NCBI GenBank assembly: GCA_965219445.1
Contig: CBDCNQ010000002.1
Coordinates: forward strand, 512,001 to 576,000
Direction: 5' to 3'
DNA: 64,000 bases
From: Longimicrobiales bacterium
Lineage (GTDB): Bacteria > Gemmatimonadota > Gemmatimonadetes > Longimicrobiales > Gaopeijiaceae
The notes beneath the pieces were generated by a model, which was not told where the DNA came from, did not search any database, and saw only the letters and a list, made by a program, of their open reading frames with translations. Within the stretch, counting starts at the first letter, position 1; the number at the start of each line of letters is the position of its first letter. The position numbers were made by a program, and so were the translations under genes. Shown one piece after another: positions 1-64,000 of the stretch.

Positions 1-777
1 CTCGAAGTCGACCTCGTTGATTCCGGGCTCGAGGCTCACGTCCCGGGTCTCGAGTGTCTGGCCGTCGCTGACCAGCGCGACCGTGGCGATGGAGCCCACA
101 CGGCTGAACACACGCACAGTCGCGGTGACCGGCTCCTGCTCGCGGAGCTCATCCGGCAGATCGATCGACTCGACCCAGCTGTCCCCCTCGCCCCGAACCG
201 TGGCTGGAAGCGTGAACACGCGCACGTCATTCTCCTGCGCCTCCCCCAATAGCCGAGATACGCTTCCGGCGTTCTCGTTGCCGTCCGTAATCAACACGAG
301 ACGCTTGAGATAGCGCGGATCGAAGCTCCGGAACGCGCGCGCCATGGCCGATTCGAGATTCGTGCTGCCCTGGTTGATCGAACGGTTCGATCCGTCGGCC
401 GAAACTTCGACCGACCGGATTCCCTCGGCCGTAGCCGCGGCTCGAGCCGATCCACCGAAGGCGAGGAAGGCCGCGTGCGCCGGATCCCCCCGAGCATTGG
501 TCGAGGCGATCCAATCGATGGCCGTACTCACGAACTCCGGATCGATACTGCTCGATACATCCAGTACGTAAACGACGGACATCCATTTCCCCGACCGATT
601 CCAGACGGGCTCGATGAGGGCGGCAACCAAGAAGACCACGACCGCGATCCTGAACGCCGCGGCGACCGCACGATGCCGGGGTGACGAGCCCCGCGTAGAG
701 TGCTGAGAGAGCCGCCAAATGAACGGAACCGCGGCCAACCCCAGAATCGGCCACCAGCGAGCGAATTCGATACTCAT
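1..777 (-). CDS. VWA domain-containing membrane protein (partial, runs off the window)
   Basis: Not in the ORF track; translated by hand from ATG at 777: MSIEFARWWPILGLAAVPFIW... two hydrophobic helices, then VVYVLDVSSSI (MIDAS DxSxS), GSTNL and LVLITDGNEN. ATGA overlap with the upstream stop. Confidence 0.85.
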   Translation of the reverse strand, partial: MSIEFARWWPILGLAAVPFIWRLSQHSTRGSSPRHRAVAAAFRIAVVVFLVAALIEPVWNRSGKWMSVVYVLDVSSSIDPEFVSTAIDWIASTNARGDPAHAAFLAFGGSARAAATAEGIRSVEVSADGSNRSINQGSTNLESAMARAFRSFDPRYLKRLVLITDGNENAGSVSRLLGEAQENDVRVFTLPATVRGEGDSWVESIDLPDELREQEPVTATVRVFSRVGSIATVALVSDGQTLETRDVSLEPGINEVDFE

Positions 778-2624
778 ACGGTCAGTCGCCTGTGGTAGGT
801 GACCCACTCCGTCACCACCAACACCAGCGCCAGGAGGAGAAGCAAGATCCATAACTCATCGTTCGGACCGGGCTGCGCCCCCGCCAACACAGTCGACGCG
901 GCGGCCGTGATCCCGCCCGAGGCGAGTCCCGAATCGTTGACGGAAGACCGCTCGGCGCTGGCCAGGTTGACGGCCACCCGAAGCCGTCTGTCACCCTCGG
1001 CCACTACGGTGTAGAGACCCGGCTGATCCGCCAAGAAGACCGTGCGATCGGACAGCGGCCAGGCGACGATCTCGTTGCCCTCGAGGTCTGTGATCGTGGC
1101 CATCGGAAGTGGCACCTCGACCCGACCCGGCGCTCGGGCCAGCGCAACCTGCTCATCCATCAACCAGCTCAAAGCGTTGGCGAGGAAAATCGGGAAGCCC
1201 GGTTGAAGCGGGAAGTTCGAATCCTCCAGCGCAAACGACACGCGCACCATCCGATCTCCTTGGTCACTGACCACAACCAGCGGCAGAGACCTGTTCCCGA
1301 CCACGACTTCGGTGGCCGACCCACTTCCTGGATCGCCGGCAGAAGACGCTGGCTCCGAATCGAGGCCCGCCGGTACGGCGATACGCGCGGCCCGATCGAT
1401 ACGTAGATCCTCGAGCGCCACAAAGCGGAGCACCGGATGAGCCGGATTCCGATCCGGTACCTCCGTAACCTCCACGATATCGAGCGTCCGGGTAAGCCAC
1501 TCCGCATCGGGCGGCAAGAACAGCAACGCCGGGCCACCTGGTGCCTGGGGCGGAGCGAAGCGATCGAAGATGTATACGTCCGCCGAGACCTGGGGACTGT
1601 ATTGAGCCGGGCGGATCACCTCCAGGGACAGCCGCGGCTCGTCCGCTAATAAATTTTCGAGGTACAGGCTGCCCGACGTAATCAGTGCAACCCGAGTCTG
1701 AGTCCGGATCGGCAAGAAGCCGTAGGCGTAATCATCGGCCGAGAACGCATCTGGGTCCGCCGTAACCGCGGCTCGTACCGGCCCACGTCCGAACCCGCTC
1801 AGATCGATGAACCGCGAGCGTGATTCGCCCGCCAGGAGGGTCAGCGTATCTCGTACGCCTCCTTCTACGCTTCCACTCAATCGAAGCGTGACCTGCTTCG
1901 AGACGGGCGACGCGTTCTTCAACTGGACAAAGGCATGGTAGCGCGTCGGCTCTGAAGGCAAGGCCTCTATTTCAAAAGCCGTGATGCCGACGTTATGCGC
2001 GGGCTCGAAAACGGAAACCACTCTCGCCTCCGGCGGAGCCTCGTCCACCATTACTCCGTCGGAGATGAAGAATATCTCGGACTCGGCGTCGCCGTCGGGC
2101 AGATCAGGGAACTCGGACGCACCACCGAGGGACACGGTGAGGCCGGCGAGCACCTCCAAAGCGGCCCGCCGCTCGCCGGGCTCCCCCGGTGGGGCCTGAC
2201 CCGACGTGTCGAGAATGAGGAACTTCCCGCTCGCGCTCCCCTGCCTCAGGAATCGGCCCGCGTGCGCCACCGCGTGCTCCCAACGTGTGAACCCGTCAGC
2301 GCTACGGGTGGCCATGGTCACGGAATTGTCGATCACGACCGTGATGTTGCGGACGTCTCTGCCCGGGGAGGAAAGCTCGGGACGCCCGATCCCGGCCGCG
2401 ACGGAAAGGCCGATCGTCAGCGCCAGTATCAACGAGAGCCACCATCGCAATCGGTCGAAGAACGTGTTCCTTTTCTTTTCCCTGAGTAGGCGGTCCCAAA
2501 GCAGGGTCGACGGGACGACCACTCGCTGGGGTGGCGGCTTCAGCCAATACAGGTATACGATGGCCACTACCGTGGTACCTAGAAGGACTCCCGCCAACGC
2601 CGTGCTCAATCCAAGAAAAATCAT
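774..2624 (-). CDS. BatA-like N-terminal domain / VWA protein with C-terminal membrane anchor
   Basis: Probable start MIFLG at 2624 (ATGA overlap with DUF58 stop). LYWLKPPPQRVVVPSTLLW BatA-type motif, VVIDNSVTM and FFISDG VWA motifs, C-terminal ELWILLLLLALVLVVTEW. Confidence 0.85.
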   Translation of the reverse strand: MIFLGLSTALAGVLLGTTVVAIVYLYWLKPPPQRVVVPSTLLWDRLLREKKRNTFFDRLRWWLSLILALTIGLSVAAGIGRPELSSPGRDVRNITVVIDNSVTMATRSADGFTRWEHAVAHAGRFLRQGSASGKFLILDTSGQAPPGEPGERRAALEVLAGLTVSLGGASEFPDLPDGDAESEIFFISDGVMVDEAPPEARVVSVFEPAHNVGITAFEIEALPSEPTRYHAFVQLKNASPVSKQVTLRLSGSVEGGVRDTLTLLAGESRSRFIDLSGFGRGPVRAAVTADPDAFSADDYAYGFLPIRTQTRVALITSGSLYLENLLADEPRLSLEVIRPAQYSPQVSADVYIFDRFAPPQAPGGPALLFLPPDAEWLTRTLDIVEVTEVPDRNPAHPVLRFVALEDLRIDRAARIAVPAGLDSEPASSAGDPGSGSATEVVVGNRSLPLVVVSDQGDRMVRVSFALEDSNFPLQPGFPIFLANALSWLMDEQVALARAPGRVEVPLPMATITDLEGNEIVAWPLSDRTVFLADQPGLYTVVAEGDRRLRVAVNLASAERSSVNDSGLASGGITAAASTVLAGAQPGPNDELWILLLLLALVLVVTEWVTYHRRLTV

Positions 2625-3511
2625 CTGAGGAACCGACCCTGGCGGAAAACCTGAAGGATCAGGTCCTCGAACGGGACGTGCGTCGTGGTCCGCAAATAAC
2701 CCCAGCCGTTCTTCCTGCAATAGCCGCCGACTTCCTCACAGTGCTCCTCGAACTGTTCGCCATAGGCCTCGAGGAGCGCCGGCGTAACCCTGATGCGCTG
2801 GGATGTCCCGAGTTCCGCATCCTCTAGAAGCACTTCGTCGGGAAGGTCGGGATGCGCCTCTTCGGGGGTGTAGACATGGACGGCGAATAGATCCTGCCGA
2901 AAGTAGCGGAGCATGTCGAATGCCTTCGAGAATCCCTCCTGATCCAGGAAATCCGACACCACCACCACCAGTCCACGACGCCGACGAGCGGAGAAGAAAG
3001 CCTTGAACGCCTTCTCCATCGAAGTTGCCCCACCAGGCTCGGCGGACTCCAGAAAGCGAAACGCGTGCCAGACCTGGTGTTTGCCCCGACGTGCAGAGAG
3101 CTCGTGCGCAACGCCGTCGGCGAAGCCGACCAGGTTGACGCGATCCTGGTTCAGGAGCCCCACGTAGCACAGCGCTGCCGCGATCTTTCGGGCGTAGTCG
3201 AACTTCACGGGAGTACCATGGTCCATCGACCCGCTCGCGTCGAAGAAAATGTAGATCGGAAGGTCCGCCTCCTCCTCGAAAAGTCTCAGAATCAGCTTGT
3301 CGAGACGCAGATACGTACGCCAATCGACGTTCTTGGTGTCCTCACCAGATACGTACTGCCGGTAGTCGGCAAACTCGATCCCCGCATCGGTCTTCTTCTT
3401 GGCCCGATGCTCCCCATGCAGGTGTCCCGGAATCATGTGATTCGCGACGAGGTTCAAGTATTCGAGCTTCTTCAAGAACTCGTCGTCGAAGAGCGTGCCC
3501 TTCTCACTCAT
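2621..3511 (-). CDS. DUF58 domain protein
   Basis: EFADYRQYVSGEDTKNVDW, FDASGSM and VVVSDFL motifs; directly downstream of MoxR. Confidence 0.92.
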   Translation of the reverse strand: MSEKGTLFDDEFLKKLEYLNLVANHMIPGHLHGEHRAKKKTDAGIEFADYRQYVSGEDTKNVDWRTYLRLDKLILRLFEEEADLPIYIFFDASGSMDHGTPVKFDYARKIAAALCYVGLLNQDRVNLVGFADGVAHELSARRGKHQVWHAFRFLESAEPGGATSMEKAFKAFFSARRRRGLVVVVSDFLDQEGFSKAFDMLRYFRQDLFAVHVYTPEEAHPDLPDEVLLEDAELGTSQRIRVTPALLEAYGEQFEEHCEEVGGYCRKNGWGYLRTTTHVPFEDLILQVFRQGRFLR

Positions 3512-3535
3512 CCGCTGAACACCGGGCCCACCGAC

Positions 3536-4534
3536 TTACTCCGAGGGCTCCGGAGTATCCTGCATGATAGCCTCCAGGATCGTGTCGGTGTCGATCCGCT
3601 CCGCTTCGCCCTCGAAGTTGAGCAGCACGCGGTGGCGCAGCGCGGGAAGCATAAAGGCCCGAATATCTTCGCAGGACACATGGACGCGGCCGTTGAGCAG
3701 CGCGTTCACCTTACCCCCGATCACGAGGGTCTGAGTTCCACGCGGACTGGCCCCAAAACGTGCGTAACGCTGCGTCAGCGGGTGCGCGTACGGCGTATCG
3801 GGGTGGGTCGCAAGGGTCAAGCGGATCGCGTAGTCCTGAACGGATCGCGCGATCGGGACGCCCCGGGCCGTGTTGCGCATCTCCAGGATCTCTTCCCGGT
3901 CGAGCACCGTGCCCGCCTCGGGCTCTTCGCGGCGGGTGGTCCGGTCCATGATTTCGTGCATGTCATCCGGTTCCGGATACTGGATTTTCAGCTTGTAGAA
4001 GAACCGATCGAGTTGTGCCTCGGGCAGCGGGTAGGTCCCCTCCATCTCTAGCGGATTCTGAGTGGCGAGAACGAAAAAAGGAGGTGAGAGCCGGTGCGTG
4101 GTCGTACCGACCGTGACGCTGCGCTCCTGCATCGCCTCCAGGAGCGCGGACTGGGTCTTGGGCGTGGCACGATTGATCTCATCCGCCAGCAGGATGTTCG
4201 TGAAGATCGGACCTTCTTGGAAGGCGAGATGTTTTTCGCCCGTGTCGCTCTCGTGCACCACGTCACTCCCCACGATGTCGCCCGGCATGAGGTCCGGCGT
4301 GAACTGGATGCGTGAGAAGCTCAGATGGAGAACGTCCGCGACGGTCGCTACGATCTTGGTCTTCCCGATACCCGGGATACCCTCGAGCAGCACATGTCCT
4401 TTGGAGATCAAGCTGATCAGGGTTCCATCGATAATTTCATTGTTACCGACGATAACCCTGGAGATCTCTTCCTTGACCCTCCCGAACTGCTCGGTGAACT
4501 CACTGACCTGTGTGTCGAGTTGCGTGGTCGTCAT
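3536..4534 (-). CDS. moxR: MoxR family AAA+ ATPase
   Basis: HVLLEGIPGIGKT (Walker A), RIQFTPDLMPGD, LLADEINRATPKTQSALLEAMQE, ATQNPLEMEGTYPLPEAQLDRF. Confidence 0.96.
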   Translation of the reverse strand: MTTTQLDTQVSEFTEQFGRVKEEISRVIVGNNEIIDGTLISLISKGHVLLEGIPGIGKTKIVATVADVLHLSFSRIQFTPDLMPGDIVGSDVVHESDTGEKHLAFQEGPIFTNILLADEINRATPKTQSALLEAMQERSVTVGTTTHRLSPPFFVLATQNPLEMEGTYPLPEAQLDRFFYKLKIQYPEPDDMHEIMDRTTRREEPEAGTVLDREEILEMRNTARGVPIARSVQDYAIRLTLATHPDTPYAHPLTQRYARFGASPRGTQTLVIGGKVNALLNGRVHVSCEDIRAFMLPALRHRVLLNFEGEAERIDTDTILEAIMQDTPEPSE

Positions 4535-6123
4535 TGTCTCTCGTCGGGCCGAATGGCCAAGAAATATTTTTTTACGAGGCTTCGGTACCGCCAGGGGATT
4601 CGCTCGGCGTTCAGCGCCGAACCCTGGGAGTATTCCGAAGGTGCCCGCACGTCGCGGTACTGCACGATCGAACTCTGCTGACGACTGGCCTCCTGGAAGA
4701 GATCCTCGGGATCCAACTCCCGCTCTTCTTCGGCAGACTCGGGTGCAGAGCCTGCGATCACCTCGAGCGCGAGCTGCGCTTCCAAAGTCGTGCTGGCGCC
4801 GAGCTCGAGGCCACCACCTGATGGATCCCCGGTCGCATTGCCCGCCGGCCCACCCTGGTTCTCAGGCGAGCCGCCGTCGGAGCGAGTGACCTCGGAGGAC
4901 GGCGATGCCACCGACGCGTCGCTCGACTCACCCGAGATGGATTGGCTCTGGGCCATCTGCATTTCCGTCAGTCCTGGCGAGCCCCCACGTTGGGCCATCG
5001 CCTGCTGCATCGCCTCAGCCGCTTCCGAGGCCTCGTTGTTCGCTTCCTGGCGTGCCTGCCGTTCAGCTAATTGCTCGAGCGCGGCCGCAACCCGTTCCAG
5101 CGCTTCCTGGGCATCGGAAAGGCGGCCCTCCGAGATCGCAGCGGCGGCCTCTTCCAGCGCGGCGAGCAACTCGTCGATGACCGGCTCATCGATGTCCGAA
5201 GCCGCCTGCAAACGGTCTCCCAAGTCCGCCAGATCCTGGCCGGTGAGGTCATCGAGTTGCTCGGAAAGATCACGCAGGCCCTCGGCCGCTTCGGAAAGAT
5301 CCTGGTTCCTCAAAGCATCAGCGAACTCGGCCAGTTCATTCGATCCCCTGAACTCTTCGAGCAGCTCCTCGAGAGCGTCGCGAGTGGCAGCCATCTCCAG
5401 ATTTCCCTCGTCGAGCGCGTCCTGAGCCTCCCTCAAGTCACGGAGAACGTCATCGAAGGACGTTTCAGCCGCCTCGAGTTCCTCAAGCACCTCCTCGAGC
5501 AGAGCCAGGGCCTCCTCATCCAAGAGCTCGTCGCCCTCGCCATCGATGAGGTCACGGATGTCGTCAGCGTACGCCTCCTGCTGGCGCTCGAAACGGCTGG
5601 AGTCCGATGCGGGCTCGAACGTCAGGAGCGGGCCCTCGGAGGGCAGGAAGGCCATTGCTTCCAAGAGTCCAAAGAGCGCAAACGCGACCCCGAAACGTTT
5701 TGGGATCGTCACTGGAACCAGGCGCCGCGGGTCCAATCGGCGAGCCGTCTCCGCGGCACGCCCGACCAAGAGATCGACCCAGGGCGAAGAATCGCCCCGC
5801 CGCATGAACCAGTACGCACTCTTGATTTCGTCGTTCAGATCGGCGCGCTGATCTACCACTCCGGCCGCCCGCTCTAGGCGCCAACCTCCGACTTGGGACC
5901 AAACGAGGAAAGCCAGGAAAGCGGCCGCCCCAGCGCTGACGATCAGGTCACCTGGCGGCACGCTGACGGGAACCAACAGGGGAGCCGCTTCGATAAGCAG
6001 CAGGGCGCCGAGCACCAAACACGCGGCGATCGACAAGTGTTGGAGCGTCTGGTTGAAACGAACCTTGAGATCGATACGCCTGAGCACCGCAGTGATCGTG
6101 GACCGCTCGGTGGCCCTATTCAC
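4531..6123 (-). CDS. Membrane-anchored acidic coiled-coil protein (first gene of the MoxR operon)
   Basis: 530 aa with N-terminal TM helices, a long E/D/L/A-rich helical stalk, a G/S-rich linker and the C-terminal IPWRYRSLVKKYF tail typical of such MoxR-associated proteins. Overlaps the moxR start. Confidence 0.75.
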   Translation of the reverse strand: MNRATERSTITAVLRRIDLKVRFNQTLQHLSIAACLVLGALLLIEAAPLLVPVSVPPGDLIVSAGAAAFLAFLVWSQVGGWRLERAAGVVDQRADLNDEIKSAYWFMRRGDSSPWVDLLVGRAAETARRLDPRRLVPVTIPKRFGVAFALFGLLEAMAFLPSEGPLLTFEPASDSSRFERQQEAYADDIRDLIDGEGDELLDEEALALLEEVLEELEAAETSFDDVLRDLREAQDALDEGNLEMAATRDALEELLEEFRGSNELAEFADALRNQDLSEAAEGLRDLSEQLDDLTGQDLADLGDRLQAASDIDEPVIDELLAALEEAAAAISEGRLSDAQEALERVAAALEQLAERQARQEANNEASEAAEAMQQAMAQRGGSPGLTEMQMAQSQSISGESSDASVASPSSEVTRSDGGSPENQGGPAGNATGDPSGGGLELGASTTLEAQLALEVIAGSAPESAEEERELDPEDLFQEASRQQSSIVQYRDVRAPSEYSQGSALNAERIPWRYRSLVKKYFLAIRPDERQ

Positions 6124-6247
6124 TGTCGACCTTTTCCAAGATCGGGCGGCTGAACGTATTGTGCATCATTGGGAGCTCCCGGTGGACCGACATAGCAGGC
6201 TAAACTGACGCCGCCGCCGAGAGCGAGCAAGTGAGACGCAGGTGCTT

Positions 6248-7453
6248 CTATTTCGAAACCGTGTTTCCGCCCGCCTTTTGACCACGGTGAAGGGCCCTGC
6301 GAGCGGCCTGGGCAACCGCACCGAATCTGGCGGACCATCCCTTCTCTTGTCCGCGTTCGGCCACGCCGACCGTCACGGTCAGGGACCACCGCGCCGTGGG
6401 ATACCGCGTGGTTCCATCCATGCCGTTTCCCGCCGCCTTGGGGCGCAGCGGGAACTGGAAGTCCTCGATGTCCGCGCGCAGGACCTCGAGGTCGCCGAGG
6501 ACTTCGTTACGCCCCTTCCCTGCAAAGATGAGCGCGAAGTCCTCGCCGCTGTAACGGAACGCGCTGGCACCCGCCTTCCGCAAATTGTTGGCGATTTTTC
6601 TTATGACGCGGTCGCTCGCGTCCCGTCCGTGACGGTCGTGGAGGGTCTTGAAGTTGTCGATACTCACCAAGGCCAGTGCATAAGACGATTTCACGCGCCT
6701 GGCCTCACGCCACAAGGCTCTTCGTGCTGGAAGGTGCGTGACATTGTCATGAAGGGAGAGGGCATACGACTTCTCGAGCACGTTTACGATCAACATGAGG
6801 CCGGCCATCGTCAGGTAGATCGTCGACTCTAGGGAATCGGGTCCGCCTCGCAGAGCCAACACAAGCGCCGCGGTCACCCAGAAGAACCCTTTGTCGAGGC
6901 GATGGCCCCTCCATCCGGCGAGTCCTCCGGTGACCAGGAGCGCCATCAGGCCCACCGCCAGCGCCGCATCCGACAACTGAAGTCCGGAGAGGTCCCAGGG
7001 AAGGAGAGCTTGCCACGTCCACGACAGGAACTCCGGACGCACCGCCCAAACCATGAGCCCACCGGCCAGCCCCGCCGGGATGATCGCGACCTGGATGAGC
7101 CCCCGAGGAGAGAGCGCACCCCGATCCTTCATCGCCGCGACGATCGGCAGTAGAAACAGGAACAGCACGCCGCTGGCATCCCAAACCGACCCAGCGCCGG
7201 GCTCCAACGTGGAAGTCGAGGGTCGGAGGAGCACGTCCATCATGAAAAGGCCGAGCAAGACTGCTGCCGCGCGGCTGCGGCGATAACGCCAAGCGAGAAA
7301 CACCCCGCCACCGTACACGACCGGCGCATACACGCCGGCTGCCCCCGCGAGCCAGGGAGCCTCCGTCCAGAACGTGGCCAGCAGGACGCCCAATAGGAGG
7401 AAAATCAGACCGGGCCAGACCCAGCCTCGCACGACTCTTACCTTCTTCGACAT
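6248..7453 (-). CDS. Membrane-bound GGDEF domain protein, degenerate active site
   Basis: About 7-8 TM helices followed by HDNVTHLPARRAL, SIDNFKTLHDRHG, FRYSGEDF, VTVGVA and KAGGNTV. Confidence 0.85.
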   Translation of the reverse strand: MSKKVRVVRGWVWPGLIFLLLGVLLATFWTEAPWLAGAAGVYAPVVYGGGVFLAWRYRRSRAAAVLLGLFMMDVLLRPSTSTLEPGAGSVWDASGVLFLFLLPIVAAMKDRGALSPRGLIQVAIIPAGLAGGLMVWAVRPEFLSWTWQALLPWDLSGLQLSDAALAVGLMALLVTGGLAGWRGHRLDKGFFWVTAALVLALRGGPDSLESTIYLTMAGLMLIVNVLEKSYALSLHDNVTHLPARRALWREARRVKSSYALALVSIDNFKTLHDRHGRDASDRVIRKIANNLRKAGASAFRYSGEDFALIFAGKGRNEVLGDLEVLRADIEDFQFPLRPKAAGNGMDGTTRYPTARWSLTVTVGVAERGQEKGWSARFGAVAQAARRALHRGQKAGGNTVSK

Positions 7454-7581
7454 TTATTCAGGTGGGAACGCGGTGATGACCCGAGGGTCGGCGAACCGAA
7501 ATCGGCTCCAGTAAGAAAACTAAGAAGCCCTGGGGGCCGGGGGCCAGGAGTTTTTCGGCTCGAAGCCGAGGAAGTCCGAGA

Positions 7582-9159
7582 TCAGCCGGACGACGTGGCC
7601 GCAACCCCCGGTACGCACCGCGTTCGAACTGCCAACGGGCGGATCGCGCCCGGGATGCGAACCGGAAGTAGCAGAATCACCAGCAACCCAAGAGAGAGCG
7701 GGCCGACCACACCGCCGATGTGCACTGCGAGCGGGACAGCGCCGGATCGCTGAACGCGGCCCGCGGCATAGGTCTCCACAAATGGCTCGGTTCTCGTCAC
7801 GACTCGGCCGAGCGGATCCACGATGCCCGAGACGCCGGTGTTGGCGGCCCGGACCACCGTGACACGGTTCTCCACCGCTCGCAGCGTCGCATGGGCAAAG
7901 TGTTGATGGGGAGCAGCCGTTCGACCGAACCACGCATCGTTGCTCAGCGTCACCAGTACCTCTGCCCCGGCGCGCCGAAGGGTTCGCGACATGTCCGCGA
8001 ACGTGAGCTCGTAACAGAGCAGTGTCCCGTAGCGTCCCATCGCTGAATCGGCGACGTGCGTGGCCTGGCCGGGAGTGAAACCGCCAAAGCCCGTCCGTGA
8101 GAGATTAAGCGCGCCCGCCGGCACCCACTCAATCATCGGGATGAGCTTCTGCTTGCGGTGGACGACCGGCACGCTGGTTCCGGCGATGGGGTGGAAGGCT
8201 AGGGCGGCGTTGTAGCGTCGCGGTGGACCATCTGCCGACCATTCCAGGTCCACGCCGCCGGTGAGGACAGTGCTTCGTGAGCGCCGCGCCAACTGGGTGA
8301 CGCGAGCGGCCCATCCTGGGTGCGACCGGATGGCATCAGGCAGGGCGGTTTCGGGCCACGCGATGAGCTGGGGATGGGCGTCGGCGATGGCCTTTTCCGC
8401 AAGGCGTACCGTCCGCTCGACGATCGCGTCCTGCCCGGTTGGCGTCCACTTTTCATGCACCGTCACGTTCGGTTGCACCACAGCGACCATGGCGCCCGGT
8501 TCCAAGGGCAATGTATTGAGCCGGTGCAGGCCGTACAGCGTCACCAGGAACAGCACCGTGGCCGCGGCCTCGACGTGAGCCAGCGCCACTGTCCGGCGGT
8601 GTCTCGTCCACCAGGCCATGGCCAGCAAGACGTTGATCGTGGCGACGATGAACGCGAGTCCTCCCGCGCCGGCGAGGTCGGCCGTCTGCACGAGGACCGG
8701 CAGGGCTGTTACCGTGAGGGCGAGTTGGTGCCATGGGAAACCGATGGGGCCCACCTGCGCCGCGAGCCACTCGAGAACCACCACGCCCGTCGGGAGGGCG
8801 ACGAGGAGTCGGTTCGGCGAGTGACGGGCGATCCTGCCGACGACCGCGAACATCACCGCGGTCAGGCCGCCGAACATCACCGCTGCGACCAGATAGAGAG
8901 CGATCGTGCTCCGCCCATACTCCCACAATGCCACCGCCAGCCAGTAGAGCAGGGCGCCGTGGGTGACCGTCCCATACCAGAACCCCTGGTGCAGGTGCAC
9001 CCGCCACGCATTCGCATCGTGGGTGCCACGCAGTATGAGCAGCGCCGCCGGGATGAGGCAGACGAACGCGGGGACCACCAGGGTGAACGGCGGATACGCG
9101 AGCGTGAGAAGCAACGCGGCGGCCGCGATCAGGATCCAGTCGGAGCGGGGAAGGCGCAT
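7582..9159 (-). CDS. lnt: Apolipoprotein N-acyltransferase
   Basis: TM N-terminus with GFPW, VVQPN, the nitrilase triad motifs WPET / KQKLIP / LCYE, SNDAWFG, and RAVENR..VRAANTGVSGIVDPLG. Confidence 0.95.
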   Translation of the reverse strand: MRLPRSDWILIAAAALLLTLAYPPFTLVVPAFVCLIPAALLILRGTHDANAWRVHLHQGFWYGTVTHGALLYWLAVALWEYGRSTIALYLVAAVMFGGLTAVMFAVVGRIARHSPNRLLVALPTGVVVLEWLAAQVGPIGFPWHQLALTVTALPVLVQTADLAGAGGLAFIVATINVLLAMAWWTRHRRTVALAHVEAAATVLFLVTLYGLHRLNTLPLEPGAMVAVVQPNVTVHEKWTPTGQDAIVERTVRLAEKAIADAHPQLIAWPETALPDAIRSHPGWAARVTQLARRSRSTVLTGGVDLEWSADGPPRRYNAALAFHPIAGTSVPVVHRKQKLIPMIEWVPAGALNLSRTGFGGFTPGQATHVADSAMGRYGTLLCYELTFADMSRTLRRAGAEVLVTLSNDAWFGRTAAPHQHFAHATLRAVENRVTVVRAANTGVSGIVDPLGRVVTRTEPFVETYAAGRVQRSGAVPLAVHIGGVVGPLSLGLLVILLLPVRIPGAIRPLAVRTRCVPGVAATSSG

Positions 9160-9162
9160 TGG

Positions 9163-10561
9163 TCAGCCCTGTCCGTGCACTTTTACCGGGGCCCACGGTT
9201 GGCTCAGAATGGACGTGCCGGCCTGGCCCAGATCGTTGGCGCCCCAGCACCAGACATCTCCGTCCGCGGTCAAACCGCAGGTGTGTTGCCTTCCCGCCGC
9301 GACCTGGGTAAACGTGTGACCCCCGGTGACGGCAACGGGCTCCTCACGATATTCGGTGGTGCCGTCACCTAATCGACCCTCTCCGTTCTCGCCCCAGCAC
9401 CACGCAGCACCCCCCGTGGTCAGCCCGCACGTGTGGACGCCCCCGCCACTGATCGCGGCAAACGGACCGAACCCGACCATCGGAGCATATACGCTGCGTG
9501 CAAAATCGTAGCAGAACACCGACCCCAGAGAGGTGCGCGCGCAACGTCCGCTTACCTGTACAAAGAGGGAATCGGCCGTCAGACCCGTGGCCACGGGCAT
9601 CCGCAGGGGCACATACGAGCACCGCACCTGGATCGGGCCTCCCGCCTTGTCCACACCGTTCTGACAGGTCTCGGTGCCTGCCAGCGTCGGGCTGAAATTG
9701 TCGAGGTTACCCCAGCAGTAGAGGTGGCCCGCGTCGGTCACCCCGCAGGTCGTCGCCTCATGCGTATCGAGCGAGACCCACTGAAGGTCCCCGGCGACCA
9801 ATTCGGGTGTGGCGACGGGCCCGCTGCGTTGATTGCCACCCAACTTCCCAGTGCTGTTATCACCCCAGCAGTACGCGGCCCCAATGGAAGTCAGCCCGCA
9901 CGTGTGGCCCCAGGCGAGGGTCAGGGTGGTGAACGCCCGGCCGCCCGAGACCGCGACCGGATCGAAGAACCAGCGGCGTTCCGACACGCCGAGTTGCAGT
10001 GTGAAGTTGTCGCCCCAGCACCATGCGCTGCCGAACGTATCCAGACTGCACGCGTGAGAGCTACTCACCTGGACCGAGCGAGCGTCGGTCTTTCGGGGCA
10101 CGGGCATCGGACTGCACGGTGTACCCCAGCAGGTACTAATTGCGGGATCGACCCCCCATTGCCCGAGTTGGGAGCTACTCCCGGTTCCCCAGCAAAGGGC
10201 GATGTCGCCTTCGGAGACGGCGCACGAAGCCCGCCCGCCCGCTGCAATGTCCGTGACGGGCCCCATGACGACGGTGTCTGGTACGAACACGGCCAGAGAG
10301 TCCACGAGCCCGCCGGCTTCCGCCACCAGGAATGTGCGACCAGGCGCCCGCGCCTGGATGATTCTCGTGGGATCGTTCGGGGAGTCGGGACCGCTCGGGG
10401 AGAAACGAGGGGCGCCGACGTCGGAGGCGATCGAGCGATCGCGGATGATCCAGTTGATTTCGGCGGTAGGAGGTGTCTCGAAGCACCCCGATTGCACCCA
10501 CGCCTGATCTGCCGATCCCACCACCAGATGCAGGGAATCAGGGAAGAGGGCGACGTCGGTA
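9163..10561 (-). pseudogene. RCC1/BLIP-II repeat beta-propeller protein, 5'-truncated at the IS256 left end
   Basis: Repeated HTCGLT..G.A(W/Y)CWG.N..G.LG units. The frame (..TDVALFPDSLHLVVGS..) runs up to the IS256 repeat at 10562 with no signal peptide. Could still be translated from GTG at 10524. Confidence 0.75.
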
Positions 10562-10722
10562 GAGCTAGGATCAAAGGCATCATAGGGGCATGGCGACCGC
10601 TACCGGTACCGATCAGCAGCGAAGCAGCCCGAAGACGAAGAGGCGTTCTCCTCCGGGAACGGGTGCGCGTTCATCATTGTTCGCGCAAGGAAGCAACCCA
10701 CCTATCCAAGAGGAGAACGCCG

Positions 10723-11970
10723 ATGGAGAGATATATCGGACTCGACGCACACGCGTCGAGCTGCACGCTGGGGATTGTAGGCCCCAGCGGCAAGCGCTTG
10801 GGCTCGCAGGTGGTGGAGACGAACGCGCGGGCGCTGATCGAGGTGCTGCGAGGGATTCCGAGGAACCGGCACTTGTGCCTGGAAGAAGGGACGCTGTCGG
10901 GGTGGCTGTACGAGGTGCTGGAGCCGCACGTGGAGGAGCTGACGGTGGCGGGGGTCGGCAAGAGCCGGGGCCCGAAGACCGACAAGCTGGACGCGTTTGC
11001 CCTGGCGGAGAAGCTGCGGATCGGATCACTGGAGACGAGGGTCTACAAGAACCGGGGCCAGTTCAGGCGGCTGGGGGAACGGGCGAAGAGCTACGACTTC
11101 CTGGTCGGCGACACGGTGCGGGTGAAGAACCGGCTCAAGAGCGTGCTGCGCTCGAGAGGAGTGGCCTACGGCGCGGGGCGCTCGGTCTACTTGAAGCGCG
11201 ACCGGGAGGAGTGGTTGGCCAAGCTGCCGGAAGCGAGCAGGACGACGGCCGGGTTGCTGTACGAGGAGCACGACGCACTCGTGGCATTGAGGGCGAAGGC
11301 CGAGAAGGCGTTGCTGGCGGAAGCACGCAAGCATCGAGAGTGGCATGTGCTGAAGACGTGCCCGGGTCTGGGTCCGATCCGGACGGCGGAGCTCCTGCCG
11401 GTGGTGGTGACGCCGTACCGGTTCCAGAGCCGGAGCAGGTTCTGGGCGTACTGCGGACTGGGCGTCGTGATGCGGAGCTCGTCGGACTGGGTGCGGGGTC
11501 CGGGTGGGCGGTGGGTAAGGGAACCGGTACAGCAGACGCGGGGGCTGAATCGGAACTTCAACCACACGCTGAAGCGTGTGTTCAAGGGCGCGGCGACGAC
11601 GGTGATCGGTCGGGCCGAAAACGAACCCTTGTACCGCCACTACGAGCGACTCCTGGAGGGGGGCACGAAGCCGAATCTGGCGAAGCTGACGATCGCGCGT
11701 CAGCTCGCCTCGATCGTGCTAGCGGTGTGGCGCACGGGCGAAGCGTACGACCCAAGAGACTGGAAGCGACGGAGTAAACCGGCCTGGGATCGGCGAGCGT
11801 GGGGTCGAAAGCGGTCACAACATGGGGTCCGACGAAACGGAAGCGAACCGGTTACAGGGGACAGCATCCATACACACCGTGGGCCGGGGCAGAGAGCCCA
11901 AGCCCCCACTCAAAGGCTATGCACCCCTGGAAGAGCCGAACGAAGCGATGGGCCACAGAGTCCCAGATAG
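10723..11970 (+). CDS. IS110-family DEDD transposase/recombinase; probable native stop at 11777 after a 1-nt frameshift
   Basis: AGGAG RBS and ATG at 10723. YIGLDAH, CLEEGT and KTDKLDA (DEDD), TCPGLGPI, FWAYCGLGVVMRSSS (serine loop), ARQLASIVLAVWRTGEAYDP. Confidence 0.93.
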   Translation: MERYIGLDAHASSCTLGIVGPSGKRLGSQVVETNARALIEVLRGIPRNRHLCLEEGTLSGWLYEVLEPHVEELTVAGVGKSRGPKTDKLDAFALAEKLRIGSLETRVYKNRGQFRRLGERAKSYDFLVGDTVRVKNRLKSVLRSRGVAYGAGRSVYLKRDREEWLAKLPEASRTTAGLLYEEHDALVALRAKAEKALLAEARKHREWHVLKTCPGLGPIRTAELLPVVVTPYRFQSRSRFWAYCGLGVVMRSSSDWVRGPGGRWVREPVQQTRGLNRNFNHTLKRVFKGAATTVIGRAENEPLYRHYERLLEGGTKPNLAKLTIARQLASIVLAVWRTGEAYDPRDWKRRSKPAWDRRAWGRKRSQHGVRRNGSEPVTGDSIHTHRGPGQRAQAPTQRLCTPGRAERSDGPQSPR

Positions 11971-11985
11971 AAGGATGGTTCCCGC
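11778..11985 (+). ncRNA. Putative bridge/seek RNA of the IS110 element (ends approximate)
   Basis: Hand folding: a 5' domain closed by AACCGG/CCGGTT; a stem CAGGGG..GCAT / ATGC.CCCCTG (11855-11929) enclosing an internal loop with target matches TACACACC and TCAAAGG; a second stem GAGCC/GGTTC enclosing ATAGAAGG, identical to the element's right end. Confidence 0.78.
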
Positions 11986-12144
11986 TCCAGAGCGGAGAAC
12001 GCGACGGCTGTGAACGTCTTCCGGACTGCGATGCGGACCCTGCGAGCGCACCCCTCCCCACCCTGAGTCGTCGACCGGGCAATCCAAACCATGCGGACGC
12101 CGACGGTCAAAAAATGAGCCGACGGCGCGTGGGGAAGGTGCGTC

Positions 12145-12167
12145 TTGACCGCCAGCCCCATAGAAGG
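12145..12167 (+). promoter_or_regulatory. -35 half of the IS110 circle-junction promoter
   Basis: TTGACC at 12145-12150 is followed by exactly 17 nt to the element end. The left end begins CATCAT (10578-10583), a -10-like hexamer. Confidence 0.7.
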
Positions 12168-12263
12168 GTGTGTAAAAAAAGAGGCGACGTACCTTTCCGC
12201 TAGGTAGTAAGAAGTTAACCAGCGAATCCCGGGTGAGCGCCCGGGGGAAAGGAACGATGCCTC

Positions 12264-13508
12264 GTGAGGAAGAATATGGTGGGACCCGAGAGTGAGTCCA
12301 GCACGCCGACGTGGGAGTGCTTGGAAGCGCTGGTTCGTGAGAAGGCCCAGGAGATGGTCCAGCGGATTCTGGAGGAGGAAGTGACGGAGTTGCTCGGCCG
12401 GGAGAAGTCGGAGCGGAAGACGGTCGTAGACCCGGCGCCAGGCTACCGCAACGGCTACGGCAAGGCTCGGCGGCTGGCGATGAGCTCGGGCACGATCATG
12501 CTCCGACGGCCCCGGGTTCGAGGCATTGAGGAGCGGTTCGAGAGTCGGGTGTTGCCGTTGTTCGCACGACGGACGAAGGAGGTGGGTGCTCTGCTTCCGG
12601 AGCTGTATCTGCACGGGCTGGCGGAGGGAGACTTCGAGCTGGCGATGCGGGGCCTGCTGGGCGAGGGGGCCCCGTTGTCGAAGTCTTCGATTTGGCGGCT
12701 GCGGGCGGGATGGACGGCGGAGTTCGAGGAATGGAGCCAGCGTCGCCTGGAGGGCCGTGAGGTCGTCTACGTATGGGCGGACGGGATCTACGTGAAGGCA
12801 GGGCTCGAGCGGGACAAGGCAGCGCTGCTGGTGGTTCTCGGTGCGATGCGAGACGGGACGAAGGAGGTGTTGGCCCTGAGATCGGGCTACCGAGAGTCGG
12901 TCGAGTCCTGGTCCGAGGTGTTGCGGGATCTGAAGGCACGCGGCATCGAGGCGCCCCGGCTTCTGATGGCGGACGGCAACGCGGCGATCTGGGGCGCAGT
13001 ACGGCAGGTATGGCCTGAGGCGGGCGAGCAACGGTGCTGGAACCACAAGATGAGGAACGTGCTGGACCGGCTGCCTCAGCGGGAGCAGAGCGAGGCGAAG
13101 GACCTTCTCAGGACCGTGGTCTACGCACCGAGGCGGTCCGAGGCGCTGAAGGCCCGTGAGGCGTTCGCCAGGCGCTACAGACCGTGGTATCCGAAGGCGG
13201 TGGATGTACTCGAGGACGACTGGGAGCGGATGGTGGCGTTCTACGACTTCCCCGAGGACCACTGGAAGCATCTACGCACGACGAACGTGGTCGAGAGCCC
13301 CTTTGCCGCAGTACGGCTCAGGACAACGGCGGCGAAGCGCTTCAAGCGGGTCGAGAGCGCTACGGCGCTGATCTGGAAGCTGCTCTTGGTGGCGGAGAAG
13401 CGCTTCAGAAGGCTCGACGCTCCTCACCTCCTCAAGGACGTATTTGAAGGAAGAAAGTTCGAAGACGGAAAGCCCGTCTCAACCCAACAGCGGAAAAACG
13501 CCGCCTGA
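12264..13508 (+). CDS. IS256-family (mutator-type) DDE transposase
   Basis: GYRNGY, ELYLHGL, VYVWADGIY, LMADG, QRCWNHKMRN (CxxH), LRTTNVVES. Appears intact. Confidence 0.95.
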   Translation: MRKNMVGPESESSTPTWECLEALVREKAQEMVQRILEEEVTELLGREKSERKTVVDPAPGYRNGYGKARRLAMSSGTIMLRRPRVRGIEERFESRVLPLFARRTKEVGALLPELYLHGLAEGDFELAMRGLLGEGAPLSKSSIWRLRAGWTAEFEEWSQRRLEGREVVYVWADGIYVKAGLERDKAALLVVLGAMRDGTKEVLALRSGYRESVESWSEVLRDLKARGIEAPRLLMADGNAAIWGAVRQVWPEAGEQRCWNHKMRNVLDRLPQREQSEAKDLLRTVVYAPRRSEALKAREAFARRYRPWYPKAVDVLEDDWERMVAFYDFPEDHWKHLRTTNVVESPFAAVRLRTTAAKRFKRVESATALIWKLLLVAEKRFRRLDAPHLLKDVFEGRKFEDGKPVSTQQRKNAA

Positions 13509-13537
13509 AACATTTACACACCTATTGACCCAACCTC

Positions 13538-14541
13538 AAAACCCCATGCGCGTGAGCCAATCCTGCCCTCGGATCGTGTAAGCGACCGAGATGTCACGGA
13601 GCTTTACGTAGCCCGCGTCCTCGATGAACTGGCTGGCCGGGCCCGTGAAGTGGGAGCCGATGCCGTCCAAGAACCATGTGGACCAGTTGATGGGCACGGA
13701 CGTCCTCGCCCCCGGCCCGGCGACATCGTACTGCTCGAGGAACGTCTCACCGAAGGTTTCGTTCTGCCCTGCGCCCTGGTACTGCTCGAGGTCCGCGTGC
13801 GTACCGTAAGTGTAGAGCGCACCCCTTGTGCCGTTCCACATTTGGCCGCCGTGCTTGAAGTCCAGGAGTGCGGAGATCCTCAGGTTGTCACCGATCCGGA
13901 CGTTGTTCCGGATACTGGCCGTCCAGTCCGCGTTCGCGTCCCCGATGACACGGCTCTGGGGATCCTGCTGGGGATAGCCGTCGGAGTGGATGTAGACGTC
14001 CCCTGCATTCCACTCCGTGTAGGTGGCGTCGATGTCCACATCGGTAGCCGTATCCAAGCTCCCGTTGCCGAAGCGAACGAAATCACTGCCGAAAAACACT
14101 CCAATGGGGTGGCAAAGGGTGATGTCGCCGCTGGCGTTCCGCTCCGGAGCGACCACGGAGTTCGTGATTCCCACAAAGCCCGTGAGCCCGAACTCCTCGG
14201 TCCCCGCAAGGTCCTGAGCACAGCTGTCGTTGGTGGCCCACTGGCCGACGACCTCCCACGATACTCCGCTCCTTTCCACGACGTTCGCTGCGGCGGTTAG
14301 TTCCCACCCCCGGTTCTCGAACTCCGCGGCGTTGGCGAACTTGCTGAAGAAACCCGTGCTGGGGGACACGTCCACCGCGAGAATTGCGTCCTTCGTCTGC
14401 TGATAGTAGTAGGTGACTCCCAACCTCAAGCGATTCTCCAAGAACGCGACGTCTGCGCCGGCCTCGTACTCGGTGGTACGCTCCGGCTTGATCTCGTTAT
14501 TGCCCAAGATGGTCTCGCGGACGACACCCTCGTTCCCCCCG
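13538..14541 (-). pseudogene. SusC/RagA-like TonB-dependent receptor, 3' fragment, truncated by IS256
   Basis: GNNEIKPERTTEYEAGAD, NAAEFENRGWEL, FIEDAGYVKLRDISVAY. Ends at ..RMGF with a stop created by the IS256 end; the usual final beta-strands are missing. Confidence 0.88.
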
Positions 14542-14614
14542 CCCTCTCTGCCAACTTACGTGAGACACGGAGCAGCTAAGGAATTAGAGTAGGGCGAAGG
14601 CAGAGAAACCGAGG

Positions 14615-15064
14615 ATGCTGAGACACCGAGAGAGAATGAAAGAGAATGGAATAGCCCCACCAACCTGGGACGGTAAGCGAAGCGCGGCAGCTCCTGCGGA
14701 CTCGGAGGTGGTAGATAGGCCGCTGCGCCGGCGGTTCGCTCCGTCGTACAAGCTGCGGATCGTCGAAGAAGCGGACCGGTGCACGGAGCCCGGAGAGGTT
14801 GGCCGACTCCTACGGCGGGAGGGCTTGTACTCGTCGCACCTGACGACATGGCGCAAGGCGGCGCATAGCGGGTCCCTGAAAGCGCTGTCGAAGAAACGAG
14901 GCCGTAAGCGCGAGCGCAATCCGCTGGAGGAGAAGGTGCGCAAGCTGGAGCGCGAGAACACTCGCCTCGAGAAGGAGCTCCAGAAGGCGCACTTGATCAT
15001 CGACGTCCAGGGAAAAGTTGCAGGGCTGCTGGGATTGAGCCTCGAGGACGGGACGAACTCATGA
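14615..15064 (+). CDS. IS3-family OrfA (HTH plus leucine zipper); start may be ATG at 14636
   Basis: RRRFAPSYKLRIVEEAD, LLRREGLYSSHLTTWR and a coiled coil. Slippery heptamer G GGA AAA at 15010-15016 whose -1 frame runs into OrfB. Confidence 0.88.
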   Translation: MLRHRERMKENGIAPPTWDGKRSAAAPADSEVVDRPLRRRFAPSYKLRIVEEADRCTEPGEVGRLLRREGLYSSHLTTWRKAAHSGSLKALSKKRGRKRERNPLEEKVRKLERENTRLEKELQKAHLIIDVQGKVAGLLGLSLEDGTNS

Positions 15065-16068
15065 AGGCGACCCAGGAGCTAGCCAAGCACGTAGGGGTGA
15101 AGCCCGCGTGCGATGCGCTCAGGGTGCCGCGAGCCACGTTCTACCGTCGTCGGAGTGCATCGACCGGGCATCAGCAGCCCCGCCCGACCCCCGCCCGGGC
15201 CTTAAGTGAGAGGGAGCGGGACAAGATTTTCGACACCCTGTGTTCGGAGCGGTTCGTGGACCGGTCCCCAGCCGAGGTGGTGGCGACGCTGCTCGACGAG
15301 GACGTCTACCTGTGCAGCGAGCGTACGATGTATCGCGTTCTGGCTTCCCAGGTGCCGGTTCAGGAGCGTCGAGCGCAGCGGAGTCATCCCAAATACCAGA
15401 AGCCCGAGTTGATGGCGAGGGGCCCGAACCAGGTCTGGTCCTGGGATATCACCCGGCTGCTGGGGCCGAAGAAGTGGAGTTACTTCTACCTCTACGTGAT
15501 CCTGGACATCTTCAGCCGCTACGTCGTGGGATGGATGGTGGCGGATCGGGAGAACTCTGCCCTGGCCAGCCGGCTGATCCAGCAGAGTTGCTTGAAGCAT
15601 GGCGTCCAGCCCCACCTCCTGACCCTGCATTCCGATCGAGGGGCTCCGATGACGAGCCAATGCACGGCTCAACTACTCGCCGATCTCGGCGTGACCCGCT
15701 CGTTGGGCCGACCCCAGGTCTCGGATGACAATCCGTTCTCCGAGGCTCAGTTCAAGACCTTGAAGTACCATCCCTCGTTTCCCGGCCGGTTCGGGGATCA
15801 GGGGCAAGCCAAGACCTTCTGTCGCTCGTTCTTCCGTTGGTATAATGCCGAGCACCGCCATGGCGGCATCTCGATGCTGACCCCCGAACAGGTCCACTTC
15901 GGTCACGCCGATCGGATCATCGCCTGCAGGAAGGCCGTGCTCCGTGAGGCATGGGCCGCTCATCCCGAGCGCTTCGTCTCCGGTGAGCCGAAGCCTAAAC
16001 CACTCCCGGAGGCCGTCTGGATCAATCCTCCCACCCCATCCCTCACGACACAGGAGATTGCTCTCTAA
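15061..16068 (+). CDS. IS3-family OrfB integrase-core transposase
   Basis: PNQVWSWDIT, ILDIFSRYVVGW, LHSDRG, SDDNPFSEAQFKTLK, YNAEHRHGGI. Confidence 0.93.
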   Translation: MKATQELAKHVGVKPACDALRVPRATFYRRRSASTGHQQPRPTPARALSERERDKIFDTLCSERFVDRSPAEVVATLLDEDVYLCSERTMYRVLASQVPVQERRAQRSHPKYQKPELMARGPNQVWSWDITRLLGPKKWSYFYLYVILDIFSRYVVGWMVADRENSALASRLIQQSCLKHGVQPHLLTLHSDRGAPMTSQCTAQLLADLGVTRSLGRPQVSDDNPFSEAQFKTLKYHPSFPGRFGDQGQAKTFCRSFFRWYNAEHRHGGISMLTPEQVHFGHADRIIACRKAVLREAWAAHPERFVSGEPKPKPLPEAVWINPPTPSLTTQEIAL

Positions 16069-16108
16069 TTGATTTCCAAGAGTGTCTCACTGGCGTTGAC
16101 AGGTTCCG

Positions 16109-18186
16109 CCGTAGGTGCTCAGGAGTCCATCGGGGAACAACCATGCATCGGTAAAGATTCCCGTGGTGAAGGCGCTGACATTGCTGAACAGATCCGGCTG
16201 CTTGCCGGCGACGCCATACGCGACCCGAAGCTTAGCGAAGCTCAGCGGTGTGTCTTCTACCCTGTTGGAGAGGTCCCAAGCCGCGCTGGCCTTGGGATAG
16301 ACGTACCGCTTGTCTTCTCCACCAAACGTGTTGGATCCGTCTAAACGCGCGCCAGCGGTCACGTACAGTTGGTCCCAAAGATCCACGGTACCCTGCGTGA
16401 AGTAGCCATCCGTACGCACTGTCGACGTGAACTCGTTGGGTATTTGGGCCACCGTAAAGTCGAGCTGACTCGTCCCCTCGAAGAGGGTGGATCCATTCAC
16501 GCGGTGCTGCCGGAACTCCCGGTGGTTGAGGTTCTGGCCGATCGAAAGCGTACCCAAAACGAAGTCACTGAGCTGTCTCGTGGCCGTGGCGATAAGGTTG
16601 GAGTCCAACTCGAAGGTCACGAAGTCCGCCCTTACGATCCGGCCGTCCGGGGAGTCCGTGGAGCTCTTGGGGACCACCTCCTTGCGCTCGTCGGCAGTGT
16701 AGTCGGAGCCGAGCATGTAGTTCACTTGGAGCCAGTTGAAGGGCGTGTACTGGGCGTTGATGTTCCCGAAGGTCCGGCCCACGTTCGCCGTGCTGGTAAT
16801 TTCGTTCGAAACCCAGAAGGGGTTGTCGAACCCCCGAGTCTCAGTCACAGACGTGGGATTTGGAAGCTGGTAGCTCCGGTGTAAGCCCTCAGCCGTAAGG
16901 TACGGTTTGTTGTTGAAGTCGGGTGGCGTGCGCAGCGCGCCGAGTTGCATGCTCGAACCACTGGACCCCTGCTGGATAAAGTCGCCCCGGCTATCCGCGA
17001 ACGAGAAATTCGCCGAGACTCGGAGGTCGTCCCGGAAGGCATGCCCGGCCCTCAAGCGCACGGTGGTGCGCTCGTACATTTGATTGCCCTTGATCACGCC
17101 GTTCTGGTCGAGCCGGCCCAGGGAAAGGTAGTAGTCGGTGGTCGCCGTGCCACCGGACCAGGTCAGGCCCAGCTCGCTGCGGAACGCGGTCTTGTAGAGC
17201 TCGTCCGCGTGGTCGAACACGGGAGTTCCGGACCCGATGGACGGTCCCCAGGTGAACGGACAACCACCCCCACCGCACAAATCCATACCGGGCATACCTT
17301 CCGGCGCGCCGTCCAGACCTTGGCCGAACCCTGTCTGAAGCGGGATCGTGCGGCTCACATCATCAATCGACAGCGAACTCCGGAATTCGACGCGGTTGGT
17401 CCCGGGTTGCCCCCGCTTGGTCGTGACCAGAACCACGCCGTTTCCGGCACGCGATCCGTACATGGCCGCCGCCGCGGCGCCCTTGAGAATCTGAATGCTC
17501 TCGATGTCGGTCGCGTTGAGGTCCATCGCTCGGTTACCCACCACGACTCCGGCGATGTTTACTCCGATCGTGTCGGAAGAGTTGTTGATGGGCTGCCCGT
17601 CCACGACGAACAGGGGCTGGTTGCTCCCGATCAGCGAATTGGCTCCCCGGATACGGATATAAGAGCCCGCACCGGGATCGCCACCCGAAGACGTCACTTC
17701 CACGTTGGGCGCCTTGCCCGCCAGCGCTGCCACGACGTTGGGCTCACGGCTCAGTACGATCTCATCGGCCCGAACCGTGTTGATCGTGACGCCGAGCTTT
17801 TGCCGCTGCATTTCGAGCCCCTGACCAATCACCACGATCTCGTCGAGCAGGAGGGGGTCCTCGCCGAGGCTGAAGTCGAGCTCTTGAGTGCCCGGACGCA
17901 GGGTGACCTGAAGGGTCTCGGAGGCGCGTCCGATCAAGCTTACGGACATCTCAACCGTCTGCCCCGTGGCGCGAGACGCCGGGACGATCAAGACGTACCG
18001 TCCGTCAGAGTTGCTCGCGACACCGATGTTCATCGATGGGATGAGAATGGCGGCAGCCATCAAGGGCTGCCCCTCGGGCGATGTGATTCTGCCCGCAAGC
18101 GTCGTGGGGTCTTGGGCTGATAAATTCGGGGCCGCGATCGTGCATCCAACCGTCAACATGAAGAGCAGACGGAATTGGAGATGCAT
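16109..18186 (-). pseudogene. SusC/RagA-like TonB-dependent receptor, 5' fragment
   Basis: GAGGAGG RBS and ATG at 18186. Signal peptide, carboxypeptidase-regulatory-like domain, plug motifs IRIRGANS, PLFVVDG and DIESIQILKGAAAAAMYGSRAGNGVVLVTTKRG. Confidence 0.92.
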
Positions 18187-18501
18187 ACAACCTCCTCGGC
18201 GATGGCTCGGAAGCGACGAAGGCGTCGAGGAGGCAAAAGCTCGAGAAGAACCGGTATTTGGCGCTCCCACCCCCCCATCCCCCTGCAGCAAGAAAGTTAG
18301 GTCTGAGCCGAAGAGGGGTGCAAGAACTTTTTTCCCCTGAGTGGGAGCCCCGACGCCGATGGCGACTCGCCTCGAGGGAGCACTTCTTTCGCTCGAAGAA
18401 AGTAAATCCATCATCGATGACAGAGAGCCCTATGCACTCCTTGAGTGCATGACCCATACTGTGAGCATGATGTCGAAATCCTCCTCGGGTGAGAGCTCGC
18501 G

Positions 18502-20790
18502 ATGACGACGGAATCGAGTGACTATTCGGTAAACCAGATGGCGGTCGGCTTCACGCTGGGTGCGGCGCTCGGTCTGACGCCCCTTGTCAGCCTGTACAAC
18601 CTCGTCTTCCTCGCCGCCTTGATCGCACTGCGTCTTTCTCTCAGCACTTTCACGTTGGCCTGGATTGTTGCGATTCCCTTCGGCTTCCTGCTCGATCCAG
18701 TCTTCCACCGCCTCGGGTCCGCCCTGCTCTCCTCCGAGTTTCTGACGCCGCTTTGGATCCAGGCAGCCAGCGCGCCGCTGGTGCCCCTCACTCGGTTCAA
18801 TAACACGGTGACTTTGGGGAGCTTGGTATTTTGGGCCGCGGCAGTGGTCCCGCTCTTCTTCCTGAGCCGGAGAGGTGTCGCTGCCTATCGCGGCGGCCTG
18901 GAACGCCTTCTGGCGGGCATACCGTGGGTCGGTGCCATCGGGCGTGTCGGTATCGTCCGCCGCCTGCTCGGGCTGGAGGCCGGCCGCCGCGGGTGGATCC
19001 GAAAGGGGTTCGTTCTTCCGTTGGCATTGTTCGTGAGCCTGGGAGTCGGCGCCTGGTGGTTGCTGGCGGACCGGGGGGCGCGCGCAGGTGTGGAGCGGGC
19101 GGGAACCCGAATCGTGGGGGCTACGGTCGACGTGGGCACGATGGATGTCGATCTCACCGACGGCGTACTCGTGATGACCGGCCTTCAGGTCACGGATCCC
19201 TCGGCCCCCGAGAACAACATCGTCGAAATCGGAGAAATCGCGGCGGCGATGTCTGCGGGCCCGCTACTGAGGGCCAAGGTCGCGATCGACAGTGTCGTGG
19301 TGCGCGACATTCGGTTCAATACCAGGCGTGAAACCCCCGGGGAGGTCGATACGCTCCGAGAGCGCAGCACCGTCTTTCGGGATGAAATGGAGCGCTGGAG
19401 GGCGTCCACTAGAATTCCGACCATTCCCACACCGAGCCTTTCGAGTCCGGTCGACTTCAGCAGCCTCAGCGCTGATTCTTTTGAGACGGTGATCCGGGCC
19501 CGGGAGTTGGCGGGGACCCTCGCCGTGACCCGCGGCGCCTTCGGAGACCGGCTAGAGGCCCTGGACGCTGGGGCGCAGATCGACGCTGCGTCGGCCCTGC
19601 TCATGTCACTCGAGGGTGCCTCGGTTAGGAGTCTGGGGCTCGGCGGGGCCACGCGTGCGGTGAGCTCTCTGCGTTCTATGGCCGCGGGGATCACGGACAT
19701 TGTCCCACGCGTCGCCGAGCTGGAGGAGAATCTAGCGGCGGAAGGGGCGGACCTGCGTCGAGGCCTGGCGGCGCTGGACGATCTTCGGGACGGTGATTAC
19801 AGAAGAGCCCTGAGCGTGCTGAACCTCCCCTCCTTCGACCCCGACGATATCAGTGCTGCCCTGCTCCAGGCTCCGCTGATGGAGCGTGTGGAGACCCTCC
19901 TTTACTGGGCACGGGTCGTCGATGCCAATCTCCCCGATGGGAGCCGGTCCTTTCGGTTCGAGGGGCCCGAACGGCTCCGCGGTGCCGGCGAGGACGTGAC
20001 GTTTCCATCCGTGGGTTCCGCCCTGCCCGCATTCGCCATGAACAAGCTGGAGGGCTCGGTGACGATTGGTGCGCTGACCGGCTTCGCGATTCGGGTGCTC
20101 GACCTGAGCTCGGATCCCGGTGCCACCGGAAGGCCGACCACAGTCCAACTCACGGGGGAAAGCGGAGCGACCCGCGCGGGGCTCGATCTGAGCCTGGACC
20201 GGACCGGAGACGTGGCCGAGGACCAGCTGGTCGCACGATTGTCTGGACTGCCCCTTCCAGAGCTGGAGATCGCCGCCCTGGGGGCCCGTCTCGATCTTGG
20301 GGAGGGAGGCACAAGTGTCGACCTCTCGAGGGCGGGAGACGCGATCGTCGGGGAGGTCACGTGGTCCGCGGCGGGAGCGAGTTGGCAGCGCAGTGGCCCC
20401 GACGCGGCAGGCGCCGCCGCCTACCTCTGGGACGTCGTGTCGGGTCTGACTTCGATAGAGATCACACTCGGGCTGGACGGAACCCTCTCTTCACCGGGAA
20501 TCTCGGTCCGATCCAACATCGGCGAGCAGATCGTGCGGAGCTTGAGGGATCAGATCGGGAACGAGGTCCGCCGGGCAGAGGCCCGGGCACGGGCTGAGGT
20601 GGATCGGCTCATCGAGCAGTCCCTCACCGAAGTACGGAGCCAGGTGGCAGACTTCGAGGAGGGTATCGGTGCGACGCTCAGCGACTACACAGGGGAGCTG
20701 GACCGAGTGAAGACGTCGCTCGAGACGCGCCTAAGGGACTTCACGCCGAGTCTGCCGACCTTGCCCAGGTTGCCCGGGTTGCCAGGATAG
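18502..20790 (+). CDS. TIGR03546-like plus TIGR03545-like (AsmA-related) fusion protein
   Basis: N-terminal QMAVGFTLGAALGLTP..LLDPVFHRLGSALL..PLVPLTRFNNTVTLGSL, then a TM helix and GATVDVG..GLQVTDPSAP..N AsmA-like start, with C-terminal P.ISVRSNI and a helical tail. Family names are from recall. Confidence 0.72.
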   Translation: MTTESSDYSVNQMAVGFTLGAALGLTPLVSLYNLVFLAALIALRLSLSTFTLAWIVAIPFGFLLDPVFHRLGSALLSSEFLTPLWIQAASAPLVPLTRFNNTVTLGSLVFWAAAVVPLFFLSRRGVAAYRGGLERLLAGIPWVGAIGRVGIVRRLLGLEAGRRGWIRKGFVLPLALFVSLGVGAWWLLADRGARAGVERAGTRIVGATVDVGTMDVDLTDGVLVMTGLQVTDPSAPENNIVEIGEIAAAMSAGPLLRAKVAIDSVVVRDIRFNTRRETPGEVDTLRERSTVFRDEMERWRASTRIPTIPTPSLSSPVDFSSLSADSFETVIRARELAGTLAVTRGAFGDRLEALDAGAQIDAASALLMSLEGASVRSLGLGGATRAVSSLRSMAAGITDIVPRVAELEENLAAEGADLRRGLAALDDLRDGDYRRALSVLNLPSFDPDDISAALLQAPLMERVETLLYWARVVDANLPDGSRSFRFEGPERLRGAGEDVTFPSVGSALPAFAMNKLEGSVTIGALTGFAIRVLDLSSDPGATGRPTTVQLTGESGATRAGLDLSLDRTGDVAEDQLVARLSGLPLPELEIAALGARLDLGEGGTSVDLSRAGDAIVGEVTWSAAGASWQRSGPDAAGAAAYLWDVVSGLTSIEITLGLDGTLSSPGISVRSNIGEQIVRSLRDQIGNEVRRAEARARAEVDRLIEQSLTEVRSQVADFEEGIGATLSDYTGELDRVKTSLETRLRDFTPSLPTLPRLPGLPG

Positions 20791-20895
20791 AGCCGCTCAG
20801 AGGACGGTAGCTTGGCAGCCAGCACTCCCCAGCCGAGCGCCGCAACGGACGGCCCGGTCGGGGAGCTCGCAGGCTCGTCCTTCTGGGTCCACGCC

Positions 20896-21546
20896 TCAGA
20901 GCGTTGGGGAGGCCATCGTCATACCGAGGTGCTCTATGACGAGTGCGACCCGCCGATTTTCGATCCCCTCATCCTGTCCCGCTCGATCGGGGAAGACCAG
21001 GCGCTCCGGAGCTTCTCCGTAGCTGACGGCTCTGACACGATCCCCGCGGAAGCCGGCGGTCTCGATCATGTATCGGCGGACGGCCTCTGCGCGCCGCCGC
21101 CCGAGATCGAGATTGTACTCGGGGGAGCCCGCACGGTCCGTAAAGCCCTCGACCGTGAGCAGGACGTCAGGATAGTACTCGGATACGACGTCGCCGAAAC
21201 GCGCCAGCACAGGAAGGTCCTCCGGGCGCAGTTCATCTCGATCGAAGCCGAAATAGACAGGAACATCGAAGCGAATTGCCGTTTCCAGGCGCTCTACGGT
21301 CACGTCGAACTCGCCTTCCAGGTCGGAGAGCGCGTCCGTCAGGCGATCCAAGCGGGCCGACAACGCAGCGATCTGAGCGGCGTTGCGGCCGTCCATCCCA
21401 TTATCCTGTGTTGCGAGCTCTGCTCTAAGCGCGGCGATTTCCGCCTCGAACTCCTCTTGGCCCACATGTGCGCAAGAGGTGGCGAGCATTGCGAAGACGA
21501 GAGTGAAGGCTATCGCGAGCCTCGATTTGACTGCCGATCCTATCAT
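20896..21546 (-). CDS. OmpA/Pal-like peptidoglycan-binding lipoprotein
   Basis: Lipobox ATSC, a coiled coil, VYFGFDRDEL, VEGFTDRAGSPEYNLDLGRRRAEAV, SYGE and NRRV. Confidence 0.92.
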   Translation of the reverse strand: MIGSAVKSRLAIAFTLVFAMLATSCAHVGQEEFEAEIAALRAELATQDNGMDGRNAAQIAALSARLDRLTDALSDLEGEFDVTVERLETAIRFDVPVYFGFDRDELRPEDLPVLARFGDVVSEYYPDVLLTVEGFTDRAGSPEYNLDLGRRRAEAVRRYMIETAGFRGDRVRAVSYGEAPERLVFPDRAGQDEGIENRRVALVIEHLGMTMASPTL

Positions 21547-21627
21547 CGATCCCCCTCAGCTTGAGGCATCCTGAGCCGTGCTCTTCGATGGTAGCCGAAC
21601 AATCGCTGGGTTCTTCGCGCCTGGCAA

Positions 21628-21667
21628 GAAAAATCGCGGGGACCGCCCGTCAGGCGGCCCCCGCGAT
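21628..21667 (-). terminator. Rho-independent terminator after the VWA lipoprotein gene
   Basis: Stem ATCGCGGGGACCGCC / GGCGGCCCCCGCGAT followed by a U-run on the minus strand. Confidence 0.75.
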
Positions 21668-21695
21668 GACCTGCATCACGCGATGACCTGTATCA
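21662..21695. repeat. 17-bp tandem duplication covering a stop codon
   Basis: CGCGATGACCTGCATCA followed by CGCGATGACCTGTATCA (16/17). Confidence 0.8.
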
Positions 21696-22448
21696 GAGGA
21701 TGCGTTCCCTTCTCACGCGAAAGTCTACGTTGTCCGTAACCCATTTCCACAGGAGTTCCTGCTCTGCCATGGCGAGCTCGGGACGGAACTGGGCGTTCCA
21801 GCCCGTCATCACTTCGGCATCCTGAGTCCAGAGCCGAACTCGTCTTCGACTCACCGCCGTCCTCCAGCTCGAGGCCACGGTGGGAGTCGGATGGAGCACA
21901 CGAACGGTCACACTCCGCGACAAGTATTCCAAAGGGCTCACATCGATGGATTTGTATGGGTCCTCAGGCTCGGATCCTCGGGCGACGTCGGGGACGCCAT
22001 CCGTAAAGAGGACCATGTTCAGCGGAGCCAGCGTGAGCCCCCTCTGCTTGACCAGATCCGCCCCCTGCGCGAAGAACGTGTTGAAATCCGTGAGCTGATC
22101 GTCGGAGGGGAACCATGCCCGCAAATCAGCCTCGATTTGGTGTCGGTCCTTGCCAAGGAAGTCGTGAATCGGGTGGAACGTTTTTGCTTCCCCTTGGGTG
22201 CTCCCACCCACCGAGCCCACAAAGACCGAAGTCGGTACCTGGAGCCCTCCGAAGCCGTTCAGATGGGCCTCGAGGTAGTGGGCAGCAAACCGTATGGCGT
22301 CCCCGTAACTTCCTGAATTCTGAAACGACCCGCTCACATCGATCCCCATTATCAACGTGTATCGGGGAGCGCGGGTGGAGTCCTCGGCGGGAACGCACGC
22401 CGCTAGGGCGAGCAAGCCCCCCACCGCGAACCGCAAGACCCGATTCAT
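21693..22448 (-). CDS. VWA-domain lipoprotein
   Basis: Lipobox LAAC, MGIDVSGSF (DxSxS), LTDF and LFTDG MIDAS elements. Confidence 0.8.
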   Translation of the reverse strand: MNRVLRFAVGGLLALAACVPAEDSTRAPRYTLIMGIDVSGSFQNSGSYGDAIRFAAHYLEAHLNGFGGLQVPTSVFVGSVGGSTQGEAKTFHPIHDFLGKDRHQIEADLRAWFPSDDQLTDFNTFFAQGADLVKQRGLTLAPLNMVLFTDGVPDVARGSEPEDPYKSIDVSPLEYLSRSVTVRVLHPTPTVASSWRTAVSRRRVRLWTQDAEVMTGWNAQFRPELAMAEQELLWKWVTDNVDFRVRRERIL

Positions 22449-23728
22449 GTCGTCACCTCGCCCAAGACGGGATCCCCGCCCGATCGGCTCTTCGAACCGC
22501 CCCGCTTGGCCTTCGTGTCCGCTGCGGCGCCAGGGAAGGGCGTGTCGGCGAGCACATCACTGAGATTCTTGAGCGGGAACGTGAACACGGGGTGCGAACT
22601 GATCGCCACCACAGGGAAGTTCACGGCCATGGCCAGGAGCTGGAGAACCGGCAGCGACGCGAGCTCCACGCCACGGCGCCCCTCCTTTTTGAACCACGCT
22701 GTTTCGCTCTTCATGGCCTCGATCGGCTCCCTCCACAACGTCCTCGAGGACTCAGAGGAGGCCTTGACCGGGGCTTCCTGCCCAACCTCAACCTGGCGGG
22801 AGACGATGGCGATCAGCGAGGGGGTACCGAAGCGCCCGAAGAGGAACCAAGTCATGCCTCGAATCCCGATCCATCCGAAGACCCCGAGTGCCAGCGTGGA
22901 GACCAGGCCCATTTGGATCTGGCCGCCGCTCTGCTGATTGATCCAAGGCGTAATCGCGTCGATGAGCTCACGATACAGGAACACGACCTCGAAGAACGCC
23001 ACGAAGAACTCGACCAGGATCATCTGGATCACCTCTCCGATCCTCCGCGACCGGATCGCTTCGGTCATCACCTGGATGCTCGCGAAGCTTCCCGCGATGA
23101 GGAAGAAGAGGAAGAACCACAGGACGGGCATCACGAACAGCCGGTTCGGGACGAAGCCGGTGATGTCCGCCAGCACCTCGGTAAGCGTAGGCATCAAGGT
23201 GAAGCTGAAGATGGTGGCCTCGAGCCCAGACCAAATGAGCGTCAGGATCACCGCGATCCAGGGTACACCCGGCTTCAGGTAGCGGCTCGCTAATGAATCG
23301 AACATCCCCAGAGGCGCTGAGATGAAGCCCTTCACTGCCACCAGCAACATCCGGATGATCAAAGCAATCAGACTCCAGACCCATCCGAGCACCAGTGCGG
23401 CGAACCGCATGACGCCGGTCCAAAAGAACCAGATGCCGCGTCCCGTATCCCACCATCCCAGGGCGATCGTCGTGAGGAACCTACCTCTGTGTGACCGGAA
23501 CGGGAGCGTGTAGACCGACAACATGGTCGACCAGACCGCCACGATCAGAAGCAGAATCGGCATCAGGAGGAAGAACCTCCTCAGCACGATGCCAGAGGCC
23601 GAGTCCGCGTACCAACTGAAGTTCAGGATGGCGGATTGCCATTCCGGGATCCACCACAACGGCGCTCCTAGAAACTCTACCGCACGGTGCCACTCTGATG
23701 GTAAATAGGATATCAGTGCCTCGAACAT
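22445..23728 (-). CDS. Polytopic membrane protein of unknown function
   Basis: GAGGG RBS and ATG at 23728 (MFEALISY). About 7-8 hydrophobic segments. ATGA-coupled to the VWA lipoprotein. The ORF-track extension to 24031 overlaps mltG and is rejected. Confidence 0.78.
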   Translation of the reverse strand: MFEALISYLPSEWHRAVEFLGAPLWWIPEWQSAILNFSWYADSASGIVLRRFFLLMPILLLIVAVWSTMLSVYTLPFRSHRGRFLTTIALGWWDTGRGIWFFWTGVMRFAALVLGWVWSLIALIIRMLLVAVKGFISAPLGMFDSLASRYLKPGVPWIAVILTLIWSGLEATIFSFTLMPTLTEVLADITGFVPNRLFVMPVLWFFLFFLIAGSFASIQVMTEAIRSRRIGEVIQMILVEFFVAFFEVVFLYRELIDAITPWINQQSGGQIQMGLVSTLALGVFGWIGIRGMTWFLFGRFGTPSLIAIVSRQVEVGQEAPVKASSESSRTLWREPIEAMKSETAWFKKEGRRGVELASLPVLQLLAMAVNFPVVAISSHPVFTFPLKNLSDVLADTPFPGAAADTKAKRGGSKSRSGGDPVLGEVTT

Positions 23729-23837
23729 GACGTTTCCCTCGTTAGTGGGCGCGGTAGGACCATGTTCGCCCGCCTCCAGAAAGTCCGATTCTGACAAGGT
23801 CCTATACAAAGCTAGGCACACCCGTCGGAGATACTCA

Positions 23838-24863
23838 ATGAAAATCGTAAACCCCTCAAGGTTGACAAATACGATTCGGGTGTGGCGACTTTTGCCTCTT
23901 TTTCTCGCTACGTTTCTGCTCGTTCTTGGGGCGTGCGCGCCGCCAACAGCAAGGGAAACGATCTGGGTCACGATTCCCCCTGACGCGCCGCTCGAGGCAG
24001 TCACGGACTCCTTGGTGGCCAACGGAATCATCCAGTCTCCGCAAGCGTTTCAGCGGTTGGCGAGGATGGGACGTGCCCACCTGGGTATCCAACCCGGGCT
24101 CTACGACCTACAACCCAACAGCCCGATCGGTGCGGTTCTGGTCCGACTGCGTAAGGGGACTGCTCCGGTAAAACGGTTCGTACTTCCCAAGGGCATCTGG
24201 CTGACCGAATTGGCTGCACGAATCGAGCAGCAGATGGGCCTCGAGCAGGAAGCCTTCTTGGCGGCCGCGAGTTCCCCTGTCCTTCTGTCCCGGCTGGGTG
24301 CACGGGGCAACAGCGCGGAAGGGTACGTATACCCTTCGGTGTATTACCTGCGGGAGAGCGCGAGCGCGGATGAAATTCTGGATCAGGTCACGGACACGTT
24401 CGAGGCTCACTGGAATTCGGATTGGGACCAACGGTCGGCGTTTCTGGGGCTCACGCGGGACGAGGTCGTCACCCTCGCATCGATCATAGAGGGTGAGGGG
24501 CCGGCTGAAGAGGATTTGCTCGACATATCGTCCGTGTACCACAACCGCCTGAACCGAGGAATGCGATTGCAGGCGGATCCAACCGTGGTCTTCGCTCTGG
24601 GCCAGCGCCGGCGTTTGCTCAACCGGGACTACGCGACCGATTCTCCGTTCAATACGTATCGGATGGTTGGACTTCCCCCGTCACCCATCGGCAACCCATC
24701 GAGTTCGAGTATTGAAGCAGCATTGTATCCCGACTCCACGGACTTTCTCTACTCCGTGGCGCGGCCGAATGGGCGTCACAGATTTTCGGTCACGTATGAA
24801 GAGCACCTTCGGGCCATCGGGGAGATCAGAAAAGAAGAAGGGGAGACCGGCCATCGAAATTGA
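23838..24863 (+). CDS. mltG: Endolytic transglycosylase MltG (start uncertain)
   Basis: EGYVYPSVY, VTLASIIEGE (catalytic Glu), SVYHNRLNRGMRLQADPTV, SPFNTY..GLPPSPIGNP. Confidence 0.93.
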   Translation: MKIVNPSRLTNTIRVWRLLPLFLATFLLVLGACAPPTARETIWVTIPPDAPLEAVTDSLVANGIIQSPQAFQRLARMGRAHLGIQPGLYDLQPNSPIGAVLVRLRKGTAPVKRFVLPKGIWLTELAARIEQQMGLEQEAFLAAASSPVLLSRLGARGNSAEGYVYPSVYYLRESASADEILDQVTDTFEAHWNSDWDQRSAFLGLTRDEVVTLASIIEGEGPAEEDLLDISSVYHNRLNRGMRLQADPTVVFALGQRRRLLNRDYATDSPFNTYRMVGLPPSPIGNPSSSSIEAALYPDSTDFLYSVARPNGRHRFSVTYEEHLRAIGEIRKEEGETGHRN

Positions 24864-24899
24864 GGCCGACTCCCCTTCGCTACCTCTACGGCAGGCTGG

Positions 24900-25295
24900 T
24901 TACCCCACCGTAAACCGGATCGTCTCGAGAACGTTACCTCTGGCGTCGCGTACCTCAACGCGCCAGTCGCCGGCCCATTCCGGTGGGATGGCCTTGTTGC
25001 TCCAAGTCCTCCACGGAGATCCCCCGATGCTGAGCGCGAGATCGGCTCTCTCGACTTCGCCGTGGATCCAGACATGGTGGATCATGGTGTCTCCCTCTGC
25101 TCCTTGGATACGGGTCCAGGCATAGACCCTCTCCACGTTGGCCGGGAACGTCATGGCCTCGCCAGTCGGCATCCGGTCGACGACACCCGTCGCCAAGGCG
25201 GATTCCGCCACAGTGAGACTTTGTGCTGAAACGCCAAGCGGGGCGAGTAGCGCTACGAGTGCAAATCCGATCACATTCGTCGTAAGCGATTTCAT
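24900..25295 (-). CDS. DUF2914-like secreted protein
   Basis: GAAGGAG RBS, signal peptide, GVVDRMP, VYAWTRI, IHHVW, WRTWSNK and GDWRVEV. Confidence 0.82.
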   Translation of the reverse strand: MKSLTTNVIGFALVALLAPLGVSAQSLTVAESALATGVVDRMPTGEAMTFPANVERVYAWTRIQGAEGDTMIHHVWIHGEVERADLALSIGGSPWRTWSNKAIPPEWAGDWRVEVRDARGNVLETIRFTVG

Positions 25296-25389
25296 GCTTT
25301 CTCCTTCGTGAAGGACCACCTGTGGTTATCGAGAGGGTCGCGTCGCCATCTCCAGGGCATCGGACGGACCGGCGCCAGGGGAGGACGAG

Positions 25390-26319
25390 TTAGGGGATTA
25401 CCCCGTCAAGGATGTAATTCTGTGGATCTATGGCTCTTCCGCCGACCCAGATTTCATAGTGTACGTGCTCGGCGGTGGCTGTACCGGTCTGGCCCACCTG
25501 AGCAACCGCCATACCACGGTCAACTGGTTGACCGCGCTCCACCAAGAACTTCGATGCGTGCGCGTATCGGGTCATGTATCCAAACCCATGGTCAACCTCG
25601 ACCGTATTCCCATATCCGGTCCGCCAACCCACGTAGGACACCACACCATTGGCGGTCGAAAGGATTGGAGTCCCTTCTGGCGCGTGCAGATCGATTCCCT
25701 CGTGCGGGAGCTCCCGGTCCCAGATCGGGTGCATCCGGGCGTTGCTGAATCTGCTGGTGATGTATCCGTCCGTGGGACTGATGGACGGGGTGGACCGAAG
25801 AAGGTCGTGGTGCGCCTGGAGGCTGTCCATGGCCTCCGAGAGGCTCTCTGAGAGGAGCTGGGTTCTCCGCTCGAGGGCCCGGATGTCATACGAGGTCGCG
25901 AAGGTCACGGCAGCGGAGACGGGGTCTTCCACCCAAAGGGGGCTCGATTCGGGCGTGAGCATGCCTGGTCCGCCGACCCCCACCTCAAAAATCTCCTCAT
26001 CGATGGCGTCGAGGCCGGCCAGAAGGCGGAAACCCTCGTCTTTCTCGATGAGGACGTCGATGGATCCGGCTATCTGAGCCATTCGCCCCTGAATTTCCCC
26101 GATTTCGTCGGAAAGAAGCGACTTTTCGCGCTCGAGCTTTAGGACGTCATATCGGGCCGAGCCATTCAAGGCGACAATCATGGACAGCGAGGTCACCGTG
26201 AGTACGAAGCCTGCGCCGAGAGAGGCCAGATAATGCATGGCCCTACTCGATATGCTGTATTGCCGAGCCCTGTCACCGTGGTCCGACATACATACGAAGG
26301 TCCACCGTTTATTCGGCAT
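25390..26319 (-). CDS. M23 family metallopeptidase with TM anchor and coiled coil
   Basis: TPSISPTDGYITSRF, HEGIDL (HxxxD), GYGNTVEVDHG, TRYAH, HVHYE (HxH). Confidence 0.92.
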   Translation of the reverse strand: MPNKRWTFVCMSDHGDRARQYSISSRAMHYLASLGAGFVLTVTSLSMIVALNGSARYDVLKLEREKSLLSDEIGEIQGRMAQIAGSIDVLIEKDEGFRLLAGLDAIDEEIFEVGVGGPGMLTPESSPLWVEDPVSAAVTFATSYDIRALERRTQLLSESLSEAMDSLQAHHDLLRSTPSISPTDGYITSRFSNARMHPIWDRELPHEGIDLHAPEGTPILSTANGVVSYVGWRTGYGNTVEVDHGFGYMTRYAHASKFLVERGQPVDRGMAVAQVGQTGTATAEHVHYEIWVGGRAIDPQNYILDGVIP

Positions 26320-26787
26320 ACTTATCCCTAGGAGCGTTGCGAAAGCGTTGAGTGGCGAACGTTCGGCATACGTGTGGCAGGGGAAGCCCATATGCACACG
26401 GATCCCCTCTCAATGGAACACGGGGGGATACAACGGCTGGATGGTGCTTCTTTCCGGACATTATCGATGCCAATTCAAGAGCGACCTTCTCGTGCGTTTT
26501 CCTGGGAGGTTCACAACAAGACGCGTGCCGACCGTGTGGGAAGGGTCACGATTGATTTCTACCATATGCTATATATCTTATTGATAATTACTTAGATCGT
26601 TTTACCTCGAAATCATATTATGTTAAGAGGGAGCCCCACCTGGGCTAAAATGTGCCCAAGAAGGGAAAAGAATACCCATGGTAGCGGCGAATTCGACGGG
26701 CACTCGGCAAGCTTTACGCTGGATCTTACGAGTGATACAGTCTCGGGGCAGGACTTTCAATGCAATCAACGACGGTAGGAGGGGGTC

Positions 26788-27165
26788 ATGCGGGCTCTCG
26801 GCGTAGTCATGGCAGCGGTCGCGGTCCTCGTTTCGGCACCGGCCGATGCAGCGGCCCAGGCCGATTTGACTGGGACGTGGGACCTCACCGTGATGACCGA
26901 GCAGGGTAACGAAGTACTTTCGGTCGACATCGTCCAAAACGGTCAAGACCTGACCGCTACTGGCGATGCGGGCGAGTTCGGCGAGATAGAGCTGAAGGGT
27001 ACCCTCGACGGGGCCACCGTTCGCTTCGCGTGGCAACTGGACCTCCAAGGGACTCCGTTGGAGATCGTCTTCTTGGGCACCCTCGCGGATGGCGCGATTT
27101 CCGGAACGGCGGACTTCGGAGGTATGGGCCGGGCAGACTGGGTCGCCGAACGTGCGCAGGACTAA
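26788..27165 (+). CDS. Small secreted beta-rich hypothetical protein
   Basis: AGGAGG RBS, signal peptide ending AAA-Q, then ADLTGTWDL...W.AER. Confidence 0.8.
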   Translation: MRALGVVMAAVAVLVSAPADAAAQADLTGTWDLTVMTEQGNEVLSVDIVQNGQDLTATGDAGEFGEIELKGTLDGATVRFAWQLDLQGTPLEIVFLGTLADGAISGTADFGGMGRADWVAERAQD

Positions 27166-27211
27166 CCGAACAGGCCAGACGCAGCCCGTGTCTCAGACGC
27201 ACGTGCGGGAA

Positions 27212-29608
27212 TCAGACGTGCGTCTCGAGGGGCGCATACGGCTGCGCCCTGCCCTCCAATTCCGCTAGTATCACATCCGCCGTGAGTGGCGTCCGGCACA
27301 GGCACTTTCCGCCCAGCGCATCGGAGATGGCGGAGGCGATGGCCGCTGAGCCCGCACCCACGGGCGGCTCTCCAATCCCCTTGGCTCCCACTGGAGTCTG
27401 CGGATCAGGGACTTCGACCGCGCCCCACTGCATGTCCACCGGAACGTCCAGAAATCCCGGTGGGCGGGCCGTATAAAGTCTTTTGGCGAATGAGACTCCC
27501 CAGACGGGGTCGTACACCCACTTTTGACTTCTGGCGATCCCCATGCCCTGGATCGAACCGCCTAGAATCTGGCCACCGAGGCTCCTTGGGTGCAGCATGG
27601 TCCCGCAGTCGGCCATTGCCGTATAATGTATGATCTCCACCACGCCGGTCTCGACATCCAACTCCACCTCGGCGAAGCCGACCACGAACGAACGAACGCT
27701 GCCGCTGTACGGATAGTTGTCCTTGGCGGCAGCAACCAGGCCTTGTCCGGCCAACGCCGTGGCGGACGCCTTGGTCATGTCGTTGAGCTCAGGCGCCAAC
27801 TCCTCTCCGCTGTACCTCCCACCTAGCTCGATGGCGCGGGTGGCCGCCTGGGCGAAGGTCAGGCCCCGAGCCGGGTTCGACGCGCGGAAAACGCGGCCGT
27901 CCGATGTGTCATAATCCTCTGGGGCGCCCCCGAGGTCACGAGCAGCGATCTCCTGTAGCTTCCGCTTGGCGTCCATTCCCACCGCGTGGTTCGCTCGGGT
28001 ATGGGCGAGCGTCGTCTGGCTCCCGCCTTGAGCGGAGCTCCACGGCAGGTTCCGGCTCGTGTCACCCCAGACGACTTCGCAGTCATCCCACGCCATCCCG
28101 AGGATCTCGGCGGCGACCTTCCCCGTGTCCATAACCGAGTGGGTTCCCAGGTTACCGATGCCCTGGTGGATATAGAGCTTTCCGTCCGGCCGGATCACCA
28201 AAAGCCCCTCGTACTCGCGACTTCCCGCCGAATAGGCGCTCAGGCCCATTCCCACTCCGGTGATTTTGGTGCCGTTGCGCTGACCGCTCCGCTGTAGCCT
28301 CTCCTGCCAGTCGAACAGCTCCTCACCCCGGTCCAACGCCTCCCTCACGAACGCGCTGGAGATGGTCGTGCGGTCGGGGCCGTACATGGCGTCGCTGTCG
28401 GGTGCATTGATCCGACGGATCGCGAGCCGATCGATTCCGAGCTCCCGCGCCGCCTTGTCCATGATCGGCTCGAGCATCCCCGTGATTTGAGCACCCCCCG
28501 GGCCCCGCTGGGCAGATTTCGGAGGGGTGTTCGTGAAGACGCCAACTCCCCGGTGACGCATGGCCTCAGGCTGGTAGGCGAGAGAGGCGATCTGGCCACA
28601 AGACATGTATTCACCACGTAAGTCGTAGGGGCCGCTTTCCTGAAGCACGTACAGGTCGAGCGCCGTCATACGACCGTCCGAGCGGAACCCGAACCGGGCC
28701 CGGGCCTGGAACCCGGGCCGCGCACGGCCCAAGTAGGTCTCCTCGGCGCGAGTGATCCGGAGCATGACCGGCCGGTTCAGCTTGCGGGAGAGCAGAGCCG
28801 GGACCTGCACGATGGCGCTTCCCCTAATCTTGCTTCCGAATCCACCTCCGCAGTACTCCCCGACGATGACCACGTCCTCCATGTCCAGCCCTAGACCGTC
28901 GGCAACGACGCCCCGGGTTTGGGTCACACTCTGGGTTGAGCAGTGCAGAAAGAGCCTCCCGTTTTGCCAATAGGCCATGGCGCTCCGGGGCTCCAAGGCG
29001 TGGTGCGACAGGGATTGGTGAATGATCGTCTCGTCTAAAATGAGATCCGCTTGGGAAAAGCCGGCCTCGAGGTCTCCAAAGCTCCACTCATCTCCAGGCT
29101 CACCGGTCGGAAGCCGATCCTCGCCCGCCTCTTCGAAGTCCGCCTCAGTCCATTTCACGCTGGCCATCTCACCGTTGACGACGGTGTTGCCCTCCGTACG
29201 GGCGTTGGGCCCCCCGGGACGGAGGCTGTCCAGCGGGTTCAGGACGAAGGGCAACGGCTCGTAATCGATCCGGATTCTCTCGATGGCGTCCGCGGCCGTG
29301 GTCTCGTCCACCGCGGCAAGCGCCAGGATCGCCTCACCTTCGTAGCGTGGCTCCATGGTGAGGGCCGCCTCTCCGGGCGCATCGGGCTGCGGCACCTCGT
29401 CCGCTGTCAGGATTCCCACGACTCCGTCCATGGCCAGAGCCTCACTCGTATCGATGCGGAGCACTCGGGCGTGCGGCATGGGACTGGCGAGCAGCTTGGC
29501 GAAGACCATTCCGTCCGCGCGGAAGTCCTCGGCGTACCTGGCCCGCCCCGTGATCTTGGCCACGAGGTCCAGGGGGGCGATGTCTTGTCCGACCAGCTTC
29601 TCCGCCAT
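27212..29608 (-). CDS. Xanthine dehydrogenase family molybdopterin-binding subunit
   Basis: GGAGG RBS before MAEKLVG. KITGRARYAED, SPMPHARV, GGGFGSK, QRGPG, GGQILGG and GAKGIGEPP. Confidence 0.92.
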   Translation of the reverse strand: MAEKLVGQDIAPLDLVAKITGRARYAEDFRADGMVFAKLLASPMPHARVLRIDTSEALAMDGVVGILTADEVPQPDAPGEAALTMEPRYEGEAILALAAVDETTAADAIERIRIDYEPLPFVLNPLDSLRPGGPNARTEGNTVVNGEMASVKWTEADFEEAGEDRLPTGEPGDEWSFGDLEAGFSQADLILDETIIHQSLSHHALEPRSAMAYWQNGRLFLHCSTQSVTQTRGVVADGLGLDMEDVVIVGEYCGGGFGSKIRGSAIVQVPALLSRKLNRPVMLRITRAEETYLGRARPGFQARARFGFRSDGRMTALDLYVLQESGPYDLRGEYMSCGQIASLAYQPEAMRHRGVGVFTNTPPKSAQRGPGGAQITGMLEPIMDKAARELGIDRLAIRRINAPDSDAMYGPDRTTISSAFVREALDRGEELFDWQERLQRSGQRNGTKITGVGMGLSAYSAGSREYEGLLVIRPDGKLYIHQGIGNLGTHSVMDTGKVAAEILGMAWDDCEVVWGDTSRNLPWSSAQGGSQTTLAHTRANHAVGMDAKRKLQEIAARDLGGAPEDYDTSDGRVFRASNPARGLTFAQAATRAIELGGRYSGEELAPELNDMTKASATALAGQGLVAAAKDNYPYSGSVRSFVVGFAEVELDVETGVVEIIHYTAMADCGTMLHPRSLGGQILGGSIQGMGIARSQKWVYDPVWGVSFAKRLYTARPPGFLDVPVDMQWGAVEVPDPQTPVGAKGIGEPPVGAGSAAIASAISDALGGKCLCRTPLTADVILAELEGRAQPYAPLETHV

Positions 29609-29910
29609 GATGGCCTCCCTTGGGCCGGCCACCGGCGCGTTCAGCTGGCTCGGCCTGTAGACGAGTCGCCCCAGGAAGAAAAACGTCACGGCCTCCGGCC
29701 GGCCGGGGCGGTCGCTTCAACCTGATGGATGATGGGCATGGGCGCAACGGTGGGGAGGGGACTTTTCGTGACCTGTCCTACCCTGGCGATGCGCTTGAGT
29801 CGGTCTTATGATGGGCGGTTGTCAGAAAAGTCGCTTTGTTCCAGATCGTCGGACTCGCGTGGGTATGCCTACCAGACCCGTCCGTTCACCGCTTTGCCAA
29901 TGAGGAAGCT

Positions 29911-31977
29911 ATGTCAACACTGACCCGTAGACTCCAGAGTCACTCGAATGGTTTCGCCCTCGTGCTCGGCGTGCTGCTGCTGGCGCCCACGCTCGGCTTC
30001 GGGCAGGAGCGCCAAAACCCGTACGGGGAGTGGCGTTACCAGAGTGGAGACGCGTGGGGCACGCGCTATTCGCCCGTCGATCAGATCGAAGCCTCCAACT
30101 TCGCCGACCTCGAAGTCGCGTGGGAGTGGCGAGCCGACAACTTCGGTCCGGTGGTCGACCAGCAATTCAAGTCCACTCCGACGTACATCGACGGACTCCT
30201 GTACACGGTGGCCGGCCAGCGCCGCACCGTGGCCGCAATAGACCCGACCACCGGCGAGACGGTGTGGACCTACCGCGAACCGAACACGGAGCGGTGGGAG
30301 CGCTCGATGCGCCAGAACTACGGAAAGGGTGTTGCCTACGGGGAGGTCGACGGAAGGGGCGTGATATTCTACACGTCTCCCGCGTTCTTCCTCCACGCTT
30401 TGGACGCGAAGACCGGTGAGCACATCCAGAACTTTGGCTCACGGGTACCGATCGAGGGCTTCCCCTCGACGGGTGTCGTGGACCTGCTAGTTCCCCTCAT
30501 CGCGGATTGGGGCCCCTGGCTCACCTACGATAGCGCATACGACCCTGCGCACGGTATCCCGCGAGAGTTGGGCTACATCACCTCCTCGTCGCCTCCCATC
30601 GTCGTGAACGGCGTGGTGGTGGTCGGCAACTCGGCCGAGCAAGGATACCTCCAGACCCGGATCGAAAACGTCCCGGGCGACATCCTCGCCTTCGACGCCC
30701 GGAGCGGTGACTTCAAGTGGAAGTTCCATGTGATTCCACGGCCGGGCGAGTTCGGTCACGAAACGTGGCTCAACGACGCATGGCAGTGGACGGGGGACGT
30801 ATCTTCGTGGGCGCCGATGTCCGCGGACGAGAATCTGGGCCTCGTCTACTTCCCTACGAATCCGCCTACGATTGACTATTTTGGCGGGTTCCGGCCCGGA
30901 GAAGGCCTGTTTGGAACGAGTGTGGTTGCGCTGGACGTTCAGACGGGCCAGCGCGTATGGCACTTCCAGACGGTCCACAACGACCAGTGGAACTACGACC
31001 TTCCGAACGTCCCAATCCTAGCCGATCTCGAAGTGGACGGGCGGGCCATTCCGGCGCTGATTCAGACGGCGAAGACGGGCATTATCTACGCGTTCAACCG
31101 GGAAACCGGGGAGCCGATCTGGCCGATCGAAGAAGTGCCGGTAGTCCAGACTGAAGTACCCGGGAACTGGACGTCGCCGACCCAACCCATGCCTACTCGG
31201 CCGGAGCCGGCCGAGGCCCTCGGGCTTGATTCCGACGACATCATCGACTTCACGCCCGAGCTGCGGCAAGAGGCGATGGAGTTGATCCGCAACTACCGCA
31301 TCGGCGGACCGTTCGTGCCCCGGCTCTTCGAGGGACACGACGCAGGCGTCGTCGCGAACATTCGTTGCTACGGCGGACTGAATATCACGAATCCCGCTAC
31401 GTTGGATCCGACAACCGGTATCTTGTACCACCCGTCCTCGAAGGGTTGCAGTGGCGGCATCGTAATCCCTGGTGCCGATGCGGATGACCCGGACAACCCA
31501 CGGACTACGGGCACGACCATTTCGGAATGGGTGGCCGGTCCGGGTGGCGGCTTGCCCCGAGTCCAGGGGCTGCCGGTCTGGAAGCCGCCCTACAACCGGC
31601 TTTCCGCGTACGACATGAACACCGGCGAGCGGCTATACTGGATTCCGATCGGGGATACCCCCGAAGACATACGGAGCCACCCGGCGCTTCGTGGAGCGGA
31701 CCTGTCGAACACGGGTGGTGGCGGTAATTCGATCCAGATGGTGTCCGGTGACCTCCTTTACGCGACGGAGGGCTCCAGCGGACCGCCGGTCCTCAACGCC
31801 TATAACAAGCTGACCGGGGAACACGTAGGCGAAATCCTACTCCCCTCCCCGGGGCAGTACGGCATGATGAGCTTCCTACACCACGATTTCCAGCACATCG
31901 TGGTGCAGGTCGGCAGTCCCGGCCGCTTGGTCGCGCTACGGCTGCCCGGTATGGATACGGGCGTAGTAGCACACTAG
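29911..31977 (+). CDS. PQQ-dependent dehydrogenase-like beta-propeller protein (glucose/quinate dehydrogenase type, secreted)
   Basis: Signal peptide, RYSPVDQI..NF.DLEVAW, TSSSPPIVV, WAPMSADENLGLVYFPT, WHFQTVHNDQWNYD, NRETGEPIWPIEE. Confidence 0.88.
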   Translation: MSTLTRRLQSHSNGFALVLGVLLLAPTLGFGQERQNPYGEWRYQSGDAWGTRYSPVDQIEASNFADLEVAWEWRADNFGPVVDQQFKSTPTYIDGLLYTVAGQRRTVAAIDPTTGETVWTYREPNTERWERSMRQNYGKGVAYGEVDGRGVIFYTSPAFFLHALDAKTGEHIQNFGSRVPIEGFPSTGVVDLLVPLIADWGPWLTYDSAYDPAHGIPRELGYITSSSPPIVVNGVVVVGNSAEQGYLQTRIENVPGDILAFDARSGDFKWKFHVIPRPGEFGHETWLNDAWQWTGDVSSWAPMSADENLGLVYFPTNPPTIDYFGGFRPGEGLFGTSVVALDVQTGQRVWHFQTVHNDQWNYDLPNVPILADLEVDGRAIPALIQTAKTGIIYAFNRETGEPIWPIEEVPVVQTEVPGNWTSPTQPMPTRPEPAEALGLDSDDIIDFTPELRQEAMELIRNYRIGGPFVPRLFEGHDAGVVANIRCYGGLNITNPATLDPTTGILYHPSSKGCSGGIVIPGADADDPDNPRTTGTTISEWVAGPGGGLPRVQGLPVWKPPYNRLSAYDMNTGERLYWIPIGDTPEDIRSHPALRGADLSNTGGGGNSIQMVSGDLLYATEGSSGPPVLNAYNKLTGEHVGEILLPSPGQYGMMSFLHHDFQHIVVQVGSPGRLVALRLPGMDTGVVAH

Positions 31978-32012
31978 CCGACGCCGTCAGGCGGATTGGC
32001 CAGACGTAACGG

Positions 32013-32048
32013 GCCCCCGGCGGCATAGCCGTCGGGGGCTTTCATTTT
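32013..32048 (+). terminator. Rho-independent terminator
   Basis: GCCCCCGGCGGC-ATA-GCCGTCGGGGGC followed by TTTCATTTT. Confidence 0.8.
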
Positions 32049-32153
32049 GGGCCTGGTGAGACCGAGAGCTCAATTGGACGTGCCGACCATGGCGGCCAAT
32101 CGGGGTGAATAAGGTGACCAACTGTGGCCGCAAAGCATTATGAGTGAAGTGTC

Positions 32154-33194
32154 CTACAGGTCAGGGCACAAGGATCGAAGTACTTCGACGTCACCCGGCT
32201 GGACTCCAGGCGCTCCATTCGCCGGATCCGTCTGAGCGACTTCCTCCCCCATGATACCTCCGGGCACGGTATTGTGGCCGAGTCCCAGGGCATGGCCCAA
32301 CTCGTGGGCGGCCACATGGACGAGGTTCTCCCAACCGTCGAACCGGTAAATCCGTATCTCCCGGGTGACCGACGCGACCTCCCCATCCTGTACATGGACG
32401 GCTTCCCGGTACGTACCGGATTCGAGGCGCCTCGCGGGAAACGCAGCGAAAAGGTTTTCTGCTTCTATCCGGTGGGCCTCCACCTCCTGCTCGAGTCGCT
32501 CGGACTCCTCTTCCAGCTGTTGCCTCAGCTCGTCGATCTCTCGCCCCCGAGTCGTCAGTTCCTCGCGCTCCGCGTCGAGCAGGCTCGCGGATGTGTCGAG
32601 TCCTGCTCGCACGTCCGCCGGAGCACCACCCGACGCGTTCCAATCGCGGATGGTGTCGTTGAGGCTGGCCACCCGTCGGTCGAGTTGCCGAAGGGCCGCC
32701 TGGTGTTGCCCGCGGGTCCCAACGTTTCGTCGCATCATCTCGTTGAGTCCGGTCCTCCGGGCCTCGAGGTTCGCGCTGGTCTCGTTGTACTCCAGTTCGA
32801 GGCGGCGAATCTGCAACGTTCTCTCCTGACGGTCATCATAGACCAGCCGGACGGAAAGCTCTCCATCGGACTCGTTCGAAAACAGACCGACGCCAACCGC
32901 CTCCTCCCAGAGCGTGGCAGCTTGGCTCAAGGCCGCCCTCGCCTCTTCGTAACTCAGTCCGAACGGGTCGTCGACCCTAGCGATACTCCATCCGAGCGGT
33001 ACCGCGCAGGCAATTGCAGACCCCCCCGTTCGCTCCCGGAGGTAGGGCGCATCGTTCAAGGATGTAGAGACTGGTGCGGGCTGCGAACCCTCCGCCTCAA
33101 CGGTGCTCGGATCGGTCCGGGCACCGTAGAAAATCCAGGCAAGAAATCCGAAGACCGAGAGGATCGCCCCGAAGGGCGCGAAACGGTTAGTCAT
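32154..33194 (-). CDS. Matrixin-like (M10) zinc metalloprotease with a long coiled-coil insert
   Basis: HELGHALGLGH zinc motif, GIM Met-turn, N-terminal TM helix, central heptad-rich region. Confidence 0.88.
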   Translation of the reverse strand: MTNRFAPFGAILSVFGFLAWIFYGARTDPSTVEAEGSQPAPVSTSLNDAPYLRERTGGSAIACAVPLGWSIARVDDPFGLSYEEARAALSQAATLWEEAVGVGLFSNESDGELSVRLVYDDRQERTLQIRRLELEYNETSANLEARRTGLNEMMRRNVGTRGQHQAALRQLDRRVASLNDTIRDWNASGGAPADVRAGLDTSASLLDAEREELTTRGREIDELRQQLEEESERLEQEVEAHRIEAENLFAAFPARRLESGTYREAVHVQDGEVASVTREIRIYRFDGWENLVHVAAHELGHALGLGHNTVPGGIMGEEVAQTDPANGAPGVQPGDVEVLRSLCPDL

Positions 33195-33308
33195 ACTGGG
33201 TCCCCTGCACCAAGCGACGGGACGCGGCTTGCTTCCCGCGCCTCGAGTCTATTGAATTGGTCTGCACTGGAGTTGGCCCCGCACGGTGGACGGTTTTGGA
33301 CTAGAGAT

Positions 33309-34157
33309 TCACGCGGCGGGGGCGTGTTCCTTTTCGTAGTTAAGAGGAGACAATTGGCCGAGGGCAGAGTGCCGTCGGTGGGGATTGTACCAGGCTTCGA
33401 TGAAGTCGAACACGGCCATCCTGGCCTCGGCCTGATTGCGGAAGCTCTTTCGTTCGATGAGTTCGGTCTCGAGCGTGGCGAAGAAGCTCTCGCACATCGC
33501 GTTATCGTACGCGTCGCCGACCGAGCCCATCGAGGGTCGGACGCTGGCCTCTTTGCAGCGTAGGCCGAAGGCGATCGAGGTGTACTGGGTACCCTGATCG
33601 CTATGATGGATGACACCGTTCGGTCGTCGTTGCTGCAGCGCCATGTTCAGCGCGTCGAGCACGAGATCGGTCTTGAGATGCGTCTTCATCGACCATCCGA
33701 CCACATGGCGGCTCCACGCATCGACGACGACTGACAGGTACAAGAAGCCGCTCCAGGTCGGCACGTAGGTGATGTCGGCAACCCAGAGCTGGTCCGGGCC
33801 GTGCACACTGAAGTCGCGCGCGACGAGATCGGGGGCAGGTCGAGCATCTCTGTTTCGCTTCGTCGTGCGCCACTTCCTTCGCCGCGTAGCGCCTTGTAGT
33901 CCTGCCAGCCTCATCAGACGACGCACCCGCTTGTGGTTGACCTGCCAGCCGTCGTCCCTGAGCTCGGCGTACATCCGTGGCTGGCCATACGTCTCACGGC
34001 TGAACGTGTGGATCTCACGCATCCGACCTAGCAGTCGCTCGTTCTCGACCGCGCGATGCGATGGAGGACGCTTTCTCCATGCGTAGTACCCGCTGGGCGA
34101 GACGCTCAGGACTTCGCACATCATCTGCACGCTGAACTCGGCCTGGTTGGCCCTCAC
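33309..34157 (-). CDS. IS3-family OrfB transposase
   Basis: SPSGYYAW, PDQLWVADITY, HHSDQGTQYTS, YDNAMCESFFATLETE, YNPHRRHSALG. Confidence 0.95.
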   Translation of the reverse strand: MRANQAEFSVQMMCEVLSVSPSGYYAWRKRPPSHRAVENERLLGRMREIHTFSRETYGQPRMYAELRDDGWQVNHKRVRRLMRLAGLQGATRRRKWRTTKRNRDARPAPDLVARDFSVHGPDQLWVADITYVPTWSGFLYLSVVVDAWSRHVVGWSMKTHLKTDLVLDALNMALQQRRPNGVIHHSDQGTQYTSIAFGLRCKEASVRPSMGSVGDAYDNAMCESFFATLETELIERKSFRNQAEARMAVFDFIEAWYNPHRRHSALGQLSPLNYEKEHAPAA

Positions 34158-34468
34158 GAACTCGAACGCTTCGGGGGCACCGAGTCGGACTCCTGAGCGA
34201 ACCAGGCCGCGGCTTTTTTTAGGATCTCCCGCTCGACACGAAGCCGCTTGTTCTCACGCCGAAGCTCGCGGAGCTCCTCGCGCTCTGACGACGTCAGGCC
34301 GTCGCTTCTGACTCCCGTGTCGAGGTCCGTCTGCTTCACCCAATTGTGGATCGTCTGCGCTGTGGGCTCAAACTCCCGACTCAGCTCCTCAGGCGTGCGA
34401 CCTGCTTTGACCAGCTCCACCATCTGCTGGCGGAACTCCAACGAATACGGCGGTCTCGTTCTTGGCAT
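34154..34468 (-). CDS. IS3-family OrfA
   Basis: YSLEFRQQMVELV HTH and ELRRENKRLRVEREILKKAAAWF. A7G frameshift site at 34213-34220 on the minus strand. Confidence 0.93.
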   Translation of the reverse strand: MPRTRPPYSLEFRQQMVELVKAGRTPEELSREFEPTAQTIHNWVKQTDLDTGVRSDGLTSSEREELRELRRENKRLRVEREILKKAAAWFAQESDSVPPKRSSS

Positions 34469-34679
34469 CGTGGACTCCTCTCTCTAAAGAGAATAGGTGT
34501 CCACCGTGCGGGCCCAACTCCAGCCCTTCACAAGGCCGGCGTCCAGTGGGGGAGCCCTTGTGGGCATCGATACCGCTTTGTAATCTCAGGGACCGAGCGT
34601 ACGGATGGTCGAGCGTTCACTCTCCCGGTTCGTCACGCGGATGGGGAAACAGTAGTCCCAACACGACAAAGGTGGCTAG

Positions 34680-35555
34680 GTGGGCCCACGGACCGAGGGG
34701 CGACGTCAGCGCGACTCGCTCTACGAGACCGCCAACATGGCGTGGAAGGCGGGCTGGGGAAACACCCTAGCCTGGTCGACGATGCTGGCCGTGGCCGCTC
34801 ATGCAGCCGCTTTTGCTTTCTGGCCGACTTGGGAAAACTCTGATTCATTTCTCGAGCCCGATATTGAACTTCTGGGAACGGCATGGACGGCACTGTACCC
34901 ACCGCCAACGAGTGGCAGCGGTGGTGGTGTGCCGGTGGCATCTCTGGCGCTGATCGAAGAGCCGGACTCGCTTCCAATCCAAGAAGTGGATGCCACGTCA
35001 ATCATCGGGGGTTCCGAACTGGCCCAGGGGGCCTTCTCAACCAGGCTTAGAGAGCGTCTCGCCGGTCCTGGCAGTCCTGGCCCGACGCTCGTGCAGTTCA
35101 GTTCGGCGACCGGCCCCCCGGGCGTGGGCGACGATCGGGGGGATAGCCGTGATGAAGAAGAAGAGGACGAACCGGATCCCGCGCCGGGCGACCTGGCGCT
35201 CCTCTTGGAAACGAGCTCCCTGGATCTTTCACGGCTGTCCGGCGTGCGCCCCCAGATCGTTCTGCCGGGGACATCGGCGTGGATTCTAATTCGGAACCCC
35301 ACCGAGGTGGACCGGTTCATGAGCGGGAGCACTCGAGAGGGAGCTTCCGCAGCCAACGGACTGGTCGACGTAACCGTGTGGATCGACGAATGGGGCTCCG
35401 TCGAGTGGGCCGAGATCAGCAGATCCAGTGGGCGTCAGGAGATGGACGAGATCGCCCTCGCTCTGTTCAACGAGGTCGCATCCTTCCGACCCGCCCGAGA
35501 TCGAGGTGTACGCGTATCACAGTCCGTGATTTTCTCCGTTCCGTTCCCTTGGTAG
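34680..35555 (+). CDS. TonB-like energy transducer (TM anchor, low-complexity linker, TonB C-terminal domain)
   Basis: AVAAHAAAF TM helix with His; C-terminal V.VWIDEWGSV..AEISRSSG..MDEIAL...FRPARDRG.RV. Confidence 0.8.
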   Translation: MGPRTEGRRQRDSLYETANMAWKAGWGNTLAWSTMLAVAAHAAAFAFWPTWENSDSFLEPDIELLGTAWTALYPPPTSGSGGGVPVASLALIEEPDSLPIQEVDATSIIGGSELAQGAFSTRLRERLAGPGSPGPTLVQFSSATGPPGVGDDRGDSRDEEEEDEPDPAPGDLALLLETSSLDLSRLSGVRPQIVLPGTSAWILIRNPTEVDRFMSGSTREGASAANGLVDVTVWIDEWGSVEWAEISRSSGRQEMDEIALALFNEVASFRPARDRGVRVSQSVIFSVPFPW

Positions 35556-37027
35556 GCTCTCGACAAGCCCTCCCCCTTCTCTCCGCACCGATTCTTACGC
35601 GGGAGGCCGGCTCCGCGCCCGTCAATCCTGGGTCGCGCAGATGCAGGCGCTTCAGCAGCGTTCTCTGGTGTGCTGCGGTCCTCGTTTTCAGCGGGTGCGC
35701 CGCGGCGCCGTCTGGACCCGTGGGCCCTGTGATCTCACCAACAGGAATCGTCTACGAGCTGGGGACGCCGCCCGTCGGCACTCGCTTCTCACAAACAGGG
35801 GCGCTCTATCTTACCCAGGGGTTCAATGCCCGGACGCTGGAACTCGCGAATCAAGGCATCGAAGACGACCCGGAGAATCCGATTCATTACTTGCTGGCGG
35901 GGCTGGCACTCGTGCGGCTCCAGGAGTACAGCGAAGCGGACGCGATGTTCGCCAAGGCGCAGCAGATCTACCCAGCGTATGAACTCGATATCGAACCCGA
36001 GCGCGAGGCGGCGTGGATCGAGTTGTTCAACGCAGGAATCGCGGCGTTCGCCGAGGAGGACATCGAGGGTACGATCGAAGCTTGGGAACAGGCAGGAATG
36101 ATGTGGGACCTCCGTCCAGACGCGTCATTGAATCTCGCGACCCTATTCAACGGTGAGGGCCGGTGGGATGAGGCCATTGAGGCCCATCAGAGGGTGGTCG
36201 CGGGTCTTGGGCGGAGGCCCGTCACGCGAGTGCTCACCGAAGAAGAGGTTCAAGAGCGCGAGGATCTGAAAATGCGAAGCGAACAAAGCCACACTCAGCT
36301 CCTCCTCTTCAGGGAGCGTTTCGCCGAGGCTGAACCGCTACTTCAGCGCCACCTCGAGGCTGAACCAACGAGTATCCAGGTCCGGGGTGATCTTGCCGCG
36401 GCGCTCAATGGGTTGGGAAGGGATGCTGAGGCCGCGGAGATCTATACCGGTCTTCTCTCCGAGACCGGTCTGGAGACCAGAGAACTCTTCAGCGTTGGCG
36501 TCGCCCTATATCGTGCGACCGAATACATGGCGGCGGCCGAGGCGTTCGAACAACTGACGCAACGCGAGCCGGACTCGCGTGACGCGTGGTTCAACTACGC
36601 GAATGCCCTGTTGGCAGCCCAGGCGTGGGAGCTGTTAGCAGCTGTGGGTGATCGATTGGCCGAAGTGGATCCCCTGGGGGAGAACTCCGGTCTGATCGCG
36701 GCGCGAGCCCATCTGGAACTCGGAGACGAGCAATCCGCAGTGCAAGGGCTGAGTAGAACCGAATCCGCTCCAATCTACCTGGAGGAACTTCAATTTCGAC
36801 CGTCCCAAACGGAGACGAGCCTCCAAGGGCAAGTGGTCGGAAACGTTGCAGAACCGGGGAGTGAGGTCCGTCTCCGTTTCACATTCTATCGCGCCGACGG
36901 CACGCCAGGGACGGAGCTTCTCACGGTTTCGGCTCCCCCTTCCGGAGTGAGCGCGCGGTTCGAGGTCTCCTTTCCGGAGCAAGCTACGGCGTACCGGTAC
37001 GAGCTTGTGCAGCCTCCGCTTCCCTAG
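35549..37027 (+). CDS. Tetratricopeptide-repeat lipoprotein (start uncertain)
   Basis: Lipobox FSGC and multiple TPR-like helical units (DAWFNYANAL etc.). The nearest in-frame start is TTG at 35549; the ORF-track start overlaps the TonB gene. Confidence 0.75.
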   Translation: MVGSRQALPLLSAPILTREAGSAPVNPGSRRCRRFSSVLWCAAVLVFSGCAAAPSGPVGPVISPTGIVYELGTPPVGTRFSQTGALYLTQGFNARTLELANQGIEDDPENPIHYLLAGLALVRLQEYSEADAMFAKAQQIYPAYELDIEPEREAAWIELFNAGIAAFAEEDIEGTIEAWEQAGMMWDLRPDASLNLATLFNGEGRWDEAIEAHQRVVAGLGRRPVTRVLTEEEVQEREDLKMRSEQSHTQLLLFRERFAEAEPLLQRHLEAEPTSIQVRGDLAAALNGLGRDAEAAEIYTGLLSETGLETRELFSVGVALYRATEYMAAAEAFEQLTQREPDSRDAWFNYANALLAAQAWELLAAVGDRLAEVDPLGENSGLIAARAHLELGDEQSAVQGLSRTESAPIYLEELQFRPSQTETSLQGQVVGNVAEPGSEVRLRFTFYRADGTPGTELLTVSAPPSGVSARFEVSFPEQATAYRYELVQPPLP

Positions 37028-37044
37028 TGTGGTGGTGGCTCCCT

Positions 37045-38457
37045 TTAGGGAACGAGCAGCCGAACGATTCCGTCGTACTTGTTGAGCAGGAAAACCTGAT
37101 CATCGGGCCCTGGGCCGAAGCGCAGATCCGCGCGTGAGGCGGGCGGCTTGCCTTGGTCCGCGTTTTTTTCTTGAATGAGCTGAAGTAGTGTCTTCCCCTC
37201 GCCGGCGTCGTTGAGCAAGATGCGGCGGATGGCATCCTGTCCGCCGCTCGGGAGATCGTCGGCCTGGATATAGAAGATCTCTCCGCTCGGCTGGTCCGCG
37301 AACAGAACGAGGTCCGCAAGCTGGGGAATCGCATCGTCGCGGTACACGTGGAGGCCGGCAGCGGCCGATTGGGGCTGGAGTAACGGATCCAGTTGCCCCC
37401 ACTCCACCACCGGATACGTAACAGCGCGGTCGCCGCGCTGGTTGGCGAGATCGACCGCAGTTCGGCTGATAAACCGAAAACTCCCCTCCCAGACGTTCCA
37501 CCCGAGGTTGGCCCCGGCCGTGACCAGAGTGAGCTTCTCCACGATGTTCTGGCCGATGTCAGCGAGAAACATGCTGCCGTTCACCGGGTCCCAGCCGAAA
37601 CGCTGCGCATTTCGGATACCATAGGCATAGATTTCGCCCAGTGTTTCGTCGTCCCCGTCTCCTGCGAACGGGTTGCTGGCGGGGATCCCGTACTCGCCGT
37701 TGCCGCTGTTCGAGCCCAGCGGATCGATACGTAGGACTTTCCCGAAGATTGAGGCGAGGTTCTGCGCGTGGTTGAGCGGGTCGCCTCCGCTGCCTCCGTC
37801 CGCGACGGACACATAGAGCAGACCGAAGTCGGCGTCACCGGGCGAAGGAAGCGGGTTGAAACCGATCTGACCACCGTTGTGGTTGCGAAAGGGTTGTTCT
37901 ATCCGGAGCAGTTCCCGTGGTGGGCGGCCATCGTAGCTCCTGCCCCCGGGATTACTGGCGGTCCATTCGAGGAGGACCGTGTCATGCGCGTTTTCGCCAC
38001 CGCTCGGGGTGAAGTCGGGCGTCGGATCGATATTTCTGCTGTCCGTCCACGTGTAGAACTTCCCGTAACCACCAGTGCCGGGCTGACCGAACTGGGGATG
38101 GAAGGCGAAGCTCTGGAAGCCGGTTTCGCGCCTTTCGGATCGAACCCCGACTTCCCACCTCGGATCGTCGATGTCGACGTACTCGGTGACCGTCCGGCCA
38201 TCGTAGCTGACACTGTAGATCGGACCGCGCATGTCGTTGACGAATATGCGACCGGTGCCCGGCTCATCGACCAGCCGCATCATGCGCGCGGCTGTTCCAT
38301 CGATGTCCGGGATCGAAGTGAACTCGACGAAGTTGACGCGGATCACGCCCTCCCTCGATGCAATCGGATCCGGAAAGGGGTCGTTGGACGTCTGTGCAAA
38401 CAATGGAGACACGGTTAACAACGCCGCGGTCATCATGAGTTTTGCGTGTATGGTCAT
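37045..38457 (-). CDS. PQQ-dependent sugar (glucose/sorbosone) dehydrogenase family protein
   Basis: Signal peptide, FAFHPQF, QPFRNHNGG, LYVSVADGGSGGDP, GKVLRIDP, IYAYGIRNA, NLGW. Confidence 0.88.
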   Translation of the reverse strand: MTIHAKLMMTAALLTVSPLFAQTSNDPFPDPIASREGVIRVNFVEFTSIPDIDGTAARMMRLVDEPGTGRIFVNDMRGPIYSVSYDGRTVTEYVDIDDPRWEVGVRSERRETGFQSFAFHPQFGQPGTGGYGKFYTWTDSRNIDPTPDFTPSGGENAHDTVLLEWTASNPGGRSYDGRPPRELLRIEQPFRNHNGGQIGFNPLPSPGDADFGLLYVSVADGGSGGDPLNHAQNLASIFGKVLRIDPLGSNSGNGEYGIPASNPFAGDGDDETLGEIYAYGIRNAQRFGWDPVNGSMFLADIGQNIVEKLTLVTAGANLGWNVWEGSFRFISRTAVDLANQRGDRAVTYPVVEWGQLDPLLQPQSAAAGLHVYRDDAIPQLADLVLFADQPSGEIFYIQADDLPSGGQDAIRRILLNDAGEGKTLLQLIQEKNADQGKPPASRADLRFGPGPDDQVFLLNKYDGIVRLLVP

Positions 38458-38663
38458 CCGAGTTCCTTTGCCTTCTGGTTCAATTCCCGGGGCATCTTAC
38501 AATCAAGATATCCGACTGAAAAGGGCGCATGTGTTGCAATGTGGCAGACGTCTCCTACTTTCCTCCTGTTATTCCGCTCTGGCCTCGAGACGCCGCATGG
38601 GATGACCTGTGGACTGTCACGCCGGAGCTGGAGGCGAGCGACACGACATAAAGGGAGGCCGCC

Positions 38664-39758
38664 ATGAACGTATCGAAAAGAGTTGGATTGAAGCTGGCAA
38701 TAGCCAGCGCGGCACTGATGGTGCTGGGTGTAGAGGGCGCCCTCGCCCAGACGCTGCCACTGGTCAGCATACCGCCGATCAACGACCTGCCCAATCCGTA
38801 TCGCAGCGTGGACGGTTGGGCAGTGCTTCCCGACAACCGGGAGTGGGGATCGACCGCCGGAGTGGACATCGATCCGGACGGCGCCCACCTGTGGGCCATC
38901 GATCGGTGCGGCAGCAACAGCTGCGCCGACTCCGACGACGATCCAATCCTCAAATTCGATACTGAGGGGAACGTCGTGGCGAGTCTGGGCGGCGGGCTTC
39001 TGCTCTTCCCTCACGGGCTTCACGTGGACCGTGACGGCAACGTGTGGGTGACGGATGCGCGAGGACCGGACCCCTCGAATCCGAACACTGCGGGCAAGGG
39101 CCACGTGGCGATCAAGTTCAGTCCGCAGGGGGAAGTTCTTCTGACGCTCGGCTCACCGGGGGTCGCCGGAGACGGCACGGATGAATTGCTCAACACACCC
39201 TGCGACGTCGTTACCGACGCAGACGGCAACATCTACGTCGGCGACGGCCACGAGGGTCAAGGAACGGATGCGGGCCCGGAGACCGTCGCGCGCATCGCCA
39301 AATTCGACAGGTCCGGACGTTTCGTCGGGTCCTGGGGCAATTGGGGGGGCGGTGCTGGTGAAATGCGCACTCCCCATGCCGTGGACATCGACTCTCGAGG
39401 CCGGTTGATCGTCGGCGACCGCGGCAACAATCGGCTCCAGATATTTCAGCTCGACGGTACCTATGTCGGTGAGTTGAAGCAGTTCGGCCGCCCGAGCGGA
39501 ATCTATATTGCGGACAACGATATCATTTATGTGGCCGATTCGGAGTCGGCGTTCGACCAGCAGCGGAACCCGGGCTGGAAGCCGGGTATCCGTGTCGGGA
39601 GCCTCATGGACGGGCTCTCCGTCTCTTTCATAGACGGAGCCGTCGAGGCCTATCCCAATGGCTCGAACCCCGAGGGCGTGGCGGTGGACGCGGCCGGTAA
39701 CGTCTACGGAGCGGTGGTGTCCGGTGGAGGTGCTTTGGTGAGATCAACCAGGCGCTAG
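38664..39758 (+). CDS. NHL-repeat protein (peptidyl-alpha-hydroxyglycine lyase-like family), secreted
   Basis: GGAGG RBS, signal peptide, FPHGLHVDRDGNVWVTD, PHAVDIDSRGRLIVGDRGNNRLQIF, PEGVAVD. Confidence 0.88.
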   Translation: MNVSKRVGLKLAIASAALMVLGVEGALAQTLPLVSIPPINDLPNPYRSVDGWAVLPDNREWGSTAGVDIDPDGAHLWAIDRCGSNSCADSDDDPILKFDTEGNVVASLGGGLLLFPHGLHVDRDGNVWVTDARGPDPSNPNTAGKGHVAIKFSPQGEVLLTLGSPGVAGDGTDELLNTPCDVVTDADGNIYVGDGHEGQGTDAGPETVARIAKFDRSGRFVGSWGNWGGGAGEMRTPHAVDIDSRGRLIVGDRGNNRLQIFQLDGTYVGELKQFGRPSGIYIADNDIIYVADSESAFDQQRNPGWKPGIRVGSLMDGLSVSFIDGAVEAYPNGSNPEGVAVDAAGNVYGAVVSGGGALVRSTRR

Positions 39759-39779
39759 GCTTTCGTCAGATAACACCAA

Positions 39780-39815
39780 GAAGGCCCCTCCCGAAAATCT
39801 CGTGGAGGGGCCTTC
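39780..39815. terminator. Hairpin between convergent genes, probable bidirectional terminator
   Basis: Perfect 12-bp stem GAAGGCCCCTCC / GGAGGGGCCTTC. Confidence 0.7.
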
Positions 39816-39859
39816 ACTTATCGTCAATAACTCCAAATAATTACGTAGATGACCGGAGT

Positions 39860-40852
39860 CTAGTTTTTCACAAACTTCTTCAGATTCCGCCCCGAAACCT
39901 CACCAGCGTATACGTTCCCCATTCTGTCCACGGCTACGCCCTCCGGCAGCGCATTTTCGATGAATCCGATCTCCGAGAAATCGTTGGCGTTCGCGATCAC
40001 GATACCTTTTCTCAACTGGTAGTCCGCGACGTACAGTACGTCGTCGTCGGTGATGTCTATTCCGCTCGCCATGATGCCCCGCCACTCGTCGAGGTAGCGT
40101 CCGTTCTGGTCGAAGACCTGAATCCGCTCATTCCTACGGTCGCCCACGAAGAGGCGCCCTCTCGAGTCGAAGGCAAGGCAGTGGGGTTCGCTGAATTGTC
40201 CGGGACCGGTCCCTGCCCCGCCCCACGACATGATGAACTCACCGTCCTTCGAGAACTTCACGACGCGGTTGTTTCCGTGTCCATCGACTACGAAGATGTC
40301 ACCATTGGGAGCCACCACGACGTCTGCGGGACCATCGAACGTGTTCTGCCCCTCACCCGCGACGCCGGCTGTGCCTAGGGTCATCAAAAGCGTGCCGTCC
40401 GAGGTGAACTTCTTGACCTGATGGCCCTTGCCTGCTTCCCCGCGGGCATCCGTCGTCCATACGTTCCCGTCGTCGTCCAGGAAAAACCCGTGGGGCCAGA
40501 TGAACAGCCCCTCACCCCAACTGTCCACGAGCCTGCCAGAGGCGTCGTATTTGAGAACAGGGGTCACGTTTTCGCGCCCCTCGTCGCAGCTCGTCGAAAA
40601 ACACCGATGAAAGATCCAGAGGTTGCCATCGGCATCGATCTCTACCCCGATGGTCTGACCCCACGCGTTTACTCCGCTCGGTAGTTGAGCCCATCCGTCG
40701 ACGAGTCGGTAAGTCGACTCCTGGGGCTGAGCACCTTCCGGAGCAATCACGAAGGTGGCGAGGAGTGCTGCGATGAGACCAGATCCGATTCGATCCGCAA
40801 ATAGCATCAGGGGCCTCCAGACGTGCATGAGACGAGCATCGAGCTGAGTCAC
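39860..40852 (-). CDS. NHL-repeat protein (paralog of 38664-39758); start may be slightly downstream
   Basis: WPHGFFLDDDGNVWTTD, PHCLAFDSRGRLFVGDRRNERIQVF, PEGVAVD. Confidence 0.88.
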   Translation of the reverse strand: MTQLDARLMHVWRPLMLFADRIGSGLIAALLATFVIAPEGAQPQESTYRLVDGWAQLPSGVNAWGQTIGVEIDADGNLWIFHRCFSTSCDEGRENVTPVLKYDASGRLVDSWGEGLFIWPHGFFLDDDGNVWTTDARGEAGKGHQVKKFTSDGTLLMTLGTAGVAGEGQNTFDGPADVVVAPNGDIFVVDGHGNNRVVKFSKDGEFIMSWGGAGTGPGQFSEPHCLAFDSRGRLFVGDRRNERIQVFDQNGRYLDEWRGIMASGIDITDDDVLYVADYQLRKGIVIANANDFSEIGFIENALPEGVAVDRMGNVYAGEVSGRNLKKFVKN

Positions 40853-40922
40853 TTTCGAACCTATGGGGGCTGGCCCGGCCCGGCAAACCGACGAATCGGG
40901 TGGCCCAATGAGGCCGTGCCCC

Positions 40923-41585
40923 TTATCGCTTCCGGGCCAGCGTCAGCCCATCCCCCACGGGCAGCAAGCTCAGAGTCACTCGCTCGTCTTCGGCTAGCTT
41001 CGCGTTGATGGCACGGATGGCTTCGGTGTCCACGTCCGTCGCCGCAGGATCCACCACCTTCCCTTCCCACAGCGTGTTGTCGAGCGCGATGAGGCCGCCG
41101 GTACGCGTCAACTCCAGAGCTCGTTCGTAATACATGTCGTAGCCCTCTTTGTCGGCATCGATGAAGGCGAAGTCGAAGGTCCCGGCGCACCCCTCCGTCA
41201 GGAGACCGTCGAGGGTCTCCACGGCGGGCGCCAACCTCAGGTCGATCTTGTGGGCAACTCCGGCCTCCTCCCAATACCGTCGTGCAATCGTGGTCCATTC
41301 CTCGCTGATGTCACACGCCACCAGACGGCCGTCATCCGGCAGAGCCAGAGCCACCGCGAGGGCGCTATATCCCGTAAACGTGCCCACTTCCAAAACGTTC
41401 CGGGCCCCCATGAGCTCCACCAGGAAAGACATGAACTGCCCTTGCTCGGGCCCGATTTGCATGTTGGCTTTCTCCAAAGGAGCTGTTTCCTCTCTGAGCC
41501 GCTTCATCACGGGCGGCTCCCGCAGGGACACGTCCAAGATGTAGTCGTATAGCTCCTCGGGGAGGTTGTTGGTACGGCGGGTCAC
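40923..41585 (-). CDS. Class I SAM-dependent O-methyltransferase (caffeoyl-CoA OMT family)
   Basis: [42 protein letters not shown]. Confidence 0.95.
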
Positions 41586-41650
41586 AGTTCGGTCCTCACA
41601 ACGGGTCCGGGCTCATGGGCACCGCTCAAGGGTAGGCCACGTCCGACCAC

Positions 41651-43993
41651 TCAATACCTGAGCAGGTACTGCAGCTTCACGAAAATCGCCCGGTTCGTAC
41701 GGCGCAACCGATCAGTGAAGAACAGTTGATCGTCGACGCCGTCTCCGTCGCGATCCCCCTCGATGAGGTCTGCCTGCTGATAGTGATCGTCGTACCCGGC
41801 ATAGAAGACGGTTCCCGCGTTCAGGCGGTAATTGACGAGCACATTGAAGTCGAATGTTTCGTCGAGAGAGTTGAACTCGACGATGTTCCGCAGCGCGATT
41901 TTGTCGGTAAGTTGGATGTCCGTTCGCGCCCGCAGGATCTTCACGTCGAAGACCTCCGTGCCGTCGCGCGGATCCGTCAGCCGGCTGGTGTTCAAGTTAA
42001 GGTTGGTCTGTAGTCGGGCCATCGGCTTAAGCGTAGCATTGACGCCCCAGGTCGTGCCGTGGCCCAGGAATGGTGTGTCGCTGTATCGGACCTGATCCCC
42101 CGTCGAAAAATTCACACCGAACTGGTAGGTTCGGCTGGTATTCACTCTGCCCTGGATCCAAAGCCGGCTGCTCTCGAAGTCGGTCCCAAGGAAGCGCTCC
42201 ATATCCCTGCTGAGGGTCCAGCCGAAGTTGATGTTCCGTGCGAACTGGAAGTTCGTGGAGAGAGCGAAGTTCTCGTCTTGGAGAACATCGTCAAAGTCGT
42301 AATTCCGCGTGTAGCCCACGTGCGGACCCCAATTGATGAGCCATGTCTCTGGCCAGAAGCGGTAACTGAGCGTGGCGGTGCCCTGTCGGACGTCGGTGCG
42401 CCGGACGAAGCCCACGTCCGTGTCGAGGTCGGGAGAGATCTGATACAGGAAGAGGTCCCAGCCGACGTGGCGGCCCTCTCGGACCCAGCGAGCCGTGAGC
42501 ATGTGGCCACTCTCTTCGGAGGCATCCAATTCCTTGTGTAGCGTTCGTACCGCCCGAAACCTGAACACGGTGCTGGGATTCAGACGTAGATTACCGTCCA
42601 AGTCGAACATCCGGCTGTGACTGTCCATGAACTCCCGGTCGGTGATCATGGCGCCGACGGTCGACTCCGCATACACCTCGTAAAGCCCCCGACCGATGAA
42701 CGTGTAAGCGGACTGATCGAACAACGGGTCATCGGGGTCAGCCACGTTACCGGGAGCTCGATCGTTCGTGGCCAGCGCACCGAGCGAAACCGGACCCACC
42801 TTACCCGACAGCTTCGCCCCGTAGTCCGGGTCCACGATCGTACGCGTGTGCACGAGTGTGACTGGAGCCTGGATACGGAAGATCTCTGCGCCCTCCAGGA
42901 AGAAGGGCCTCAGCTCCCTGAAAAAGAGCGGGAACCTCTGGTTGACCTCGATCTGAGGCTGGTCCGACTCGATCTGTGAGAAGTCGGGGTTGACCGTGAA
43001 ATCGGCCGTGAGAGTCGACGTGATCCCATACTTCAGATTGATGCCCGCGTCGGGATCCGTACGTTGATTCGCGAATCCCGGCCGGGTCGGATCGATGGCG
43101 CCGTATTGGATCGCAGTGAATGTCGGCAGAATCTCGATGTTCCGGCTCGTCGAGAGGTCCGTCATCCCCTCCAGCACGCCCATTTGGCCCATGAAGCTGG
43201 ACTCGTCGCGCGACATGGGAGCCCACACGTCGTTTTCCTGATTCTTACTCTTGATCTCACGAACGATCTGAAACCCCCATCGATGGGGCTGACCCTCTGG
43301 AGGAGTGGGATAGCGGAGACTCTTGAACGGGATGGCCATTTCGGCCACGTACCCATCCTCTACGATTTGGCCGGCGGTCTCGAACAGGGCATCCCATGTG
43401 CGGTCCGCAAACGGAATCGGCCCGAAGCTTCCCGTCCGTGAGATGACCCCGTCGCCCTGAACTCCGTAAGGGTTAACGTCGAAATCATAGGCCTGCTGTT
43501 GATCCATGTAGGTGTCGAAGTAGACCGTCATGAGATCGTCCGCCGCGGCTCGGTCTCGATCTACCCGGTTCCCACGCATGATCGAGGGATCCTCGTAATG
43601 CACGTGAAACCCGAAGTAGAGCTGTTCCCGATCGTAGGCGATATAGATGTCGGTGGCCTCGGTTGCGGGCGCTCCCTCGAGCGGAGACTGCTGAACCAAC
43701 TCCGTGATTTTCGTGGCCGTCCGCCACACTTCGTCGTCGAGGCGGCCGTCGATCTCGGGTGGGGTGTCCGTCCGGACGGGGCTTATTCGTGGACGACCGG
43801 CGAGAGGGCCGAGATCGATGTCGTCGGCGATGACATCCGACGACGCCGGAGGCTCAACTGTTGCCTGTGCGGTGAGGGCGCCGGGGACCGTAGCGAAAAG
43901 GGCGAGACCGAACAGGATCCCGAACAAGGTAATAAGGCCCGAGGCCCCCAGGGGGGCTCCCCGGTCTCGGTCCTTACGTAGAGCTCTCGTCAC
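41651..43993 (-). CDS. CBM9-like / DUF5916 outer-membrane protein
   Basis: PEIDGRLDDEVW, AEMAIPFKSLRY, TVNPDFSQIESD, FFRELRPFFLEG, HTRTIVDP; beta-barrel-like C-terminus ending FVKLQYLLRY. Confidence 0.85.
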   Translation of the reverse strand: MTRALRKDRDRGAPLGASGLITLFGILFGLALFATVPGALTAQATVEPPASSDVIADDIDLGPLAGRPRISPVRTDTPPEIDGRLDDEVWRTATKITELVQQSPLEGAPATEATDIYIAYDREQLYFGFHVHYEDPSIMRGNRVDRDRAAADDLMTVYFDTYMDQQQAYDFDVNPYGVQGDGVISRTGSFGPIPFADRTWDALFETAGQIVEDGYVAEMAIPFKSLRYPTPPEGQPHRWGFQIVREIKSKNQENDVWAPMSRDESSFMGQMGVLEGMTDLSTSRNIEILPTFTAIQYGAIDPTRPGFANQRTDPDAGINLKYGITSTLTADFTVNPDFSQIESDQPQIEVNQRFPLFFRELRPFFLEGAEIFRIQAPVTLVHTRTIVDPDYGAKLSGKVGPVSLGALATNDRAPGNVADPDDPLFDQSAYTFIGRGLYEVYAESTVGAMITDREFMDSHSRMFDLDGNLRLNPSTVFRFRAVRTLHKELDASEESGHMLTARWVREGRHVGWDLFLYQISPDLDTDVGFVRRTDVRQGTATLSYRFWPETWLINWGPHVGYTRNYDFDDVLQDENFALSTNFQFARNINFGWTLSRDMERFLGTDFESSRLWIQGRVNTSRTYQFGVNFSTGDQVRYSDTPFLGHGTTWGVNATLKPMARLQTNLNLNTSRLTDPRDGTEVFDVKILRARTDIQLTDKIALRNIVEFNSLDETFDFNVLVNYRLNAGTVFYAGYDDHYQQADLIEGDRDGDGVDDQLFFTDRLRRTNRAIFVKLQYLLRY

Positions 43994-44175
43994 CCATATT
44001 CCTCATCTTGATGGATCTCATAGAAGGTCGGCAGATATGAAACCGTCTACTCAATTCCACCCGCCGCCGTAAGCCACACGGTTGAAGCTGCCAGGATCAA
44101 CTGACATTGACAACGGTCGTTTCGAGACCGTAGATGATGCAATTAAGACGTGTCTAACGGGGGAGAGAGAAAACC

Positions 44176-45366
44176 ATGAGTGAAAGATCCGAAGGCCACG
44201 ACACCCCAGGATTGAAGCGCCGGGAATTTCTCTCGGTCGGCGCCTTCCCGCTTGCGGCGGTGCTTGGGACTGCGAAAACAGGAGCCGTGAAATTGGGCGT
44301 CCCGGACGGGATGGGATCGACCCGATCGGCCCAGGACGTCATTCGGGTCGGACTGATCGGGGCCGGGGCCAACGTGCGCCGCGTCCAGATTCCCAGCTTT
44401 CGAAGAATTCCGGGGTGTGAGATCGTGGCGGTAGCCAATCGCAGCCTCGAGTCCAGTCGGCGGGTCACTGACGAGTTCAATATTCCCAGGGCCTATGCCA
44501 ACTGGAAGGAATTGCTCGACGACGACGGCATTGACGCGGTCTTGATCGGCACCTGGCCGTACATGCACAGCATGCTGACCCTGGCGGCATTGGAGAAGGG
44601 CAAACATGTACTGACCCAGGCTCGCATGGCGAACGATGCGCAACAAGCCAGGGACATGTTGGCGGCGTCGCGTCGCCACCCAGATCTCGTGTGTCAGTTG
44701 GTCCCGACGTCCACGAGCTACCGGATCGACAATGTGCTGAAGAGAATGATTGCCGACGGCTACCTGGGTGAAGTGCTGTCGGTCGAGATGCAGCGGCTGC
44801 AGCGCGGGTTCGCCGGTTTTGGCGGCGATCTCGGCTGGCGCCACGACGAGCAGTTCAGTGGTTTCAACACGTTGAACATCGGGTCTTCGTATGAATCGAT
44901 GATGCGCTGGTTCGGCCGGGGCAATCGGGTCATGGCGATGTCCAAGGTCCACGTGCCCTACCGCATGCGCGCGAACGGTCAAGCAGGCTCTGTCAGCATC
45001 CCCGACCACGTAGATATCCTCTACGAATTGGCCAACGGCGCCCAGGTCCACATGAAAATGAGCGCAACCAGCGGCCTATCCCCAGGCAGTCAGTTTTGGC
45101 TCTACGGCAGTGAAGGCACCATCTACGTCGACCAGGGGCAAAACGTCTTTGCCGGACGCCGCGGCGACACCGAGCTTTCCGAAGTCCCCAACCCTCCGGC
45201 GCAGCAGGCCACCTCCCGAGTGGAGCAAGAGTTCATCAACGCGATCCGAGGCCTCGAAGAGATTACGATGGTGCCCTTTGAATCGGGCGTTCACTACATG
45301 GAGTGGACGGAGGCCGTGCACCGAAGCTCGCAGACCGGCGAGGCGGTGTTTTTGCCGTTGTCGTAG
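44176..45366 (+). CDS. Gfo/Idh/MocA family oxidoreductase with Tat-like signal
   Basis: KRREFL twin-arginine motif, IRVGLIGAG, DAVLIGTWPYMH, GKHVL. Confidence 0.9.
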   Translation: MSERSEGHDTPGLKRREFLSVGAFPLAAVLGTAKTGAVKLGVPDGMGSTRSAQDVIRVGLIGAGANVRRVQIPSFRRIPGCEIVAVANRSLESSRRVTDEFNIPRAYANWKELLDDDGIDAVLIGTWPYMHSMLTLAALEKGKHVLTQARMANDAQQARDMLAASRRHPDLVCQLVPTSTSYRIDNVLKRMIADGYLGEVLSVEMQRLQRGFAGFGGDLGWRHDEQFSGFNTLNIGSSYESMMRWFGRGNRVMAMSKVHVPYRMRANGQAGSVSIPDHVDILYELANGAQVHMKMSATSGLSPGSQFWLYGSEGTIYVDQGQNVFAGRRGDTELSEVPNPPAQQATSRVEQEFINAIRGLEEITMVPFESGVHYMEWTEAVHRSSQTGEAVFLPLS

Positions 45367-45508
45367 GTCGGCCCGCGTACCAGATCTTCGTTGCCTTGTG
45401 GAGCGGGTCGTCGCCTTCGTGGTGTCAACGAAAGCGAACACGATCGTATAGCTCCCCCCAGCTATACGTACGACCCGAGTACGAATCTACGTAGTCCGGG
45501 TTACGGAT

Positions 45509-46966
45509 CTACCTCGTGCCGGAGCTCCCTCGACGGACGAAGACAGCGAAGAGGAGACCTCCGACGAGGACGGTCGCTAGAGAAAGGATGGACTCCACCG
45601 GGCGTCCCTGGAAGGCCCAGAACATCATCCACCCGGAAACCGCGAGAAAGAGGATGGGGCTGATCGGATAGCCCCAGGCCCGAAACGGCCGGTCGAGCTC
45701 CGGACTGCGAACCCGCAACACGATCACACAGGAAACGGCGAGACTCGCGAACAGGGTGAGCGTGAAGCCGGCATACTGCTGAATTTGGTCGACCCGTCCA
45801 GAAAGGATGATGACCGACGTCACGATCCCTTGAACGATGAGGGCCACGGCTGGAGCGCCGCTCCTTCGGGTCCGAGCGAAAAAGGAGAACGGTGTGAAGT
45901 CCTTGCCCAGAGCGTAGTAGACCCGCGGCCCCACCAGCGTCATCGCGGAGGCCGAAGCCAGGATCGACGCACACAGCACGACCGTTACCATACTCACTCC
46001 CCTGGGGCCGAAGAGCGTGCGCGACGCCACGAGTCCCACCTCTACCTGACCCGCCAGCTCATCGACGTTCGCCCCGTAGAAGTAGAGGGCGTTGAGCCCC
46101 AGATAGAGGAGCAGCACAGTCGCCGTGCCGAGGAGGAGCGCCCGTGGTAGATCCCGCTGAGGATATTTCATCTCCGCCGCGACGTAGGCCGCCGCGTTCC
46201 AGCCCGAGAAGCAGAACATTACGAAAATGAGCGAAGTGCCGAACGCCGCGAGGGTGTCGGTCCGGCTCAGCTCCTGGAAGGACGGGGAGACGGTGGCCAG
46301 GTTGGAGACGTCCCCACGGCCGATGGACGCCGCGGCGAGAAGGATCGCGACGATGCCGCCCACCTTGAAGACGGTCATGAAGTCGTTGAATCCGGTGCCC
46401 GCTTGGACCGCCCGGATGTGGATCCCCACGAGGAGCCAGACCAGCCCCACCGCGGTTAGATCGACGGCCGTTACCACGCCGCCCACGGTCGCTTCTTCGG
46501 CCAGGAAGGGGAAAAAGTAGCCGAGGTAGATGACGAAGCTCTTGAGCGCAGCGGCGACGGGAGCGGAAAACCCGGCCACCAGGGACACGAATGCACTCAT
46601 GAACCCGACGGCCGGGCCGTAGGTTTCACGGAGGTACACGTATTCCGCCCCGGCGCGGGGCATCATGGCTCCCAGCTCCGCATAGCAGAGGGCGCCGAGC
46701 AGTGCGAGCCCGCCCCCGATCACCCACAGCACGAAGATGAAGAGCGGGTGCCTGAGATCGGCAGCCTGGAACCCCGTGGTCGTGAAGATGCCCGCGCCGA
46801 TCATGTTCGCGATCACGAGGGCCGTGGCGGACCTCAGGCGCATGTGCCGCGTCAGCGCGCTCCGGTTCCCTCCGGTAGGTGCGATCAGAATCTCCTGTGA
46901 ACTGGGTAAGACGGGCGGGGGTGCTGCTTCGCGGGGAACGCCTCCGAGCGCCCGCGGCGGACGCAC
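45509..46966 (-). CDS. APC-family amino acid permease (true start probably ~80-120 nt downstream)
   Basis: VIANMIGAGIFTT, YAELGAMMPRAGAEYVYLRE, FSGWNAA, RPFRAWGYP. Confidence 0.92.
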   Translation of the reverse strand: MRPPRALGGVPREAAPPPVLPSSQEILIAPTGGNRSALTRHMRLRSATALVIANMIGAGIFTTTGFQAADLRHPLFIFVLWVIGGGLALLGALCYAELGAMMPRAGAEYVYLRETYGPAVGFMSAFVSLVAGFSAPVAAALKSFVIYLGYFFPFLAEEATVGGVVTAVDLTAVGLVWLLVGIHIRAVQAGTGFNDFMTVFKVGGIVAILLAAASIGRGDVSNLATVSPSFQELSRTDTLAAFGTSLIFVMFCFSGWNAAAYVAAEMKYPQRDLPRALLLGTATVLLLYLGLNALYFYGANVDELAGQVEVGLVASRTLFGPRGVSMVTVVLCASILASASAMTLVGPRVYYALGKDFTPFSFFARTRRSGAPAVALIVQGIVTSVIILSGRVDQIQQYAGFTLTLFASLAVSCVIVLRVRSPELDRPFRAWGYPISPILFLAVSGWMMFWAFQGRPVESILSLATVLVGGLLFAVFVRRGSSGTR

Positions 46967-47207
46967 GCCGGTCCTGTCCTCACGAAGAACCTATCCTAGC
47001 GGTGGAAGGCCCGGTTCGTCCACGGAAGGCCCCCTCCCCCAACCAATCCCAGCGCCGGGGCACTCTTGCGACTTCTTATACGGAAGAGGACACTCGAGGA
47101 GTCGGTGGGGAGGACGCCGAATGTGAGGCACTGGCGTTTTAGCCGATCAGAGGCTAATAGGAATGCCTGGTCGTCGTCCCGGAAAACACCGAACTAGGAG
47201 AGGTTCC

Positions 47208-49532
47208 ATGTCCGTCGATGCAACTCGTTTCACTGGGGTGTTGTTGGGCTTGCTGCTTCTCGCGGTCGGTTGCTCCCCGCAGTCGGAGCCCGGCTCGTTC
47301 GAGGAGCTGGCACGCGGTTCGCTCGCTCAAATCGACGGAGAGTTGGACGTTCCCGGTCTGAGGGAGCCGGTCGAGGTCCTCCGGGACGAGTGGGGAATCC
47401 CGCATATTTACGCTCAGAACGTCGACGACCTCTTCATGGCGCAGGGGTACGTGATGGCCCAGGACCGACTCTGGCAGATGGAGATGTGGCGGCGCTGGCA
47501 CGAGGGACGTCTCTCCGAGATCTTCGGACCCGAGGCGTTCGACTACGACCTCCGCACGCGGCAAATGATGTTCCGCGGACCCTGGGACGAGTCCGAATGG
47601 ACGAGTTACCACCCCGACGGGGAGCGCATCTTCACGGCCCACGCAGCCGGGGTGAACGCATACATCGAGCAGAATCGGGACAACCTTCCGGTCGAGTTCC
47701 AGCTCACCGGAGTAGTGCCGGATCCGTGGACCGCCAAGACCGTCCTCCTGCGATGGGCGGCCGTCGGCCTGTCGAGCGTCCGGGGCGATGCGATAAATGA
47801 GATCGAGCTGGCCATGAACGTGGCCCGGCTCGGCGCCGAGGAGGCGAATCGCCGCGCGGCGCCGGATCCATGGGATGATCTGAAGGTCCCCGAGGGCCTC
47901 GACGTCAGCATCATCACCCAGACGGTCCTCGACGCGATGCAAGCCGGGGACGGAGACCCGTTCACGCAGGGAAGACTCCCGGCTCTGGAAGTGCTGGAAC
48001 GCTACCGGCACCTCACCCCGGCCGTACGGACGGCGCAGGTCTCGAGTCAACAGATCGCGACCGAGGGGAGCAACAACTGGGTTATGAGCGGCGATCGCTC
48101 GCCCACGGGTGTGCCGATCCTCGCCAACGATCCACACCGACGCATCGAGATGCCGGCCCTCCGGTACTTCGTACATCTGAACGCTCCGGGCTGGAACGTG
48201 ATGGGCGGTGGCGAGCCACCCTTCGTCGGGGCGGACGCGGGGCACAACGAACGCATGGCGTGGGGCTTCACGTTCGCCGGCACGGACATGGTCGACGTCT
48301 TCGTCGAGGAGCTCAACCCGGAGGATCCGAATCTCGTTCGGTGGCAGGACGGCTGGGAGCCACTCCGCGTCATCCAGGAGGAAATCGAGGTCAAGGGTGA
48401 GGCACCCCGCACGGTGGAGCTGAAGTTCAGCCGCCACGGGCCGGTTATCTTCGAGGATGCGGACAACCGAGTTGCCTACGCGGTGCGCTCCGTCGTCCAG
48501 GATCCGGGCACGGCCGCGTATAAAGGAAGCTTCAAGATGGCCCAGGCCGAGAGTTGCGAGGATTTCTTCGAGCGGGCGATGTTTTGGATGGTTCCCACCC
48601 ACAGCCTGATCTGTGGGGACGTCGAGGGCAACATCGCCCTCCAGGTGACGGGGCTCACGCCCGACCGGGACGGCTGGAACGGCCGGTTGCCGGTTCCGGG
48701 CAACGGCAAGTACGAGTGGCAGGGATTCCGGAGTGATCTCCCGCGCGAGTTCAATCCGGCTCGGGGCTACATCACCACGGCCAACAACAACGTCCATCCC
48801 CCGGGTTACGAGGGGCGACCGGTGTTCTATCACTCGTCGAGGGGCGTGGCGACCTCACGGATCACGCGCCTCCACCAGATCCTCGGGTCGGACGAGCGGT
48901 TCTCGGTCGAGGATCATCAGGCGATCCAGCTCGACACCTACTCGCTGCGGGCCGAGGCAGACATTCCCGCGTTCCAGGGCTGGACCTCCGAGGTCCCGGG
49001 TGTGGAGCGGGCCCGTGCCTTGATCGCCGAGTGGGATGGAGTGCTCACGAGAGAGAGCACTGCGGGGGCGATCTACGTGGAATGGACCCGCCTGTCCGAT
49101 TCCGGGGCGAGCGATGCCGCCACGCCGAACCCACAGCGCCGCGCGCTGATCGAGGAGGGCTTGGAGAAGACCGTTGCCGCGCTGACGGAAGATTGGGGAG
49201 CGGACTGGAGCCAGTGGCGGTACGGCAGAGGCAACCAGAGTGGACTCGCGCATATGTTCCTTCCGGACTTCGACCTGCCGGCCGTCGAGCGGCCGGGCGG
49301 CTTCGGGACCGTCAACGCTACCGGCGCCAACTTCCGTCGCATTATCGACCTATCGAATCTGGACCGGTCCGTCGCGACGAACGCCCCCGGCCAGAGCGCT
49401 CAACCCGGTAGCCCGTTCTACGGTGACCTGATCGACTATCTGGGCAACGGGGAGTATTTCCCGTTCCTCTTCAGCCGTGAGGCGGTGGAGGAACGAGTGG
49501 CTTATCGCCTCACCCTGCAGCCGGGGGGGTAG
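47208..49532 (+). CDS. Penicillin acylase family (Ntn-hydrolase) lipoprotein
   Basis: Lipobox AVGC, RDEWGIPHIYA, QDRLWQME, GSNNW nucleophile, LANDPH, PGQS. Confidence 0.94.
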   Translation: MSVDATRFTGVLLGLLLLAVGCSPQSEPGSFEELARGSLAQIDGELDVPGLREPVEVLRDEWGIPHIYAQNVDDLFMAQGYVMAQDRLWQMEMWRRWHEGRLSEIFGPEAFDYDLRTRQMMFRGPWDESEWTSYHPDGERIFTAHAAGVNAYIEQNRDNLPVEFQLTGVVPDPWTAKTVLLRWAAVGLSSVRGDAINEIELAMNVARLGAEEANRRAAPDPWDDLKVPEGLDVSIITQTVLDAMQAGDGDPFTQGRLPALEVLERYRHLTPAVRTAQVSSQQIATEGSNNWVMSGDRSPTGVPILANDPHRRIEMPALRYFVHLNAPGWNVMGGGEPPFVGADAGHNERMAWGFTFAGTDMVDVFVEELNPEDPNLVRWQDGWEPLRVIQEEIEVKGEAPRTVELKFSRHGPVIFEDADNRVAYAVRSVVQDPGTAAYKGSFKMAQAESCEDFFERAMFWMVPTHSLICGDVEGNIALQVTGLTPDRDGWNGRLPVPGNGKYEWQGFRSDLPREFNPARGYITTANNNVHPPGYEGRPVFYHSSRGVATSRITRLHQILGSDERFSVEDHQAIQLDTYSLRAEADIPAFQGWTSEVPGVERARALIAEWDGVLTRESTAGAIYVEWTRLSDSGASDAATPNPQRRALIEEGLEKTVAALTEDWGADWSQWRYGRGNQSGLAHMFLPDFDLPAVERPGGFGTVNATGANFRRIIDLSNLDRSVATNAPGQSAQPGSPFYGDLIDYLGNGEYFPFLFSREAVEERVAYRLTLQPGG

Positions 49533-49565
49533 TTCGGATATCACGGGGGAGTAGTTCGGATATCA
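49522..49565. repeat. 22-bp tandem duplication covering a stop codon
   Basis: CGGGGGGGTAGTTCGGATATCA followed by CGGGGGAGTAGTTCGGATATCA (21/22). Confidence 0.82.
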
Positions 49566-49782
49566 ATCGTGGAGCTGGTTACGACGGGCGGGCGCTCTTA
49601 GTTCCCCACCCGCTCCTTCAGCTCCTCGAAAAAGTTCCGGACCGCAAGCGCCTTGAGCGTGCCGGGCCGCAAGTTGACTGGTGCGCTCCTGCCCCTCACG
49701 TTATCCCGGCCCGTGCACGGGCTTTTTGGTTTTGACTATCTTTGGGCGGGCTGAGGAAGGCCCCCCATTCAAGGAGAATTCC

Positions 49783-51564
49783 ATGAGCGCGAACGGTCTC
49801 GATTTCAGCATCGCCATCGGGGGGGCCGCCGGACAAGGAATCGCGACGCCGGGTAACATCCTCGCTCGCATGTTCGGCCGGCGTGGTCTGCACCTCTATG
49901 CGTACAACGCCTATCAGTCGATCATCCGTGGAGGACACATCCTGTTGACGCTGCGCGTTGCCGACAAAGAGCTGCACAGCCACGGCGACGGGATCGACCT
50001 GCTGCTCTGTCTCAACCAGGACACGATGGACCGGCACCTTAGGATTCTCGGACCGGGATCTCGGGTGCTCTACAACAGTGACAAAATCGAGCCCGGTGAG
50101 GTGCCGGATGGCGTCCACATCTGCCCGATGCCCATCGCCGAACTGGCAGCGGACAGCAAGAACAAGCTCATCCAGAACACTATCTCACTCGGCGTCATGA
50201 TCTCTCTTCTGGGCGTCGACTTCGCGGTGCTGGAGGAGGCTCTGGAGCAGCTGTTCAAGCGGAAGGGAGCGCCCGTGGTCGAAGAGAACGTGACCATGGC
50301 CCGGGCTGGTTATGACCACGGGGCCGCCAACTTCGAGCCCTTCTCCGAACCGTTACCAGAAGGGGACAAGCCGCTCGTGATATGGACCGGCAACTCCGCT
50401 CTGGCCATGGGCGGAGCAGCGGCCGGAGTCAAGTTCTACGCCGCGTATCCAATGAGTCCCTCGACCGGAGTCCTCCACTGGATGGCGCAGCACGCCCACG
50501 AGCTGGGCATCATGGTGCGTCAGGTCGAGGACGAGATCGGCGTGGCCAACATGACCATCGGCGCCGCCCACACCGGCTGCCGCGCCATGTGTGCCACTTC
50601 CGGTGGTGGTTTCGCGCTGATGACGGAGGCGATCGGGGCAGCGGCGATGATGGAGATCCCCGCGGTCTTCATCAACGTGATGCGTGCCGGACCCTCGACG
50701 GGCGTGCCCACTAAGACGGAGCAGGGCGACCTCTGGCAGGTCCTCGGCGCCAGCCAGGGCGACTTCGAGCGCTTCGTCGTGGCGCCGAAGAATTGCCTCG
50801 ATGCATACGACACCGTCGCCGAGCTCTTCAACCTCGTGGACCGCGCCCAATGCCCCGGGATCATCATCTCCGATCTCCTCATTTCGGAAGGGACGTACAG
50901 CGTGGACCCGGACCTCATCGAGGTCCAGCCCGAGATCGATCGGGGCGACCTTCTCCTCGATCCTTCGCCCAACGGAACCTACCTGCGTTACGCCGACACG
51001 GAGAGCGGGATCTCGCCGCGAGTTACGCCAGGCCATGAGGGATTCGTTCATGTGGTGGCGACGGACGAGCACGACGAGGACGGAGTACTCATCAGTGACG
51101 AGTTCACGCATCCGCACAAACGGCGTCGAAGCGTTGAGAAGCGCGCCCGCAAGTTCCAGGGCGTTGCGGCCGACGTGCCCCCGCCGACCCTGGAGGGTCC
51201 CCAGGACGCCGAAGTGACACTGGTCGGCTGGGGCTCCACCTACGGAGTGATCCGAGAGGCCATCGAGATGCTCTCTGAGCAGGGAGTGGTCGCCAATCAG
51301 CTCGCCATCAAATGGATCGTCCCGCTCCACGGCGAGGCCGTGGACGAGATCCTGTCCAGTGCACAGCGGGTCCTCATCGTGGAGAACAACCACTCGGGTC
51401 AGTTTGCCCGGTACCTGCGTAGCGAGACCGGCTTCTCCGCGCACGGCCACATCCGTAAGTACGACGGAGAGCCATTCATGCCCCATCACGTCGTCGAAGG
51501 GGTCCTCGATCTCTTGCAGGCCGAGGCCACCCTACACGTACCGCATCAGGAGATCATCGTATGA
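49783..51564 (+). CDS. korA: 2-oxoacid:ferredoxin oxidoreductase alpha subunit (gamma-alpha fusion)
   Basis: AAGGAG RBS, IGGAAGQG, YQSIIRGGH, YPMSPS, EDEI, ATSGGGFALM, RAGPSTGVPTKTEQGD. Confidence 0.92.
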   Translation: MSANGLDFSIAIGGAAGQGIATPGNILARMFGRRGLHLYAYNAYQSIIRGGHILLTLRVADKELHSHGDGIDLLLCLNQDTMDRHLRILGPGSRVLYNSDKIEPGEVPDGVHICPMPIAELAADSKNKLIQNTISLGVMISLLGVDFAVLEEALEQLFKRKGAPVVEENVTMARAGYDHGAANFEPFSEPLPEGDKPLVIWTGNSALAMGGAAAGVKFYAAYPMSPSTGVLHWMAQHAHELGIMVRQVEDEIGVANMTIGAAHTGCRAMCATSGGGFALMTEAIGAAAMMEIPAVFINVMRAGPSTGVPTKTEQGDLWQVLGASQGDFERFVVAPKNCLDAYDTVAELFNLVDRAQCPGIIISDLLISEGTYSVDPDLIEVQPEIDRGDLLLDPSPNGTYLRYADTESGISPRVTPGHEGFVHVVATDEHDEDGVLISDEFTHPHKRRRSVEKRARKFQGVAADVPPPTLEGPQDAEVTLVGWGSTYGVIREAIEMLSEQGVVANQLAIKWIVPLHGEAVDEILSSAQRVLIVENNHSGQFARYLRSETGFSAHGHIRKYDGEPFMPHHVVEGVLDLLQAEATLHVPHQEIIV

Positions 51565-52481
51565 GCACCGCCACGATCACGACCGAGCGGATCGGCCTCG
51601 ACCTCGTCCGGTCCCCGACCTCGGCCAAGGAATTCAAGGGTGCGGTTGCACCCGACTGGTGCCCCGGCTGCGGAGACTTCGGAGTGCTGAACTCGCTCCA
51701 GCGTGCGGTCTTCGAGCTGGGGCTCAAGCCGCATGAAATCCTGTGCGTGAGTGGCATCGGCTGCTCGTCCAACACCCCCGGCTACTTCAACGCGTACGGC
51801 ATGCACACCCTGCACGGGCGCTCCCTTCCGGTGGCGACGGGAGCCAAGCTGGGGAACCACGAGCTCAACGTCATCGTGACGGGCGGTGACGGCGACGGCT
51901 ACGGCATCGGCGGCAACCACCTGATGCACACCGCGCGCCGGAATATCGATCTGACCTACCTGGTGATGAACAATCAGATCTATGGCCTGACCACGGGCCA
52001 GGTCTCTCCCACCAGCCGCCCCGACATGAAGACCAAAAGCACGCCCCACGGGAACCTGGAGTATCCCATCAACCCCATCACATCCGCGATCATGAACGGA
52101 GCGACGTACGTCGCTCGGGGCTACAGCGCCGACCCCAAGCACCTCACGGAGCTCATCAAGAACGGAATTGAGCACAAGGGCTTTTCGCTCATCGATATCT
52201 TCAGCCCCTGCGTCACCTTCAACCACGACAACGACTTCAAATTCTTCAAGCCACGGATCAAGAAGCTGGAAGACGAAGGCCACGACCCCAGCGACTGGAA
52301 GGCGGCCTGCGAGAAGGCGATGGCGTGGGGAGACGAAATCTACATCGGGCTGTTCCACGAGAACGACCGGCCGTCGCTGGATTCGCTCGAGATGGTCATC
52401 GCCGACGGTCCCCCCCTCGCACGCCGTCCCCTGGGACTCAGCAGCGAGCAGGGCGAGAAGCTGATCAGCCGGATGATGTAG
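51561..52481 (+). CDS. korB: 2-oxoacid:ferredoxin oxidoreductase beta subunit
   Basis: WCPGCGD, SGIGCSS, HTLHGR, GGDGD (TPP binding), NNQIYGLTTGQ, SPCVTFN. Confidence 0.93.
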   Translation: MSTATITTERIGLDLVRSPTSAKEFKGAVAPDWCPGCGDFGVLNSLQRAVFELGLKPHEILCVSGIGCSSNTPGYFNAYGMHTLHGRSLPVATGAKLGNHELNVIVTGGDGDGYGIGGNHLMHTARRNIDLTYLVMNNQIYGLTTGQVSPTSRPDMKTKSTPHGNLEYPINPITSAIMNGATYVARGYSADPKHLTELIKNGIEHKGFSLIDIFSPCVTFNHDNDFKFFKPRIKKLEDEGHDPSDWKAACEKAMAWGDEIYIGLFHENDRPSLDSLEMVIADGPPLARRPLGLSSEQGEKLISRMM

Positions 52482-52492
52482 GGGGGCGAGCG

Positions 52493-52776
52493 CTAAGTGG
52501 AGGTTGCCTCGGCGTCGAACAGACCCGCCTCGACGCCCACACCTCTGTCCATCAAAGGCTCGGCGAGCGCGACCGAACCGGGCTCGTTGAAGTTGACCGA
52601 CGCGAAGTCGGGCAGCACGGCTGCCTGGCTGACGCGCCCCATTTCAGGGCGGCCTTCAGCAGCATGGTCCCTGTTGGCCCGCGACGTGGTGCACCACAGC
52701 CTCCAAGCGCAAAGACACCCGGCCCCGCTACGGTGAGGAAGTCACCCCGCGACACGAGAAAGTTGCGCCGCGACAC
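52493..52776 (-). pseudogene. Remnant of a beta-keto acid cleavage enzyme (BKACE/DUF849 family)
   Basis: MLLKAAL followed, after removing one A, by NGAR; then in another frame VLPDFASVNFNEPGSVALAEPLMDRGVGVEAGLFD. Both segments resemble DUF849 proteins from recall; the intervening and C-terminal parts are absent. Confidence 0.62.
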
Positions 52777-52792
52777 CCAGGCCAGCTCCAGT

Positions 52793-54739
52793 CTATTCGA
52801 GCACGTCCAGATCCCGAAAGAATTCCAGTGCTTCGGGATTCGCCAGGGCCTCGACGTTCTTCACTTCGCGTCCATGGATGACGTCGCGGACGGCGAGTTC
52901 GGTGATCTTGCCGGATCTGGTGCGGGGAATATCCGCTACCGCCGACACGACCTGAGGCACGTGCCGGGGGGTCGCGCCGGTGCGGATGCGCGTCTTGATC
53001 TCATGCGTCAACGCGTCGGTGAGTGCTAAGCCTTCGCATAATACGACGAATAGCACGACGCGGACGTCACCCTCCCACTCCTGGCCGACCGCAACCGCTT
53101 CCTGCACCGCGTCGAGCTGCTCCACTTGCCGGTAGATTTCGGCCGTGCCGATGCGCACGCCTCCGGGATTGAGCACGGCGTCGGAGCGCCCCATGATCAG
53201 GTAGCCGCCGTGCCGGGTCTCCAGCGCAAAGTCACCGTGGCACCAGATACCCGGAAACTTGTCGAAATAGGCTGCCTCGAAGGCCGCGCCATCCGGGTCG
53301 TTCCAGAAGCACAGCGGCACGGTCGGAAACGGCTGCGTGCAGACCAGCTCGCCGCGCTCCTCGATCACCCGTTCGCCGGCGTCGTTCCAGATTTCGACCG
53401 CCATGCCCAGCATAGGCCCCTGAATCTCGCCGCGGTACACGGGCCCGTACGGATTGGGTCCGACGAAGCACGCCAGAAGATCGGTACCGCCCGAGATCGA
53501 AGCCAACGCCACGTCCTGCTTGATGTGCTCGTACACGAAGTCGAAACTCTCCGGGACCAGCGGTGAGCCGGTCGACGCTATGGTCTCGAGGTCCGGCAAG
53601 GGATGGGTCTCGGCCGGCCTCAACCCCGACTTCTTCACACTGTCGATGAACTTCGCGGAGGTGCCGAAGAACATGGCACGTTCATCCTGCAGGAAATCGA
53701 ACAAGCGGTTGCCGTCCGGATAGAACGGCGAACCGTCGTACAGCATCACGGTCGCTCCGCAGGCCAGCGCCGACACCAGCCAGTTCCACATCATCCAGCC
53801 ACAGGTCGTGGAATAGAAAACCCTCTCACGCGGGCGTAGCCCAACGATCAGGCGATGCTCCTTCAGATGCTGCAGTAGCGTTCCACCGGCGCGATGCACG
53901 ATGCATTTGGGTGTGCCGGTCGTGCCACTGGTAAACATGATGTACAGCGGATGATCGAAGGGCAGTGAGCGGAACTGTGGGGCACGGCCGCGTCGTCCGT
54001 CGATCAGCTCCCTCCAGTCCAGCATCCCGTCGGGCACGCCGAGATCCATGTACGGCACGATCACCACCTGCTCCACGGTCGGTAACTGCTTGACGACAGC
54101 GCTGATCCGCCCGCGAATGTCCAGCGTCTTGCCGTTGTATTGATAACCGTCGCAGGCGATCAGAATCTTCGGATCGACTTGGGCAAAGCGGTCCAGCAGA
54201 CCCGGCTCACCAAAATCCGGCGATGACGACGAAAAGACTCCTCCCAGGGCGCTAGTAGCCAGCATCGCAGTGACCGTCTCGGCGATGTTGGGCAGCACGG
54301 CGACCACGCGGTCACCCGCCTCCAGATCCACCTCATCGAGCCAGGCGCCAAAGGCACCGACCTCGTCATTCAGCTCCTGCCAAGTGACGCGCCGGCAACG
54401 ACCATCCTCGCCGAGCGCGACGATTGCCTCGCCCGAGTCCGAGCGACGCAGGAGGTTCTCGGCAAAGTTCAAGGTTGCGCCTGGAAAGAAGCGCGCCGTG
54501 CGCATATCGGCCCCCGATTCAAACACGATCTTACCGGGCTCACCGATCACCCCGCCGAACTCCCAGACACTCCGCCAGAACGCCTCCGGTTGCTCGATCG
54601 ACCAGCGGTGCAGCCCGTGGTAATCGACGGATGCCTGCCCAGCATAGGGGCCAAAGCGGCTCGCGAACTCGGTCAACGCCGACGACGCCACACGCTCGGG
54701 CGATGGGCGCCACAAGATCCTGTCCTCTGTCTGTGTCAT
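52793..54739 (-). CDS. Acetoacetate--CoA ligase
   Basis: [73 protein letters not shown]. Confidence 0.95.
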
Positions 54740-54799
54740 GGTTGGACCTTGCGCCAGCTCCGGCGCCCCCGGTCTGCTAGTCGTGCTTAAATGCAGCCT

Positions 54800-55567
54800 T
54801 CATTCCCTGACGAACACCAGGTCCTCGTCGCTGGACAACTCGGATGCGAAGGCATAGCCATCCTCCCCAAAACCCTTCAAGTCGTCCTCATTCTCGACGC
54901 GGTTGCGGACCATGAATCGGGCCATCCTTCCTCGCGCTTTTTTCGCGATGAGCCCAACGGTCCGGGGCACTCCCTCCCTGATTTCCCTGAAGTGGCAGGT
55001 AACGAATGGGCCGGCCAGCTTCTGAGGCTCGATCGCCTTGACGTACTCGTTGGAGGCCAGAGACACGACCGTGCGGTTCTCATGGGAGGCGGTCACTTCA
55101 TTACATGCGTCGGTGAGCCGCGAGCCCCAGAAGTCGTAGAGGTCCTTTCCACGCTGGGTGGAAAGCCTCGAGCCCATCTCCAGCCGATACGGCTGAATCA
55201 GGTCGAGGGGCCGCAGAACGCCATAGAGACCCGAAAGGATGTTGAGGTGATTCTGGGCATACGTGAGGTCGTCCTTGCTCAGCGTGTCCGCATCGAGCCC
55301 CACGTAGGTATCACCGCGGAACATGAACACGGCTTGCTTGGCATTGCTAGGGTCGAAGGGCGTCGAGTATCGCTCGTAGCGAGCATGGTTCAGTTCGGTC
55401 AGGGCGTCCGAGAGTTTCATGAGCGCCTTGAGTCCCTCCTTCCCCAGATCCTTGACGGTGTCCACGAGCTCTTCGCTGTTGTCCAACATCTTGGGGATCG
55501 TGAAGTCGCCCAACGGCGGATCATTTTCTGTGTCCAGCCTCTTGGCGGGGGATATCAAAGCCAGCAC
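54800..55567 (-). CDS. yaaA: Peroxide stress protein YaaA
   Basis: ISPAKRLD, ILSGLYGVLRPLDLIQPYRLEMG, LASNEY, AKKARG.M. Confidence 0.95.
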   Translation of the reverse strand: MLALISPAKRLDTENDPPLGDFTIPKMLDNSEELVDTVKDLGKEGLKALMKLSDALTELNHARYERYSTPFDPSNAKQAVFMFRGDTYVGLDADTLSKDDLTYAQNHLNILSGLYGVLRPLDLIQPYRLEMGSRLSTQRGKDLYDFWGSRLTDACNEVTASHENRTVVSLASNEYVKAIEPQKLAGPFVTCHFREIREGVPRTVGLIAKKARGRMARFMVRNRVENEDDLKGFGEDGYAFASELSSDEDLVFVRE

Positions 55568-55697
55568 GTTGCTTCTGTCCTGTTGAGGCTCCGGTTTGAC
55601 GGATCGGGAACAACGTGAGGGGCAGGACCCAAGGCGGTCAATATCACCGAATACCGGTACCGCCCGCGGGAGCCGCTGTAGCCTCCCAGCGCGGATC

Positions 55698-57170
55698 TCA
55701 GTACGGAAGAACGTAGAGCACGATCGCCAGAAACGGGATGAGCAAGAGCATCATCGTGATCGCGTATCCGAACATGTCGCGAGCACGAAGGCCGGTGATG
55801 GCCAGGAGCGGGATTGCCCAAAAGGGGTTGAGGAGGTTGGTGTGGGCGTCCCCGACCGCGTAGGCCGCGATCGTCTGGCCATGAGGGATTCCCAACTCGG
55901 CGCCAGCCATCATCATCGGCCCACCGATGATCGCCCACTCACCGCCGGCTGAGGGTACGAAGACGTTGAGGATCCCTCCGGTGAGCCATGCGGTCACCGC
56001 GAACGTATCCGGTGTGGCGATCGAGAGCAGCGACACGGTCATGGAATCGACCAACCCGGTCCCCGTCATGATTCCGATGATCCCGGCGTAGAACGGGAAG
56101 AGCAGGACGACTCCCGCGCTCCCTTTCACGGCGTCGTAGAACTCGCTCAAGTACTTGGTCGGGCTGGCGTAGAGCAGGAGGCCGATCATGAGGAATCCGA
56201 AGTTGAAATTATTCAGGTCGAGCGCACCGAGGCCTTGCGTGAAGAACGCGCTCAGAAACACTACGACACCGGTTAACGCGAGTATGCCACCGAGGATCCT
56301 GCTGTTGTCCATCTTGTCGGCTAGGGACGCCTTCGCCTCGCCCGAGCGAGGATCCCGGCCCACGTCCGCGTCCGAGTCGACCCTGCTCGACCCGGCAGTC
56401 CCCACGTGCCGATCCTGGTCGACGTCCGGATTCACATCGGGGTCGAGATCGACGTAGTGCCCGATCGCCCTGCAGTTCTCCTTCGGCGGGCTCAGCAGGT
56501 ACAGCAACATCGAGCCGTAGACGATCGAAAGGACGGTCAAGGTCAGCGGGTAGGGGTGGAAGACCCACTCCGTGGAGGGGATCACTCGATCGACGAACCC
56601 CAACTGTATCAATGCGTTACCGTCGGTAGCTTGAAGTAATCCCGCGGAGCTGGACATCCCCCATCCCCAGGTAAGGCCGAGCCCCATGTAGCCGGCCACC
56701 GCCAACAGCGGATAGTGGACGGCCATTCCGTTCCTGGCGGCGTACTTCCCCATCTCACGGGCCAGAATCGCCCCCAAGATGAGGCTGAGACCCCAGGAGA
56801 TCCATGCGGTTAGCATCGCTCCGACACCTACGAGAACGACGGCCTGCCGTCCGTTCTTGGGAATCCGCACGAGGCTGAGGATCACGCCCCTCACCCGTGG
56901 GTGGTACGCCACGACGTTCGCGGTCACGAGGATGATCACCATCTGCATGGCGAACTGCAGCAGCCCCCAGAAGCCTTCGTACCATGAGAGGGCGATCTCG
57001 GTCAGTGCGGACCCTTCAGAGATGAACGCGGCGCCCGCAGCGACGTACGTCAGGAGGATGGCGAAGAGGAACGGGCTGGGCATCCACCGCTCCACCCGGT
57101 CGGCGATCGCCTCCCCGAACCTTTGGACAGGAGTGAGATCCGGTTCAGTCACCTGCTCGGCAGTTGGCAT
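55698..57170 (-). CDS. atoE: Short-chain fatty acid transporter (AtoE family)
   Basis: ERWMPSPFLFAILLT, GFWGLLQFAMQM, HYPLL, FPFYAGI, NVFVPSAGGEW, GDAHTNLLNPFWAIPLL. Confidence 0.92.
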   Translation of the reverse strand: MPTAEQVTEPDLTPVQRFGEAIADRVERWMPSPFLFAILLTYVAAGAAFISEGSALTEIALSWYEGFWGLLQFAMQMVIILVTANVVAYHPRVRGVILSLVRIPKNGRQAVVLVGVGAMLTAWISWGLSLILGAILAREMGKYAARNGMAVHYPLLAVAGYMGLGLTWGWGMSSSAGLLQATDGNALIQLGFVDRVIPSTEWVFHPYPLTLTVLSIVYGSMLLYLLSPPKENCRAIGHYVDLDPDVNPDVDQDRHVGTAGSSRVDSDADVGRDPRSGEAKASLADKMDNSRILGGILALTGVVVFLSAFFTQGLGALDLNNFNFGFLMIGLLLYASPTKYLSEFYDAVKGSAGVVLLFPFYAGIIGIMTGTGLVDSMTVSLLSIATPDTFAVTAWLTGGILNVFVPSAGGEWAIIGGPMMMAGAELGIPHGQTIAAYAVGDAHTNLLNPFWAIPLLAITGLRARDMFGYAITMMLLLIPFLAIVLYVLPY

Positions 57171-57310
57171 ACTCGGCTCCTTGGCCTGTTGGCGTCATAC
57201 GGCGCTTCAACGTCACGCGGGCGGACCCTGCGCGCCACTCAGATGCGGTGTTGGCCACCCACAATGGGTGGCGAGAGAGAGCGCGTTGACTGGTTCGCTG
57301 CGGTCCCTCA

Positions 57311-57525
57311 CGTGCTGGCTTTCGCCGGAACGTAATTCCAGGCGAAGCCGAGGCCACGCTCGATATCCGTGGATTGCCCGACGAGAATCCGCAGGAGTTC
57401 TATCGTGACCTCGCCGGCGTGACCAACGATCCGAACATCGAGATCATCCCGGAAGGGGTCTACCGGCCGGCGAGCCCGCCCTCCGGCATAGAGAACGAGA
57501 TGTTTCAGGCCCTGGAGGGCTCGTT
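57311..57525 (+). pseudogene. Internal fragment of an M20/M25/M40 metallohydrolase
   Basis: Frame reads AGFRRNVIPGEAEATLDIRGLPDENPQEFYRDLAGVTNDPNIEI..RPASPPS..EMFQALE, the M20 dimerisation-domain pattern. No start or catalytic domain. Confidence 0.7.
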
Positions 57526-57597
57526 CCTGTCCCTGATCCAGTATCTGTGTACGCCGTCGTCGAAGTGGCAGCGAGCGCATGACTTGAAAGAACTGCC

Positions 57598-57641
57598 TTG
57601 ACCATCGCCCGTTCTCTCTTAAGTTCATACGAACGTTTGAA
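57598..57641 (+). promoter_or_regulatory. Putative promoter and TetR operator of the efflux operon
   Basis: TTGACC-16 nt-TAAGTT overlapping the dyad TTCATACG-AA-CGTTTGAA (57624-57641), 17 nt before the TetR start. Confidence 0.6.
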
Positions 57642-57658
57642 TCAATCAAAGGACCCAC

Positions 57659-58273
57659 ATGATCAAGCTCTCTCCGAATACGGGCACGGCCACCCGGTTG
57701 AGAAGGGCCGGACGACGGATCTTCGCACGCCGGGGCTACGAGGGGGCCTCCCTTCGGGGCATCACACGAGAGGCCCGCGCCAACCTGGGGGCAGTGACGT
57801 ACCACTTCGGGAGCAAGAAGGGTCTGTACGAGGCCGTCGTGGACGGCGCTCTCGCTCCCCTCAGAGAGCGAGTGAGCAAGGCTGCAGCCGTTCCGGGAAC
57901 ACCGCTCGAAAGGATCGAGGGTGTCGTCCGAGCTTTCTTCGCCCACCTGAGCGAGAATCCGGACATGCCCAACTTCATGCTCCAGCAGGTGACCTCGGGA
58001 GTCGAGCCCATCGAACCGGTCCAACAGACGATGCAGTACGTTATCGGAACGCTCTCGACCCTACTTTGTGAAGGACAGGAGGACGGGAGCATCCTCGAGT
58101 CGGACACGCTCCCAACGGTTATCGGGATCATTGCCCTCCCGGTCCACCTGACGCTGGTGGGCCAGCTGTTGTCTCGGGCGGGCGGCTTCCCCGGCGGTGT
58201 GCCTGCGGATCGGGCGGAGGAGCATGCGGTTCAGTTCGTGGGAAGGGCCCTCAACGCCAAGGAGGTATCATGA
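57659..58273 (+). CDS. TetR/AcrR family transcriptional regulator
   Basis: FARRGYEGASLRGITREARANLGAVTYHFGSKKGLY HTH. Confidence 0.93.
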   Translation: MIKLSPNTGTATRLRRAGRRIFARRGYEGASLRGITREARANLGAVTYHFGSKKGLYEAVVDGALAPLRERVSKAAAVPGTPLERIEGVVRAFFAHLSENPDMPNFMLQQVTSGVEPIEPVQQTMQYVIGTLSTLLCEGQEDGSILESDTLPTVIGIIALPVHLTLVGQLLSRAGGFPGGVPADRAEEHAVQFVGRALNAKEVS

Positions 58274-59673
58274 ATTCGCAGCTTCGGAGCATTCTGGCGG
58301 TCTTGGCAGGCCTCGCGGTGCCGTGCATGGGCGGACAAGCACAGGGCATAGCCGCCCAGGCGGCGAACCGTCCTTCCTCCGATGCCACGGGGACTCTGTC
58401 TCAGGCCACACTCACTCTCTCCGAGGCCGTGGCGACGACGTTGGAGACTCACCCCTTCCTTCTCGGAGGAATGGCGCGCCAGAGAGCGGCCGAAGAGGCC
58501 CACGGGGTCAGTCGGGGAGACCGCTTCCCTGCTCTGAGCGTGCTCGGCACGGCCGCACAGTTCGAAGAGCCGATGATCGTCACGCCCATTCATGCCTTCG
58601 AGCCTTCTCTCGTCCCCCCCTTCGATGAGACGCTCTTCCAGGCCCGAGCCGTGGTCGGCTACACAGTCTACGACGGTGGCGCGAGAGGAGCGCGCATCGA
58701 GGCGTCCGCCTCTCAGGTGAGGGCGGCAGAGTCCGATCTCAGATCGGCCCGCCAGGAGCTCATCGGCCAGGTCGCCGTGAGCTATCTCGGCGTCCTTTTG
58801 GCTCGGGATCAGTTGGACGCCCACGACCAGCGCATCGCCGCCCTGCAGGCCGAGCTCGAACGGGTTCAGGCTCTTCTGGCCGTGGGTAGGGCACCGCGAG
58901 TGGAAGTGCTACGAGCCGAGGCGGCGCTGGCAGACGCTCGCGCCAACCGGGTCCGGACGGTCACGCTGCGCCGGGTCGCAGAGGGCGATTTGAGTCGGCT
59001 CATGGGCCTGTCCTCCGGCTCCCTAGTCGAGCGGGAATTTCAGGGGGTCGCCCTGCAGGAAGTAGGAATCGTCGACCCAACGCGGCTGTTCTCGGCTTCA
59101 CTGGCCACCAATCCAGGTGTCCAGCGCGCCCGGGACGATCTTACATCCGCCGAAGCCGCTGTGGGCGTCGCCCAGGGCGCCCGCAGGCCCAGCGTGGATC
59201 TTCAAGCGGCCTACGTTGACCAGGGTAGCCTCGACGGACACTTCACCGGCGAGTGGAACGTGGGCGTGGGCATCTCGGTGCCCGTCTTCACCGGTGGCCG
59301 TCTGGGACACGGTGTTTCCCGAGCCGAGGCGCTTCGTGAGGCCTCCCGCGAGAACGTACGTCTCGCCGAGCTCGGAGCGGCCGCCAACGTCGACAGGGCG
59401 CTGGCGACGCTGGAAGAGACCGAGGCCCGTGCGGTGAGTCTTCGCACAGCCGTGGACCGCTCCGAGGAAGTGGCTCGCATCGAACGACTACGTCTCGACA
59501 CCGGCACCGGAGTTCAGGCGGACTACCTGGAGGCCGAGGCGACCCTTCTGTCCCTCAGAGCGGCGCTCAGTGAAGCGGACCACGGCGCGGTGCTCGCGCG
59601 GATTAGACTCGCCCAGGCGGTGGGTGAGCTCGACGAGGGCTGGCTCGAAGAGAACCTCGGAGGTGAATTATGA
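58270..59673 (+). CDS. TolC family outer-membrane efflux protein
   Basis: Signal peptide, TLTLSEAV, two OEP-like repeats (VYDGG, PVFTGG); operon context. Confidence 0.9.
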   Translation: MNSQLRSILAVLAGLAVPCMGGQAQGIAAQAANRPSSDATGTLSQATLTLSEAVATTLETHPFLLGGMARQRAAEEAHGVSRGDRFPALSVLGTAAQFEEPMIVTPIHAFEPSLVPPFDETLFQARAVVGYTVYDGGARGARIEASASQVRAAESDLRSARQELIGQVAVSYLGVLLARDQLDAHDQRIAALQAELERVQALLAVGRAPRVEVLRAEAALADARANRVRTVTLRRVAEGDLSRLMGLSSGSLVEREFQGVALQEVGIVDPTRLFSASLATNPGVQRARDDLTSAEAAVGVAQGARRPSVDLQAAYVDQGSLDGHFTGEWNVGVGISVPVFTGGRLGHGVSRAEALREASRENVRLAELGAAANVDRALATLEETEARAVSLRTAVDRSEEVARIERLRLDTGTGVQADYLEAEATLLSLRAALSEADHGAVLARIRLAQAVGELDEGWLEENLGGEL

Positions 59674-60680
59674 GTGAACGCCGATCCCCCCGACCCGTCC
59701 TTGCGCTGACCGTCTTGGCGGTCGTCGGTGCCATCGTGTGGTTCGGATTCCTGCAGGACGGTGACGTGGGAGACGGGCTCACGGCTTTTGGGACCGTGGA
59801 GGCGACCGAGGGTCAGCTCGCTTTCCAGGCTGCCGGCCGGATCCAAGCGATCGTCGCGCGTGAGGGTGACCGCGTTGCCACCGGCCAGGAGCTGGCGAGC
59901 CTCGACCGGTCCGAGCTCGATGCGCGCCGTGCTCAGCTGGTGGCTCAGCTCGCAGGAGCGCGGGCCGGATTGGCGGAGCTTCAGAGCGGGTTCCGAGCAG
60001 AGGAGATCGCGCAGGGGCGCGCCGGCCTCCGGGCGGCCGAGGAGCAGGTGGGCGATGCCGAGCGGGACCTGGAGCGAACCGCACTTCTGTATGACGGCGG
60101 GGCGGTGAGTCAGGAGGCACTGGAGAAGAGCGAGCTCGCCCTGAGCCTCTCCCGTATCCAGGCAGACGAGCGGCGTGAGGCGCTCGGGCTTCTGGAGGCG
60201 GGACCTCGCGCGGAGAGGGTGACGGCCCAGGCCGCGCAGGTGGCTGCCGCCGAAGCCGGCATTCAGGTCGTCGACGCGGCGTTGTCCTTCGCCATGATCA
60301 CGGCTCCGTTCGATGGGGTGGTGACCGTCAGGCACCGGGAGCCGGGTGAGACGGCCCCACCCGGTGCTCCCGTTCTGACCCTCATGAACCCGGATGACCG
60401 CTGGGTGCGGATCTATGTGCAGGAGGACCGGATCGGTAGGGTCGCGCTGGGACAGCGCGCCACCATCACCTCGGATAGCTATCCCGACCGTACCTACGAG
60501 GGACGCGTAACCTTCGTCGCTTCGGAGGCCGAATTCACGCCCAAGAACGTCCAGACGCCCGAGGAGCGAGTGAAACTCGTATATGCGGTGAAGGTCCAGG
60601 TCGTGGGCGATCCGGCCTTCGAGCTCAAGCCGGGCATGCCCGCCGACGTACGCCTGGACACGGGCGAAGTGGCCCAGTGA
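59670..60680 (+). CDS. HlyD/YbhG-like periplasmic adaptor
   Basis: GTVEATE, REGDRV, ITAPFDGVV, AEFTPKNVQT.EER..LVYAVKV, LKPGMPADV. Confidence 0.93.
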   Translation: MSERRSPRPVLALTVLAVVGAIVWFGFLQDGDVGDGLTAFGTVEATEGQLAFQAAGRIQAIVAREGDRVATGQELASLDRSELDARRAQLVAQLAGARAGLAELQSGFRAEEIAQGRAGLRAAEEQVGDAERDLERTALLYDGGAVSQEALEKSELALSLSRIQADERREALGLLEAGPRAERVTAQAAQVAAAEAGIQVVDAALSFAMITAPFDGVVTVRHREPGETAPPGAPVLTLMNPDDRWVRIYVQEDRIGRVALGQRATITSDSYPDRTYEGRVTFVASEAEFTPKNVQTPEERVKLVYAVKVQVVGDPAFELKPGMPADVRLDTGEVAQ

Positions 60681-61660
60681 GCGTCCGGGGGAAGTCGACC
60701 GGGCAGGGGTCGGCCCCTGCGGTCCGAACCGAGGGTCTCACCAGAGCGTTCGGTCCGCTCCTGGCGGTGGACGGTCTGTCCTTGGAGGTCGCGACCGGTG
60801 AGCTCTTCGGTCTCGTGGGCCCCGACGGAGCCGGTAAGACCACGACGCTGAGAATGCTCGCCGGCGTCCTCCCTCCTTCGAGCGGGCGCGCCTGGGTGTT
60901 CGGCACCGACGTCGGTGAGGACCCCGAAGCGGTCAAAGCACAGATCGCATACATGTCTCAGCGCTTCGGTCTCTATCACGACCTCACGGTCAGCGAGAAC
61001 CTCGACTTCTACGCCGACCTCTTCGGCGTGCCCCGGGACCAACGCTCCGAAAGGCTCTCACGACTCTACGAGTTCAGTGGCCTCGGACCCTATAGGGACC
61101 GCCGGGCGGAAGCGCTCTCCGGTGGAATGAAGCAGAAGCTCGGTCTTTCGTGCGCCTTGATCCATCGGCCGAGCCTCTTGCTCCTGGACGAGCCGACGTT
61201 CGGAGTGGACCCGATATCGCGACGGGATCTCTGGCTGATCATCCACGAGATGGTGAACGAGGGGGTGACCGTGGTGGTGAGCACGGCCTACATGGACGAG
61301 GCCGAGCGGTTCGATCGGCTGGCTTTCCTTCAGGCGGGCAGAAGCCTCTCGGTGGACACTCCCGACGTGCTTCGGGAGGGGCTAGCTGGCCGGGTCCTAT
61401 CGGTCCGGGTCGGGAATCGGTCGAGGGCGGCTCGGGACGTCCTGAGAACGACTCCGCTCGTCGCCAGCGCATCCGTGTTCGGTGATCGACTGCATGTGGT
61501 GCTGGAGGACGCGACCACAGGCCCGGGTTCGGTCCAAACCGCTCTCGAGTCGAAGGGATTTTCGGACGTGAATGTGGAATTCATCGACGATCCGTCGCTG
61601 GAGGACGTGTTCATAGACCAGGTCGGGGCCCGCGGCGGGCGAGGCCATGACGCAGACTGA
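60677..61660 (+). CDS. ABC transporter ATP-binding protein (YbhF N-half-like)
   Basis: GPDGAGKTT, YMSQRFGLY, LSGGMKQKL, LLLDEPT, STAYMDEAE. Confidence 0.94.
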   Translation: MSVRGKSTGQGSAPAVRTEGLTRAFGPLLAVDGLSLEVATGELFGLVGPDGAGKTTTLRMLAGVLPPSSGRAWVFGTDVGEDPEAVKAQIAYMSQRFGLYHDLTVSENLDFYADLFGVPRDQRSERLSRLYEFSGLGPYRDRRAEALSGGMKQKLGLSCALIHRPSLLLLDEPTFGVDPISRRDLWLIIHEMVNEGVTVVVSTAYMDEAERFDRLAFLQAGRSLSVDTPDVLREGLAGRVLSVRVGNRSRAARDVLRTTPLVASASVFGDRLHVVLEDATTGPGSVQTALESKGFSDVNVEFIDDPSLEDVFIDQVGARGGRGHDAD

Positions 61661-62651
61661 GGGGTCCAGCCCCACGGGCGGGCTCCACATATTGCCGAAC
61701 GACCCAGGGGACCTCGGGCATGCCGTCACTGCCCGCGACCTCACGCGTCATTTCGGCGACTTCATCGCCGTCGACGGTGTGTCGTTTCAGGTACGCTCAG
61801 GCGAGATCTTCGGCTTTCTGGGACCCAACGGGGCCGGCAAGACCACCACCATCAAGATGCTCACCGGGCTCATTCCTCCTACCTCGGGTGAGGGACGCGT
61901 GGCGGGCCTCGACGTGGCGACGGAGCGCGGTGCCATCAAGCGGCGGATCGGCTACATGTCTCAGCTCTTCTCCCTCTACTCCGATCTGACCGTCGACGAG
62001 AACATCCGCTTCTTCGCTCGACTCTACGGGGTCCCCGGGGGCCGCCGACGCGAGCGGGCGGATTGGGTAGTGGAGATGGCGGGACTCACCGAGCACCGGG
62101 GCCGTCTGACGGGCGAGTTGCCCTTGGGATGGAAGCAGAGGCTCGCCCTGGGCTGTGCCGTCCTTCATGAGCCTCCGATCCTCTTTCTGGACGAGCCCAC
62201 GTCGGGGGTCGACCCGATCTCGCGTAGAGCGTTCTGGGACCTGATCTATGAGCTGAGGGACGGCGGGACCACGGTCTTCGTCACGACTCACTACATGGAG
62301 GAGGCCGAGTACTGCCACCGGCTCGCCCTGATGAATCGGGGACGCCTCATCGCCCTGGACACGGCGGCAGGCCTCCGGGACGGCATGAGACTGCCCCTCT
62401 TCGAGGTCCGAGCCGAGGACCCGCCTCGGGCCGTACAGGCACTGGACGGTACCTCGGGCATCGTGGATGCCGCTATGTACGGTCGCTCCCTCCACGTGAC
62501 CACGGACACGAAAGAGGGCGCAGACGACCGTATCCGGTCCCACCTGGCCCGGGTGGACATCGACGTGACCTCCGTGGAGCAGATCAAACCCTCTCTCGAG
62601 GACGTGTTCGTGGCGCTCGTCCGTGAAGAGGGTGGAGCCAGGGGCGGGTGA
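61647..62651 (+). CDS. ABC transporter ATP-binding protein (YbhF C-half-like)
   Basis: GPNGAGKTT, LPLGWKQRL, FLDEPTSGVDP, TTHYMEEAE. Confidence 0.94.
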   Translation: MTQTEGSSPTGGLHILPNDPGDLGHAVTARDLTRHFGDFIAVDGVSFQVRSGEIFGFLGPNGAGKTTTIKMLTGLIPPTSGEGRVAGLDVATERGAIKRRIGYMSQLFSLYSDLTVDENIRFFARLYGVPGGRRRERADWVVEMAGLTEHRGRLTGELPLGWKQRLALGCAVLHEPPILFLDEPTSGVDPISRRAFWDLIYELRDGGTTVFVTTHYMEEAEYCHRLALMNRGRLIALDTAAGLRDGMRLPLFEVRAEDPPRAVQALDGTSGIVDAAMYGRSLHVTTDTKEGADDRIRSHLARVDIDVTSVEQIKPSLEDVFVALVREEGGARGG

Positions 62652-63772
62652 GCACGCTCAGCCGGACTCGGCTCATGGCCATGGCGCGCAAAGAGGTTCT
62701 CCACCTACGTCGTGACCCCAGGAGCCTCTTGCTCGCGTTCCTCCTACCCGCCCTTCTCGTCGTCCTGTTCGGGTACGCCATCACATGGGACGTGGAGGAC
62801 ATCCGTACGGCCGTCTTGGACCAGGACGGATCCAGCCGGAGTCGAGAGCTGCTCGAGGCCTTCGAGGCATCCGGCTACTTCACGATGGTGCGCCGGCTGA
62901 CCCGACAGGGCCAAGTCGAGGAGGTCCTGGACCGGGGCGAGGCCCTCGTCGTCATCGTGCTGCCGCCCGACTTCGCAAGGGATCTCGATGGAGGACGATC
63001 CGCCGCGCTCCAGATTCTAGTCGACGGCAGCGACGCCAACACGGCGACCATCGCGTTGGGATACGCCCAGAGCATCGTGCGGTCATTCTCCACGGATGCC
63101 CTACTGGAGGGAGCCGAGCTCCCCGTGACGATCAGCGCGGAGACCCGAGTGTGGTACAACGAGGAGCTCCTGAGCAGGAACATGATCGTCCCCGGGCTCG
63201 TGGCGGTCATCATGATGATCATCGCCGCCATGCTCACCTCTCTCACCATCGCCCGGGAGTGGGAGCGAGGCACCATGGAGCAGCTCGTGTCCACCCCGGT
63301 CCATAAGTTCGAGGTGGTCCTGGGAAAGCTGCTACCCTACGTGGCCATCGGAATCATCGACGTGGTGCTGGTAAGCGTCATCGGCGTTCTTCTCTTCGAC
63401 GTTCCGTTCCGGGGCAGCCCCAGCCTTCTGATGATCCTCTCGCTCGCCTTCATCGTGGGGGCCCTGGGGTTGGGGATGTTCATCTCTGCGGTCGCACGCT
63501 CACAACTCTTGGCCACTCAGATGGCGATGATCCTGACGTTTCTCCCGGCGTTTCTGCTTTCCGGGTTCATGTTCGCCATCGACGTCATGCCCCCGGCGCT
63601 ACAGGCTATCACCTACCTGATCCCCGCCCGCTACTTCCTGGTGGTGACCCGGGGTGTGTTCCTGAAGGGGAGTGGCGTCGAGGTGTTGGCCACCGAGGGC
63701 TTGCTCATGATCGCCTTCGCCGCCCTGGGCCTTTTCGGTGCGACCCGGGCGTTCAAGAAAGAGATCCAGTGA
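62648..63772 (+). CDS. ABC-2 type permease (YbhS-like)
   Basis: KEVLHLRRDPR, LFGYAI, VDGSDANTA, AREWERGTMEQL, LLSGFMF. Confidence 0.93.
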   Translation: MSTLSRTRLMAMARKEVLHLRRDPRSLLLAFLLPALLVVLFGYAITWDVEDIRTAVLDQDGSSRSRELLEAFEASGYFTMVRRLTRQGQVEEVLDRGEALVVIVLPPDFARDLDGGRSAALQILVDGSDANTATIALGYAQSIVRSFSTDALLEGAELPVTISAETRVWYNEELLSRNMIVPGLVAVIMMIIAAMLTSLTIAREWERGTMEQLVSTPVHKFEVVLGKLLPYVAIGIIDVVLVSVIGVLLFDVPFRGSPSLLMILSLAFIVGALGLGMFISAVARSQLLATQMAMILTFLPAFLLSGFMFAIDVMPPALQAITYLIPARYFLVVTRGVFLKGSGVEVLATEGLLMIAFAALGLFGATRAFKKEIQ

Positions 63773-64000
63773 GCGGGGTGACAAGGAGATTCGAGCGCGT
63801 ATTCGGCATCCTGGCCAAGGAGTTCCGGCAGACGTTCCGGGACCCCCGGATGGCCCGGGTGATCTTCGTGGCTCCCATCGTTCAGCTCTTGGCGTTCGGA
63901 TACGCCGTTTCCACCGATCTCGACGACACCTCGATGTTCGTGGTCGATCACGACAACACGCGGGAGTCAAGGGAATTGGTGTCTTCCATCACGGCCTCCG
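63769..64000 (+). CDS. ABC-2 type permease (YbhR-like), partial
   Basis: GTGA overlap with the upstream stop; translates ..ILAKEFRQTFRDPRMARVIFVAPIVQLLAFGYAVSTD.. and runs off the window. Confidence 0.88.
   Translation, partial: MSGVTRRFERVFGILAKEFRQTFRDPRMARVIFVAPIVQLLAFGYAVSTDLDDTSMFVVDHDNTRESRELVSSITAS

Follow-up and report, generated by a model that had tools for sequence, protein, structure and literature searches.

An IS1111-type insertion sequence recurs in the left inverted repeats of IS256-family elements, where the target matches its predicted guide RNA

The window analyzed here, a stretch of 64,000 nucleotides (C2:512001-576000) from a metagenome-assembled genome of Gemmatimonadota (G000; 4.56 Mb, 5 contigs), contains one mobile element inside the terminal repeat of another. 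A 1590-bp insert of the IS1111 type (10578-12167) interrupts an IS256-family element of 1386 bp, 16 bp into the left inverted repeat (IRL) of the latter. This arrangement raises the question of what brought the insert to this site and what its presence means for the element that it splits.

The IS256-family host element consists of two parts, 10562-10577 and 12168-13537. The outer 16 bp of its IRL, GAGCTAGGATCAAAGG (10562-10577, + strand), are severed from the remaining IS256, and in empty copies they are joined to GTGTGTAAA. The remaining 1370 bp (12168-13537, + strand) comprise the inner IRL GTGTGTAAA (12168-12176, + strand), a transposase gene encoding 414 aa (12264-13508) and the right repeat (13513-13537). 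AAGG is found at 10574-10577 and again at 12164-12167, at both junctions of the insert. Once rejoined, the left 25-mer and the reverse complement of 13513-13537 agree in 20 of their 25 positions. The original prediction had described this split repeat, the AAGG at both junctions and the 20/25 match, and all of these were confirmed. It had also assigned the outer 16 bp to IS256 and not to the insert, which agrees with their absence from the single off-target copy of the insert. In genome G042 the right end of the insert reads AAGA in 4 of 4 copies checked, and the right-hand AAGG therefore belongs to the moving element. Direct evidence of junction variation came from genome G007, where one copy carries an extra AAG at its right junction.

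Two simple readings of the locus, a one-off chance insertion and an assembly artefact, were rejected: the copies differ in their flanks and variants, and a 5134-nt contig from an independent run spans the left junction. This contig agrees with the window throughout and extends 13 nt into the insert.

The host gene encodes a Mutator/IS256-type transposase (PF00872, E 7e-59, profile positions 23-372 of 379), and the repeats of the host element carry TGTAAA at positions 20-25 of both ends. A subterminal TGTAAA motif and target duplications of 8-9 bp are described as hallmarks of the IS256 family (PMC7780238). The gene of the insert (10723-11970, + strand) starts with the ATG at 10723 and encodes a DEDD transposase, whose matches to PF01548 (E 1.2e-9) and to PF02371 (E 1.7e-7) pass the respective cut-offs. 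An open reading frame at 10590-11777 was rejected as the transposase gene, being in the wrong frame and without a Pfam match. In intact copies and in relatives the protein has 351 aa and ends in ...YDPKRLEATE. Owing to a 1-nt deletion near 11750, the window copy (415 aa) has a tail of 71 residues where the intact protein has its last 7. The corresponding indel column 1180 is absent in 5 of the 22 insert copies of G000, and contigs of all 4 runs carry an extra C behind 11750.

IS1111-group transposases are reported to have about 330-350 aa (PMC11187229). The non-coding DNA of the insert amounts to 390 nt downstream of the transposase gene compared with 145 nt upstream. Judged by its domains, length, downstream non-coding region and subterminal repeats, the insert probably belongs to the IS1111 group of the IS110 family; the original prediction of an IS1111-type element within the left repeat of an IS256 is supported. 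The C-terminal motif of the group is given as GL-P----S(T)G. Within the aligned clade the corresponding stretch reads CGLG(I/V)V(T/M)RSS(S/A)D, in which the serines are kept and P and G are replaced. A phmmer search of the insert transposase against solved structures gave no match at E up to 0.01.

The insert begins with CATCAT and ends with ATAGAAGG (10578-12167, + strand), and its 22 full copies in G000 are 97-100% identical. Comparison of the left end with the reverse complement of the right end revealed a left subterminal inverted repeat GGGGCATGGCG (10585-10595, + strand) and its partner CGCCAGCCCC (12150-12159), with one indel between the two. Both are set 7-8 nt inward from the ends, and their lengths fall within the 7-17 bp given for subterminal repeats of the IS1111 group. 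In the right end (12145-12167, + strand), TTGACC is accompanied by the right-hand subterminal repeat and by the terminal ATAGAAGG; relatives conserve both TTGAC and CATCAT. TTGACC lies 17 bp from the right terminus and would form a junction promoter with the left-end CATCAT in a circular form, a reading modeled on the junction promoter described for ISEc11 (PMC11187229).

We mapped the remaining copies of both elements across G000. An IRL-type left flank is present in 21 of the 22 full inserts (20 times as GAGCTAGGATCAAAGG, once as GAGGTAGG...) and the IRL right flank GTGTGTAAAAA in 19 of 22. The exceptions are one look-alike site outside IS256 (GACTCAAAGG/TGTGACGC), a copy whose right flank is rearranged and another trailed by a partial tandem copy. 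Left junction strings occur 23 times and right ones 21 times in the 4.56 Mb, and the uninterrupted 14-bp target TCAAAGGGTGTGTA does not occur there at all. Occupied and empty IRs were counted as had been proposed: among the 24 full-length IS256 copies of G000, 18 are occupied, 5 are empty and 1 has a different left end. Right-repeat sites TCAATAGGTGTGTA, identical to the target at 12 of 14 positions, are uninterrupted in all 29 cases in G000; only the left repeat of IS256 is used, because two of the 14 positions matched by the guide are different in the right one. The insert recurs at the same site in G000 and in four related genomes. Insertion at the target site is far beyond chance.

Folded as a single sequence, the 390-nt region past the stop codon shows a stem and an internal loop capped by a hairpin. 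From single-sequence and consensus folds we predict here the target-binding module of a seekRNA or bridge RNA (11855-11929, + strand), consisting of closing stem, internal loop and capping hairpin. The 5' loop strand TACACACC (11871-11878, + strand) is complementary to the top strand GGTGTGTA of the right half of the target, and the 3' loop strand TCAAAGG (11910-11916, + strand) is identical to the top strand of the left half. TACACACC lies 5' of TCAAAGG within one internal loop, and their target matches overlap by one G. For IS1111-family seekRNAs, Siddiquee et al. describe that the top-strand match comes first and that the two target matches overlap (PMC11187229). A second conserved RNA module followed by a third hairpin (11935-11995, + strand) emerged from the alignment and consensus fold of relatives. 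Its loop strand AUAGAAGG (11967-11974) equals the last 8 nt of the insert, and this module is likely the part that binds the donor end; in one relative, L060, a single case, the second-module loop and the right end both read ATGGAAGG. We gathered 78 related loci and aligned the RNA regions of 27 relatives. The resulting consensus contains two internal loops and 29 base pairs; compensatory changes occur in 12 of these pairs. An Rfam scan of 10000-14000 with E up to 1 gave no match.

The prediction can be compared with relatives that insert elsewhere. Relatives whose proteins are 60-82% identical have other sequences at these loop positions, which match their own flanks; as the relatives share ancestry and targets, the cases of covariation are not independent of one another. 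The 5' loop strand fits the own right flank at 9/9 positions in L049 and L058 and at 8/9 in L047, L050, L053 and L094. The 3' loop strand fits the own left flank at 9/9 in L050 (AAGGATAGG), at 8/8 in L078 (CCGATAAG), L043 (ATCAAAGG), L085 and L095, and at 7/7 in L063 (GCATAGG). A poor fit between guide and flank was seen for L065, with runs of only 4-5, and for L054 (7/9). Measured as the longest shared run, the match between the guide of the window and its own flank is exact over 8 positions, compared with at most 4 for 10 other flanks. A 40%-identical relative in G005 is present in 15 copies at another target with the conserved right flank GTCTCTGCGATTCTGC.

The reading that we favor, and hold with considerable confidence, is that an IS1111-type element has inserted 16 bp inside the IRL of IS256 at a 14-bp site (TCAAAGG/GGTGTGTA) matched by its own predicted guide loop, likely disabling IS256. 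It starts from direct observations, namely the nested anatomy, its recurrence, the match of loop and target, the covariation of loops and flanks, and the edited sites in every empty G000 copy described below. The targeting is well supported; that it is RNA-guided we infer from close analogy and from the covariation.

The many occupied copies could alternatively reflect transposition of the pair, the nested elements being a composite that the IS256 transposase copies as a unit. We consider this unlikely. In G000, 9 of 22 units (7 of 17 composites, 2 of 5 empty copies) retain a direct 8-9-bp duplication outside the IS256 ends, as do 6 of 8 IS256 units in genome G044. Such duplications outside the outer 16 bp fit a composite, although they are predicted by both models. 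The remaining G000 units have swapped flanks that pair up across copies, which may stem from IS-mediated rearrangement or possibly from assembly joins at repeats. A composite would also account for the AAGA right junction shared by all 4 checked G042 copies, and for ISCth4, an IS256-family element, a junction that retains no more than 14 bp of left repeat can integrate in vitro (PMC7780238). The variation within the copies argues against it. Over 1370 bp, 15 of the 20 copies of the main IS256 subfamily do not differ from one another, whereas among the 22 inserted elements 21 different sequences are found, with a mosaic distribution of the 37 variable columns. Near-identical inserts reside in IS256 subfamilies that differ by 10-20% (the occupied subfamilies are 80%, 90% and 98-100% identical to the window copy), and one insert copy resides in the look-alike site outside IS256. 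Many rounds of copying of one composite would not produce such a picture, which points to independent insertions in G000. Nor would it explain why the loop strands match the site and covary with the flanks in relatives.

Independent insertion at a guide-matched site can be followed further in the sites that are empty. All 5 empty IRLs of G000 carry one edit each within the 14-mer, and no unchanged empty IRL accompanies its 22 full inserts. In G042, which has 6 full inserts (4 of 4 checked in AAAGG repeats), there is again no unchanged empty IRL and there are 8 one-edit empty sites, all reading AAATG. G043 has 2 full inserts and neither type of empty site. G007 combines 4 full inserts, 4 of 4 in the IRL, with 5 empty sites of unchanged 14-mer and 3 one-edit empty sites. 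A single full insert with an intact 351-aa transposase and identical loops is found in G044, next to 45 unchanged and 3 one-edit empty IRLs. G041 also has a single full insert, with changed loop strands (TACGCACC / TCACTAGG) and located beside right-repeat-like sequence, together with 7 unchanged and 1 one-edit empty IRLs. Filling of intact sites is thus not universal, and because G044 and G007 keep unchanged empty sites, insertion there is slow, recent or conditional. With one substitution or 1-nt indel in the 14-bp site, 25 of 25 one-edit sites in five genomes are empty, and the only occupied site with an edited 14-mer seen among these genomes is the one look-alike in G000.

The reconstructed left end could be compared with free IS256 copies. 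In G000 the reconstruction is not found unchanged, each free end differing by one edit, whereas in G044 and G041 it is exact over the 20 bases searched, the uninterrupted IRL occurring as an exact 20-mer 45 and 7 times, respectively. GAGCTA precedes the 20-mer, giving the full reconstructed end, at 8 of 8 listed loci of G044 and at 6 of 8 listed loci of G041.

The edits themselves differ between genomes. The occupied and the AAATG copies of IS256 in G042 belong to the same subfamily and are 97-99% identical. The AAATG variant is mobile, since 4 of 7 copies carry a perfect 8-bp duplication of their own. Two of the empty copies in G000 fall into old subfamilies (~90% identical), in which a substitution in 14 bp is unremarkable, and their edits are not expressible as a shifted join of left flank and right end. 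The other three belong to a young, otherwise identical subfamily and read CAAGG, CAGAAGG and CGAAGG. Of the 98 single edits that are possible, 6 are expressible as a shifted-register join of the left flank (ATCAAAGG) and the right end of the insert (ATAGAAGG), and all three edits belong to these 6. By hand count, this amounts to 3 changes in ~250 bp of target versus 2-3 in ~25,000 bp in the rest of these copies. The three edits are probably scars of imprecise removal of the insert, a pattern recognized post hoc, in which one of the three edits equals a homopolymer slip.

Scars of this kind bear on the proposal, made in the original prediction, that the insert acts as a switch: frequent precise excision would restore a working IS256 and so toggle it on and off. 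This part of the prediction found no support, and we regard such a switch as quite improbable. The IS110-group elements IS621 and IS492 do excise scarlessly (PMC11208160), and the burst of young, identical IS256 copies implies a recent copy with a whole repeat. Contigs with unchanged empty IRLs were present in all 4 runs, 2-6 per run, with loose ends before 12164, and possibly derive from other loci or strains. Against frequent precise excision stand the absence of unchanged empty sites from G000 and the shifted-junction edits that three young empty copies carry in place of a clean site. No joint skipping 10578-12167 was found in contigs of the 4 runs over 10300-12500, and no circle junction of the insert in the same contigs; contigs drop rare forms, which makes these weak arguments. 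The string of the circle junction is absent from the G000 assembly as well. Excision of IS621 is described as less efficient than insertion (PMC13626964), and for ISEc11, a member of the IS1111 family, circle formation is reported to proceed without regeneration of the empty target (PMC11187229).

That the protein alone or the DNA structure of the repeat selects the target and the loop matches are coincidental is highly improbable: the guide RNA here is predicted from sequence and the left target halves of relatives are alike (GGATAGG), a possible protein preference, but the same two places of the loop yield the matches in many relatives whose targets differ, with 9/9 in two cases, the stems around the loops show compensatory changes, and RNA was required in experiments on four IS1111-family members (PMC11187229).

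Taking the targeted insertion of the IS1111-type element as the most probable reading, we propose the following course of events. An RNA would be made from the 3' non-coding region and would guide the DEDD transposase, as RNA guidance has been demonstrated experimentally for ISEc11, ISPa11, ISKpn4 and IS621 (PMC11187229; PMC11208160). IS256 would move with its whole repeat and would be trapped after occupation. In G000 this trap would be saturated, with IS256 copies left free only where repeat and guide have ceased to pair. Pairing may have been lost through old substitutions, through a spreading variant as in the related genome, or through small scars of probable imprecise removal. Recognition of the left end by the IS256 transposase is likely lost, judging from ISCth4: the insert parts bp 1-16 from bp 17-25 with TGTAAA, and in ISCth4 one transposase domain contacts bp 7-11 and another bp 14-25 including TGTAAA (PMC7780238). 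The junction with only 14 bp of left repeat that integrates in vitro is reported in the same study.

A broader and more tentative picture is that of an arms race between guide and target. The RNA-guided element would trap every IS256 with an intact IRL and thereby brake its expansion. IS256 would escape by mobile variants (AAATG, with 8 free copies in G042) and by immunizing scars, a one-way ratchet rather than a switch, and variant guides such as that of G041 would be the counter-move. We regard this picture as possible and, on the whole, somewhat doubtful.

Targeting of the repeats of another element by IS110-family members is already known, and no new mechanism is established here. In 2001, Muller, Lauf and Herrmann reportedly found the inverted repeats of IS1384 to be the target of IS1383 in Pseudomonas putida H. 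That pair resembles ours in that an IS110-family element has the inverted repeat of another IS as its specific target; it differs in the host phylum, here Gemmatimonadota. IS4321 and IS5075, of the IS1111 family, are said by Partridge and Hall (2003) to target the 38-bp terminal repeats of Tn21-family transposons. The original prediction had drawn this analogy, and it is apt. Common to both cases are an IS1111-type element with subterminal repeats, one position and orientation in the terminal repeat of a transposon, and many occupied sites, whereas the host here is a small IS256-family IS and theirs a Tn3-family transposon. A target logo for IS4321/IS5075 is mentioned in PMC11187229. With the seekRNAs of ISEc11, ISPa11 and ISKpn4 and the bridge RNA of IS621 the insert shares a DEDD transposase, a guide in the 3' non-coding region, a top-strand match 5' of a bottom-strand match with overlap in the target, and TTGAC near the right end. 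It differs from them in that the guide is predicted, without an Rfam match or a solved relative, and in the motif, which is RSS(S/A)D and not S/T-G. In the literature searched, we found no report of an IS256-family repeat as the target of an IS110-family element; the supplementary target tables of the two 2024 papers on RNA guidance (PMC11187229; PMC11208160) may hold one. In G000 every intact landing site is filled, and saturation and escape have left an unusually clear natural record.

For the study of the family, the edits of the 14-bp site and the differences of the right repeat provide natural data from several genomes on the mismatch tolerance of an IS1111-type guide. The locus also offers a compact, uncharacterized pair of transposase and guide from Gemmatimonadota with more than 25 relatives, whose differing guides are useful for the study of natural guide reprogramming. 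For the organism, our results are consistent with the earlier reasoning that the repeats are a multicopy, neutral landing site: one mobile element may limit another, the ends of the latter serving as a safe landing pad.

The composite in the window, an IS256-family element (10562-10577 and 12168-13537) with an IS1111-type element of the IS110 family inserted at 10578-12167 in its left inverted repeat, is flanked by genes for an RCC1-repeat protein (9163-10524, minus strand) and a TonB-dependent receptor beta-barrel fragment (13536-14507, minus strand), the frame of the latter stopping at the IS256 boundary. A target duplication is absent, the left flank (10554-10561) being CGTCGGTA and the right flank (13538-13545) AAAACCCC. 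The partner copy of this 8-mer, again CGTCGGTA, is found 92 kb away on the right side of a different composite of the same genome (C2:618516-618523), and the uninterrupted form of the locus is present in a relative, in contigs of sequencing runs X8 and X9. These observations point either to rearrangement mediated by an IS or to a join made at the repeat during assembly. Within the IS256 copy about 25 differences are clustered at 12716-12963 (IS256 alignment columns 549-796) and are common only to the window copy and C4:112456. Such a patch resembles the outcome of gene conversion with a diverged IS256 subfamily as the donor.

One copy of the IS1111-type element lies outside IS256 (C2:336726-338315). 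It occupies a look-alike site, GACTCAAAGG/TGTGACGC, which retains TCAAAGG, the left half of the target, and TGTG, with one G fewer. A 40% identical IS110-family relative occurs in another genome, G005, in 15 copies, loci L005, L009 and L012 among them, and at L006 in G004. All G005 copies share the right flank GTCTCTGCGATTCTGC while the left flanks vary, so the target of this relative differs from the IS256 left-repeat site.

The right junction of the copy L038 in genome G007 is ATAGAAG-AAGG-GTGTGT, with 3 extra bases compared to all other copies, which shows junction imprecision of the IS1111-type element. In tandem partial copies at C5:1611142-1613245 and L041 (genome G043) the right end ...ATAGAAG is fused to an element-internal site, which is CTGACGATCGC... 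in L041; the C5 partial copy begins near element position 1080. These fusions suggest that the right end recombined with a site within the element itself.

A second long open frame (10590-11777, frame 0) extends over the transposase gene; other copies have an equivalent frame, and 12 of 22 copies lack a stop in it over as many as 526-528 codons. It has no match in Pfam, and high G+C content probably gives rise to it as a side effect.

The loop in the conserved second module of the predicted 3' guide RNA is AUGGAAGG in eight distant relatives (alignment A1, columns 131-142). At the related locus L060, a single case, ATGGAAGG stands both in the loop and at the right end of the element, and this agreement hints that the second RNA loop pairs with the donor end.

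Follow-up and report, generated by a model that had tools for sequence, protein, structure and literature searches.

An IS110-family element with a predicted two-loop bridge RNA aimed at the left terminal repeat of an IS256-family element

Within the window, the whole stretch of 64,000 nucleotides analysed here (contig CBDCNQ010000002.1 of a Longimicrobiales bacterium, positions 512,001 to 576,000), a 1590-bp (1.59-kb) IS110-family element occupies 10577-12166 and, inserted after base 15, interrupts the left terminal repeat (IRL) of an IS256-family element, the IS110-family recombinase gene preceding the IS256-family transposase gene in the 5′ to 3′ direction. The reading favoured here, to which a probability of roughly 0.9 is given, is that a predicted two-loop bridge RNA from the 3′ end of the element guides the recombinase to one base inside the IS256 left terminal repeat, an insertion that would disable that end. 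That the recombinase is guided to the IS256 end had been proposed in an initial annotation of this DNA, and the proposal is supported by site use, by unpaired guide strands and by the co-variation of guides with flanks. The features of the locus are collected in Table 1.

Table 1. Coordinates of the IS110-family element, its predicted RNA and its IS256-family host, numbered from the first letter of the window
Feature	Position	Strand	Basis
IS256 left terminal repeat, outer 15 bp; contains left target TCAA and AG core (10575-10576)	10562..10576	+	Same 15-mer upstream of 23 IS110 copies; uninterrupted form 45 times in G403
IS110-family element, 1590 bp, single core copy at right end	10577..12166	+	24 left and 24 right ends in G000; limits set by comparing junctions among relatives
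IS110 left end: right donor half, predicted -10 box CATCAT (10578-10583), imperfect subterminal repeat arm (10585-10595)	10577..10595	+	Sequence; promoter role inferred
DEDD recombinase gene, 351 aa in intact copies; D7, E54/55, D87, D90, S253; 1-nt frameshift near 11750 in window copy as assembled	10723..11777	+	PF01548, PF02371; residues invariant, aligned to IS621
Predicted target-binding stem-loop of bridge RNA, 75 nt	11855..11929	+	Consensus fold, compensatory changes
5′ guide strand, reverse complement of right target 12167-12174	11871..11878	+	Sequence; co-variation
3′ guide strand, same sense as left target and core; last bases GC match post-insertion junction (putatively handshake-like)	11910..11917	+	Sequence; co-variation
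Predicted donor-binding stem-loop; 3′ strand ATAGAAG (11967-11973) equals element right end; 5′ strand GATG (11947-11950) complements left end	11934..11980	+	Consensus fold
IS110 right end: predicted -35 box TTGACC (12145-12150), repeat arm (12150-12159), left donor half and core (12160-12166)	12145..12166	+	Sequence
Inner part of IS256 IRL: right target GGTGTGTA, overlaps IS256-family motif TGTAAA	12167..12176	+	Sequence; motif from available parts of PMC7780238
IS256-family (Mutator DDE) transposase, 414 aa, intact frame	12264..13508	+	PF00872; NF033543 297.8 bits vs cut-off 150
IS256 right terminal repeat, 20/25 bases match IRL; core shifted one base; unused by window guide	13513..13537	-	Sequence; 29 right ends intact in G000

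The window copy presents AAGG at both of its junctions, and relatives with another first base in the right flank narrow the shared core to AG (10575-10576 / 12165-12166). G10577 is therefore the first base of the element, so that the initial annotation had been right in reading TCAAAGG at 10571-10577 and had counted one element base too many as left flank. When the flanks are joined with one core copy, the intact IRL of two other genomes, G403 and G401, is obtained; the element itself lacks terminal repeats, and no target duplication extends beyond the shared core. The empty site that had been put together from the two flanks is real: the intact left repeat was found 45 times in G403 and five times in G401, genomes in each of which one IS110 copy was found, as well as once in G402, and the intact empty IS256 left end also occurred as loose ends in all four DNA runs. 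In three relatives (L032, L048 and L121) the core region was duplicated by 3 bases at the right junction, which suggests occasional imprecise insertion, and in L002, L028 and G000:C5:1612735-1613268 the right end of the element, RNA included, was partly duplicated in tandem.

The G-[CG]-AT[CT]AT start of the element is conserved in relatives, its subterminal repeat measures 10 bp with a bulge and lies 8 and 7 bp from the ends, and its non-coding ends measure 389 nt on the right versus 146 nt on the left. The spacing TTGACC-17 bp-CATCAT arises only across joined element ends, as at a putative circle junction; such a junction had no match in the assembly and none among the joints of four DNA runs, which were searched as contigs, a form that drops rare molecules.

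The recombinase contains an N-terminal DEDD RuvC-like domain (PF01548, 39.2 bits) and a C-terminal Transposase_20 domain (PF02371, 32.4 bits), both exceeding the cut-off, and the five catalytic positions of Table 1, matched by alignment to those of IS621, were invariant across the 11 sequences of alignment A1. The NCBIfam IS110 model NF033542 matched the first 342 aa over its full length with 113 bits (E 1.6e-32), short of its curated cut-off of 140, and the best annotated plasmid hits shared 26-28% identity. Judged by its sequence, the protein is best assigned to a divergent clade within the IS110 family in the wide sense, with a 3′ RNA. In the window copy one C is missing near 11750 and the open reading frame runs through the loop to 11970, as in the 5 of 23 copies that lack this base. 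However, since 17 of the 23 copies encode a 351-aa protein that stops before the RNA, and since the C is present in contigs of all four DNA runs, the read-through most likely stems from an assembly error or from a frameshift private to this copy. The earlier description of the IS110 3′ end as non-coding holds in this way for the element as a whole, although not for the window copy as assembled.

It had been reported from the letters alone that TACACACC stands at 11871-11878 and TCAAAGG at both 11910-11916 and 10571-10577, the two loop strands lying between a stem and a capping hairpin; the strings are in place and the structure folds as described. The single-sequence fold was unremarkable (z -1.71 for the target stem-loop, z -1.15 for the whole end). 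In an alignment of 38 diverse right ends drawn from 189 related loci, two stem-loops with internal loops were recovered, with 95% of stem cells paired and two-sided changes in 11 of the 25 stem pairs, values that clearly exceeded those of shuffled and slid controls. Both guide strands were unpaired in this consensus, so that the matches to the flanks do not fall in stems, and the chance of finding both guide words in a resampled 390-nt end was about 1.2e-4. The target loop of the proposed bridge- or seek-type RNA was borne out in this manner; the second, donor-binding loop at 11934-11980 had been overlooked. An A/G variant of the right end agreed with the 3′ strand of this donor loop in all 41 distinct guide sets for which a right end was parsed, an agreement that may reflect two lineages and not repeated change, and the 5′ donor strand matched by 4 bases only, with poor co-variation. 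Three loci with mis-parsed loops (L050, L054 and L055) were left out of the donor-loop comparison and kept in the protein trees, where their labels alone are affected. Rfam returned no match to the RNA at E values up to 1, and for six RNA runs 6-14% of words were shared.

The guide strands were further compared with the flanks of each related locus. The 189 loci, the closest named of which are Longimicrobiales assemblies, with Myxococcota among the others, comprised 28 partial genes, 80 loci that were not parsed and 81 that were. Window-type elements were dropped from this set by the anchor pattern, and the test is therefore independent of them. The 3′ guide strand agreed with its own left flank at 4.72 of 6 positions versus 2.90 after permutation (47 distinct guide pairs), and the reverse complement of the 5′ guide agreed with its own right flank at 6.22 of 8 positions versus 3.73 (36 pairs); for the latter, the best of three registers was taken in both observed and permuted data. 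The register between 5′ guide and right target slides by 1-2 bases among relatives. None of 5000 permutations reached the observed value on either side, and the same held for guides at least three letters apart (8 and 26). The co-variation of loop strands with flanks that the initial annotation had suggested looking for is thus present. The second core base agreed with the guide in 46 of 46 cases, and a layout control in 25 elements (5.76/5.24 versus 3.36/3.12) gave the top-strand complement as the first guide in order. On the same scaffold, relatives with other guides occupy other insertion sites. A second element variant was seen in G557 (L231, L236, L241 and L245), whose guide and target differ at one same position with non-matching letters.

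The use of sites was followed in the window's genome (G000), which contains 24 left and 24 right IS110 ends. Of these, 23 left junctions lie in an IS256 IRL and 21 right junctions continue into IS256. The remaining left junction (C2:336726) is not in IS256, yet it matches the guide, so that copies at unrelated sites, which would have spoken against the initial proposal, were not found. Non-IS256 flanks resembling the guide were observed at four loci (C2:336726 in G000, L249, L245 and L228), two of which match the guide's own upstream base, C, and not that of IS256; the off-site copies in G374, G557 and G628 follow the guide rather than an IS256 context. Among the 28 IS256 left ends of G000, 23 are occupied and five are empty, all five being altered within the 14-bp target, and no perfect empty site is left in the assembly of this genome. 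In G000, 29 IS256 right ends were found intact, and no IS110 left junction has a right-end flank.

These observations bear on two other accounts of how the element came to lie in so many IS256 left ends. It could be supposed that one ancient insertion spread as a passenger of an IS256 that transposed as a 3-kb composite, the guide match being a relic; this is improbable. It would agree with seven occupied units in which an 8-9 bp target duplication surrounds the entire composite, and with 20 of 26 clustered inner IS256 left ends belonging to one subtype, but the duplication is equally expected if IS256 moved first, and the same IS110 element is found at non-IS256 sites and in IS256 subtypes only 77-80% identical to one another. 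Moreover, 15 complete composite units carry 14 IS110 haplotypes on 4 IS256 haplotypes without linkage between the two (Mantel r -0.02, p 0.52; within-element controls p 0.014 and 0.006). Because the haplotypes are unlinked, repeated insertion is favoured, and the insertions look independent of one another rather than products of composite transposition; gene conversion or chimeric assembly could blur haplotype linkage, and a part of the copies may have moved as composites. A choice of site by protein contact, through IS256 transposase bound at its end or through DNA shape, with the RNA match secondary, is very improbable. The target is indeed a protein-binding site and nearly all copies lie in IS256, but the right repeat, bound by the same transposase, is not used by this guide, the off-site copies track the guide and not IS256, and same-scaffold relatives with other guides are found elsewhere.

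Under guidance by a two-loop bridge RNA, the element would circularise by joining its right end to its left end at the AG core, which, by analogy with IS621, would create the promoter TTGACC-17-CATCAT. The donor loop would pair with this circle junction. In the target loop, the 3′ strand would pair with bottom-strand DNA on the left side of the core and the 5′ strand with top-strand DNA on its right side, and the recombinase would exchange strands at AG, leaving the target unduplicated. It is doubtful that the target loop acts alone, in the form of a short processed seekRNA, with the protein reading the element ends as in the model of Siddiquee et al. and the donor loop dispensable. SeekRNAs of 70-100 nt are described as the abundant species in PMC11187229, the target stem-loop here measures 75 nt, and the 5′ donor match is short; against this, the second stem-loop is equally conserved, it has compensatory pairs, and the 3′ strand of its loop agrees with the right end in every one of the 41 sets given above. 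This alternative alters the extent of the RNA and not its target.

The consequence for the host follows from the position of the insertion. When the outer 15 bp of the IRL (10562-10576) are rejoined with the inner part from 12167, the repeat matches the right repeat at 20 of 25 bases. For ISCth4, another IS256-family element, the available parts of PMC7780238 describe TGTAAA as a conserved family motif and transposase binding to bp 1-12 and 14-25. Insertion after bp 15 would part the IRL tip from most of the subterminal site, and that IS256 end is expected to be disabled; since the site separates the halves bound by the transposase of ISCth4, an occupied IS256 would be immobile until IS110 excises. 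A target duplication of 8-9 bp was seen in 9 of 28 IS256 units, whereas the window copy has none and its flanks are swapped; in 10 of the 28 the partner of the left duplication is found at another copy alone, which suggests either that copies have rearranged with one another or that they were mis-assembled. Around the window copy, an RCC1-repeat lipoprotein gene (9163-10561) is truncated at the IS256 left end, and the start of this gene, with a matching 8-bp duplication, lies about 93 kb away beside another IS256::IS110 unit (G000:C2:618516 onward). A TonB-dependent receptor gene on the minus strand (13536-18414) is interrupted by an IS (14615-16068) that has an rve integrase domain, and it is cut once more at the IS256 right end.

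An occupied junction was present in 7 of 401 genomes of the order, and the state of the remaining empty ends differed among genomes. In three of them all 16 empty IS256 ends had target changes (5/5 in G000; 10/10 in G374, eight with one common core change; 1/1 in G221), and the same was true of 2/3 in G402, against 2/52 in G403 and G401 together. It was considered on this basis that saturation is general wherever a genome has several IS110 copies (in G000, G374, G221 and G402, 18 of 19 empty ends are altered), but this generalisation failed out of sample, as the empty ends tested later in G628 (5/5) and G557 (1/1) were intact despite several IS110 copies. For the same reason, the escape of IS256 from IS110 through altered ends is only a hypothesis, and an unproven one. 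The altered ends may also be pre-existing IS256 variants that were left over, and an unproven reading takes two of those in G000 as scars of imprecise excision. All five intact empty ends of G628 lie within one 113-kb stretch (C4:732-113085), perhaps recently acquired DNA.

Relatives of the window element differ in their aim. L113, which is 69% identical to it, has the same aim and is located in an IS256 left end, whereas closer relatives (76-82% identity) have other targets. A tree uniting the four IS256-aimed rows was rejected (p-AU 8.6e-07, 28 rows), L113 falling outside the window clade; L127 (a mis-framed row), L055 and L073 (internal stops) were left out of the tree. As far as one locus can indicate, this placement would mean that the aim arose independently, that guides were exchanged, or that an old aim has been lost on several occasions. 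In L039 (95% identity) the guide is shifted and the left flank is IS256 right-end sequence. Seven further relatives of 40-77% identity (L005, L007, L009, L014, L020, L023 and L030) have flanks with GTTRRRY / RYYYAAC-like words, which we take to be the integron attC core, and the clade may also have attC-aimed members. A wider and tentative reading, on the unlikely side, makes the element an RNA-guided hyperparasite in an arms race, in which IS110 would disable IS256 left ends until only target-mutated IS256 stayed mobile and spread, as the eight copies of one core-mutated end in G374 might suggest. The guide would have acquired this aim on two independent occasions (L113 and the window clade) and in one case (L039) would have been re-tuned to the right end.

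An RNA-guided mechanism and the targeting of terminal repeats are already known, and the IS256 target is likely new. In the literature searched, no paper was found on an IS256 target for an IS110 element, nor any combining IS110, IS256 and "bridge RNA"; ISfinder and TnPedia, which lie beyond that search, may hold precedent. Neither PMC11187229 nor PMC11208160 mentions IS256 in its main text or searchable supplements, and it does not occur in the main text of bioRxiv 10.64898/2026.08.14.744561 either. The locus and its relatives offer an unusually complete natural record of bridge-RNA targeting read from sequence, which extends from two dozen copies and empty sites to off-target insertions and relatives aimed elsewhere, and they add a divergent recombinase clade with an AG core and a two-loop right-end RNA that could serve as a scaffold for programmable recombination. 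Should occupancy immobilise IS256, this would be a testable case of RNA-guided control of one mobile element by another, and the arms-race reading, if true, would make it a natural programmable brake on another transposon family.

Partridge and Hall reportedly placed IS4321 and IS5075 in Tn21-like terminal repeats in 2003. These elements of the IS1111 group insert into the terminal repeat of Tn21-like transposons according to the available parts of PMC5001619, and the window element resembles them as an IS110-family element inserted at one fixed site, in a single orientation, within the terminal repeat of a different mobile element, and in the promoter layout predicted for its putative circle junction. 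However, the host is an IS256-family (Mutator) IS here and a Tn3-family transposon there, and the window element lacks the 11-13 bp near-perfect subterminal repeats and belongs to another recombinase clade. With the IS1111 group, whose seekRNA elements ISEc11, ISKpn4 and ISPa11 are treated in the available parts of PMC11187229, it shares a long non-coding region downstream of the recombinase and the order of the guides. In contrast to that group, GLGVVMRSSS stands in place of the GL-P----S(t)G motif, the repeats are shorter, bulged and differently spaced (10 bp, 8 and 7 bp from the ends, against 11-13 bp near-perfect repeats 7 and 3 bp from the ends), and, unlike in the three named elements, a second, donor-matching internal loop follows the target loop. 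With its differing subterminal repeats and motif, the window element would be placed outside the IS1111 group in the narrow sense.

ISEc21, of the IS110 group, targets IS3-family transposase genes at catalytic codons and has an upstream RNA, as described in the same partly available source (PMC11187229). The window element is similarly an RNA-guided IS aimed at a conserved site of another IS family, but its site is a terminal repeat and its RNA lies in the right end. The likeness to IS621 (PMC11208160 and the available parts of PMC13626964; PDB 8wt6, E 5.6e-08) includes a DEDD and serine recombinase, a target loop followed by a donor loop and a 2-nt core; if the minus strand is read instead, CT would be the core and the loop order would be that of IS621. 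Unlike in IS621, which has its RNA in the left end and targets REP sequences, the RNA is found in the right end, and the two proteins are distantly related.
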